DNA of 64,000 nucleotides from Negaprion brevirostris. Its lineage: Eukaryota. Of this stretch, positions 1-64,000 are shown piece after piece. The stretch is from contig JARDVH010000163.1 of NCBI GenBank assembly GCA_030324005.1, positions 79,688,225 through 79,752,224 on the forward strand, written 5' to 3'. Each line of letters starts with the position of its first letter. The first letter of the stretch is position 1. The notes below the pieces were generated by a model, which had not been told where the DNA came from, searched no databases, and saw only the letters and a list, made by a program, of their open reading frames with translations. The translations under genes were made by a program, and so were the position numbers.

Positions 1-116
1 ACCAGGAATTGTTGCCAATGGGTCCTTACCCAGCCAACGTCACCGTACCTGCACTCTCCTAATAAGCCGAAGCTGTATATAAGCTATAGGAATGGACAGC
101 CAGTCATGCCACAAAA

Positions 117-2115
117 ATGTTTTCGAAGAGAGCAGCCCCAAGATTCATCAGGCCTTGCCAGCTTGATGTTGTGGAGGAGAGGCTTGAGTGCATGTTCCCC
201 AGTCACGTCCTTTGCCCAAGGGGTGCAGCCACCATGGCACTGTGGGAGGAGGTGACAGATGCCAGGAGTCTGACACTGCACTCTGGCCAACAGTGTGTTA
301 AAAAAAAGTATGATCTTCTTCCAGCAGCAAGAGCATGTGAGCATCCTACTTGGAAACCTGCACATGGTCGGCACGGATCTAAAACCATGCTTAGACACCT
401 GAAGGGCATGCAAGAAGTCCCCCTTCCCCCAGGAACAGAATCTAACCCCTTCCCCTCATGCCTCAACGAGCACCCCTCAGCGGTGACCCTTTTCCCTGAA
501 ACTGCCAACCCAAAGTCTGAGACGTAGGCACACATTGCACAACACGCACTTCAATATATTAATGCTTGCTATCCACCTTTTGTTCCCACAGGAGAAGCAT
601 TCGTAACCACTGCAAGATGGCACAGGCTGGCAGTGGTATCTCTGACCTGTGGCAGCCGACCAGCTTTGAACAGTGTGCCATGGAGCTGGCAGGCCGTGAT
701 AGGGCATCCAGAATGGTAACAGACAGCCAGGTCAGCGTCCAACATGCAAGTGAGCATCACCATAGCCATCAACCTAGGTCCTCCTCGAATTAAATGCATA
801 GAATGATTTACCTCCCTTCCCCTAATGTGTGTTTTTATTGTAGCCCTGGAGCCAGACGAACCCGGCCCTTTGGGTGTTGGTGCCTCCCCCCCTTCCCTAA
901 TATCATTCAGCAAACTCCCCATGACCCCCTGAATGACACCTCGGAGGAAAGCGCTGAAGAATCCTTTGAGGACAACACCAGTGATGTGGCACCAGCTTGT
1001 ACCACACAACCCACCGACACAAAGACTATCACCATGGTGGGTACCTTTAGTTTTGAGGCTTCTACGTCACTTATTGGTGAGCACATCACAGACACTGATG
1101 CACACCAGGTGGAGGCGGGCACATCCGAGAGCTCAGGCACACGGAGGGCTACCAGAGGCCAGGATTCAGCTGTCCCCAAGCCAGCTGCTGGACCTCCAGG
1201 TTCGTTCATCCCACGGCTGGTGGAGATGCATCAGCAAACCCAGGGAGTTGTGGATGGGCTGTCAGCAACTATGTTGCAACTGCAAGGCTGTTTAGAGGAG
1301 TCAAACAGAGTGCTGTTGCAGGCGGTGGTGCCAACACAGCGTGAGATCAAGGCCAACACTGGAAGGGTGGCGATCGCAGCGAAAAGATCCCTGGCTCAGT
1401 CTGTCCGGACCATCCTGGAGACACTATGGGCCACGAACAAAGGTGTTGCTGGCATCCATGCGGCACATTGCTCGGTGACCATGGCTGTCGGGGACATGCG
1501 GGAGACACTGCTGGCCATAGCTGGGGCTCTCGCTGGCATTCTGGAGACACAGCAGCCCGTGGCTGTGAGCAACTTTGCTCAGTATCAGAAGGCTACTGCT
1601 GAGGCACTCCAGAGCTTGGCTCGCTCACAGAATGCTGTAGTGGATGGACTCCAGAGCTTGGCCCAGTCTCAGAGCGCCAGGGCTAAGGGATCACAGATCA
1701 AGGGATAGATGCATCTGGGCCTCCAGGACTGACAGAACCAGACAACACCGGGGCTTCTGGAGTTTAGTCTAGCTACACTGGCATCCCATGAAGTGCCCCC
1801 AGGCCTCTGGGCATCCCAAAGGAGGAGGAAGGGCTTGAGCCCATGCTGAGGTCTTCCTCCCAGGAGATCCTGGATGTCCAGAGCCTTCCAATTCCCCCCT
1901 TCCTCACACTGGGGCATCTCAGGGCCAGCAAGATGAACACAGTGGCACCGAAACAGTACCATCCGCAAGCCAGCCGGGGCCCTCCAGGTCCTGGCCACTC
2001 AGAGGCATCACGGACAATGGGGCGTGCATCACAACTGGATACCTCCATCTCTGATTTGCATCCTGGGATAGTGTCAAGAAGAGGCAATAAGCCACATAAA
2101 ATTAGAAAGTTGTAG
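117..2115 (+). pseudogene. Harbinger Myb/SANT-like DNA-binding protein gene, spliced and degraded
   Basis: RAAPRF...LWEEV...QCVKKKYDL (Myb/SANT-like N-terminus), a second segment after acceptor cccacag at about 591 (MAQAGSG...FEQCAMELAG), and a long low-complexity/coiled-coil ORF at 794-1708. Frameshifts and stops are present. Confidence 0.7.
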
Positions 2116-2607
2116 GTTCAGTAAGAGGTCATGAATAGTCAGGGTTTCTTCATCACTAATATTAAGAGCACAATAAACTTTATTTGCACCTCACAGCTGT
2201 GACTAATGTATCTCTGATTCTCCCTCTACAGAGCTGAGTAATCCCCCCACCTTCCCCTGCCCTGCTACCCATAACCACCACTGATTGCCCTGCAAAATTG
2301 TGTTCCCCAACACTTACAGCAACGTGGGCCAGGGTGGCAGCGTGCATTCGGAGTATAGGTGGGAGTTAGGGGCAGGATCCCAGTGTGCACAACAGTGAAT
2401 CGTCATCATCCTCCAGCCTTTAACCAAGACTCACAACCATTGCCAGCCCAGGTACATTAACAGGTTCGGATGTTTGTGGGGGACAGGCTGGTGGGATGAG
2501 AGAGACTGGGGAAAGATGCTATGGTTTGAGATTTGGAGGGGGAATGGCGGCTGCACTTGCTCCTGGGGTGTGGTGGTTACAGCCTCCTCACTACACAGCA
2601 CCAGTTG

Positions 2608-3715
2608 GGGGAAGGGAGCTGCAATCAAGGCATCCCTCACTGCCCTTCCTTCCGGGACACCTACCATCGCCGCTCACCGTCTTTCCTCTGGCTCTTCATA
2701 TGGCAGGACATCCACCTTGCCCCCTCGTCCTGCTCCAGTTGGTCTCCCCCCTACTGGGCAATATAGTGCAGAAGCAGCAAACTATGATTATGTGTGAAGC
2801 AACACAGGGTCATACTGGAGAGTGGTCCAAACAGCGGAACCTCATCTTAAGCTGGCTGATGCGTCGCTTTATGATGGACTGGGTGGCTGCATGGGCCTCG
2901 TTGTAGCAGGTCTGAGGCCTCCACACAGGTATCATCAACCTTGACCTTAGCGGGTAACTCTTGATTGCCAGGAGCCATTCCTGAAGCCTGGACTGGTCTT
3001 CAAAGAGCCCGGGGATGTCCGACTACCTGAGGACAAAGCTGTCATGGACACTCCCTGGATGAGATGGCCATGTGTGATCGGCACATTCAGGGAGTGGAAC
3101 CCTTTCCTCTTCATAGATTTCTGTGGTTCTGCAGGTAGGGCCCTCAAGACGATGTGTGTTCTGTCCACTGCTCTCTGGACATTGGGAATCCCAGCAATGG
3201 CAGCAAAGCCTGGAGACTGAGCCTCCTGCTATGATTGGCCCACATTAAAGTTTACGTACTGCCCTGCCCAGGCATACTGGGCATCTGTGACTTGCTGCAC
3301 ACATCTGTGTACAGCGGCCTGGGAGATCCCACTCAGGTCACCACCATGTGCCTGAAATGACCCAGATACAAAAATATTCAGGACAGCCGTCACCTTCACA
3401 GGAAGCGGGTGGCCGCCCCTCCCCCAATGTGCCAGGTGTGTGAGCGCCTCACACAGGTGCCACACCATGGTCTTGGACTGGCAACAGCACATTTCCTCTG
3501 AGAGGGCCTTGAATGAATTGTGGGGCCTGTACCTCCTTGCCCTTGGCACCCTCTAGGGAGCCTGCTCACCCACCTCCTGACTCTCCTTCCTGAGGGACTG
3601 GTATTGGCTGATCTTGCAGTGGTCTCTCCACATCCACCACCTCCTGAGCCGCCTCACTCTCTTCTTCACCCGCCACCATAATGACCAGCTCCAAATCGAT
3701 CAGTCCAAGATCATC
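2608..3715 (-). pseudogene. Harbinger (HARBI1-like) DDE transposase, degraded
   Basis: Fragments VKVTAVLNIFVSGSFQ..GDLSGISQAAVHRCVQQVTDA, DRTHIVL..RKGFHSLNV, YNEAHAAT..LKMRFRCLD and C-terminal RDALIAA match Harbinger transposase motifs, broken by frameshifts and deletions. Confidence 0.85.
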
Positions 3716-6199
3716 TGCACAGTGAGCTTTGGAAAGAGCATAGAATGACAGATTAATGTCATTGGCTGCATAGACCCAGCACCACCCCAATCCCTCACTT
3801 GGGCCAGAATGCCCACTTGTGGGTACTGGCAACCCCACACAATCCATGGCACCATGGGTGGTCCATTTAAGGTTGTGTGAGATTCCCATCATAACAAATG
3901 CTGGTACAGATGATGCAGGTCGGTGTGCAGATGTGGGCAATGCGCAACCTTGAGCCATTGCAATTTGTGCAACTACAACATCTGTTACAGGCATGTGTTG
4001 CTGGACCGTGTCACGGGGCAGGGACAGTCTGCCAGATGTGTGCCCAGTAACAGCAGATTCCATGCAGTCCATGTCTGAACCTCTGCAACCTGGCCTGGAG
4101 CAGCAGCTGCTTCATCTGGTTAGGCCTCAGTCATCACATGGTACACTCCTCCCCCACCCTGGAACACCAGCACTTGGTAGAATCCCTGACCACACCCTGC
4201 AGCAAGACAGTGCCCTGGAGGGGAAGGCTGAGCAGGACTCCTTCAGGGACCCTCACCCAGAGAGCTCTGAGAAAATAGAAGGCCCCCCCCCCGCCACCGC
4301 CCCCGCCCCAGATATCAATTGTCCATCAGCCAGTACCNNNNNNNNNNNNNNNNNNNNNNNNNNNNNNNNNNNNNNNNNNNNNNNNNNNNNNNNNNNNNNN
4401 NNNNNNNNNNNNNNNNNNNNNNNNNNNNNNNNNNNNNNNNNNNNNNNNNNNNNNNNNNNNNNNNNNNNNNNNNNNNNNNNNNNNNNNNNNNNNNNNNNNN
4501 NNNNNNNNNNNNNNNNNNNNNNNNNNNNNNNNNNNNNNNNNNNNNNNNNNNNNNNNNNNNNNNNNNNNNNNNNNNNNNNNNNNNNNNNNNNNNNNNNNNN
4601 NNNNNNNNNNNNNNNNNNNNNNNNNNNNNNNNNNNNNNNNNNNNNNNNNNNNNNNNNNNNNNNNNNNNNNNNNNNNNNNNNNNNNNNNNNNNNNNNNNNN
4701 NNNNNNNNNNNNNNNNNNNNNNNNNNNNNNNNNNNNNNNNNNNNNNNNNNNNNNNNNNNNNNNNNNNNNNNNNNNNNNNNNNNNNNNNNNNNNNNNNNNN
4801 NNNNNNNNNNNNNNNNNNNNNNNNNNNNNNNNNNCCACCCCCACCGATCACCCCCTGGATTCCCACCCTAATTATGCTCCTGTCTCTTAGCATTGCCCCC
4901 TGCTTGGTGGGCAGTGCCAAGGTGCCCCCCTGGACATGGGCACTTTGCCCTTTGGGCAATGCCAAGGTGCCCCCCTGGACATGGGCACTTTGCCCTTTGG
5001 GCAATGCCAGCGACCCATGCCCTGGGGGCGTCCCCCAGTGCCCCAACAATATAATTTTTAAAATAATTTATGGGTCCTGCAGGCCTCCGATTGTCCCTCA
5101 CTTCAGTGGGGTTGGGCCATTAGTACCCTGAAAGTGGGGAGCTACTGTAAACTCTGCTAGAGTGAAACACGCTGGTGGGGTGCAAGAGGCTAACAGGCCC
5201 ACTAATGACATTTAAATCACACTTAAATAAAGATTTTAATCAATTTAGTATCTTCCTGCCAGTTTGCATTGCGGATCCGATGCCGCCAGAAATCTGGCAC
5301 TGAGTGTTTGTGGTGGGAACATATGTGCGAAACGTGTGCATGCCCGGCTGTATGGTTTTCCAACCCCGCTGCACTAGAAAATTAGCACAGCTGGGTGGGA
5401 GAATCACCCCCATTCTAACTGAGCCACTTGGCTTTGGGACCATGACCATTTCAGAACCATTTCACCATAAACAGTCACTATAGCATATATTTAATTTCAT
5501 CCTTCACTATGTCATAGAGTGGGTAAGGGACCAGCCTCGGTGTGAAGAGGAAGATTAGCTTAACATCAGTCCTTATGCTTTCCCAAGCCTGTAAGTAATC
5601 TTAGAAAGTTAGTCCTGAATGTGCTACTGTACTACTCATCAGCAATTTCATCAACATCGTGCTGCAGCTTCAATTTGAAACAAGCTTTCCTGCTTAATAA
5701 TTATGATTTTTGGTTTTGTATGCTGTACAGATATTCACTGATTCCTTTACGCTTGCATTTTAATTTGGTCAGATGTTGGCCAATGACATTCAGTGTAGTC
5801 CCACCTGGACCTTAGGACTGGGTGGATGAAAGCTGGAACGTAATGTGCATAATTCACTTTCCTTTTTCAGTTCAGATTGAAACACCTGCCTCTGGGTCTA
5901 AATTTGAACTCTGTGGGGTATCCATTTCAAATTTTCTGTTTCATATACTTTTCTGAAGAAAGTTATTACTTTATCCAAAGGTTCTCCTACTTCTTGAATA
6001 TGGTTGTACTTCATATATTTCCTTTCTTTTTGCAGGCAATACATGTTTTAGATTGGCAGATAATTTTAAAGGGTTCTAACTTCTCATAGTTTTTCCAATG
6101 CTGAGCTTGTTGTGAGCCTTCAGTACATCAGAAATATTCTAGAAGCGCCTCAGTGGATTCACCTAAGCTATTCAAGAATACAGTTTGTTTTCTTTTAAT

Positions 6200-6750
6200 A
6201 ATTTATGGGACATGGGCATCACTGGCTTGACCAGCATTTATTGCTCATCCCCAGTTTCCTTGAGAAAGTGGTAGAGAGCTGCCTTCTTGAACCACTGCAA
6301 CCCCTGAGGTGAATATGTACCCACAGTGTTAGAGGGAAGGTTTAGGAATTTGACCCAGCAACAATGAAGGACAGCGATATATTTCCAAATTAGGATAACG
6401 AGTGACTTGGAGGGGAACCTCCAGGCGAGGCGTTCCCAGGCATCTGTTGCTCTTGTTCTTCTAGTTGGTAGTTGTCGTGGGTTTGGAAGGTGCTGCCCGA
6501 GGAAGCTTGATGAGTTCTTGCAGTGTATCTTGTAGATTGTGCACACGCTGCCACTGTGTGAAGTGATGGAATGTTTGCAGAAAGTGTGCCAATCAAGTGG
6601 GCTGCTTTATCCAGGATTGTGTTGAGCTTCTAGGCAAGTGGAGACTTTTCTATTGCAATCCTGATTTGTGTCTTATAGGTGGACAAGTTTTGGGGAGTTA
6701 GCTGTCATGGTACTCTTAGCCTCTGACCTACTCTTGTAGCCACAGCATTT
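6200..6750 (-). mobile_element. LINE 3' fragment (CR1/L2-like)
   Basis: Minus-strand ORF CTIYKIHCKNSS..LPNPR..GLQWFKKAALYHFLK is typical of non-LTR RT C-terminal regions; related fragments occur near 34610-34720 and 37450-37720. Confidence 0.55.
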
Positions 6751-6756
6751 ATATAG

Positions 6757-7069
6757 ATCATAGAATCTGACAGTGCAGAAGGAGGCCATGGCCCATTGAA
6801 TCTGACTGACCCACAATCCCACCCCAGAACCTATCCCCAAACATTTACCATGCTAATCCTTCTAACCTACACATCTGGGACATTATGGGCAATTTAGCAT
6901 GGCGAATCCACCTAACCCACACATCTTTCGATTGTGGGAGGGAACTGGAGCACCTGAAGGAAATCCACACAGACACGAGGAGAACATGCAAACTCCGCAC
7001 AGGCAGTAATGCAAGCCTGGTCCCTGGCACTGTGAGGCAGCAGTGCTAACCACAATGCCATCATGCCGC
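6757..7069 (-). mobile_element. HE1/V-SINE-type tRNA-derived SINE
   Basis: tRNA-like head gtggttagcactgctgcctcacag, central body, and CR1-derived tail ggcctccttctgcactgt..attctatgat, in reverse orientation. Confidence 0.8.
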
Positions 7070-7299
7070 ATGTGGCACAGTGGAACAGTATATAGATAAT
7101 CCAGTTCAGTTTCTGGTCAATAGTAATTCCCAGGAACAGTAAGATTTCTTTACAGCTCTATATATACTTTATGAACTCTGCTTGAGGCATCTCCTCCCTC
7201 TAGAACTCTGTTATTTAGTCAAAGGAGATTTGGAAGCAGGATGCCTTTCAGCCTTGGCTTAACTTCTCACCAGGCCTACTTTATTTTGTGTTGTTTTGA

Positions 7300-7960
7300 C
7301 TCACCCAAACAGGCTCGTTCACTCACTCACTCATGCTTACTTACTCACTCACTCATTCATGCTTGATCACTCACTCACGCGTGTTCACCCACTCATGCTT
7401 GCTCGTCCACTCACACTTGCTCACACGCTTGCTCACTCACTCCACTCACTCACTCACTCTCGCTCACTCACGCTTGCTCGCTCACTCACTCACACTAGCT
7501 CGCTCGCTTGCTTACTCAGTCACTCACGCTTGCTTGCTCATTCACTCTCGCTCACTCACTCACTCACTCTCATGCTTGCTCGCTCACTCACTCACTCTTG
7601 CTGGCTCATTCACTCACGCTGGCTCACTCACTCATGCTAGCTCACTCACTCACGCTTGCTCACTCACTCATTCATGCTCGCTCACTCTCGCTTGCTCACT
7701 CACTGTCGCTGGCTCACTCACTCTCGCTCACTCACTTACGCTGGCTCACTCACTCACGCTGGCTCACTCACTCATGCTTGCTCACTCACTCATTCATGCT
7801 CGCTCACTCTCGCTTGCTCACTGACTCTCGCTCACTCACTCACTCACTCGCTCACTTACTCACGCTAGCTCACTTACTCACTCATGCTTGCTCACTCACG
7901 CTCACTCACTCGCTCACACTCGCACACTCACTCACTCGCTCACTCATGCTCACTCGCACA
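7300..7960 (+). repeat. Degenerate (CTCA)n-based simple repeat
   Basis: About 660 nt of ctcactcactca interspersed with cgcttg/catg; it generates the spurious HSLT-rich ORFs. Confidence 0.95.
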
Positions 7961-8356
7961 GATTCATTCATACAAACTCACTATTCAGAACCCCCAGGGA
8001 ATTATCTGGTCCTCAACACTGAGCTTATCTTTCTGAGAGAGGAAGTCTTTCATTTCTTTTGAGGGTTATCCTTGGAATTCATTGGGATCATATGCCTTAT
8101 TTTAGGAAAGATTGGATCCTTTTTGTATCCATGCCTTGTGAACACCAGAAGTTCCCAAAATATTTAGGATCATCTCGAAATCTTCTAATGTTGGTAAAGG
8201 AGCCAGGCTTGTGGGCAATGGGAGGTGACTCAGCGCATTGGCATTTGCTATCCAGGTTCCAGGATTGTGTTCTCAAAGTTATTTAGAGCTTGCAATAACA
8301 AGGCCCAACACTGAATCCAGGCAGAGGCAATAAGGGGGAGGCATTGTATTCTTTAA

Positions 8357-8600
8357 ATATTTATTAGTGTCCCAAGTAGGCTTACATTAACACTGCAATG
8401 AAGTTAGTGTGAAAATCCCCTAGTCGCCACACTCCGGTGCCTATTTGGATACACTGAGGAATAATATAGCATGGTCAATGCACCTAACCAGGACGTATTC
8501 CACAATGTGGGAGGAAACCAGAGCACCAGAAGGAAGGCCATGCAGACACAGGGAGAACATGCAGAAATTAAACCGGACAGACCACCAGGCATTGACCTAG
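8357..8600 (-). mobile_element. V-SINE-type SINE with alternative tail
   Basis: Shares the SINE body. Tail ggggattttcac..ttcattgcagtgttaa matches the copy at 40055-40337. Confidence 0.65.
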
Positions 8601-8659
8601 GCACAGGAAAAGACAATGGCAAAAGAAACAGTCCTATCAACCCTGCAAAGTTGTCCTTA

Positions 8660-8860
8660 CTGACATCTGGTGGCTAGTGCCAAAATTAGGAGAGCTGTCC
8701 CCCAGCCTGGTCAAACAACAGCCTGACATAGTCATTCTCATGGCATCATACCTTACAGATAACACCCTGGACACCACCATTATCATCCCTGAATATGTCC
8801 TGCCCTATCAGCAGGACAGACCCAGTAGAAGTGACGGCACAGTGATATACAGTTGGGAGG
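8660..8860 (+). mobile_element. LINE APE-endonuclease N-terminal fragment
   Basis: PKLGELS..LVKQQPDIVIL..SYLTDN..DTTIIIPEYVL..QDRPSRSDGTVIYS matches the non-LTR endonuclease pattern PDIVxLTE...DR..RGGGxxxY. Confidence 0.7.
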
Positions 8861-10229
8861 AATACACCACATCCACAAGTTCGCCATTGTCCACCTTGCA
8901 CATAATGTCCTCAAAGAATTCCACCAAATTAATCAAACATGTCCTGCCATTCATGAAACAATGCTGCATCTTCCCAATGGGACAATTTATATCCAGACAT
9001 CTTGCTGTTTCTTCCTTGACGATAGGTTCAAGTATTTTCCCTTCTATAGTAGTTAAGCAAAGCTGCCTAGAGTTACCAAGTTATGGGTGCCTTTTGTCTA
9101 CCTCCTTTTTTAAGCAATGGCGTCACATCCCCTACTGACCACTACTGCAGAATGGCAGCAGTCTCCTCTCCCTCAACTGATCGCTACTGCAGATGGCAGC
9201 ACCCCCCCCAACCGATTGTTATTGAAAGATGGCAGTGTTTCCAGCCCCCTCCCCCACCAATTGCTACTGCAGAGTGGCAGTAGTTCCCTCTCCTCCAGAA
9301 TGACATGCCTCTGATCTGGCTCCACCCTTTCTGGCCTCACTCCTTGGCACTGCCTGGTGCCCAGTGCCAGGTTGGCAGTGCCATGGTGCCTGGTGGGAAG
9401 TGCCAGGGTGCCAGCCTGATACTGCCAGGGTCCAGGTTGGCAGTGCCAGGTTATGCTGTCCAAGGGGCAACTCCTCTGCTTCCAACCTCCCAGAGGGCCT
9501 CATTGGCCTCAGATTCTACTGGCGAGGCCATCACATCTATCCTCCATTGATGGGGACCATACATGATTCTTGCTGGAGAAAACCTTTACCAGCAAGGCCA
9601 CAGAGGCAAGTGTCACTGGATGATTCCATTCTGGGCTCCTTATTCTAGTAAAATAAAAATTAACATATATTGAAATGTTATAATTAACCCTGCNNNNNNN
9701 NNNNNNNNNNNNNNNNNNNNNNNNNNNNNNNNNNNNNNNNNNNNNNNNNNNNNNNNNNNNNNNNNNNNNNNNNNNNNNNNNNNNNNNNNNNNNNNNNNNN
9801 NNNNNNNNNNNNNNNNNNNNNNNNNNNNNNNNNNNNNNNNNNNNNNNNNNNNNNNNNNNNNNNNNNNNNNNNNNNNNNNNNNNNNNNNNNNNNNNNNNNN
9901 NNNNNNNNNNNNNNNNNNNNNNNNNNNNNNNNNNNNNNNNNNNNNNNNNNNNNNNNNNNNNNNNNNNNNNNNNNNNNNNNNNNNNNNNNNNNAAGGGCCT
10001 CTTTCTGCACTTTAGGATTCTATGACCTATGATCTAAACATTGCTAACAATCCCTCACAGGGCCAAATGGGATGGTGCCATTAACTCCGCTTCTAGCACC
10101 CTGGAAGATTGGGGAACTTTTAATATATAGAAACATAGAAAGAAGCTGCAAGAGTAGGGGAGTCGGTCTTTTGAGCCTGCACTATCATTCAATATGATTG
10201 TGCACTTTCAGTATCCCATTCCCCCGTCC

Positions 10230-12235
10230 ACTGCCACGATCAACAAAGAATCACTAAAAAAGTAATAAAAAGAGCAAAGGCAAATTATGAAAGAAAACTA
10301 ATGCAAAATATAAAAACTGACAGTAAAAGCTGTATAAGGAAGAAGAGAGTAACTAAAGTGAATGTTGGTCCCCTGGAAGATGAGGCTGGGGAGTTAACAG
10401 TGGCAAATGCAGAAGGGGCTGAACACTAAATCAATATTTTGCCTCAGTTTTCATGGTGGTGTACACTAATATTTTTCCAAAAGTAACAGAAAATGCAAAT
10501 GTCATAGAAATGGTGATACTTAGAACTATCATCATTGCTAGGAGAAAAAGTATTGAGCAAACTATTGGGCTTGATGGCAGGCAAGTCCCCAGGGCCTGAT
10601 GGCCTACATCCTAGGGTCTGAAAGGAAGGGATGCTGAAGGTAGTGGATCCATTAGTTACAAGAAGCTAAATTGCCTATTCCTGTTCCTAGGGGGCATGGA
10701 TTCAGACACTGGATATTTCACTGGCTGCATTGGTCACCCTGAATTTGTCAAAACAGATTGGCAAAGCAGCAGAGAATCTCTCAGCTTAGACTGTGGAATT
10801 CAAAATTGTACAGATATGGGAATGGTTCTGGTGGATTGGAAAAATGCCAACATGATGCCCTTATTCAAAAAGGGAGGGAGTCAAAATGAAGGGAACTATA
10901 AAGCAATTAGTTTGACATCTGTCATTGGGAGATTGTTAGAATCCGTTAGCAAGGAATTTGGAAAGTCAAAATGCAGTCCATTAGAATCAATATGGTTTTA
11001 TGAAGGGTAAATCATGTTTGATTGATTTGCCAGTGTTCTTCGAAGATGTACAAGCCAACTGGATAATGGGGATCCAGTAGATGTTGTATATATATATCTG
11101 GACTTCCAGAAGGCATTTGATAAAGTGCCACACAAAAGGTTAATACATAAGGTTAGTTCACATGGGATATGGGATAATTTATTAGGTTAGATAGAGGATT
11201 GGCTATCCAACAGAAAGCGGAGAGTCAGGATAATTGGGTCCTTTTTTTGGGTTGGCAAGATGTAACTAGTGGCGTGCCAGAGGGTTCAGTCCTCAGGCCC
11301 CGACTATTTACAATTTATATCAATGACTTGGATGCAGGGATTGGAGGTACCATAAATAAATTTTCAGATGACACTAAAATAGGTGGGATAGTAAGTTGCA
11401 ATAACGAAATAAATTTACAAATGGGTGTGGATAGTTTAAGTGAATGGAGTAAAATTTGATAGGTGGAGTTTAACATGGATAAGTGTGAGGTTATCCATTT
11501 TAGTAGGAAAATACAAAGACAAATTATTACCTAAATTGAGAGAGAACTCCAGAGTGTTTCAGGGCAGAGGGATCTGGGTGTCCTCATGCATGAATTGCAA
11601 AGTTAGTATGCAGGTAGAACAGGTAATAAAGAAGGTGACTGGAATCTTGGCATACATTGCCAAAGGAATAGAGTATAAATATGAAGTGTTGCTGCTACTA
11701 TACAATGCATTAGTGAGACTGCACATAGAAAATTGTGTGCAACCTTGATCCCTTTACTTGAGAAGCGATGTTGCATTTGAGGGGGTTCAGAGGAGGTTTG
11801 CTAGATCAATTCCAGAGATGAGGCATTTGTCTTATGAAGGGAAATTGGGCAGTTTACGCTTGGAAGAATGAGATCTAATTGAGGTGTACAAGGTGATAAA
11901 GGGATTGCTAAAGTGATCGTGGAGAGGATGTTTCCTCTTGTAGGGCAATCTAGAACAAGATAAAGGATTTAAAACAGAGATGAGGAGAAATTGCTTCTCT
12001 CAAAGGGTCGTAAGTCTGTGGAATTCACTACTCTAGAGCATAGTGAATGCCAGGACTTTGAGTAAATTTAAGGAAGAGGTGGACAGATTTTTGACAAATA
12101 ATGGGTTTGAAAAGCTACGGTGAAAGGGCAGGAAAATGCAGTTGAGGCTGAGATGATCATATTGAATGGCGGAGCAGGCTCAAGGGGCTAAATTTCTTAC
12201 TCCTGCTCCTAGTTCTTGTGTTCTTATGATTCTTA
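10230..12235 (+). mobile_element. CR1-clade LINE, 5'-truncated RT pseudogene with 3' tail
   Basis: KSPGPDGLHPR, DWKNAN..PLFKKG, GNYKAISLTSV, LDFQKAFDKVPH, GVPEGSVLRPRLFTIYINDLD and KFSDDTKIGG motifs; ends in a ttcttgtgttcttatg tail. Many stops and frameshifts. Confidence 0.92.
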
Positions 12236-12720
12236 TAATTCCCTCTCCACAGACTTGCTGAGGCTTTGCAGCGATTTTGGTTTCTATTTCAGTTTCAATG
12301 GGTTTGGGGGCATGGATTCGGGCACTGGGCATTTCAGCTGGCTGCATTGGTCACCCTGAATTTGTCAAAGCAGAGTCGCAAACCAGCAGACAATCTCTCA
12401 GCTTAGGCTGTGGAATCCAATCCAGAGGATTCGATTACATTCAGACAGCACAACATTAGCAATAAAATGTTTTTAAAATCCATAGTTTTGCTGGTGGCAT
12501 TGGTAGTTTTGTGGTTATGCAACTGGATGAGAAATCCAGTGCTAAAGCTCGACTAACAATCAAATCCCACTCTGGCACTTTGAAAATTTGTGGTCAACAT
12601 TAGTTAAAAGTTGGTGTGATCAGTAAAAGTGACAATGAAGCTGTTGGATTGTTACAAAGGATGCCAGTTATGACTCAGGAGTATTCATCTAGCCAGAATA
12701 ACAACTATCAGTGCATAACC

Positions 12721-13220
12721 TAGAATCATAGAACCATACAGTGCAAAAAGAGACCCTTCAAGTTTGCACTGAACACAATCCCACCCAGGTCCTACCCCCA
12801 TATCCCACCCATTAATCCCTCTAACCTACACATCTCAGGACACTGAGGGGCAATTTCTTAGCATGGCCAATCAACCTAACCTGCACATCTTTGGACTGTG
12901 GGAGGAAACCCACNNNNNNNNNNNNNNNNNNNNNNNNNNNNNNNNNNNNNNNNNNNNNNNNNNNNNNNNNNNNNNNNNNNNNNNNNNNNNNNNNNNNNNN
13001 NNNNNNNNNNNNNAAAAAGATACAAAAGTCTGAGGTCACGTACCAAATTTGAAGGATTTCACTTCCCCAATCATAGAATCCCTTCAGTGCAGAAAGAAGC
13101 CACTCAGTCAATTGAGTCTGCACCATCAACAACCCCAGCCAGACCCTATCCCCGTAACCCGATGTTTATACCCTGTTAATCTTCCTGACAGTGTGGGGCA
13201 TTTTAGCATGACCAACCCAC
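12721..13220 (-). mobile_element. Two partial HE1-type SINEs separated by an N gap
   Basis: tagaatcatagaa tail and ggccaatcaacctaacctgcacatctttggactgtgggaggaaacc body; a second tail starts at about 13070. Confidence 0.7.
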
Positions 13221-14126
13221 ATACCAACCCACTCAAGAACAGCCTCTTCCTTGTTGTGTCAGGCTTTTGAATGGACCTGCCTTGCGTTAAGTTGATCTTT
13301 CTCTACACGCTAGCTTTAACTGTAACACTTCATTTTGCACTTACTTGTTTCCTGTATACAATAAACAATACTTCTGTATTGTTATTGCAAGAAACAATAC
13401 TTTTCACTGTATGCTAATACATGTGACAATAATAAAGCAAATTAAGTCAAATCAAATCAAATGATCTCATATATTTTCCTAGATTCTCCAATGTGCTCGC
13501 TCCAATCTCATTTTATCCACGAGGGCCTCTCCTTCGACCTTATTCCCACCAAACTGCTGAGCACCCATTTCCCATCCTGTCTCTGTGTTAGCTCTGTTCA
13601 GTTACACTGTCTCTCTCATCTTCAATACACTGCCATAGATAAATGAAGACAAATATAATTAAATGCAACATGACGTGCAATTGCTTCTGACTTGCTGTTT
13701 AGAAAGTATTGATATATTTTTGCTCTGTTGACTTTCAAAACTAGCCAGGATTTAATAAAAGAGATTCTATAGAAATTCTACAGGGATTTATTTTTGTTCT
13801 ACATAGGGATCAAGAAGAGATTTTCCACACCTTTCCTGTGGGATATTAAATAAATGGGGTAAAGTCCTTATTAGAGCCAATATTTGTACAGGGTTAAAAG
13901 GCCAATTCCCAATCTGCGCAGTTTAATGTTCTGATGGCTCCCTGTAATTTATCAATTGGATTTGCAGTTTACAATCCAAAAATAACCAGTTCTCATTTAT
14001 GTATTGCATTCAGAGACTAGAGTAAACATCTTGGCATCGTTGAGCCACTGGGTGAAATTTCATGTAACTGACATGAGTCCCGCTCTTCAGTTGCATACAA
14101 GGTGGGGGTGGCTGCCTGACTGAATT

Positions 14127-14412
14127 TAGAACATAGAAACAGGCCCTTCGGCCCATCAGGTCTGCACTGAACACAATCCCACCCAGGCTCCAACCCCATA
14201 TCCCTCTAACCTATGCATCCCTGGACGCTAAGGGGCAATTTTAGCATGGCCATCAACCTAACCTGCACATCTTTGGACTGTGGGAGGAAACCCACACAGA
14301 CACAAGGAGAATGTGCAAACTCCACACAGACAGTAACCCAAGCCAGGAATTGAACCCAGGACCCTAGAGCTATGAAGTAGCAGTGCTAACCACTGTGCTA
14401 CCGTGCCACCCC
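14127..14412 (-). mobile_element. HE1-type SINE
   Basis: Full head-body-tail in reverse (…cagtgctaaccactgtgctaccgtgccacc). Confidence 0.85.
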
Positions 14413-14747
14413 AACCTAGGCTGACGCTCTTCAGATATTACTCTGGAATAGCAACACAACTAAAGCAGAATCCCTGGTTATTTGAACAGCAATTGAATTT
14501 GTCTGATACCCTCCTGCCTACTTTCCCCTCAGCTAACATTGTTCAACAAACTATTTTGTTATAATCTCATTGATTTTGACAAAATGGGTTTAGCATTGGT
14601 CTTTGTATGTAGTATAAACATTGATGTTATACCGGCTATTTTATGCTCAGCCAGATAGTCAATTCTTTTAATGTCAAGGACAAAGTTGCTGCCCCTGTAT
14701 TTCCTAGACCCCCAGCAACACCTTACTGATATAATTCCTGATAATAA

Positions 14748-15066
14748 TAGAATCATAGAATCTCTACATCGCAAGAAGAGGCCATTTAGCCCATCAACCC
14801 TGCACCGACAACAATCCACTCTGGTCCTATTCCAGTAACCCCACCTATTTACCCTAGCTAGTCCCCCTAACACTAAGAGGAAATTTAGCATGGCCAATTG
14901 ACCTAATTCATACATCTTCAGAGTGTGGGAGGAAACTGGAGCACCCGGAGGAAATCAGACAGACATGGGGAGAATCTGTAAACTCCACACAGACAGTCAC
15001 CCGAGGCCAGAATTGAACTTGGGACCCCAAGAGCCAGCAATGTTAACCACTGTACCACTGTGCTGT
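14748..15066 (-). mobile_element. HE1-type SINE
   Basis: Same head, body and tail as the other copies. Confidence 0.85.
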
Positions 15067-17147
15067 CATCAAATTTTTCTTCTTTCCTTTAGCCTTATTC
15101 TAAGATTGTATCCTCTTACTTTTTCAGTGTTCTAAATAACTGTGATTAAAGCTGCCTCTTCAGACTGAAGAGGAAAGTGTGTAGGATATCTCACTTCTAT
15201 CCTTCAAAATCCAGCTCTTCCTTTTGCCTAATTTTACTTAAGCCTTTAAAATTAATGGAGAGTGTGTTGTGGGACCAAATGTCTGGCTGCCCTGTGGTTT
15301 GGGGGACACATCAAACCTGCTGAGTGCCTCTTGCTTGCTGGTTCACTTCCCCGCCCCCACAAGCGGTTATCTAAGACTGACCTCTGCTGGCAAACAGCAC
15401 CATGTTACCACAGAAAGAACTTCATTAGAAGCAATGACTCTGGCTACTAGCCCAGGGAAGGATCAAGTCATTTGTTCTTAAAGAGGGCTCTCAGGGACAT
15501 AAACACAGGGAAAATCGACTGGGCTCAGCGCCATCAGGCCTTCATCACTTTGTTCCATTTTCCCAGCTTCAAAAAGATGGGAATGATCCAGGACTGATTG
15601 TGAATGGTGGACATTTTCCACTTGTTCGTGAAAGCTGGTGTGCCTGGAGAATAATATGGAATCAGACAAGTGGTACTCCACGCCATTGTGAAAAGCACTG
15701 GGTGTGAGACGGCATTGTCACAAACACATTTAGAAAGGTCATAAACAGTTTTATTTAAGCAACCATCGCACTCGAGAAGAACATCCAAGACATGTGGTGA
15801 GGTGAAAAAATTCTTCAAAATGTTCAGCACCTTACACATAGCTTGAGTCAAATTAATGCAGTTCAAGTTTCGATCTGAATACTGTAGATGGTAGCTAGCT
15901 ATAGATTCCCGATCGGAATACTGTACTGCTGTTGTGAGCCCCTTTAGGGAAAGGTTTCAAAGGATCATGTGACCCCATTCAGCCAATTGGGCTGAAGTGT
16001 TTCAATCCTGGGCCTGAGCCCTGACTCCCCCAGTAATCCGGAGCATCTTTCTCACTTACTGTAAAGTTATATATCCTATTAATAAACAGTTCTTCATTTC
16101 TCCACTTGGTCATCACCAGTCTTTGCACAATATTACATTTACCTCAAGAAGGATATATTAGTGGGGCTGCAGGGCAGATTCACCATGACACATGGATTTA
16201 GAGTATTCAACTCTGCGGCCAGGTTTAATAAAGTTTTCTGATATCCCATTGAGCTTTGACATTTGAGGGCTGATCAGATCAAGGTGTTGTAAATGTTTGA
16301 AGGAATCGCTTGGGGAGATACTGTACAGGGAACTATTTCCTTTTAGAGGGGAAACAAAGCTGGTGGGGGCAGGGGTGCAGGGAAATTGGGGATATGGGGA
16401 ATCCCAGCCAAAGGGGCATCATCTCAATAGAATATTGCTGAAGAGAAGGACATGTCACTGAAACTTTTTGTTTTGCACTCTTCAGGACAAATGCAAGGAT
16501 GCCAAATTTCAAAGCATCACAAGAATTTATATGACAGGAAAACAGGGTGCTGATTGGTTGGCAAGTTGACACTGATTGACCGAGGTGTTGCCATGGAGAA
16601 TGCAATGAAGGATGATGAGTACTTCAAAAAAGACAGAAGGAACAAAGAACAAAGAACAAAGAANNNNNNNNNNNNNNNNNNNNNNNNNNNNNNNNNNNNN
16701 NNNNNNNNNNNNNNNNNNNNNNNNNNNNNNNNNNNNNNNNNNNNNNNNNNNNNNNNNNNNNNNTATTCCGGCCAAAATGCATCACCTCACATTTATCCGG
16801 ATTAAACTCCATTTGCCACCTATCTGCCCAATCAACCAGCGTATCAATATCCCAAACAAAAGGAAGCTGTTCCTTTTGTTTGCAGAGAAAGATTTCCTGT
16901 GCATGAATACATGTCACTGACAGTTAATGTAAATAAGTCACATGACAAACTCAACGTATTAAGCTAAAGTGGTTGATTGTGTAGGAGTAGGACACTCTTA
17001 AAATTAGAGTTGGGTCATTTAGGAGAAAACTGGGAAATACTTTGGAAGCACTTTTTCACTGAAAGGGTCATGGAAATCTAGAATCCCTTATCCAAAAGTC
17101 AATGGATGTTGTGGATCAATGGGAATTTTCATGACTTACGAGGAGAG

Positions 17148-17473
17148 AATCATAGAATCCCTAGAGTGCAGAAGGAGGCCATTCAGCTCATTGCACTGGC
17201 ACCGACAATGATCCCATGCAGGACCTATCCGTGTAATCCCACATATTTACCCTGCTAATCCCCCGACACTAATGGACAATTTATCATGGCCAATGCACCG
17301 AACACACACAATTTTGCACTGTAGGAGGAAACCATAGCACCCGGAGGGAACCCACACAGACACAGGGATAATGTGCAAACTCCACACAACTAGTGACCTA
17401 AGCTAGGAATTGAACCCAGGTGTCTGGCACTGCAAGATTACAGTGTTGTTAATGACCATGCCACTGTGCCGGC
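17148..17473 (-). mobile_element. HE1-type SINE adjacent to a CR1 fragment
   Basis: Same head, body and tail; followed directly by CR1 sequence. Confidence 0.8.
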
Positions 17474-17474
17474 C

Positions 17475-17900
17475 CGAGAGGTTGAGTAAGTTGGGCCTGT
17501 ACTCTTTGGAGTTTAGAAGAATGAGAAGCGACTTTATTGAGTCATATAACAGTCTCAGAGAGCTTGACAGGATAGATGCTGAGGTTGTTTCTCCTTGTGG
17601 AAGAGTATAGGACTACAGGGCAGAATCTCAGAGTAAGGGGGCACCCATTTAAGACAGAGATGAGGAGGAATTTCTTCTCTCAGAGGGTAATGAATCTGTG
17701 GAATTCTTTACCACAGAGAACTGTAGAGGCTGGGTCGTTAAATATGTTCAAGACAGATTTTTAATCAGCCAAGGGGAATCAAGGGTTATGGGGATAAGGC
17801 GGAAAGTGGAGTTGAGGATTATCACACCAGGTCAATCATGATCTCAGTGAATGGCAGAGCAGACTCAATGGGCTGAATGGTCTACGTCTGCTCTTATGCC
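17475..17900 (+). mobile_element. CR1 LINE 3' end
   Basis: ERLSKLGLYSLEFRRMRSD and FKTEMRRNFFSQRVMNLWNSLPQ, plus the CR1 3' UTR. Confidence 0.85.
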
Positions 17901-18824
17901 TGTTGATCTTCTGGACTGATTGATAGGCTTTTGTTAGGTAAGAGTTATGGAACAAAGTTGGAATTGGGGAGAGATCATGGTCTAGTTGAATGGTGGAACA
18001 GATATAATAGGCTAAATGGCTTAAACCAGTTCCCCTGCACAGGTGGCTTCAGGTATGGGACACTCCTGGTACTGTGACTAGAAAACTTGTGACCCCATTT
18101 GCCATAGCCTTGTGTTGGATCCAATTCTTCTAATCTAATACCAAGTGCTATCTGAAAGAGCGACAAAGCACATCTCTGATTAAACACCCTTAAACAATCC
18201 ACCACCAAAACCGCTACAAAAATGCAAAATATCACAGATGCCAGAAGTCTGAAACAAAAGCAGAAAATTCTGGTCAGGTCAGCAGGTCAGGCAGCATCTG
18301 CAGAGAGAAAGAAAAACACAGTTAATGTTCATCAGCACTGGGAAAAATGAGAGATTTAACCAAGTGAAAGGGGAGTGGGTGAGGGGGGGTTGTGGCAGGG
18401 GGTTACAAAGAAAAAGAGGAGTGTGTGATAGGGTAAAAGGATGATGGTGCAGAACCAAAGAGAGTGATGATGGGACAAGTAAAGAAACCAAACGTGTGTC
18501 AGAGGCAATGTGAATGACAGAATGATGAACAGCTACTGTCAGAAATTGGGTTGGTTATTGTGCATGAAGATTGTACCATATCTGGATAGATAATGCTGGA
18601 TGGGCCCAATGGCCTTTTCCCAGCCTTTATCATAGGATTGGTCAACTGTTTGAGGGACCTTGCTGTGTGTACTGCTGCTATTGCCTACAGAAGAATACTT
18701 CAGTTCGAATCTATCACTTCTAAAATCTGTTCATGCACACTTTTTAATGACACTCTGGATCTTACTTCTTCATCTATTCTTTAATTATAAAATTAAAAAA
18801 AAACAGCTGCAACTGAGCTTCTTT

Positions 18825-20084
18825 GGGGACTGTTCTGCCAAAAAGATTCTAAGTGCTGAGTTTGCGGGAAAATTGGTGTAAATCATGATTGTTTTTTCAG
18901 TGGGAATTCAAAGAATCTCCTACATTCTGTGCAATGCAGAGGTCACAATCGTGAATATTATTAAAAGCTCGGGGGCAGGACTTATTCACGTCAGAATCTG
19001 ACAGTTCCGGGTCTCTGCACATGCACCACGGCCCCGAACTGTCAGCCCACCTGGGACCCCCACAGTGCTGCCCCTCCTAACATTCCCATGACTCGATCGC
19101 GGCCCTCATGACTATTCCTTGGCCAGCCTTGACACCCCTGACGTCCCGGAGAGCTCCAATCACCAGCCACCCCTCCACCTCCAAGCGATGATGATCTCCC
19201 CCCACCCCAGCAGACCATCCCCCAACGGGAAGCAGATGCCTTCCAGCAGACCACCCCCCCGCCCAACACTCAGCCCATCCCAATCGCTGGCCTCCCTCCA
19301 GTCCCAACTGATCCTCATACGGAGTGGCAGCGGGATTCCCCACCCCCACTGATTGTCCCCAAGTCTCATTGCCCTGCTCCAGCTGGCCCCACCCCCTAGG
19401 CTCTACCGCCTTGGCACTCCCCAATGCCCAGTGGGCAGTGCCGAGGTGTCTCCTGGGCATGGGCACTTNNNNNNNNNNNNNNNNNNNNNNNNNNNNNNNN
19501 NNNNNNNNNNNNNNNNNNNNNNNNNNNNNNNNNNNNNNNNNNNNNNNNNNNNNNNNNNNNNNNNNNNNCTAGGCTCTACCGCCTTGGCACTACCCAATGC
19601 CCAGTGGGCAGTGCCGAGGTGTCTCCTGGGCATGGGCACTTTACCCCTTGGACTGTGCCAGGAAACACAGGCTGGCACTGCCCATGCCTAGGGAGCACCA
19701 CCCCATTGCTACCTGACTCCTTGGGGGTCCCTGACTTCCCCCCTTCACTCCAGTGGGGTTTCCTGCTAGTTCCCCAAAAGTGGAGATCTAGTCTGAACCC
19801 TGCTGAAGTGAAATTGTACTGGTGGGGTGGGAGATGCGAGCGGGCTCAGAGAATTCAGTCCAAGATCTGATAATCACATTTAAAATAGTTTTAAATAAGA
19901 TTAAAATCACTTACCTGCAGTTCCCACCAGTTTCCAGTGTGCTCCTGATCGCGTTGGAAAACCAACACTGGGAGATGTGCGTGAGTTGGGAACGCAAGTG
20001 TGAATCCTGCGAATTGGCGGATGCACGAATCTCCCCGTCTGACCTGCTAATTTTTTGGTGGGTCAGGCTGGGAGAATCATTCCC
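18825..20084. mobile_element. Non-autonomous Harbinger-derived element
   Basis: Degenerate TIR-like ends (ggggactgttctgcc ... gggagaatcattccc). Internal ttggcact..gggcagtgccgaggtg..gggcatgggcactt motif is shared with 4900-5050. Confidence 0.65.
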
Positions 20085-21135
20085 GTTGTATTATGTCTGG
20101 AATCAATTATTCCAATACCTTCCTGGTCAACCTCCCAATTTACACCTTCCATAAACTTCAACTCATCCCAGACTTAAATGGTGATAAGTTGGGAAAGTGG
20201 AGTTGGTACTGCTGTTGGTATTCTAAATCACAGCAAGTCCCATTCACCTGTCACTGCTGCACTCATTGATTCAGTCCAACTGTGCTTCCTAATCCTTGGC
20301 CTGCAGTGCTTCGGGGAGGGGGTTGAAAGGTGGGGGAGAGGGGGTATGTTAATTGCAAGGCAGTGGGTGGCATGCCTGGTGCCTCCCCACTGCTGATGTT
20401 ATTTTACCAGCAGTGGTGAAGGTGGCAGACACTCTTTCCACCCAGATGCCAATTGAATCCCCTGAACTAGCCAAGTAAGGGCCATTTAAGGACTTCTTCC
20501 TTCTGCCACTGACATTTTACAAGTGGTTGATGGGTCCTCTCACACATGTTGAGTTCTCCCCGGCAGGTGCATTGTAGGCTCAGGTTAAGGTGGCCTTCCT
20601 GATCAGGTGCCCAATGAACCATGGAGGGATCTCCTGGTGTCAACAACCTCCCCAGTCAGTCACACTGGGGCCTGCCAGATTGCTTCTGATGAATGTATTC
20701 AAGAGACGGCTGGATATAGCTCTTGGGGCAAATGGGATCAAAGGTTATGGGGAGAAAGCAGGATTAAGCTATTGAGTTGGACGATCAGTCATGATCGTGA
20801 TGAATGGCAGAGCAGACTCAAAGGGCCAAGTGGTCTTCTCCTGCTCCTATCTTCTGTGTTTCCATAGCCTGACCCCACTTGCCTTCAGGACGGTGTCCAT
20901 GATGTCACTCAGAGACTGGCTGCAGTCCTAGCAGTGGCCACCGCAGCTAACTAGCGCTGTTGGACCACTGATTGGCCACTGACATCTCTCACTGGTCGGA
21001 TGCCCCTGTTCAGGGGACAGGAATCTGATTCCAGGCAGTTAATTGCCTGATTCCCATAAAATTCAGTTGGGGATCCTCAAAATGGCCAGATATGGGAATG
21101 CTGCTGATGTTGCTGTGGCTCTTCATACCACATTA

Positions 21136-21452
21136 GGGTGGCACAGTGGTGCAATGGTTAGCATGCTGCCTCGCAGCACCAGAGACCTGGATTCGATTCC
21201 AGCCTCGGATCACTGCCTGTGTGGAGTCTGCATGTTCTCCCCGTGTCTACATGGATTTCCTTTCGGTGCTTCAGTTTCCTACCACAGTCCAAAGATGTGC
21301 AGGTTATATGGATTGGCCATGCTAAACCTCTTCTAGTGTCAGGGGATTAGCAGGATAAATGTGTGGGGTTGCGGGAATAGGGCCTAGGTGGGATTGTGGT
21401 CGATACTTGATGGGCTCAATGGCCTCCTTCTGCACTGAAGGGGTTCTGTATT
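21136..21452 (+). mobile_element. HE1-type SINE
   Basis: gggtggcacagtggtgcaatggttagcatgctgcctcgcag head through the ggcctccttctgcactg tail. Confidence 0.85.
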
Positions 21453-22519
21453 ATGAGACAGACACCTCCCTATTAAATCCCAGCCCCTCCCTGTCCTCTT
21501 GGCTGCTCTCGCCCTGTAGCCTTCCTGATGTCTGTGTTCTGCAATTCTAGCCTCTGGCGTATCCTCCACTGTAGTTGCTGCTTCATGGGAGGCCGTGCCT
21601 TTAGGTGCTAAACTCTGGAATTTCCTCCATAAACCTCGCTGCCCCTCCTCCATTGACATGATCTTTAAGATTCACATTTTTTTGCCAGACATCATCCTTA
21701 TTATTTCTTTATGTCAATGTTTGCTAATGTCCTGGTCAAGATTCTTGGCACATTTTACCAAATGAAAGATTATATAAGTGTAAGTTGTGATTCAGGAATC
21801 GCCGAGCTTCCCTCACACTAATGGTGAAGATTGTGAGGAAGAGTTGACAGCCCAGCTGCCACGGAGGCAGTGAGTTTATATAATTGTTTCTCATTATTAA
21901 TGAATTTTTGCTGTGGTTCTTCATACCACATTAGCGTCTCCATCACCAAGCCAATGGAGACAGTTAACCAAGCATTAAAACTAACACTGAAGAGACACAG
22001 CAACATCAGTTTGATTTGATTTCTGCCAAGCGTTAAATTCTTTAATCCAAAACTAATGAAGTGTGTTTTTCCTTGTATCAATCATTTTGGACTATTCTGA
22101 GGAACAGTTATTCAGTAATAAGCTGAATTTTTTGTTTGCTTTTTCCATTGATGAATAAATCATCCATCAGACAGAGTCTTTCTGCATTCTCTCTCAGCTT
22201 AGTAATCAAGAAATAGAATAAGGCTTTCACTGCTGCTGGAGAATTTAGCCCAACGTGCCCAGCTGTAGGATATTTGGGATCAATTGGGCATAGTGCATCT
22301 TCAGGTGACCACCCTACATTGTACCACTCATGCCCAATCCAATAACAGATCCCTAACCCAGCAATGCCTGCCTGAACAACCCATAGGAATACGTCAGAAT
22401 CTTTTTAAAACTGATTTACAAATAACAGCAAACCCTGACTGCCTATGACATGGCAGGAGGCAATATTGGTCTGGCGCAGTTCCATTTTCATGCTGAATTC
22501 ACATGCTCCCATACACAGA

Positions 22520-23114
22520 CCAACCGGTACAGTCACACTCCCTCACATTCAGTTCAACCGGTACAGTCAAACTCCCTCACATTCAGATCAACCAGTACAG
22601 TCACACTCCCTCACATTCAGATCAACCGGTACAGTCACACTCCCTCACATTCAGTTCAACCGGTACAGTCAAACTCCCTCACATTCAATTCAGTGACTGC
22701 ACAGATTGAACTGAATGTGGGGGAGTGTGACTGTACAGATTGAGCTGAATCTGGGAGAGTGTGACTGTACAGACTGAACTGAATGTGGGACAGTGTGACT
22801 GTACAGATTGAGCTGAATGTGGGAGAGTGTGACTGTACAGATTGAACTGAATGTGGGGGCGTGTGACTGTACAGACTGAACTGAATGTGGGAGAGTGTGA
22901 CTGTACAGATTGAGCTGAATGCGGGAGAGTGTGACTGTTCAGATTGAACTGAATGTGGGAGAGTGTGACTGTTCAGATTGAACTGAATGTGGGAGAGTGT
23001 GACTGTACAGATTGAACTGAATGTGGGGGAGTGTGACTACAGATTGAGCTGAATGTGGGAGAGTGTGACTGTACAGATTGAACTGAATGTGGGGGCGTGT
23101 GACTGTACAGACTG
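22520..23114. repeat. 34-bp minisatellite with internal inversion
   Basis: About 5 units of caaccggtacagtcacactccctcacattcagtt, then about 12 reverse-complement-like units of cagattgaactgaatgtgggagagtgtgactgta running into a gap. Confidence 0.95.
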
Positions 23115-23214
23115 NNNNNNNNNNNNNNNNNNNNNNNNNNNNNNNNNNNNNNNNNNNNNNNNNNNNNNNNNNNNNNNNNNNNNNNNNNNNNNNNNNNNNN
23201 NNNNNNNNNNNNNN

Positions 23215-23455
23215 AAGGGTTGTGAATCTGTGGAATTCCCTGCCCAATGAAGCAATGAAGGCTACCTCGTTGAATGATTTTAAGGCAACGATATATAGAT
23301 TTTTGAACAGTAAAGGAATTAAGAGTTATGGTGAGTGGGCGGGTGAATGAAGCTGAAATCATGAAAAGATCAGCCATGATATTGAATGGTGGAGCAGGCT
23401 CAAGGGCCAGATGGCCTACTCCTGCTCTAGTTCTTATGTTATTATGTTCTTATGT
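23215..23455 (+). mobile_element. CR1 LINE 3' end
   Basis: RVVNLWNSLP motif, CR1 3' UTR and ttcttatgtt tail. Confidence 0.85.
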
Positions 23456-23478
23456 TGAGATTTGATGCTCTTGTGATA

Positions 23479-23514
23479 CTGTCCTGAGGAGTGCAAGACG
23501 AAAAGCTTCAACAG
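23479..23514 (+). ncRNA. Minimal type I hammerhead-ribozyme-like motif (Penelope-like repeat)
   Basis: ctgtc-CTGAGGA-gtgcaagac-GAAA-agct-TC-aacag: CUGANGA and GAAA boxes, UC cleavage site, helix I with one mismatch, and palindromic AGCT loop on helix III. Confidence 0.65.
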
Positions 23515-25239
23515 CATGCCTTTTGTTTTATTGAATATCAATAAGCCGCTATGATGGGCATTTGTTAGGCTTAATCCATTCACTTTCCAATACTGGACAA
23601 ACTATTAATCGTTGTTAGCAGTAGTGGGATTCCTTTTGCACCCTCCCTGGCTCAGATTTGCTAAAGCTGCTATAATGTTGCTGTTGCCACTCTGGAAGGT
23701 GTGTGTCTGTGTGGGGAGCATCCAATTATATAAAAGGAAGAAGGCATGAAAAATATCAAACCGGAAAGATGTCAGAATGTTTTGCAGGCTGTGAGATGTG
23801 ACTTTTCAGCTGGTTGCTATGAGGGAGATGTTTGAAATTCCAAATAAGGGTTGAATGCGTGAGGAGTGGGGTGAGAGGGACAATGAACGTTGACATCCAT
23901 GCTGTGCTGGAATAATTTCTCCAATTATTTTATGTGCGCGATTGCGATGAAAAGAAGGCCACGTCATAATACCGCCTGCATTGTTGCATTCTGCCTTGAT
24001 CTAAGTTCAAAGTAGATTAAAAATGAAGAGTTTTTAGATACTTTAGCCATGGGAATCCTTTCATCCAGGCGCTTGCTGGACTACTAGTAATTGTTGCTTT
24101 GCATTAACAAAGCAGAGAAAGGACAAAGGGTGGTGATCACTAGTGTAGGTCTAGCCTTTGAAACCTAAGCAGATCATGCATTATTGATGCTTGAGGCTAC
24201 TGGCAAGTACAAATGACTTTTCACCTGACTTTTTAGTGCCCGTTGTCTTGTCCAGTGGGCTGAATGACATTAATTCTAATGTGGGGTTTTTATCCTGGCT
24301 GAAGCTGATGGCTTTTAAAAATCACGAGCATATTTCCTGCTGTGTTCCTCACAGTAAGTCAGAAGATGAGCCATTTCGTAATGACAGAAGCAATATGGCA
24401 TGAGACGCACAACCCCTCGCACAAGGAGCACATTCATTGAAGTGGCTGCTGCGAATGTGTTATTTTGCATCTTTTAGTCTCGCTCTGTGCTTTCCCACTT
24501 CTCAGTAGTCTCTGCAGGGCCACTCAGCAAATAGTCATGAAGACACATGGCATCAGCCTGCCTCCGTCGCACTTTAGTTCTCTCTGTGTAGGGATGACTG
24601 CCCATACTTGCAAGCAGTCGTAGTAACAGAGTACAACAGTGAGTCTCACCATTTAGGGAATTGTGAATGTAAACCTACCAAATGACACCGTTGGGAGTTC
24701 CAGCACTATTCCATAAGGCTTACAGATAGCACTCTCTGCATTGCCAATGTTTAAAATGGTTATCTTGATACTAAACTAGCTCTTACTTCAAAGGTCGACA
24801 ATAAATTGAATTTCTGTCCTCAGCATTCACGAGACTTTATTTATATATGTAGTTGAATTCAGAAATACACCATCTCGCGTTAAACGGACGGAATTGATTG
24901 CGGCAGATATTAAATTCGTATGAATTTGAATGCTGGATTCTCTCGAGTAGTTAATGATGGAAACAAAGGAATATATGGGGTCAGAAAAGTTCACTGTAAC
25001 CATCTAACTGGATCCTATACTCTGTCAAATCTTTTTCTTTGACAGATTTATATGCAGTAACCCTAATCAGCCTGTACCATCTGCCTTAAGAGTCTGTTCC
25101 AGACATTTCCCACACTTGTTAAAGCAATCAAATTTAAAGCTGTTTTCAACATTATCTCAATGATAATATCTCTATCAGAGATTGACAGGTTATCCTCTTC
25201 CTGTGGAAGTATTACAATAGTAGATCACTAATTTTACTG

Positions 25240-25572
25240 TGGGCGCCACTGTGACACAGTGGTTAGCACTGTTGCCTCACAGCACCAGGGGCCCGGGCAT
25301 GATTCCCGGCTTAGTCATTGTCTGTGCGGAGTTTGAATATTGTCCCTATGATCATGTGGGTTTCCTCTTGGTGCTCCAGGTTCCTCTCACACTCTAAAGA
25401 TGTGTGGGTTAGGTTGATTGGCCAAGCTAAATCGTCCCCTAGCGCCAAGTAGATTAGCATGGTAAATACATGGGATTACGGTGATAGGGCCTGGGTGGGA
25501 TTGTTGTCGGTGCAAACTCAATGGGCCAAATGGCCTCCTTCTGCAGTGTAGGGATTCTATGATTCTTTCTAT
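25240..25572 (+). mobile_element. HE1-type SINE
   Basis: Head, body and gattctatgattct tail. Confidence 0.85.
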
Positions 25573-26247
25573 GAGGTCAAGGTGACCTGGGCTGAAAGAG
25601 TTCATTCTGGAGGTATTCAGAATGCTGAATCTAGTTCAGTTAATAAATCACCGAGCCAATACAAGGTGTGACCTATTTCCTCAATTGAATCCAGGCAGGG
25701 ATTTGTATCAACTAGCTAAGGGAATCTCTGTATGGAAGTCTTGACATACTGGTCCCTCGCAGCACCTAGATCACTGATGGAGTTATTTTTAATCTGTGTG
25801 AGTTGTGGCAAATAGCTCCTGGTCATTACACTAGGTATAGACTGCCGGCTCTGAGGAATTTGAAATATTCAGCTGCTTGAAGGTGATATGTTGTTGTGAT
25901 GGTGAGTATTATGTGGTAAGCCGCTTTGCAATGTGTTGCAAGCTGGTTGTCCCTGCTACGCTGAGCACTTAATGCATTCTCCATTTCAAGTTAACCAGTG
26001 TTACATTTGTTTCTGTTTTTTCTGTTTTATTAATCATTTAAGTTAATCGTTTGTCCTTCATTTTGTTTTATTTGCTTTGTTTGTGTGTCTCATTTTGCTT
26101 TTCTTTTGTTCCATTTTTTTGTTTCCCCACCCATTTCATCTCATCCCACACACTCGCCGCTGCAGCTAATGTAATCAGTCTGAAGGAACTCCCAGGTCTC
26201 CAGGTATGACACAATATCAATCCATTACACCTTGCTCAGTGATCCCC

Positions 26248-26385
26248 GGTCGGAATTCTCCAACCTCACCCTGCGGCTGGGATTCTCCGGCCCCGCTACA
26301 GCGAATGGAGGTTTGGCCAAGCGCCAAATTCTTCATTCTCGCTGGCAGCGGGATTGGGAGCGAGCGAGGTTGGAGAATCTTGGCC
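26248..26385. mobile_element. Short MITE (Harbinger/Tourist-like)
   Basis: Terminal inverted repeats ggtcggaattctccaacctc / gaggttggagaatcttggcc around a ~100-nt core. Confidence 0.75.
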
Positions 26386-26514
26386 CTCCCATTATGCAAT
26401 ATTGAATGATTTTTTTGCTGCAATCCTAATTTTCTTTAGCAAAGCTAAAACATTGTTCTGAACAATGTTTTGGTCTAGTTACGTTATCATCTGTTTTACC
26501 AGTGGCTCTGTGCC

Positions 26515-26916
26515 TTGCAGGGTTGTTCTCCCTGGAACGATGGAGAATGAGGGGAGACCTAATAGAGGTGTACAAAATTGTGAAGGGTCTAGATAGGGTG
26601 AACAGTGGGAAGCTTTTTCCCAGGTCGGAGGTGACCATCACAAGGGGTCACAGATTCAAGGTGAGGGGGGCGAAGTTTAACTCAGATATCAGAGGGACAT
26701 TTTTTACACAGAGAGTGGTGGGGGCCTGGAATGCGCTGCCAAGTAGGGTGGTGGAGGCAGACACGCTGGGATCGTTTAAGACTTATCTGGATAGTCACAT
26801 GAGCAGACTGGGAATGGAGGGATACAAACGAATGGTCGAGTTGGCCCAATGACCGGCACAGGCTTGGAGGGCCGAAGGGCCTGTTTCCTGTGCTGTACTG
26901 TTCTTTGTTGTTCTTT
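26515..26916 (+). mobile_element. CR1 LINE 3' end, well preserved
   Basis: GLFSLERWRMRGDLIEVYKI..TRGHRFKVRG..FFTQRVVGAWNALP in an open frame, plus a gttcttt tail. Confidence 0.9.
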
Positions 26917-26959
26917 GAATGTGGGGGAGTGTGACTGTACAGATTGAACTGAATGTGAG

Positions 26960-27140
26960 GATATTGAATGGAGGGAAAGGTGAACCAGTCGTGAGGAAAA
27001 TTGTTCCATCAGGAGACTGAAAGGGGAAGGAAAGAACTGTTTGGTGGTGTTGGTATGATGCCGGAGGTTGTGGAAATGGTGGAGGATGATTTGCTGAATA
27101 TGGAGCCCAGTGAGGCAGAAGGTGAAGGGTAAAGGAACTG
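26960..27140 (-). mobile_element. Penelope-like element ORF remnant
   Basis: LHIQQIILHHFHNL..TTKQFFPSP resembles the region between RT and GIY-YIG in fish/shark Penelope-like ORFs (from recall). Confidence 0.5.
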
Positions 27141-27889
27141 TAAGCCTTTTTGGTGGGGAATGAAGGTACTGAGAATATCCATTAAAGGTGACAGTCAACA
27201 TTAGGTAAGTGGAGGCTGTTAAAGTGACAGAGAATGTCAGAAGAACTGAAGATGTTGGTTACAAGAAACTGAAAAAGGAGAGAAAACCTGGAGTTGGGAA
27301 AGGACTTGCATGGAGTATGACAAAGCTAAGCAGTCCTTTCCTTGGTTCTTACAAGAAATAGGCTCCGAGAGCTTGGAAATGTGGGGTCACAGGGGGTGAG
27401 ATCAGTGCAGCTCTGTGAAACGATGGCTTGCTGGAGGATGATGGGGTCATGGTCCTGCAGGATGTTGGAGGAGGGGTTGGAAAGTTGGTATTCAGCTACC
27501 TCCAAGCTGAACCTTATTTGTCAAACAACAAAAGTGCCGTTCTTAGCAGGGATAGTGACAATCTGAGGGTGGTAAAGGTGTAGTAAGAGCAGAAGATTGC
27601 AATGGCAGTTATCAATAAAAAGATCCATATGGTATGAAGGTGTTTGGGAACATAAGGGTTACTGTGGGACTGGGGAAATAGTGCCACCCACTTTATAATG
27701 CAGAGTATCACATGGGTGTAGCAGAGTGTAGCAGTGGGTCTGGGACAAGTTGGCATAAAGGTAACATCTAGTCAGAACTGTATCCTGTATTCATGTATAT
27801 ACTTATGAAAATTTAATAACAGTTATTGATCACCCATACAAGCTTCTAGACTTGTTCAAAAGGCAGTATAAAACCTTAAAACGATTGCA

Positions 27890-28372
27890 GCATAAAATTG
27901 CGGATGCTGAAAATCTGAAATAAAAATTGAAAATGTAGGACAAACTCAGCCACCTGTGGTGTTAACATTTCGAGTCCATGTGATTCTTCTTCAGTGCTGA
28001 GTGTCAACTCTCCGACCCCGTCCCCTACATCCTCCTGGACCATCACCCCACCACCCAACACCAATCATCGTTTCCCAGAGCTGCACTGACTTCATCATGT
28101 GAGGGTCACTACGCACCTCACACTGTCATCTCATCTGTCATTTAAGTCACACATGCCTTCCACTCCTTCACTGACTTTTCCTTTCGCTCATCCCATCCCT
28201 TCACCACCTTCAGGACTCACTCAAATCCTGTAACATTTTCCAGCTCTGACCGATGTTCACTGACTGGAAACATTAACTTTGTTTCCTTTGCCACAGGGAT
28301 TCTCGAATCTGTTGAGTATTTTCAGTATTTTCTATTTGTATTTCAGATTTGCAACGTGCACAGTATTTTGCC
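27890..28372. mobile_element. Inverted pair of Penelope-like terminal repeats with hammerhead-like cores
   Basis: The minus copy (CTGAAGA-a-gaatc-acatg-gactc-GAAA-tgtta at 27961-27997) and plus copy (28240-28372) share the tail atttcagattt..gca..cgca.t.tt. Related copies occur at 18215-18340, 34334-34455 and 12240-12295. Confidence 0.55.
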
Positions 28373-30189
28373 TTACGTATAATTTACTTCCTGCCGATTA
28401 AAGTGCTGATCTTTGAGGGCTGATTTATTGTAGGGATTATTAACAGGAGATTTCCAATCCATTCTTATTTGAGGTGACTGTATGGAGGCGTTGATTTTAA
28501 CCTGTGCAATTTGGAGAGTATTACTCCCATCATCTGCCAAGCTCCTGATAAGAATTCCATTTCTAATGTAGAATTGGTCCCTTAATGTCGACACTTAACT
28601 AGAATCAGTCACTTCGACTAATCTCAGATGAAAGCGAGGAAGAATTTCCATTTATACAGCACCTTTCGCTTTCTCAGAATGACAATGATGTATTTTTGAA
28701 GTGACGGCACTGTTGTAGAGTGAGGGATCACACAGCCCCATTTATGCACAACAGGATCCCACCAACAGCAATGATCATATCATCTGTTTTATGGATGTTG
28801 GGTTGTCACGGGATCTTTTATCACCACCTGAAAATAAAAACCATCAGAATTAAATTCTAAACTATTCCCAAAAGGTAGAATTGTGGATTTTTATGGCACC
28901 AAAGTTGCCCATTGAGTCTGTGGCAACATCTTTAAGGAGCCATCCTCTCCTATTTCCCGTTTTCCTACCCTTTGCCATTCAGTTTCCCCCTATCTGTGCT
29001 CTCTGAAATGATTATGTCCCAGTCCTCCTGACTTTCCCCATTTCCTTCCTGTACTGGAAGAATTATCTACAGTCCCTTTAACTCGACCTTTTTCTATTCA
29101 CTTTTGGTTCTTTTGAAAAAGTTGGATCCATTTCTCTTTTACAAGCAAATTTAAAAACACATATACCTTCATTCTTTCACTGGGGTGTGGACATCACTGA
29201 CAAGGCAGTTGTTGTCCATCCCTAATTGCCCTTGAACTGAGTGGTTTATTGGCTAATTCAGAGTGCAGTTAAGAGTCAGCCACATTGCTCTGGGTCTGGA
29301 GTCACATGTAGGCCAGACTGGGAAAGGATGGCAGATTTTCTTCCCTAAAGGACACTAATTAAACAGATGGTTCAATTATAGTTTTATAGTCATCAATATT
29401 CACTTCCTTTGTTAATTGAATCTGAATTCAATGCCGTGATGGGATTTGATCTGGTTCCTCTGAAACATTCCATATGATCATTCTGCAGATGGGGTGGGTG
29501 GTTGGTTCACTCTGCCAGGTTACCACTCAGGCAGTGAGGACAAAATTTACCTCTAGGATTCTAAAAGCTGCTCTGGTGCAGCCAGTTGAAAAAGTACAAT
29601 GTGTCTGACCTGGTGTCTTCATTGAACTGAATGTAACATGGTAGCACCCAAACATTCCCTCAAGGAAGAAGTTACATGACTATGGCAAGTCGGGTAGACC
29701 ACTTAGCAATGATTACATTTCAAAAACCCAAACATCGTCACTAGCAGGGAAATGTGTAGTCACTGAGCCACATGCCAAGCCTCATCCAAAGTGAAACAAG
29801 CCCATCAAGGCTGGAAGGCAGCCAATTTCAAGTTGACCCAAGTTCAAATTAAAGTCCAGTTTGATGAGATTAAACCTCCTTCAACGTCAATAATTCCTCT
29901 CCAATTTTGCTGTTCCTCATCAGAGGATGCTTGCCCCCAAATTGTGCCAAGTAGGAAGGACTGACCAATGTCACACATTGGCAACAAGAGGTGTGAGTCA
30001 CAACATGCCAGCTGAGAGTCACTAGGCCACCTCTACCCTGGGTCATGCACACGTACAGTCATTGGCACTGACAAATGTGAGACTATCTGTGCGAACTGTA
30101 CCCTCTGTAGAGGTTTACAGAAACTGGGCGCAATCTGCAGTCCTCACAATGCCTGGAATGAAAAGCTCAGCATTTTCAAACAGAACAAC

Positions 30190-33100
30190 TTCCATCGTGT
30201 TTTTTATTGCATTAAAAAAAACCTGCTTGTTACATTTCCTTTCATACAGAAATATATAGCAATATCTCCCACTGGGGACCAAAAGATTTAAGTCTGTCAC
30301 ATTGTGCTATAACAAGCGATTAAGAAAAATTCATAGAAAAATAATATCAAGGGCATACAGCTTAAACCATTCAATATTACACATTTAAAAATACATGTTT
30401 CAGGATGCATCAGTCCAAAAGCCATTAACGGGTACTGTTGCTCCAAACAGAACAAGAGGGTACATTTTTTAAAGCCTTTTTGCTTTTCTCTTTAGTTTCC
30501 ATCAATTACTTTTCAAACTACTGGTAGTTATCATAGCTTTTATTCAACCACCTGTCACCCTCCACCCCACGCCCCAACTCAACCCTGGCAACCAGTTGGA
30601 TTTCAAACAATATCTTATAGTTAAGTATGGCACATTGCAATCAGGCAGAGGTGGTATTAGAAGACATTTTGACTTAAAAGATTCTGAGGGCAGCAGTGTG
30701 ACAAAATGGCTGCCCAATGGTATTGGACTAATCTGGACTGAGGGCGCCTTTGAACAAGAACAGGTTTCTCAATACATCCCTCACCTTCCCCACCAGGACT
30801 TTGGGCTTCTGAGGCTTTCTGGCCTTTGCTGAAATCTCTCTGCTGGCCATTCCCTCTGTGAAGGCTTTGGATGGGGAACAGCAGAGAGTTATTCCGCTGC
30901 AAAGGCTTTCGCTACCCCTTTTCAGCAGGGTTTCAAAAAGTGTTTCTCTGGCGGACTTCTCTTGTGTGAGTGGTACAGAGGCCAATTGTAGTACACCTGC
31001 CAGATGTGGGGGTTTGGGGGGAGGACTGATGGCAGAAGGTGAGGATGGATGGCCAAGATGAGGGGGCGGGAAGAAGGATGGATGGTCAAGGTTTGGGGAA
31101 AATAGATATTGAAGGTGAAAAGTGGATTGATGGTCAAAAAGCGGGGAGAGTAGTTGGCTGAGGGGATGAGGGAAAGATGGAAGTTTGAAGGCCATGGGAA
31201 GAAAAGATGTTGAAGGGCAAGGGAAGAATGGATAGTTGAGGGTGAGGGGAGGATGGATGGGTGGGGGAGAAAGGGAGGATGGACAGTAGAGGATGAGAGA
31301 GGTTGAATTCTGCTTGAAGTCACCTCACTTGGAGTCACTTCACAACAGAATAAGCACATTTCAGACAATAATGTTGGCCATAGCCCTCAGTACAGGGCTA
31401 TAATTGGTTTCAATGGCCCAGGATCAGAGAGGAAGCTAAGTTGTGATTCACTCTCCTGGCCAACTCATACCCACTGAGGATGGACAGGCGTTCAGCCGGG
31501 GACAACAGGCAACGTGCAGAAGGGTGCTGATCCCTATGGAAACCACGCCCTGGCAACAGTCGATGTCTTCAGGAGAGGAAGAGAAGAAATCAGGAAGATT
31601 AAACAGGGATACTGAGCGTACCTGGACCTGTCACCCTCTCCTGCAATCCACGTCTGAGGCCTTTGCTACTAAGTGGTGGATAGAATAATTTTAACAGTGA
31701 ATGGTTCTCAAGTTACTATAGAAGTGCAATTTCTTTCTCTTTTTAAAACACTTGACACCTTAGGACACAAATGATGCATAAGTTACACATAAAAACATAC
31801 ACATACTCACTCACACACACACAAACTCAGCACATCAGCCTCACAGTGCAAGGCCTGGCCCATCTGAGTTACTTTAATTGTGCTTCAACTTCATTCAGAG
31901 TAAGAGGGAGCTCCCATTCAGATTGTCTCTTGTGATTTCCCGCTCCCCTCCTCTCTCCTTCCCTACCCAAGCTTAGCAGTAAAATGGCGAGTGTACGTAT
32001 ATCACAATTCCCCACTCTGCCAGGCAGCCCCAGTATCCTGAAATCAGACATTTCTTACCAATCCTTGGGCGTAAACCGCAGAGTGGCTGATTTTGGTCTT
32101 TGGCTGATCTCCCGTTTCACATTACCCCCATCCTCCTCCAACATCGCCCCCACCCACATCCGACCCCAGACTGAAATTTGGTAGGCAACGCCAGATAACA
32201 AAAAGGAATCCATCCTGGTGCTGCCTTCTTCCCTTTGACCTTGGCAACACTGGCCAGCAGAGGTAGGTGCTTGATTGGTGGGGGACACAAAAATGGTGGG
32301 CAGTGTTGGAGGCAGCAGAATTGCTTCAATGTTGGTATTGGATTCAGCAGGAGCAGGGCTGCTCTATCTGATGCTGACTGGATGGCAGCACAGGCAAATG
32401 TTGGTGTTACACGTTCTGCCCACACACCTTTAAAATTAGAATCTAATCCAAACCAGGACCTTGATCTTGGGAAAAATGCTCACCACTTATTTCAGGCTGG
32501 TTAGCTGGCTGCCCAGCAGAAAGCTCCTCTCGAAATGTTACTGGATTGTCAGTGTTAATGGGGCCATCAGTGACTGACTCTGTTCTGAGGCCATTACCAC
32601 CCCATTAAGTCATCCGACCACTTCCCGCCATTCTCTACACAGTCTTTTAATTCACTCTCCCTGAGAACTGGCTCAAAACCCGCGCCTGAGGGAATGAAGC
32701 CTACCCAGTTACCACAAAGCCTCAATCTTCAGCTGATCGACTTAAACATCGAAATAAAAATAAATATTGGTTCACAGAGTGCCTTTTGGGAAAAAATTTA
32801 ATTCGGAGAGGAAGGGGAAATGTATTTTGGACTTAGAGCATTTAAATAAAAATAAAAATTCGCTGTTATTATGCAGTCAATGGGGCAGCCACAGAGGAAG
32901 GGGAGGGTTAGGATTGCCAACTTTGACTCTCACATTCTTGGGGGTTTCATTTACCTGCCTCCAACTGCCCCGCACAGTCAAACAAACTTTCCTCCATCTC
33001 CAATAATTTAGAGCTAATAAACATTTTTAAAAATGTCCCTCTGACTGTTCTGCAACTGATGGGGATTCGCTCTTTAATTTCTGGAGACTTCCGGGTAATG

Positions 33101-33313
33101 CTGGATGGTTGGCGACTTGTAAGGAAGGTGGACAATTGACAGTGGAGTTGTTTAGTTTCTTCGTGATGAGCAGTTCAGCCAAGTGCCAGAGTGACAGCAG
33201 TCAGCTACTGTGCAATTGGAAAGGAGGGTAGCACCATTGGAAATGTTCTCGCGACGGGCGAGGCTGGTTCCATCTCTCTCTCTCTCTCTTTCTCTCTCTC
33301 TGCTCTCTGTCGC
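30190..33313 (-). other. GRIP2: Probable GRIP2 3' UTR (~3.1 kb)
   Basis: Follows the stop codon, lacks the SINE/LINE copies common elsewhere, and ends in an AU/U-rich block with AATAAA (minus strand). The 3' end is inferred. Confidence 0.6.
30203..30208 (-). terminator. Candidate polyadenylation signal AATAAA for GRIP2
   Basis: Plus-strand TTTATT; minus-strand context ttttttttaatgcAATAAAaaac after an AU-rich tract. A second candidate lies at 30539-30544. Confidence 0.55.
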
Positions 33314-33526
33314 TCACAGTGACCTCGTGTTCTTCCTGCTGTCCCTGTACTCTGCCCGCTGCAGGAGACGGTGGCCATTCCGCGATGTCTCACAGTCTTC
33401 CGACCTGGTGCGCGTGGTTAAGGCCAGAGGATTCCGGCTGACCACTAGGTCCAGTCTGTCCCCTGACTCTGAGATGAGAGGTACCGTCAGACAACAGTCA
33501 AAGTCTCGTGTCTTGATGTGGTTCAC
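33314..33526 (-). CDS. GRIP2: GRIP2 terminal coding exon (PDZ7 end, C-terminus, TGA)
   Basis: [35 protein letters not shown]...KNTRSL*, with the TRDFDCCL hallmark of GRIP PDZ7. Acceptor ccaccaatag, phase 0. Confidence 0.93.
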
Positions 33527-35289
33527 CTATTGGTGGAAGAACATTAATGTGTTAGTGGACCATTCTCGTATTAAAAATGTTGGATAGTTTTGCTTTTAAA
33601 ACTTTAGTTCAGGTGTTTTTTGAAAGTCAAACATACAACTGGGGTGAAGGCTCAGAGAACAGGCTCACATTTATCCTGGTTCTTTGAAATAGCTATATTT
33701 TTTAGAACTTCATCCATGGAACGGGCCAACACTTGTTTCCATTGAACTGAATGGCTGGCTCAGCCATTTCAGAGAGCATTTAAACAGTCAACCACATTGT
33801 TGTGGTCTGAAGTCAGAGGTAGGCCAGATCAGGTGAAGACAGCAGATTTCCTTCCCTGAAGGACATTGGTGAGTGAGCCAGGTGGATAGATCTTTAATTC
33901 CCAATTTTCAAATTTCACCATCTGCTGTGGTGGGATTCGTTGCTAGATCCCCAGAGCATTACCCTAGCTCTCTTGATTACTAGTCCGGTGGCAATACCAC
34001 TACACCACTGCCTCCCTGAAATGCAATCAATTCCTTCTTAAGTATTTAGGCAATTCCCTTTTAAAATCTGCTTTTGCCACCCTTGCATTCCAGACCATAA
34101 CTCGCTACTTAAAGAAAATCTCCTAATTTCTCCCAATTGCCTTAAATCAATACCTTGGATTACCAGCTGTCTTGCCAATAGAAACAAGTTTGCCTGATTT
34201 ACTCTCAAAATATTCAAGATTTGGAATATCTCTNNNNNNNNNNNNNNNNNNNNNNNNNNNNNNNNNNNNNNNNNNNNNNNNNNNNNNNNNNNNNNNNNNN
34301 NNNNNNNNNNNNNNNNNNNNNNNNNNNNNNNNNNGAAGGGTCATCCAGACTCAAAATGTTGGCTTTATTCCCTCTCCACCAATGGTGTCAGACCTACTGG
34401 GATTTTCCAGGATTTTGTGTTTTTGTTTCAGATTCCAGCATCCGCAGTATTTTACTTTTAGCAAAACTTTTACTTAAAGAATATTTAAGCAGCATGAAGT
34501 TGAGAAACTTATCAGCCATGATTGAATGGGGAAGCAAACTCGATGGGCCAAATAGCCTAATTCTGCTCCTTTGTCTTATGCCTGTGCTAGTTTTTTAAAA
34601 CATTATTTTGTGGGATGTAGGCGCTGCTGCCAAGGCTAACATTTATTCCCATTCCTAATTATATTTTGAGAAGGTGGTGGTGAGCTGCCTTCTTGAACTG
34701 TTGTGGGTACACCCAGCACTGTTAGTGAGCTCCTATTTTCCTCCTCTCTCCCATGTTATTGCATCTCCCTTCTCTTCAAATGCTGATCTACCCCTTCCTG
34801 AAAAAGTGTCCCAACCCTCTTGCACCATCCAAGACAATTTCCCGATATAACATGGCTGCAGTCACCAGATCTCCATACTATAACAACTCACCAGGGCTAA
34901 TGTGGCAACCCCATGACCTCTAGTGCAAAGGAGGGTATTGCCTCCAAGTTAAATACCATTGGGGGTTGGACACAGATCTTTGTCCCTGACCATTGCCAGG
35001 TCAAGTTCCTGGCATTGGTCGATTCTGGCCTCAGACATACTAATTTACCTGCTCGGGTTACTGGGCAGTGACCAGTGTGATTTTAACTCTATTAGGTCCA
35101 ATAATAGTGCTGATTGAGCCAATGGAACACTCCTACTGAACTCCACATCCCATTATCCTGGAACCTTACTGGTCCACATTGGTACAATACAATACTGAAA
35201 GTGTAGTCACTGGCTGAGCAAGCTGGTTGTTTAACCTTGCCTCATTCTCAAAAGGTGTCCTCTGTTCAAGAGTAACTCTGCCTTGATGT

Positions 35290-35475
35290 CATGGCTCAGT
35301 AGACAGCACTTCAGCCTCAGAGTCAGGGAGGCCATGGGTTCAAGTCTCACAAAACCCTGACTGACACCTGTGTGCAGTACTGGAGGAGTGCTGCATTGTC
35401 AGAGCAGCTGAGACATCAAACCAGGCTTCTTGCTGCCCTCNNNNNNNNNNCGATAAAGATCCCATGGCCCAATTT
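35290..35475 (+). mobile_element. Deu-domain SINE (SacSINE1/AmnSINE-like) fragment
   Basis: tRNA-like head tggctcagt..gggttcaagtc followed by gtgctgcattgtc..gagacatcaaacc..aaagatcccatggc, the Deu-domain signature as recalled. Confidence 0.6.
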
Positions 35476-35996
35476 CAAGATGGAATTCTGAAGACTAGAT
35501 TTTTGTTCCCTCTTGTATTGACGATTGAGATGCTTCAGATGATGAAAGGATTTGAGCAGAGAGATAGTTCCTCTGAGTGAATCCAGAACAAGGGAGCTGA
35601 CTTTCAGATTAGAGCTTGGCCACTAAGGGTGAAGTCAAAAGCACAGCTTCATACAAAGGGTAGTGGAAATCTGTAACAATCTCCCTCGACATGTTGTCAA
35701 GACTGGGAATGATTGACAATTTAAAACCTGAGATTGATAGATGTTTATTAAGTAAGGCTATGGAACCAAAGGATGGGGCAGGGCAGGGCAGGGGGTGTAA
35801 ATGATGCTAAACTCCAGATAGCTGCAATCTAACTGAATGGCACAATACGCCTGAGGGGCCAAGTGGCCTACACCTGTGTCTATGCTTCCCACGTGAAAAC
35901 AGTGATTACATGTAACAAGTACTTCTTTGGTTGTAAAGTGCTTTGGGACCTAAGGCACAGAAAGGCGCTACGTAAATGCACATCTTTCCTTCTCAC

Positions 35997-36143
35997 CTGC
36001 AATATCCGATCATAGGGCTGCAGCCCACTGCCTTCAGCAGGGCCACTGGGACGTATCAAGTTGACATAAACTCCTTTCTCCAAAAGGCCGTCAGAGATAC
36101 TGAAACCAAAATCCTCACTCTCGGAGCTCTTGTGGATTGTGAT
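35997..36143 (-). CDS. GRIP2: GRIP2 coding exon (PDZ7 N-terminal part)
   Basis: ITIHKSSESEDFGFSISDGLLEKGVYVNLIRPSGPAEGSGLQPYDRILQ. Acceptor ttttttctcag, donor CAG|gtgag, 147 nt, phase 0 to 0. Confidence 0.93.
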
Positions 36144-38085
36144 CTGAGAAAAAAAGGAATGCTTTTACTTGAAATATACCTAATTGATAGTAATCTTTGC
36201 TGTGTATCTGAATGAGGAGGGTTCATTAACCTGGAACAGTGGGGGAATAGGAAAAAGAGGTACCAGTTCAAACTGAAGCTTCAGGACTGATATCCTGAGG
36301 ATGTCCCTCTTCACACTGAGAGAAATCAACAGCTGGAATTGACCCCAACTGCAGCAGTCAGATTTCTGAATTGAAAACCCCTGGAATTATTTAAAACCCA
36401 ACTCAATGCAGCAATTCATTGAATAGATGGCCTTCTAACTTCAATATTTAAATATGCTATTAGCCTGTTTTATCTGCCTATCTCCACTTTAAAATACTAA
36501 ACTTATTCCGGTAATGTAAAAAGTCACTTTTTGGGTAATGTGGGTGCAATAATGATGTCAGGCGATGCAGTAAATCTTAAACACAATCTTCTATGACTAC
36601 ACACATTATATTCAGGGTTTTAATATTGCCTTTAATTAATCACCATGTCAAACACATCCTCACAACATCCCAGCTTTACACTGCGGCTTACAGGTGACTA
36701 CGCTGCCACCCAGTGCCGGCTGGTTGGAAATACATGCTCACTCAGCCAATGTACTGGAACACACATTCATTCACACATATATGCAGTAAAGTCTCGCCGT
36801 TCACCCCTTCCTAGTTGGCATTTTCACTTATCTACACTTTATACTCTGTACATCGCATCTCAACCATTGCGTCAGCAATATTCGGTTATTCAGTTCCTTT
36901 ATGTTGAGACATTCTCTCCTTCTCCATCAACAATTCCCAACTTGAGGGGCTGNNNNNNNNNNNNNNNNNNNNNNNNNNNNNNNNNNNNNNNNNNNNNNNN
37001 NNNNNNNNNNNNNNNNNNNNNNNNNNNNNNNNNNNNNNNNNNNNNNNNNNNNNNNNNNNNNNNNNNNNNNNNNNNNNNNNNNNNNNNNNNNNNNNNNNNN
37101 NNNNNNNNNNNNNNNNNNNNNNNNNNNNNNNNNNNNNNNNNNNNNNNNNNNNNNNNNNNNNNNNNNNNNNNNNNNNNNNNNNNNNNNNNNNNNNNNNNNN
37201 NNNNNNNNNNNNNNNNNNNNNNNNNNNNNNNNNNNNNNNNNNNNNNNNNNNNNNNNNNNNNNNNNNNNNNNNNNNNNNNNNNNNNNNNNNNNNNNNNNNN
37301 NNNNNNNNNNNNNNNNNNNNNNNNNNNNNNNNNNNNNNNNNNNNNNNNNNNNNNNNNNNNNNNNNNNNNNNNNNNNNNNNNNNNNNNNNNNNNNNNNNNN
37401 NNNNNNNNNNNNNNNNNNNNNNNNNNNNNNNNTGCAGCAACTCACCAAGACTAATCAGGCAACACCTTCCATACACATGGTGCCTATTATCTCGGAGAAA
37501 GGCAGCAGGCACATGGGAACACCACTACCTGCATGTTCCCCTCCAAGCCACTCACCATCCTGGCTTGAAAAGGTATCACCATTGCGAGATCAAACTCCCT
37601 AACAGCACAGTGTTTGTACCTACACCACATGGACTGCAGTGATACAGGACAGCTCCTTATTACCACTTTCCCAAGGGCAATTAGGGATGGGCCTTGTGTT
37701 CCCCAGAATGAATAAAGAAACAAAATACACAAGAATGTATGCATGCAATAATCTTCCAGGTTTACAGATCTAGCTGCAATGAAACCCCTCTATCTCAAAA
37801 TAACTGATAGTTACAGACCTATTTTTCTGTCCACCATCACCAGCCCTAATTGTTCAAAACAATTATCCTGCTACCTGTCGTACAAAGACTACCCTCCTCC
37901 TCCTGTGTCCAATGATAAGGGGCAGTGAGAGGGGTACGTGGGGCATCTGTGACATGGTTGGTGCCCTCCTCATACAGCCTTTGAAACTTGCAGACAACGT
38001 GAGTTTTTCATCCAGGGTTGGTGAGCAGCCCTTGGGATTGTAAGGTCTTTGCTGGGTAGTGTCATGGTGTTTGTTCTGCATCTTG

Positions 38086-38412
38086 GGGTGGCATGCTGGC
38101 ACAGTGGTTAGCATTGCTGCCTCACAGTGCCAGGGACCTGGGTTCAATTCTGGCCCTAGGTCACTGTCAGTGCGGAGTTTGCACGTTCTGTCCACGTCTG
38201 TGTGGGTTTGCTCCAGGTGCTCTGGTTTCCTCCCATAGTCCAAAGATGGTGGGTTAGGATGACTGGCTATGTTAAATTGTCCCTTACTGTCAGGGGAACT
38301 GGCAGGGTAAATACATAGGGTTACAGGGATAGGGCCTGGGTGGAATTGTTGTCGGTGTAGGCTCAATGGGCTGAATGGCCTCTTCCTGCACTGTAGGGAT
38401 TCTGTGATTCTA
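38086..38412 (+). mobile_element. HE1-type SINE
   Basis: Full head, body and tail. Confidence 0.85.
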
Positions 38413-38547
38413 TCCAGCATGATCAGAATCATGGACGAATCTTTCACTGACACCTCTCTCTCTCTTCCTCTCTCAGACTGCTCCACAATCAGTCACTCTC
38501 TGCCCCAAAGCCTGAAATGTTGGGAGGCACTAGCGATGGAGACTCAC

Positions 38548-38784
38548 CTTGTGCAATTCAACAGGAGTGGGTGATGTTATTTCCTTAATTTCTTCTTTGA
38601 TCCTCTTCAGTTCCAATCTTTTGTCCTTGGCCAGCAGCACAGGCACTGTTGGGCTCTCACTCTGGTTCTCACTACACTGCAGTGAGCCCTCTTCCTGGAA
38701 CTTTCCCAGTGCTGGGTGGTTTGTTGATTGTGTAGGGTGGCCTTCAATCCCCAAAGTCAGCTCACTTCCTGACATTATGGAAGC
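38548..38784 (-). CDS. GRIP2: GRIP2 coding exon (linker to PDZ7)
   Basis: ASIMSGSELTLG...LKRIKEEIKEITSPTPVELHK. Acceptor ctctccacag, donor AAG|gtgagt, 237 nt, phase 0 to 0. Confidence 0.92.
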
Positions 38785-40054
38785 CTGTGGAGAGGTGACA
38801 GAGGTTCACAGCGCAGCATGTGTGGCAAGATAGGAAACATGAGAAGGGTGGGGGGGGCCATTCAGCCCAATTTCCATTCTGCCCCTTTATGGCATTTTAA
38901 CTCACTCCATCTGCCTGAGCTCCATGCCCTTAAATGTGCTTGCCTAACCAAAATAATCCAGATCAGGTTGGATTTCAGTGGGCACTCAGCAAATCTGTTG
39001 AGGAAGCAGGTTCCAGATTCCATGTGATTGTGTGACAAAATGTTCCTGAACAGCAAATTTTAAGGTTAGCCCCTTCCCCTTATTCTGATCTCCCTCACCA
39101 GAGGAAATAGTTTCTCCCCATTGACCTTATCAATTCCTTTAATCATCTGAAACACCTCAACTAAACCACGTCTCAATCCCTGTATCGATAGCTGGTTAAA
39201 AGTTTGGGGGAGGAATTCCAGATCTTCATTACTCTCAGTCTCCAAACACCTTGCTCCACTGTTAAGATTGTGGCCATGACAATGGCAATTAGTCAGTGTC
39301 TCCACTGAATGACCCAGCAAGAACACGTGTGATGTCCTGGGGAGCAGTTGTTAGTGACCCTGCCCCTGAGCCAGAAGCTCTGGGCTTGAACTCCACCCCA
39401 GGACCTGATGACCAAGGAAGGTGCATTCATAATGCGGCAAAATAGGTGAAATTTCAACCTGCAAAATCCTTCCAAACACACCAATGGCGGGTGATTAGAG
39501 TGGGAGAGACTCCTGGTCAGCCATGCTTGATGTGGAGTGACGCCCCTCAAGGTATAAGCTTCTAGTGACAGACTAGCAACCTGTTCTGGGAATTACTAGC
39601 TATGAAAACAGAGGAAAGTCTGCCTTACTGTATCAGTGAGTGTGGGAAGAGAATTGGAATTGGAACATGTGAGCAGGGAGAGATGGTAAAAATCTCTCTC
39701 TAGATTAGTCTCCTTTTCTGACACTTACATCTGCAATTCTTCACAGATTAAATGGACAAGGGGTGAGGTTTTTTTTTAACAACAATGATACCCATTTTGT
39801 AGACATCCAGTGTTGATGGCAGCGCATTCAGTGAATCTCTGATTAATGACCAATGTGAATGCCTCAGCCTACCAATGGTTCAATCAGTGAGTGAGTCACA
39901 AAACATTTTGGACTATGCTGTATTGCCTAATGGCTTCATTTTTGTTGATCACCCCTGGCTGGGGACTGTGTCAGTATGCTGCATGGGGTGCATATTATTG
40001 TCTTTCATAATGCTATGCATTGCTAGATATATGAATGAATTGGTGACACTGTTC

Positions 40055-40337
40055 TTTAGTACTGCTGCCTCACAGTGTCAGGGACTCGGATTCGATTCCC
40101 AGCTTCGGTTACTGTCTGTGTGGAGTTTGCATGTTCTCCCCACATTTGCATGGGTTTCCCCTGGTGCTCCTGTTTCCTTCCACAGTCCAAAGATGTGTAG
40201 GTTAGGTTGATTGGCCGTGCTAAATTCTCCCTCAGTGTACCCGAACAGGCGCCAGAGTGTGGTGATCAGGGGATTTTCACAGTAATTTCATTGCAGTGTT
40301 AACATAAGTGTACTTGTGGCACAAATAAATAAACTTT
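40055..40337 (+). mobile_element. V-SINE-type SINE with alternative tail
   Basis: SINE head and body ending in aataaataaacttta instead of the CR1-type tail. Confidence 0.75.
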
Positions 40338-43300
40338 AAAAACTCAGTGGGGGGTGCTCATAGATCATTCATTGTGTTTGGATCAAATCACTCCATTCAC
40401 CTACAAACATCCTGTGGAACTGTTTATTGTACATATTTACTGGGAGGCTATATTTGTGAGGGTAGTTGTATACACCTTACACCTTATATGCGTACAGGCC
40501 TGATATGTATGTGGAAGCTATGGAATGGGCTTGCCTTTGCTTGGCTGGGTCACTTTGCAGTGATTTAACAGCCATTGGCCCAGGAGGGGCTTCTGTTCCT
40601 ATTTGGGAGGTCAACCTGCCTCAGAGATGCCAGCCAATCAAATGATTGGCGGTTCTGTCCCAGAAGCACCAGCAGGAGAAATGGCCACTGCTACAGGCAG
40701 TCCCCGACAGCAAGGAGTCTTATTGTTGGAGACCTGAGATTTTACCAGGGCCAGACCATCAGGTGCAAGATAGGGAGAGGGATGGGGGTTTGGTGGTGGT
40801 GGTTGGTGAGGCAATGGTGGCGCAGGAGGTGGGGGGAAGGGGAGATGCCGTCAGCTGCGCATAGCTTGCCTGAACATGAAGGACCTCTCTCCCTCATCCC
40901 ACAAAACAGCTGCCAGGTTTTGCGTGGCATTGGTGCCCTATGCCTCCTGGTAAAACATTAACAGCAGTGGGAAGAAAGGTAGGCCACCTGCATCTCACCC
41001 TCTGCCGGTCAAACCCAGAGGCAAGCAGTTGATAGATATGGCGCGTCACCATAGCATCCGATTTTATGAACCCCATCCCCAATCAACACATACCAACCCC
41101 ATCCCAGGAGCTTGTAACATTCCACTCATAGTTTCTACACTTATGTATCTTTATAAGAATCGGGAGATACACCAGCCATGAAGAGAGAGCTGTCAGTCTA
41201 GAGGTATTGGGCATGAGACTCGTCAATTGGGTGCTAAACTGCCAATGCAAATCAACTGTGGCTTATTGACAGCCAGAGGTCTCTCTGACAATAGTCCCTC
41301 ACTGCACAACCAGTGTTGGACTTGGGCAGTAAGGTGGGAATTTACCCTGTTATCTCCAGGGCCAACATTGAGATATCGCAAAAGGGAAGAGAAAAGAAAG
41401 TGAACTTGATAAATTGTGTAGAACTACGTGAAATGTACAGCACACAAAGTTGCCATTCAGCACTACTAGTCCATGTACATGTCATCCTACTTCACCTGAC
41501 TTTATCTGATCACATCCCTTTTCCCTTCATGTAATCATCTCGTTTTTTCTGAAAGCATCTGTGAGCAGGAGTAGACCACATAGCCATTGCGTCTGTTCCA
41601 CCATTCAATACAATCATCCATGGCTTCAACTCCACTTTCTCACCCACTCCCCACATCCTTTAATTCCCTGGGAGACCAAAATTCTGCTTTCCCAGCCTTA
41701 AATATATTCAACAATGGAGCATCCACAATCCTTTGGGAAAAGAATTCCAAAGATTTATTGAGTGAAATCATTTCTCTTCATCCAGTCCTCAATGATCGCC
41801 TCCCTTATCCTAAGACCACATCCTGTGTTTTAGATTCACTGCTCAGTGGATACAATTTCTCAATGTCCAATTTATCAGACCCCTTCAGAATTGTATAGCT
41901 TTCAGTGAGATTGCCTCCTTCTTCTAAACTCCAGTGAACAGAAACCCAATGTACTCAGCCTTCCATTCTACAGCAACGCCCTCATCCCTGGGATCAATCT
42001 AATGAACCTAAGCCACTCACCTATGCTGTGTAAAAAGTTCCAGAGTCTCACCACTGTCTGAGTAAAGACGTTTCTCCAAAATTCCCTTATGGATTTATTG
42101 CTCACTATCTAAATATTTATGGCCCACCATTTTGGTGTCCTCTGCAAGAAGAGAAGACTGTCAAGTACTTTGGGACACCTGTATACCAGATCAATCTATT
42201 CCATAATTTCATTGACCTCCACCAGGTCACTTCACAGTCTCTTTCTGGAAGGAAGAACTTTAGCTTGTAAAGAGTAAATCAGATTTCTGCCCCCCTCCCC
42301 ATGGAGGTGGGAATGGGAATGGAAAATAGAATAGTCTGGATTTCTGACTGGAATTTACGATTAGCAGTGCCTTCTTGACTCACGCTATTGATGAGTTGCC
42401 TTTTCATAGGTTGGGAAGGCCTTGAGTGCAAATGCTGCACCAACTCTTCTGAGGTCGGGGTAACCACGGGATCATGGCTATTCTCATATGTTGCTGCAGA
42501 TATTGGAAACCCTGATAAAACCCCCAGGTCTGATTACTTGTGACAACCCACTGAGGAGTCTAGAACACTCTGCCAGGTCAATGTTCAGTATTTTCACACC
42601 TTTAAATGTAGCTATTACATGTTGTATTGTAATGCATTTTTTTAAATGCAGATTCTGATCACAGGGCTTTGTCCTTCAAGGGTAAGTTGACCATTACATT
42701 GATTATTATTGTCATGTTGGCATGCATTACAATACTTTTCCCAATGGAGAAAGAGACAAAACATATTCAAAACTGTAGAAAACGTGTGCTGGGAAACTCT
42801 CCTGTTATGCTTGAACTAAGATTTAAATGTCCAGCAACTTTTAGCTTTGTAAATATTGGCCCCTCTTTTGAATGGTTATAAAGATGCTAAGCACCCACTA
42901 CACTCTATTGATCAATACACAATCTGCTTTGATATGGAAACAAAATACCATCTGTGGCTTAAAGAATAGCTCATCTGGTGTTTCAGTTCCAATGAACTTC
43001 ATTGTTGATATTTCCCAAGATTTGTTTTGATAGCTAGGGCTATTATGAATGCTTGGCTGAGTTTAAAAGGGTCCAGAACCAGTTATCTCAGCAGGGGTGG
43101 TGGGGTGGGGCAGGGTAGAGGGGAGGGGTGGGGGGAGTTGGGGCTGTGTTCACATCTTTATTGGCAGCTTTATGGTGCTAAAAGGATTCAAGTTCTTTCA
43201 CGGTATACGTAGAGAAATGGGTGGGCAAGGTGGCGAGCTGCCTAGAAGTCCATTGAATTCAGTGGGAGGGACCATAAAATTCATCCCTTTGATTTTATAA

Positions 43301-46300
43301 TAGGGTGACCATTTGAGGGAATTTACATTTTTGAATGGTTTTTATGGATGAGAGTTTCATGCAATATCAAATGTCTTTGAATATGACAACTCTAACAGAG
43401 TGTTGGAAGTTTATTTATTTTTGAATGTTCATTTCAAGAACATCCTGACTGCTGACTGATATGGTGATATGAGAGGGCATAGGGTGGCATGAGGTAGCAA
43501 GTTGAGTATGAGGGGTATGGAGGGGAGCAAGGGGGCATGGAGGATCCATGGTGATATGAGAGGACATAGGGTGGCATGGGGTATGAGGGCATAGAAGGAT
43601 CAAGGAGATTGTGAGGGGCCGTGGATAGGGATGGGGAGTTTGAGAGAGCATGGAGATGGTATATGGGTATGAGAGGGCATAGGATGGCATGGGGTATGAG
43701 CTGCACGGAAGGGGCAAGGGGAGTGTGAAGTGGCAGGGAGGAGGCATGGGAGATATGGGGTGGCATGGAGGGAGGGGTGGTGGGAGGAGGGGTGTGGAGT
43801 GGTTGAAGGGTGATTGTTGGGGGCATAAATACGATGTTGGAGAGTTGGGCAAATATTCCAGTGAACCTTTTAACCAGTCCAGCTTGGCACCTGCAATCCT
43901 CCGACACTGCCTCAGGACATGGAAAACCCAAACCCTGCCCACCCACATCTCCAGGAGAGGAAAACAAGGCAGGAAAGGGCTGAGGTGATGGGCCTGGTTT
44001 CCTAAGTCCGGGAACTTGCCCATTCACGTTTCTCGATCTGGAACGAGAATCCAATTGCTTTTGCAGCTCAAACATTTGATGACCAATGATTGGTGGTCTA
44101 TCATCTGATACAGGGTCTTGAGTTTGTAATTCCCCACTTACCACACCTAACTGCACCTAATATATTTTACTGCAGTGCTGGGACAAGGTGGCTCTGTTCA
44201 CTCCCTGGCTCTCACTACATTTAAGAAGAATGAAATAACTTGCATTTGTATGCAAGACATGCCAAAATTATTTTCTTTGAAAAGTGTAGGCACTTGGGGA
44301 TCACGGCAATCAGTTTACACACTACAAACTCCCACAAACAACAATGTAATAAATGACTGCTTTTCAGTCAATGTTGTTCGTGGGGCTAAATGTTAGCCAG
44401 GACACAAGAAAAGCTGCTTCTTTAGTACCATAAGATGTATGGCATCCACCACGGAAGGGAGCTCAGTTAAACAATGCTACATTCCCTCTGTACTGCAATG
44501 GAATGTCAGTCTAGATCTTGTGCACAAGTCTCTGGTTTGGTACCTTCTATACTTTTTTTTATTTATTCATGGGATATGTGTGTGTTGTTGGCTGGGCCAG
44601 CATTTATTGCCATTTGTGAGGGCATTTAAGAGTCAACCACACTGCTACGGTTTTGGAGTCACATGCAGGCAAGACCAGGTAAGGATGGCAGATTTTCTTC
44701 CTGAAGGACATTAGTGAACCAAATGGGTTTTTACGACCATCAACAATGGTTCCCTGGTCATCATTCAACTTTTAATTCCAGATTTTTATTGAATTAAAAT
44801 TTCAAACCCAGGTCCCCAGCGCATGACCCTGCCTCTATGGATTACTAGTCCATTGACAATACCATTATGCCACGACCTCCCATCTAGGATAGAGATAAAG
44901 GTAAGATAAATACTAGTTGACAAGAACATGAAACCCATTGTGGGAGTTGGAGAAGACAGTGGCTGAGTGGTAGTGTCACTGGTAATCTCGAAGCCCAGGC
45001 TAATGCTTTGGGGACACGAGTTTAAATCCAATTATAGAATGCCATATAATGATAGAATACCTCCAATGTAGAGTAGAAGACTTAAGTTACAGACTGGAAC
45101 ACAATGCAGTGATGCAATTGTTTTATCTATAAAGTACCCTTTGCACCCCATCCCTGGGGGAAAAGAATAATCCCATAGCTCCTGGGGAGATGATAACCTC
45201 ATGGGTTTAAGTCCCACCACGACAGGTGGTGGAATTTAAATTCAATTAATAAAATCTGGAATCAAAATCAAATCTGCCATCAATCATCATTAAAAAAAGC
45301 ATCTAAATCAATAATGTCCTTTAGGGAGGGAAATCTGCCATCCTCACCAGGACTGGACTACATGTGATTCCAGATCCACAGCAATATTGTAGACTCTTAA
45401 CTGCCCTCTGAAATGGCCAACAAGCCATTCAGTTCAAAGGCAATTAGGGATGGGTAACAAGTCCTTGTCAGACACTCCCACACCCTCTGAAAGAATAAAT
45501 TTGATTACCATCCCCTCTACATTGTCCTGGAGTTGCATCTTTTGCATTTCTCACTTCCACTAACTATCTGGCCATGTGGGGTGGCCTCTCTGTGTCCCTG
45601 TCTCCCATGCAAATCCCAGTGGCTNNNNNNNNNNTACAGCTGGTCACTCAGTCGGTTTGTCCACCTCAAGTGACCTTGCTCGCTCCATTGCCCATCCCCT
45701 TCCTGCTCTAAGATCACCTTGGAGACCAAGAGGAATCCGAAGCTCTTCTTCAGCAGGTAAAGGATCTCCCCTTTGGCCCCTCCCCAACCCCTAGTGCCCT
45801 ATCACCTTTGTTCAGACCCTTCATTTCACTTCAAACATCACAAATGAGTTTCATCATTTCCACCAATTGAATTGCCCTGTTTGACTTTGAGCTGAGCTTT
45901 GTGCATTATCTAATCCTTGCCTTGTACCATACCCTGCTCCCACCAAGAGCCATTTGGATGACAGGCAAGAAAAGCAAAGTGGTTGGCCAAAATAAAAATA
46001 ACATCATGAGGAAATGGTCTAGCTTTTAGTTTGGTTTGAAACAATGAAAGACAGATGGAGCAAAAGGCAAGAATGGGGAGAGGAAGTGAAGTGATGGGAG
46101 GGAGCTTCAACCCCTCTGTACCCATGGAAACTTCCAGGCTAAACTTCTAAAACTTCTCCTTCAGGTTCAACAACCCAGTTCGATCTGAGACAAACTCCAT
46201 CCTGCCCAGATCTCCATGGCCTGCATCCCATCTTGTACTAACCAGTGGGAATCAACTAAACCATTTGCATTTTTGCAGTGGTGAGTATAAGGGCTTAATT

Positions 46301-47276
46301 GCCAGACTTAGACTATTGGGACTTGGCACATCTCACAATCACAAGATTCAAATCCTCTCATTGGAACCAGCAGCCGTAACTGAGGTGAAATGTTTCAGTA
46401 CGGTATCAGTGTTCCGGTCGGAGTATCAGTATTGCTTTAAGACCTCAATGTTCTATCATATTAAGGATATGGAGCAAAGATGGATAAATGAAATTGAGGT
46501 ACAGGTCACTCTGATATCACTGGAAGTTGGAGTAGGTTTGAGGGGTTAAGTGACCGATCTTGTTCCTGTCGGAATTGCATTGGCTTCCCAAGAGAAACAG
46601 AAGACTTTTCCTGGTATACTGGCCAATATTTAATCCTGAACAAACATCACTGGAATGGGTGTTATTATCNNNNNNNNNNNNNNNNNNNNNNNNNNNNNNN
46701 NNNNNNNNNNNNNNNNNNNNNNNNNNNNNNNNNNNNNNNNNNNNNNNNNNNNNNNNNNNNNNNNNNNNNNNNNNNNNNNNNNNNNNNNNNNNNNNNNNNN
46801 NNNNNNNNNNNNNNNNNNNNNNNNNTGTCATCACAGTGCAGTAAGAATCAGCAGTGAAAGGGAAGGGTGGGGAGGTGCACAGGTCCATTGCTCCCAGGAT
46901 TCTTCACTTCACTTTAACCTCAGTATTGCTACATCTTCGCCAGACTGATTCGGCCATTGTTTCTGAGTCTCCATGTTTTCCCTGACCTTCATGTACTATG
47001 ATAATGTTGCACTGACAATGGTCACACACTGGCATTGGGTATGCACGCTCATTCCTTGAGCCAGAGCCTGTCCTTATTCACTGGTCACAACACCCCACCA
47101 CCCCTGTCACACAGGCCGATGATACCAGCTGTCACCAAGGTAGCAAAGCGAACTTGCTCAAAAAACCACTGACACCATCCCCCGCCCCAATAAAAGAGGG
47201 CACCCAACTGGGGTAAGGCCAAAGCCTCTCCCAGGCCGAAGCCTTCAAAGGAAAGGCCATGACTTCACTGAGGTGG

Positions 47277-47308
<32 letters not shown>
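47277..47308 (+). repeat. (CAA)n microsatellite
   Basis: About 10-11 perfect AAC units. Confidence 0.95.
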
Positions 47309-47320
47309 GAGTAAAGTTAC

Positions 47321-47432
47321 CTCAATTTCTCTCAACAGTTCCGATTGTCCGCACGTTTCTAAATCTTCCAGAGCCTGAGACCAAAAATTGTCTTCCTGGT
47401 CTTGTTCGGGTCCGTTGTGGTTGCTAAGGTAT
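47321..47432 (-). CDS. GRIP2: GRIP2 coding exon (linker, [11 protein letters not shown] motif)
   Basis: [37 protein letters not shown]. Acceptor ttaaacag, donor GAG|gtaac, 112 nt, phase 2 to 0. See the finding on an upstream in-frame acceptor. Confidence 0.9.
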
Positions 47433-48019
47433 CTGTTTAACGTACGAACCAAAGTGTCAGTATCTTCAACTCTATGCCTTCAGCAGCATGGGGCAAAGGT
47501 CACGCTTCTCTTACTGTCTGAACTGAATCGGGAGTGAGGAGGCAGTGGGCAGCTGAGGGGAGGGTGGGGGGAGCAGGATGGAAAATGCCAGTCTTCACAT
47601 TTGGACACACAGAAAAGGAAATGGACAAGGGAAAGGGAAGGGAAAAGAGTGAGGGAAAGATACTCTCATCGGATTCTGGAGTCAGGCACATGCAGTGCGG
47701 CCAAAGGTGAGGCCTTTCAGCGGGGAGAGACACTCGGGGAACAAAACAGGAGAAGCAAAAGAGATCGGCTGAAAAAAAAGGCATTGTGAGGAAATGGTGG
47801 AGGCTTTCAGGTGAAACATAGANNNNNNNNNNTGGGGAGGGAAGGGGATGTGGTGGGTGGAGCCTCCCAGACGTATAGTTAAGAAGGCTGATGGGAAAAT
47901 GCTCAGAGTTGAGACACAGACAACCTGGGAAGAGAAAAAAACAAAGACTATGTGACAGACAACAGGGCGAAGGGAGGAGAAACAATGAGGACTGTGAGCT
48001 ATCACATTCACAAATATTC

Positions 48020-48260
48020 ACACCCACACACAGGCACACCTACACACACCCCCCCACACACACCTACACACCCCCCCCCCACACACNNNNNNNNNNNNNN
48101 NNNNNNNNNNNNNNNNNNNNNNNNNNNNNNNNNNNNNNNNNNNNNNCACACACACACACAAACCCCCCCACACACACACACACACATCCACACACACACA
48201 CACACACACACCCCCACACACACACACACACCTCCCCCACACACCCACTCTCACACACAT
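48020..48260 (+). repeat. (CA)n/C-rich simple repeat with gap
   Basis: cacacacac and cccccca runs. Confidence 0.9.
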
Positions 48261-50201
48261 TAAACTACAAGATGTGTCATCAGTAATGAGATACATACAT
48301 TGAGGGAGGGGGAGGTTAAGCAGTGTAGGAAGGTGAGTACCTGGTCTTGCTGTGCAATGACTATTCATTGTTACTCTCTTTAATATTTAAAGATTGGACG
48401 CACATAGTTTTCCCTTTTTAAGCTTCAGTACTCTGGGATTTTTTTTGTCTTTCCATCTTCTCATTGCTTTTAAGTCACTTTGCTTCCCTCCCTTGTTTCC
48501 CTTCCTCTCTTCATCCTCACAGGCCCATGGCTGTAAACCAGCCCATCAATCTCCTATTTCAAAAATTGGAATTGCACACTAAATGTTGCAATTTTCTGTT
48601 AAAAGGCTGAGCTATGCTGCTCTCAAACCTGCCCTACTCCCTCACACTCGATTGTCATGTCATTCTCCGAGCAGCAGTTCTAGCAACCACCACCCCACCA
48701 CCCGCCCCCATCCTGTCTCCATCACCCTCTTCTTTTCTTGGATCTAATGGGGCCTTGGCCCTCCCTGCCCGTGGACCCCACCGTGTGAACACCTCAACAT
48801 AGAGTACATGGCCTGGGTCAGATACTCTGTTGGAGAGTCGGTGTAGACTCGATGGGCTGAATGGCCTCTTTCTGCTTTGTAGAGGTTCTATGATTCTATG
48901 AATTCTCCCAGTGAATTCTTCAGCCACAGAGATCAGAAGGCCGGAAAGTTCCACCCCACAACCTGTACTGATCAGCCGACAACGGGAGTCAGAATGTCTG
49001 GTATCAGTAACTCTCTGCGTTATGGAGGGAAGAATGAGTAAAGCCAGGACAGAAGTGAGCTGTGATGCCTTCTGCGGTTAAGCAGCTCAACCACACTCAG
49101 TTAAAGCTCAATGTGAAGTAGATCTATTGCATCCCCGAGAAGGAAATCAGCAGGGAATGTTNNNNNNNNNNNNNNNNNNNNNNNNNNNNNNNNNNNNNNN
49201 NNNNNNNNNNNNNNNNNNNNNNNNNNNNNNNNNNNNNNNNNNNNNNNNNNNNNNNNNNNNNGGAAATCAGCAGGGAATGTTTATGTCAGGGGAAGGGAAG
49301 GAGGGGGAACTCATCCTCTGCCATTTCCTCCCTTTCCCCTGCAGAGATTGGGGGGGGGGCATCCAATCACCGCTGGCATCACTTGCTGTATTTAAGATGA
49401 AGGATCCAGTGGTTCAGTTCCACTGCTCTGTGAAACATCAGCTTGTGGACCATCATCACAATCCACAACCCGGATTCAAAAAGCTGATAAAAGATCATCA
49501 GCTTCATCCTTTTCCCTGAACGATGTCATCCCACCCTATCCCCAGGCACAAAACCCAACTACTTACACTGCGGGATAGGGGTCTTCACTCTCTGAATGAT
49601 TTGCATGCTCCACACATGTAAGCTTGAAGCTGTTTGGTTCTGGGTGAAGCATGAGATTGTAAAATGGCAGACAGGAGGTGCTATGTATGGTCACCTGCTC
49701 TCATGTACTGCCACCCCCTTAAATATTGCACCAGCTCATTTTTACCCCAAACTCAACTGTGACTTAGGACCGAGTGCCTAATTCCAAAATTAATTCTCTC
49801 ATAGGGTTTGTCGGGATGAGGAAGCTGTATATCATTTGAAGAATTGTGGAAGATTGCAGGGGGTGGGTAAACACTCTGTTAGTAACCATCCTCCACACGT
49901 TTGCAGGAAGATCACAATAGAACGCAAATTCAGAATTATGAGGATGGCAGTGACTGGGATAAATGTGCTCTTCAGTACCTGATGCAGGCAGTAACACTCA
50001 GTGGATATGTGAAGATAACTTCATGCGACATTGTTGCACATTAATTAGCTTCCCACAGAGAGGTACCCGGGGAGCGGGCTACAGGACATCATCTTACTAT
50101 TGAATCAGGCAGCCGCTGGTTTGCTTTGGGTCACTGAACCATAGAAACAAGTAACTTGTGGAAACTTTTCAAAAATATTTTGTGTCTTAAGGCAGGGTTA
50201 A

Positions 50202-50548
50202 ACAGTGGTTAGCATTGCTGCCTCACAGCACCTGGGACCCAGATTCAATTCTGGCCTTGGGTGACTGTGTGGAGTTTATACATTCTCCCCGTGGGCATGA
50301 ATGTTCTCTGGGTGCTCTAGTTTCTGCACTCACTTCAAATATGTGTAAGTTAGGGCCATGATTTTAAAAAAAATGCCCCTTTGGGTCCTAAGACGTGTAG
50401 ATAGGTGGATCAACCATGGTAAATGCGCAAGGGTTACAGAGATAGGATGGGAGGATGGACCTGGGTATGATGCTCTGTTGGAGGGTCAGTGCAGACTCAA
50501 TGGCCTGAATGGCTTCCTTCTGCACTGTAGGGATTTAATGATTCAATG
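50202..50548 (+). mobile_element. HE1-type SINE
   Basis: Head, body and tail. Confidence 0.8.
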
Positions 50549-50929
50549 AAGGATCTTTTGGAGTGGAATACACCAGTAATGAAGCACATTCAACTTTCCT
50601 TCCACTAAATTAACTAAAGGAGGATCAGATGGACTCTGCTCATGGTGTCCAACACTTCAGCACATCTGATTCCTGTCTACCTGGAAGCTACTGAACAAAT
50701 ATTTACTCCACAGGAACTACAAGGGAGTCTACATGAGAAACAAACATCCAAGTGATTAAATGGGAAGGGGGGCGGTGATCATTTCTTGGCTCCAGTGGAA
50801 AAAAATGAAGGCACTTTTGGTGGGAAATGCGGATGGAGAACATAGGTCGTGTTGTTTTGGCAAATGGATGGTTCATTTGCCTTGGATGGAAAAGTTTTTA
50901 ACCCTATTTCCCCCATCACCCCTGAAACA

Positions 50930-51650
50930 CTGCCAGTGTTACAAACAATACCAGGAAATAGGTGCAATATGTGGGAGTTGTTGGAGACACCACGTCTCTG
51001 GAAAGTCCACATCTGCACCAAATGTCTGGGGTTTCAGCGTTTGAGGGCCTGGGTTAGGCAATTAGAGCTGAGGCTGGAGGATTTATTTTTAGTCAGGGAG
51101 AATGAGGCGATAATGAATAGGGACTACAGTCACCTGGAGGTCCCAGAGCCTGGGAGGGGCAGGGGGGCCGCGGATGGGTGGGTTACCGTTAGGAAGGGAA
51201 AAAGAAGAGGAGTCATGGTCCAAAGGCTACCGCAGAGGTAGTCCCCCAAAATATCCGGGGTAAGGCAACAACTAGGGTACAAAGGGCAAGACAGGACGAC
51301 CAGAATGCCTCAGAGGGAAGGAAGGGGGCTGGATGTGAGATGGTGGTGGGGGATGGGAGGGTTAGAGGAATTNNNNNNNNNNNNNNNNNNNNNNNNNNNN
51401 NNNNNNNNNNNNNNNNNNNNNNNNNNNNNNNNNNNNNNNNNNNNNNNNNNNNNNNNNNNNNNNNNNNNNNNNNNNNAAGTAATAAATTGTCCCTAAATTA
51501 GTTTCCCTCAATGTGGATTGCCATAAAAACAATAGATAAGGGTCATGGGTGGAGGGGGGGACTGGTAATATTAAAATGGCAGCGCGGGCTCGTTGGGCCG
51601 AAGGGCCTGTTTCCCAGGCTGTTTTTGTTCTTTGTTCTTTTTGTTCTTTG
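50930..51650 (+). mobile_element. CR1 LINE with ORF1 N-terminus and 3' tail flanking a gap
   Basis: CNMWE..HICTKC..LRAWVRQLELRLEDL..RENE..WVTVRKGK matches the CR1 ORF1 zinc-finger/leucine-zipper pattern. A CR1 tail gggccgaagggcctgtt..(gttcttt)n lies at 51575-51650. Confidence 0.7.
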
Positions 51651-51819
51651 AAAGCTTATCAGAGTAACTGCATGCTGTGCCTTTATATAATTCTTGGGCA
51701 CCAAGTAACATTCAACCTGAGGAACCATCAAAACCAGCTGCAGAAATCAGTAGACATTTCCTTTTATTTACCTAAATGATCCGAGACCATACCATCATCT
51801 TGAATTGTGACTTGGTAGG

Positions 51820-52628
51820 TGTGATGATACTGTGTCTTTAAGAAATATATTTATATCATGTTTCTTGTATGGGGTAGGTTTAAAATTCAACTCTGTTTTC
51901 TATGGTGCCGATTTGTCTACAAAATTAGCCAGTTGACAATGCAGGATAATGACAGATTTTGGCTAGGGATGTGTTTCTTTAAACAGAGTGAATGCATTTT
52001 TGTTTACTTAGGTACCTCTTAGGGTTTCAGAGTAGAGTTTTGATTGGGTTGATTGACAAGAGACAGTCATATGCTAATGGGATGAGCTAAACTTGCAGTG
52101 AAGATATACAGCTTCTCTTTTATTTTAAAACATCCAGTCAGTCTGTTCTGGCTGGACCTGAAAGAGGCAAGAGGTGTGTTTCAGTCTCTGTGGAGGCTGC
52201 TATTTGGGGCTGTCAGAAGACAGGTGTTGCTCTGCCTATCTTTTCAGAGGTGTTCAAATGGCTCTAAGACTGTTAACAAGTACAAGCACATAAGCTTGTG
52301 CATTGCTAACTGACTCTGAAGAGGAGTTTTTACATCTATAAGAAGAAAATTGGTCAAATTGGAATTCACAGGGACAGGTTAGCAGCTAAGAGCTGCACCT
52401 TGTCATGTTTAAGCATTGTTCAATTGGTAAACGTTAAGCTATTTCATTTGTTATAGTTAAACTGTATTGTTAAATAAAGTTTGTTTTGATAAAAGTTTCC
52501 TAGTGTGTCAATAGAATCACACCTGGAGTGAAACACTTTATCCTCACATTAATGCTAAAATAACAAATAGTTGGGGTCTAGTCTAACTTTATACTATATC
52601 TTGCGGTTTTTGATCTTGTACCCTAACA
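51820..52628 (+). mobile_element. Solo LTR (809 bp) with 5-bp target-site duplication
   Basis: Begins TG(tgatg) and ends (taa)CA, flanked by identical GTAGG at 51815-51819 and 52629-52633, with an internal AATAAA at about 52473. Confidence 0.8.
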
Positions 52629-53197
52629 GTAGGACGGAACTTGAGTATGGGCGGTGAGGCCTCCTCCATTTTATGGAAAATGGAGGTGGGTTGGTGAGAT
52701 GGCTGGAAGCTTCACTGCCCAATATTATCACTATTCTGTGCTGGCATTCACACCCCCCCACCCCCGATTGTGGGCAGGATTGCAGAGAAAGACTCCATCT
52801 CATATGAGGCCACAACCAGTCATTGAGAAAGGGAGCATTCAAAATGGCACTGCTAAAAAAGACACATGCTGTCGAAGCTTTTCAACTTGCACTCACCAGG
52901 ACAGAATTTTAAAAAATCAAATTTCAAAGGGAACAACAATTTTTGCTGCGTGAGAACAAGATGCTAGTTGATTGGTAGAAGCGTTGCCATGAAGAACGCA
53001 GTAGAAAATAGTTATCTCCCCTCCACCCAAGTTTTCGTTTAAAATCAAACCAGGCAGGTTGACTCAGATTTTTTGAGGCTTTGCCATGGGGGAATGTACC
53101 ATGGGGATGTGCTGAGAATTATGGTAACAACCAATTTAAGATTATCAGTCATCTTTGCAGTGTGGGTCACTTAACACTGCTAGAAGCCACTTATATT

Positions 53198-53516
53198 CAT
53201 AGAATGATAGAATCCCAACAGTGCGGAAGGAGGCCATTCAGCCCATCCAGCATGCACTGACCACAATCCCACCCAAGCCTCGTTCCCATAACCTCACGTA
53301 TTTACCCTGCTAATCTCCCTGACACCAAGGGGCAATTAGAATGGCCAATCAACCTAACATGCACACCGTCGGAAACCAGAGCACCCAGAGGAAACCTATG
53401 CAGACACGGGGAGAATGTGCAATCTCTACACAGACAGTGGCCCAAGCTGAGAATCAAACCCGGGTCCTTGGAGCCCTGAGGCAGTAATGCTAACTACTGA
53501 GCCATCATGTTGCCCC
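53198..53516 (-). mobile_element. HE1-type SINE
   Basis: Head, body and tail in reverse. Confidence 0.85.
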
Positions 53517-53787
53517 ACAGCATTCTCTTCTTTGCAAACAGGAAGAATATGCACCTTTTTTTAACCAACAGAAGCTTTGGAGACAACTTTTCTCTTGTGT
53601 ATTCCCCTTGGCAATGCCCCTACCAATCCAAGTCCACTTGCTAATCAATCAGTGCCCTTTTCTAGTGCTGTATAAATTGTTGTACCCTTTGAAATTTGGT
53701 ATTCTTGCATCTGTCCAGATGAGAACAAGATGAAAAGCTTCAACAGCCTCTCTCTTTTTTTTGGCAGTATTCAAGTTCTGTCCTACT

Positions 53788-54440
53788 CATACAAGATCAG
53801 AAACCCCAAGGTGTATGATGAAGTTAGACTAGACCCTATTCCAAATAATCTTTATTTAACAATACAGTTTAACTATACCAAATGAATTAGCTTAACGTTT
53901 ACCAACTGAATAATACTTAATGAGGTAAAAACCAGGCCGTCTATAAACAGCACAGCAAGCAACAAAAGCAGTGACAAAGGCAGCAACTTTTATGTCTTAA
54001 AATTGGAGCTACAACATAAGATCACAAAGCCTGTTTGTCTACAAATCTACCTGCATGGAAAGCTGATCTCTTATTTATAAGTCTACGAGCAACTAACTTC
54101 ATGACCTACTAGAACTTTACCTCTTCAAGGTTATTCTGCAACAACTTTGTTCTGTGACTTTTGTGAATACATTCACCTAGCTAAACTTTAAGAGTAGGAA
54201 GGAACCTCTTCTTCATTAGGCCTGGATTAAGACAAGCCAATCACTTCAGTTCTGAACTATTCCATTGTTTGTAAATTGTAAAAGTTCACTATCATCTTTA
54301 ACCGTATTTTCCTCAAATATGTGTGAGAATGAAAGTTCCTGTTTATTTGAACCCACGAAAAGCATGCCACTTTTTGCCCATGCATTTTCAGGGGTTAAGC
54401 AACACCCAGGTTTTCCTTTCCAAAGAATACACACATTATG
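53788..54440 (-). mobile_element. Second, inverted LTR-related copy
   Basis: 53788-53920 is the reverse complement of the 3' part of the 51820-52628 LTR (tacaagatca.aaacc.caag, aagttagactagaccc, tttatttaacaatacagtttaactata). The right boundary is approximate. Confidence 0.6.
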
Positions 54441-55705
54441 GGCAATAAGGAAAGGGCACAATAGTTTCAGTTCTCTGTTAACCTCCTAACAAACAGAATG
54501 GTAAAATGAGGCAAGGTAAGAGACGTGGGATTAGGAGGGTCTATGAAGTGTGAGATGCATAATGAAGAAGAATATTGAGACTGGATTTAGGATAGAGAGA
54601 AGGTGACCTAGCAGTGTGAGACTGAACTAGAAGAGAACCACTCACTGGGTTGAGTGCACACACTGTTGGTGGTTGTGGGATGGGAAAGCCCTTAGTTTGC
54701 TCAGGCTGTCAATGCTGGCACATCCTCCAAGCCACTTACATTGATTAGTCTCCAGGCTCTATCTAAAGCAGCATTTCATTCAGAGTCCTGCACCAGGCCG
54801 CAAGAATGTTCATTTGAAATTATTGTGGCCTGCTCAAGGTTTTTGGTGGGCTTCTCTCGCCATCCTCGGCTATTGCTTGGTACTTCCGCATGTAGCAACA
54901 CATTAACATGTCAACATATCTCTTATCTCCTCCAGACAAGTCTTCAGTTGTGTAATTAAGTAAGAGGAAAGGAAAATGCTATCAAATGGAGGGAATGCCT
55001 CACGGTGTACCAGACATCAGAATATTGCCTCCCAAGAACTGGGGCTGTGAACACCTTCCACTGGGTTTAGATACATCGTGGACAGAAAATCTTACCTTTG
55101 ACTTTAAGCAAAGTCAGAGGACAAAGGTTCACTTTTGCTCTCTCTCTCCCAGTCCTTAGGCTATACAATTAACAATCTGGAAAAGCCTTTCCAAACAGGC
55201 CCTACCCTTCAGTCCTTGGGTTATGGGATGGAATGGGGAGTTATGCTAAATACCTCAGCATATACTGATTGACGAAGAGCGATTAAAAATCAGTCAAGAC
55301 TCCATTCCTACTTGGGATGATGAGGCTGTGGCCATGTTGTATGTGTGAGCAATCCTGAACTGGGTACGGGGAGAGGCTGGTCTTGGCTCTCAAATCTCCA
55401 GGCCCCTGTCCATTCAGTTTTCTTTTGTTGTCCTTTAGTTTTCTTGTNNNNNNNNNNNNNNNNNNNNNNNNNNNNNNNNNNNNNNNNNNNNNNNNNNNNN
55501 NNNNNNNNNNNNNNNNNNNNNNNNNNNNNNNNNNNNNNNNNNNNNNNNNNNNNNNNNNNNNNNNNNNNNNNNNNNNNNNNNNNNNNNNNNNNNNNNNNNN
55601 NNNNNNNNNNNNNNNNNNNNNNNNNNNNNNNNNNNNNNNNNNNNNNNNNNNNNNNNNNNNNNNNNNNNNNNNNNNNNNNNNNNNNNNNNNNNNNNNNNNN
55701 NNNNN

Positions 55706-55830
55706 ACCACCGTCTGTACAGGGGTAACTCTTCCGTCGATTGACACGTGGTGGGGGGCTCCTCCTTTGACTTGTGTCTTGCCACTCGTGAGGATGCAATA
55801 CAATCCCTGCTGCCTGGTGATGGTAGCTAC
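55706..55830 (-). CDS. GRIP2: GRIP2 coding exon (linker), 3' end lost in assembly gap
   Basis: (G)SYHHQAAGIVLHPHEWQDTSQRRSPPPRVNRRKSYPCTDGG resembles the GRIP2 GSY...SPPP..RR.SY segment. Acceptor accctttcag, phase 1; runs into the N gap at 55448-55705, so the donor is not visible. Confidence 0.8.
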
Positions 55831-56736
55831 CTGAAAGGGTTAATAAAAAAAGAGAGAAGTACAATATTGTAGACATTACACAAAGGGAGGAAGTCTTTAA
55901 TCAGAAAAAAACATTTGTACTTATGTGCTTTTTAACACAGTAAGGTGTCGCCTCACAGAAGGGTTTTTGGTTGTTAATTTGTGTTTGGCACAATAACAAA
56001 ACCAGCCACAGGATGGCAGCAAATACTTTTAATCTGATGTGGCAGTGCTTTGCTGTTTGTCTAACCAGGCACAGAGACAGTAAATTCCATTGGCAGTGGT
56101 CTTGGCAGCTATACCTGGACATTGGGCACTATTCGGTGCTGAAACAGTTACATAGCAACGGCCAAAAATCAAGTTCTGTTCCATGCCTCGCAGCCAATCA
56201 CCACCCAGGTNNNNNNNNNNNNNNNNNNNNNNNNNNNNNNNNNNNNNNNNNNNNNNNNNNNNNNNNNNNNNNNNNNNNNNNNNNNNNNNNNNNNNNNNNN
56301 NNNNNNNNNNNNNNNNNNNNNNNNNNNNNNNNNNNNNNNNNNNNNNNNNNCTAAGTCAAAGTGTACCTTTTGCCCAGCAGCCACCCTCGCACAGGTTAAA
56401 CACTGCCCCTATCCAGATGCTAGCTACCACCCAAATCCAGCCCCATCTGATGGAATGAGCATGTCCCTAAACATATATCCTGATAGAATTTGAAAGGGCA
56501 AACATTGCACATTTTTCTCTCTCTGCTTCCAAATCCAGGGAGAAAACTTGGGTCCCACTGACATTGCCTCTACTGTGTGGCTGAAACTGGGAACTCACGT
56601 GAGGAGCAATGGGTATAAATCCATACCCAACCTCTCCATGGCACATTGGTACAGCAAAACTGTTCACAAACACCAGTGTGAACTGAATGTTGAAACAGGC
56701 ATATTCTAGCCACATTAAATTGTCTGATGGTCTCAC

Positions 56737-56913
56737 CTTGGCTTCCAAATGCTCCATCAAGCCCTGAGCCATCCCACGATTCCATGGCACTGTCCATGCT
56801 GGGAATGGTGTTTGAGTGGATTTTGGAGAGTCTGTTTGATTTCAGGGAGTCGGGGAGTTCATCTTCAGGGTCGCTCAGTTCACCCACAGCACTGGACTTT
56901 TTTGAAAAGGAAC
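56737..56913 (-). CDS. GRIP2: GRIP2 coding exon (PDZ6-PDZ7 linker)
   Basis: (R)SFSKKSSAVGELSDPEDELPDSLKSNRLSKIHSNTIPSMDSAMESWDGSGLDGAFGSQ contains the GRIP motif PSxDSAxxSWDGS. Acceptor ttttcttccag, donor G|gtgag, 177 nt, phase 1 to 1. Confidence 0.9.
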
Positions 56914-58256
56914 CTGGAAGAAAAGAGTTTGAAATTTAAATTAAACATGGATTTAAGAGGGATGTGGGTGTTGCTGGCATTTATTGTTCATCCCCATGTA
57001 CTCTTGAAAAGGTGGGGCTGGGACTTTTCCTGTAACTGTTGTCTATGTGTGTGATGAAGGTGTTCTGAAAAGGTGGCGAGTTCCACCCAGTGGCTACGCA
57101 GGGTCAGCACCATCTGCTTCACAGACTAACATCTGCATTCCATCAACAGTTTTTTAGTGAACTTGGGCAGTGGTAACCAGGGCCTGAGTTTATTGGATGG
57201 TGGGGACTCAGCTTCCAGCCATCTGAAGAACCAGCAGACGACACATCCCTGCCCACTCTGACAGACCTGCCCGCTGCCATTTCACATTCCATGAACATTG
57301 ATTGGCATTGGGCTGGTCTTCCATCCGTACCTGAAAGCAAACCAGCCAAATAGATGGCCCTTCAGCCCATCCAGGCACAGTGCTGTGTTGGCCGGAAGAG
57401 GCAGTGCAGCTACGTGCCTGGGACCAAGGCCAGAATTTTCCAGACCATTCCACAGTGAGTTTTTCCATGGCAGATGCAACAAGCTATTGGCCGTCAGGGG
57501 GGTTTTCTGACGTTGCCAAACCAGTGGCCGTTTGTGTGGCTTCCCAGCCCCACTCCCGGAGAACGTGAGACAGGTCTCAACCATAGGGCTCAACCACAGC
57601 AGCAGNNNNNNNNNNNNNNNNNNNNNNNNNNNNNNNNNNNNNNNNNNNNNNNNNNNNNNNNNNNNNNNNNNNNNNNNNNNNNNNNNNNNNNNNNNNNNNN
57701 NNNNNNNNNNNNNNNNNNNNNNNNNNNNNNNNNNNNNNNNNNNNNNNNNNNNNNNNNNNNNNNNNNNNNNNNNNNNNNNNNNNNNNNNNNNNNNNNNNNN
57801 NNNNNNNNNNNNNNNNNNNNNNNNNNNNNNNNNNNNNNNNNNNNNNNNNNNNNNNNNNNNNNNNNNNNNNNNNNNNNNNNNNNNNNNNNNNNNNNNNNNN
57901 NNNNNNNNNNNNNNNNNNNNNNNNNNNNNNNNNNNNNNNNNNNNNNNNNNNNNNNNNNNNNNNNNNNNNNNNNNNNNNNNNNNNNNNNNNNNNNNNNNNN
58001 NNNNNNNNNNNNNNNNNNNNNNNNNNNNNNNNNNNNNNNNNNNNNNNNNNNNNNNNNNNNNNNNNNNNNNNNNNNNNNNNNNNNNNNNNNNNNNNNNNNN
58101 NNNNNNNNNNNNNNNNNNNNNNNNNNNNNNNNNNNNNNNNNNNNNNNNNNNNNNNNNNNNNNNNNNNNNNNNNNNNNNNNNNNNNNNNNNNNNNNNNNNN
58201 NNNNNNNNNNNNNNNNNNNNNNNNNNNNNNNNNNNNNNNNNNNNNNNNNNNNNNNN

Positions 58257-58500
58257 CAGGGATAACTCCCCTGTTCTTCTTCCACATAGTGCCATGGGTT
58301 CTTTTACATCCACCCAGACAGGCTACCCTAACCCTAACCCTAGTGTTGCACAGCTTAACTGAAAGACAATACTTCCAACAGTGCAGCACTCCATCATTAT
58401 GGCACTGCAGTGCCAGCCCTAATCATTTAGACTCAAGCCCTGAGTAAGACTTGATGCCAGCACCTTGTGGTTCAGAGATCAGAGTGCTACTTACAGAGCC
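58257..58500 (-). mobile_element. Deu-domain SINE fragment
   Basis: Reverse complement of gtggatgtaaaagaacccatggcactatgtggaagaagaacaggggagttatccc, plus a tRNA-like head near 58430-58500. Confidence 0.65.
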
Positions 58501-59341
58501 ACAAATGACAACTGCATATTCCCAAGTCCAAGATGAATCTTGAAAGTGACTGTGTTCCTTGTCCCTGTAGGTGGGAGGTTTGAATGGTGATGTCCCGGGA
58601 GTTGCTGTGTTGCATTTTGTACATCCCTGATGCAGCAGTGGTGCAGGGAATAAATGTTTAATAGGTTGCCAATCACACTGCTTAATGCTGCATCGTGTTA
58701 AGCTTCTTGAATCTAGTTGCAGTGGCATCAGGGATGTCAGGCTGTGTTCAAGGTTTCAGTCAGGACCTGGTTAGGTACAGGTTATAGTTCGCTGCCATAG
58801 TCGGCTTAATATCAGCAACATTATCTGGAGAAAATTTAAAAGACGGAGAAGTGGGCAGAGGGGCCTCCATCTTCCTTTCTCTCTCTCTCTCTCTTTCACT
58901 TATCTGAACTGCAGACTAAAGTTTCTTCCAAGTGGGACAGCCTCCAATTGGGCAACTCTGATAGGCTCCTGCTATTCTTACTGGACAGTGAGTCCATGCT
59001 CTGACTTCTAATTGGCCAATTCAGGATAGATCAATGCTAGATGACAGTTTTTCACATAGCATGGGGTTGTCATCCCCATTTAACCCTGATGCCCAGACCC
59101 TGTTTTCACTCATTTAGGAAGATGAAGAAAGCTGCAAATGTGAACTGAGAAACTGCCTTCAATATTTCTCCTTAAATCACCGCACAGTCAGTTTTCAATG
59201 TAGGGCTGAAGGCATCCTTTATGGTTGCTTGTGGGGTTTATTGTATTCTTGATAATTAATGCAGTGAATGATCAGATATATTACTGTCTGTAGTTGTATG
59301 GACCTCTATAAAGGATAAGCAAGGAATTACCCAACATTTTT

Positions 59342-59455
59342 CTCTTCACACCCTCCTGTCCTGTCAGCGGCTGTCTGCTCTGCCTCACTCCATGGACCCT
59401 CTTCACACCCTCCTGACCTGTCAGGGGCTGTCTGCTCTGCCTCACTCCATGGACG
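59342..59455 (+). repeat. 57-bp direct tandem duplication
   Basis: Two adjacent copies of ctcttcacaccctcctg.cctgtcag.ggctgtctgctctgcctcactccatggac. Confidence 0.95.
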
Positions 59456-60307
59456 CTGCTCAGAGTGCCACTGAATGTTGTTAACTGCCAGGCCCACCCT
59501 GATGACTGCGTGCACACAATCGAAAGAGACAGATTCTGGCTGATCCACAATGAAAAGGGCCAAGAATCCTTGACTGGGATACTCTAGCCCTGTATAGACC
59601 ACAGATAGTGGAATAGTTCCACAAGAGCTATTGTGGAGGAAAGAATTACTTTGTCGGGATTTACACAGCTCCTGACATTATTGACAACATTAGAAAAATA
59701 GCCTGTTTCACCATTCAATTAGACCATTCGTATGTTCAAGGCTGAGACAGACAGATTTTTAATCAGTAATGGAATCAAGGGTTCTGGGGATAAGACGGGG
59801 AAGTGGAGTTGAGGATTATCACATCAGATCAATCATGATCTCACTGAATGGCAGAGCTAACTTGATGGGTCGAATGGCCTACTTCTGCTCTTAGGCTGAT
59901 TTGCATCGCAACTCCATCCAACCAGCTTTTCTCCATATCTCTTTATAGTCTTACCCTCGGAGGATATTACCAATCTCGTCTACTGGAGTTCCATTTCTCC
60001 CAGAATCAACAAATTGGACAGTGCTCCAAATTTTGACCAGTGTTTGCTTGGAAAACTGCTTCCTGATTTCTCACCTAAACTGCCTGACACTAATTTGAAG
60101 ATCATGTCCCCCCACCAGAGGAATTCTTTCCCTGTATCAACCCACTCAACTCCTTTTAACATTTTAAACACCTCAATTAGATTGCGCCTCAATCTTCAAA
60201 ACTCATGAAGCGTACAAGTCAGGTTTACANNNNNNNNNNATGTAACCCCCCAAGCTCCACAATTCCTCCTCCCTCATTCTCATAACACTCCCATGGTTAA
60301 TACTCAC

Positions 60308-60447
60308 GGTCTGCTTGCTTCTTGATTTTCAGGGTTACTGTCTCCCCAGCCATCTGGAGCAAGTGGATGGCTTCGCTCAGTGGTTTGCCCTTAAGGCTCA
60401 CTGTGTTGATGGCTAATATCCTGTCCCCTATGTGAATGGCCCCTGTC
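60308..60447 (-). CDS. GRIP2: GRIP2 coding exon (PDZ6 C-terminal half)
   Basis: Hand translation [46 protein letters not shown] (absent from the ORF track). Acceptor ggtttttag, donor C|gtgagt, 140 nt, phase 2 to 1. Confidence 0.93.
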
Positions 60448-61257
60448 CTAAAAACCAGAATGAAAAATCAACCCAAAATCCACACCACAATTCACCCCAA
60501 CCTNNNNNNNTCAACAAACCATTGAGACTACACCTGCTACTTTCAAACATTAGTCTGTCGGGAGGATTTTCAAAGGCACAAATACATGCTGCATGGAAAG
60601 ACTGTCAGAGCCCAAAACAGGGATAGATATTACTGAAGAATGGCACATGTTGTTGAAACTTTTCATCTTAAATTCATCAGGTCAAAGTGCAAGAATTCCA
60701 AATTTAAAGGGAAGAACAATTTATACTTCATGAGACCAGTCAGTCAGCATTCTCTTATCGTGAAGTGTAAATTATTATTCTTGTCAAATTTGGTGTTCTT
60801 GTGAATTATCCTGGTGAGTGCAAGGCAAAAAGCTTCAACAATGTGTCCTTTCTGAGTAGATAGAATGTTCTCCATGGGCTTCCGAACATCAGGTGAAATG
60901 TGAGTCCCTCTACAGGGTGGCTGCTGCTGCACCATGTCAGGCTGGGAGGACCTCTGGGCCACCTTCAGGGAGCTAAACTGTCCCTTGCCATCCATAGGAA
61001 CCAGGAGGCCAATGAGAAAATCCCAGTCGGCCATTGTTGGTAGGTCTTAATCAGTTAAATCAAGTACCCACCACAAGTGGGGGAATAGCCCTGCCAACCC
61101 CCCATCCCCCAGTGCAAATATAGCCAGGGTATGGATTGAAGCTGGAAAATGGCACCCAGTGGCATAGGGCTCCTAACCCCCACCCCCCCAATACTAACCC
61201 TGGTGGGATCTAAGAATCAAGCCTCGTGAATAGTAGTAGTGGTCCCTGTTTACAACG

Positions 61258-62260
61258 AGGAGGGATCTTCCGCCCATTTTTGGCGGGAAGGAATGGCAGA
61301 GAATCAAGTGGGAGTTCCAGAACGGTTTTTACGTGATGGGATTTCTCTGCTCGATTGTCCCCGCTTTCCCACCCTGCCATGATGGTAACACCATTATAAT
61401 GCATTTAAACATAATTGGCGGGTCTTCCGCCGTAACATCACCCCATGTAGCAAAGCCCCACCCCACTAGCGCAATGTCACATCGACACGGTTTACAAAAG
61501 GTTTTTAAAAACAGGAGACTACAGAACCCCCATGGGGATGCACAGGTGAGGAGAGCCCACAGAAGGGAGAAGGTATGCCTGGATAGTACCCTGCCAGGAG
61601 ACAGAGCCAGGGACAGTGCCAGTGGGCAGTGCTGGAACAAAATGCTGTGGGTGAGGTGCCGGGCATTCTATGCTCATGGGGCTGGGGTTCTTTTATTCTA
61701 TTTTTATCTTTTTTCGCATTGAGACTCCCTGATCTGCCAAGAGATGAGTTTGAGTCTGTAGTGTGATGTCATGGGACCCACCTCCTTGATTGCTTTTGGC
61801 TATGAGATAAAGGATATGGTGGGAAAAGCCAGCAGAATTGTTGACTTTTCCTACCTGAGTTGACATGTGGACAAAAAAAAATAAGAAAACTCTGCCCAGC
61901 ATGACCCACCAGTGCTAATTTGACCCCTTCCACTCTGAGGTCAACAGGTGAAAGGTCACTATTCACTGTTGACTGAATGATAGGGGCTGCTTTCAGGAAG
62001 TGTGACTCCCCGCAGCTCACTGAGAGGAGGAGAATGTGAGGAACACACTCACAGGAAAAGGCACTTATACACATGGAGTCTGCCATTTTGTTCATCCCAG
62101 GACTTTTCAATGGTAGATTCCTGCAGACCCAGCCCATGGGAAACCACTACTGGCTGTCCATTATATTCCAGCAGTCACTGCAAGCACTTCCTCCCCACAC
62201 AGGATCAGTGACTCAGCCCCAAAAGTAGCCTCCCCTGCCTCTTCCCATGAAATTCACCCC
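61258..62260. mobile_element. Probable non-autonomous Harbinger-derived element
   Basis: GC-rich ends gggatcttccgccc ... gaaattcacccc resemble the other Harbinger-type termini in the window. Confidence 0.4.
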
Positions 62261-62356
62261 GCATCTAATAACTAACTCAGGAACATGCACATCTCTGTTC
62301 TACTCCCCATCCCCATTTTATTATGCCACGTGCAGACCTTTGCTGTAGATTTTCTA

Positions 62357-62629
<273 letters not shown>

Positions 62630-62710
62630 TTAGTTCACTTGGTACATTTTCTTGAAGCTTACAACTAATTTTGTAGGGCTATGGTCCAGGTTACACTTAA
62701 TGGATTGTTG

Positions 62711-63185
62711 GTGTAGAGGGAGTTTTATTCTGGATCTAACCCCGTGCTATACCTGTCCTGAGAGTGTTTGATAGGAAGAGTGTAGAGGGAGTTTTACTCT
62801 GTATCTAACCCCGTGCTGTATGTCCCCCGGGAGTGTCTGATGGGGACACTGTACGGGGGAGCTTTACTCTATATCTAATCCCATGCTGTATCAATGCTTA
62901 GAGTGTTTGACGGGGACAGTGTACAGGAGAGCTTTACTCTGTATCTAACCCCGTGCTTAGCTGTCCTGGAAATGTTGATGGGGACAGAGTACGGGGGAGC
63001 TTTACTCTATGTCTAACCCCATACTGTACCTGTGATGAAAGTGTTGATGGGGATAATGTACAGGAGAGCTTTACTTTGTATCTAACTCCTTGCTATACCT
63101 GTGCTGTGAGTGTTTGATGCGGACAGTATTGAGGGAGCTTTACTCTATATCTAACCCCGTGCTGTACCTGTCCTGGGAATGTTTG
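62711..63185 (+). repeat. ~69-bp tandem repeat, about 7 diverged units
   Basis: Unit gtgtagagggagctttactctgtatctaaccccgtgctgtacctgtcctgggagtgtttgatggggaca recurs at 62711, 62780, 62849 and onward. Confidence 0.92.
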
Positions 63186-63377
63186 TACTTTATGAGGGAA
63201 CAATTGTTTTAATGGGACTTGTTCCTAATGTATTTTGCTACATCTGATGGACATCACTGAACTCAGTTAGCTCAAAGGTAAGCTCATCCCCCAGGGGATC
63301 TACGTAAAAAAGAACACCATAAAGAGAATGGAGATTTCTGGAGGTTGAGGCTCCTGTCCTCTCTGAACACTCAATAC

Positions 63378-63523
63378 CTGAGTTGTCCTCATCCTTTCGG
63401 ATCTTCAGTTTAACCAATTCGTCACATTGCTGCAAGATTTGCACCGCGTCCTCCATTGAGCAGTTCTCCAGTCGGATGTTGTCAATAGCTAGGAGTTTGT
63501 CCCCAGGCTCCAAAGTCCCAGTT
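63378..63523 (-). CDS. GRIP2: GRIP2 coding exon (C-terminal half of PDZ5)
   Basis: Translates [48 protein letters not shown], near-identical to vertebrate GRIP PDZ5 as recalled. Acceptor ccccaacag, donor G|gtattg, 146 nt, phase 2 to 1. Upstream exons lie beyond the window. Confidence 0.93.
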
Positions 63524-64000
63524 CTGTTGGGGAAAGGAACAAAGTACTCAGCATACCAGGTTGCAAAGCAGTGACCTAAACGGAACATCTTCCAGACCCC
63601 AGTTCCTGAGTTCAAGCTGCAAGTCTCCTGCTGAGCCTCATGCAGAATGAACTCTTTATCCCAGCAATTATCTGGTCACGATCACATTGTTATTGTGGGA
63701 TCTTGCTGTGCGTTTGTTGGCTGCTGCCTTTCCTACATTACAATAATGACTACACTTCACTGGCTTTAAAACACTTTGACGGCTCTCAAAGGTGGCACAA
63801 AAGGTCTTTCAAAAGTAAATGCAAGTCTTTCTTTACAATCTACAGGCATTCAAAACCCACATAATGTTGTTTCTTGCATTTACCTCAACTTTCCCAATCT
63901 TTAAGGCTCAGTGTGGTTCCATGTTTGACTGCTCACCTCAGTTCCGCAATAGAGAAGACAATATCACCAATGTCATCACCCACAATCATTAAAATGGTTT

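Follow-up and report, generated by a model that had tools for sequence, protein, structure and literature searches.

Six decayed hammerhead-like motifs in Negaprion brevirostris, probably the 3' ends of a Penelope-like retrotransposon family

A 36-nt motif resembling a minimal hammerhead ribozyme recurs in a 64-kb stretch of Negaprion brevirostris DNA (the window, meaning the whole 64,000 nt analysed), and we asked what kind of element left these copies behind and whether any of them still has the make-up of a ribozyme. The initial annotation had read them as a non-autonomous, ribozyme-bearing retroelement family with the minimal type I hammerhead of Penelope-like elements (PLEs).

Extent and arrangement of the repeat

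All six motifs were confirmed at the coordinates and strands given below. Every copy has at least one defect (6/6), as had been noted, and the copy at 23479 is the best of them; its predicted cut site, C17, falls at 23509 as claimed.

23479..23514, plus strand: hammerhead motif copy; core boxes intact, C2.1-A1.1 mismatch, predicted cut after 23509
16455..16490, minus strand: hammerhead motif copy; G12 changed to A, weak helix I, 10 differences from the consensus
52869..52904, minus strand: hammerhead motif copy; helix I intact, A6 changed to G, U-U in helix II
53711..53746, plus strand: hammerhead motif copy; U4 changed to A, A-A in helix II, mismatch at 1.1
60650..60685, minus strand: hammerhead motif copy; core boxes intact, two helix I mismatches, 9 differences
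60806..60841, plus strand: hammerhead motif copy; A6 changed to G, G12 changed to A, two helix I mismatches

Each copy, extended by 60 nt per side, recovered the other five by nhmmer (E-values 8e-4 to 2e-12), and these reciprocal matches show that the repeat is not a product of chance. A profile of all six copies gave no seventh copy in the 64-kb window below an E-value of 2.7, and scans with the family patterns gave 0 matches in viral contigs, metagenomes and prokaryote genomes.

The 36-nt unit described initially is real, and the whole repeat is larger: it spans 75-210 nt, of which the motif is the 3' part. Homology between copies reaches up to 135 nt upstream of the motif start and about 50-75 nt beyond it, with no more than 135 nt upstream in 5/6 copies. 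The 5' ends are staggered and the 3' end is fixed. Four modules were delimited as follows.

23455..23529, plus strand: repeat module around the 23479 motif; 5' side cut by a dispersed repeat at 23215-23453
16427..16606, minus strand: repeat module of the 16455 motif; two CCAAT boxes and a TATA-like box upstream
52855..53024, minus strand: repeat module of the 52869 motif; inverted arm of the insertion at 53711
53574..53786, plus strand: longest repeat module; CCAAT-type boxes at -88 and -66, TATAAA at -41, the motif and a tail of ~40 nt

The TATA-like box at -41/-42 relative to helix I is clear in three of the six copies, degenerate in two and absent from the truncated 23479 copy, and CCAAT-type boxes lie upstream of helix I in the three longest copies. 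A weak additional promoter-like piece was found beyond the 52869 module (53054-53101, E-values 0.06-0.27). The copies occupy four insertion sites, two of which hold head-to-head inverted pairs: 60650 (minus) with 60806 (plus), joined near 60745, and 52869 (minus) with 53711 (plus). Since the members of both close pairs lie on opposite strands, they cannot serve as each other's partner within one transcript. No head-to-tail tandem units of the repeat occur within the 64-kb window.

Close to the predicted transcription start, ~20 nt before helix I, stands a second short palindrome, AAATTT (53688-53694 and equivalents), with a G in front of it in most copies; few parts of the module are as well conserved. 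At the larger pair, both arms run on into the same second repeat (52401-52650, minus, and 53768-53929, plus; 78-90% alike), and the tail of the 52869 arm is broken by a stretch of ~200 nt. This second repeat is abundant by itself among the public-run contigs described below, few of which span 53788; its presence in both arms may mean that a 3' flank was carried along or that the locus underwent a local inverted duplication.

The consensus as a hammerhead and the decay of its copies

A consensus was computed by column majority combined with a CpG rule for sites with CG, TG and CA states, and it reproduced the earlier by-eye consensus exactly; the plain column majority of the six copies at position 1.1 is A, not G. 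It contains the core positions C3-A9, G12-A15.1, U16.1 and H17 in order. The palindrome is AAGCUU in 4/6 copies and the wobble-compatible AAGUUU in 2/6, with a computed energy of -4.3 kcal/mol for the self-pairing AAGCUU duplex, and the 10.1-11.1 pair is G-C in three copies, G-U in two and A-U in one. A generic type I descriptor (4/5 helix I pairs) matched the window once (23484), while 60 Markov shuffles averaged 0.1 matches. Under the named structure, itself derived from the consensus, 79% of cells are paired, compared with 28-47% in slid controls. The hammerhead fold of the consensus has an energy of -2.9 kcal/mol and the minimum-energy fold -4.5. The 64-kb window yielded no hammerhead with a long helix II from any other family.

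Two checks proposed at the outset gave the motif no support. No hammerhead family was among the six Rfam matches in the window at E ≤ 10, and covariation in helix I did not exceed that of shuffles, 140 of 500 of which reached the score of the six copies; the terminal helix I pair shows one C-G/U-A swap (three versus three copies). All core positions are retained in 2/6 copies only (23479 and 60650), both without the pair next to the cut site, and the closing helix I pair, 2.1-1.1, is present in 1/6. No copy is intact (0/6), and a descriptor relaxed to admit the consensus accepted none of the six. The identification as a minimal dimer-type type I hammerhead is supported for the consensus, in which U4 and helix II position 10.2 are restored and AAGCUU self-pairs.

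Of the CpG sites, 10/12 have decayed. CpG bases differ from the consensus in 10/24 cells, compared with 26/192 elsewhere (p=0.002), and such an excess is a mark of old, methylated, neutrally decaying DNA. Non-CpG core positions were changed in 3/60 cells versus 23/132 at other non-CpG positions (p=0.02; p=0.08 when the terminal helix I pair was left out), and this lower core variation may be a weak sign of selection in the source lineages. The six copies themselves are most likely inactive relics.

For a view of the whole family, contigs of 4/22 listed sequencing runs (4 studies, not on record as RNA) were aligned to 53530-53880 at 80% likeness. The number of contigs aligned per run was 2,745-4,022, which includes those of the second repeat at 53790-53880, and their depth does not equal copy number. 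The repeat was abundant in 4/4 runs; hammerheads at PLE ends are known to number thousands per fish or amphibian genome. Summed depth peaked over the 5' half of the motif, fell stepwise upstream and dropped sharply after about 53760: in one run (X1) it was 24,783 at 53698-53709, 1,017 at 53650-61 and 22 at 53578-89, an upstream fall that is confounded because the reference copy is itself divergent, while downstream, at 53770-81, it was 204. Opposite-strand joints inside the module made up 9 of the 15 joints listed.

Majority letters restored U4 (94-96% of depth) and helix II position 10.2 (91-96%) in 4/4 runs, and the loop G with 67-73%. The terminal helix I pair varied among contigs, with T in 36-40% on the 5' side and A in 13-15% on the 3' side. 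G1.1 was a minority letter (17-23% of contig depth), which counts against the closing pair; because of this, and because covariation was not above shuffles, pair 2.1-1.1 rests on the CpG-decay argument. C11.1 was absent among the 40 majority changes listed of 49, which likewise counts against the hammerhead consensus. Clipped contig ends read C-A at 11.1/12 (run X2) and T-G at 17/1.1 (runs X1, X6 and X10), complementary decay forms that fit CpG decay together with bias towards the reference copy.

Helix II and its pairing 5' flank

Helix II of the consensus has two base pairs, and G10.1 follows A9 directly, with no unpaired base. For these two reasons the published descriptor of minimal PLE hammerheads had 0 matches on the consensus, the six copies and the whole window. 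The PLE hammerheads of Cervera and De la Pena (2014, PMC4209133), which lie in the pLTRs of metazoan PLEs, share with the consensus the type I topology, the CUGANGA/GAAA/UH core, the G10.1-C11.1 pair, a short helix I and a palindromic helix III, and the shrimp and rotifer examples in that article also have a 4-nt palindromic insert in helix III. They differ in helix II (3-7 bp by definition, at least 3 bp in the descriptor, typically 4-8), in having an unpaired base after A9 and in a 3' box of 8-9 nt, against 10 nt here; the present consensus also has an upstream segment able to pair with loop II. As it departs from the 2014 definition in two features, we class it as a variant. The earlier reading as the minimal PLE hammerhead is modified to this extent: given the 2-bp helix II and the descriptor result, the motif is not the standard PLE form. 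None of the examined rows of the Fig S3 alignment in PMC4209133 is from a cartilaginous fish.

The upstream segment is the following.

53703..53709, plus strand: 5' flank segment complementary to consensus helix II and loop II through 7 Watson-Crick pairs; a candidate strand for a pseudoknot or for a competing hairpin

Seven Watson-Crick pairs were reached by 0.2% of 20,000 random window 14-mers, for a segment picked post hoc, and seven pairs counting G-U by 1.3%. Five of the flank pairs could coexist with helix II in a pseudoknot; their cells are paired in 80%, with no two-sided change. When the consensus was folded with its 5' flank, the minimum-energy structure was the competing hairpin (-10.5 kcal/mol versus -3.0 for the hammerhead, the latter without a pseudoknot term). 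A permuted core using the upstream segment as the true helix II strand was rejected by eye, as no GAAA follows the segment.

Two published systems come close to parts of this arrangement. The pseudoknotted hammerheads of Perreault et al. (2011, PMC3088659), with a stem II of 1-2 bp, and the human C10orf118 hammerhead have a similarly short stem II and resemble our consensus in a possible pseudoknot of 5 Watson-Crick pairs that reaches the stem I side; they were tested and found active, whereas here the pseudoknot is a candidate and comes together with a helix III of the dimer type. Axolotl HHR_Amex1 (Cervera and de la Pena 2020, PMC7229834) shares the one-pair helix III, the palindromic tetraloop and the need for a dimer, and differs in its tandem arrays and longer helix II; the canonical loop 1-loop 2 contacts are not evident in our consensus. 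The motif strings of the family were absent from 11 supplementary files of PMC3088659, and a literature search for shark PLE hammerheads gave no relevant match, the strings being absent from the full texts and two supplements searched. Short-stem hammerhead variants may reportedly have been described already by Lunse et al. in 2017.

Several of these results would also be expected if the motif had never been a working ribozyme, either as a chance look-alike in a retroelement 3' end or because it was degenerate already in the master element, with its 2-bp helix II sequestered by the upstream segment. The Rfam and published-descriptor searches were negative, covariation gave no signal, the minimum-energy fold with the flank pairs the upstream segment with helix II, and an Anolis PLE with a mutated hammerhead inserted unimpaired in vitro (Frangieh et al. 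2024, PMC11167929), which means that cleavage can be under weak selection. This explanation has to set aside that all 11 core positions, H17, the 5-bp helix I, G10.1-C11.1 and the 6-nt palindrome stand in the right order within one 36-mer, and that pseudoknotted hammerheads with stems II of 1-2 bp are active elsewhere (PMC3088659); we regard it as quite improbable.

A bolder reading, which we offer tentatively and think more doubtful than probable, is that a high-copy PLE family carries a hammerhead missed by the descriptor, in which a dimer-type helix III and a 2-bp helix II are combined with a 5' strand that either clamps loop II as a 5-bp pseudoknot, giving faster cleavage than in standard PLE hammerheads, or draws helix II into an OFF-state hairpin of 7-8 bp. 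Such a hairpin could act as a built-in switch set by transcript start, as the 5' strand lies just downstream of the predicted start. If the 2-bp form cleaves, descriptor-based surveys undercount vertebrate hammerheads, and the family would let one ask, in a natural setting, what makes PLE hammerheads slow in vitro and whether a Watson-Crick tertiary contact can remedy it. The 2-bp helix II with its pairable 5' strand is the one point of value in this family, which is otherwise ordinary.

Origin of the family and its surroundings in the window

The larger inverted pair holds, in order on the plus strand, the inverted arm, 33 open codons, a SINE-like insertion and the 3' module.

53102..53200, plus strand: stretch of 33 codons without a stop, similar to the C-terminal helix region of a PLE GIY-YIG endonuclease; same-strand, upstream of the 53711 motif, lead-level
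53199..53517, minus strand: SINE-like dispersed repeat, inserted between the endonuclease-like stretch and the 3' module; many copies in the window

We had taken 53102-53200 to be the end of a PLE GIY-YIG domain, a guess made before any search. The nearest annotated atlas clusters of the 33-codon stretch are eukaryotic GIY-YIG (scores 0.78-0.79, where values under 0.9 count as leads only; 15% of their members carry PF01541), and by eye the stretch fits the F-x-I...L...E-A-x-x-I pattern in Fig S2 of Craig (2021, PMC8557442). A regex scan of the window with five PLE peptide motifs matched only at 53177. The stretch had 0 matches among 1.84 billion proteins (E ≤ 0.001) and no Pfam match at E ≤ 10, and word-index searches were also blank. 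Almost no contigs reach 53530-53577, save single, probably orthologous ones, and the link between the module and an ORF remnant therefore rests on one locus. No reverse transcriptase (RT) or full element of the hammerhead-bearing family was seen in the 64-kb window.

The arrangement of the copies also has PLE parallels. The hammerheads in PMC4209133 are mostly single dispersed copies, with dual opposite-strand motifs 100-700 bp apart, and our copies are likewise dispersed, with opposite-strand pairs within 700 bp. An inverted 5'-truncated copy accompanies PLE insertions (PMC8557442), and a tail of 30-40 bp is a PLE signature (PMC11167929, PMC8557442). An AUG lies within the hammerhead core, in a frame that is similar across copies for ~11 codons. 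In the Anolis Poseidon element PAc the ORF begins at stem II; PAc thus resembles the present family in its pLTR hammerhead, an ORF start inside the motif and a short tail, and differs as an intact, tested element from a shark family seen without RT (PMC11167929). On these sequence features a PLE origin appears likely, and we consider it probable that the six motifs mark decayed pseudo-LTR modules, the 3' ends left by a single Penelope-like retrotransposon family.

What was observed is a repeat with its consensus, inverted pairs, a fixed 3' end, promoter-like boxes and decay at CpG sites; PLE origin, promoter use and dimer cleavage are what we infer. The active ancestor would have had a module with a Pol II promoter (two CCAAT boxes, and TATA ~41 nt before helix I) followed by the minimal type I hammerhead. 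Two copies in one tandem transcript could have paired their AAGCUU palindromes into a 6-bp helix III, with cleavage after UC (C17), presumably at a low rate, as in other PLE min-HHRs. Reverse transcription would have started ~30-40 nt past the cut site, and frequent early stops together with strand inversion would have left short 5'-truncated and head-to-head copies.

The dispersed family posited by the initial annotation is borne out, and its qualification as non-autonomous is not needed, truncated ends of autonomous PLEs fitting equally well or better. A short non-autonomous element (pLTR-only, SINE-like or a retrozyme monomer) that supplied its own promoter and hammerhead but relied on a PLE for mobilisation in trans would explain why 5/6 copies have at most 135 nt of upstream homology and why the module bears its own promoter-like boxes. 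Its helix III, one pair with a palindromic tetraloop, would equal that of axolotl HHR_Amex1 (PMC7229834), and pLTRs are the source of animal retrozymes according to Li et al. (2026, 10.64898/2026.07.22.740005), who found retrozymes as well as solo monomers in vertebrates, one chondrichthyan among them. Such an element is nevertheless at odds with the staggered 5' ends, which would be fixed, with the endonuclease-like remnant upstream of one copy and with the lack, in the window, of head-to-tail tandems, the defining trait of non-LTR retrozymes. We judge it unlikely as the explanation for the family; 5'-truncated PLE ends fit the anatomy at least as well.

A decayed stretch lies at 26960-27600 (minus strand), which we take to resemble the RT-thumb/linker region of a different PLE family; searched against proteins, 26962-27258 (minus) returned 103 candidates, none at E ≤ 0.1.

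Some of the copies lie within a host gene.

60309..60449, minus strand: PDZ-coding exon of a GRIP-family host gene
33500-63600, minus strand: GRIP-family PDZ gene; best PDB match GRIP, E-value 4e-23; exons near 63.5, 62.4, 60.4, 47.4, 36.1 and 33.5 kb

PDZ was the only Pfam domain found in 11 stop-free ORFs of the window. Four hammerhead copies are intronic in this gene and two lie beyond the last exon found. Among them, the minus-strand copy at 60650 has the orientation of the pre-mRNA and both core boxes intact, with an exon ~200 nt downstream of it, and near-identical contigs (3-6 differences over 143-185 nt) suggest that the 53711 locus may be common to three other runs. Both observations would suit a scenario in which the GRIP-family gene co-opted one or more copies as an intronic ribozyme, comparable to the RECK and C10orf118 hammerheads of amniotes. 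The 60650 copy, however, carries 9 differences, two helix I mismatches among them, folds as a hammerhead with an energy of +6.8 kcal/mol, and has neither a stable helix III nor a same-strand partner nearby, while the best copy, 23479, is on the plus strand outside the exons found. Co-option is accordingly very improbable.

Other repeats and frames were noted in the window. A 304-codon stop-free frame at 794-1708 (plus strand) had no Pfam match at E ≤ 0.01. A 34-nt tandem repeat occupies 22499-23111, with a strand switch near 22693 that makes a long inverted array beside an assembly gap, and has a further unit at 26916-26960; because of this repeat, the Rfam matches to MIR6440 and mir-3145 are spurious. 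The SINE-like family of ~320 nt (21146-21447, 53199-53517 and others) has a weak tRNA match at its head and at least 10 copies in the window, with 67-83% identity. About six copies of a 69-70 nt tandem repeat lie at 62720-63185, in an intron of the GRIP-family gene.
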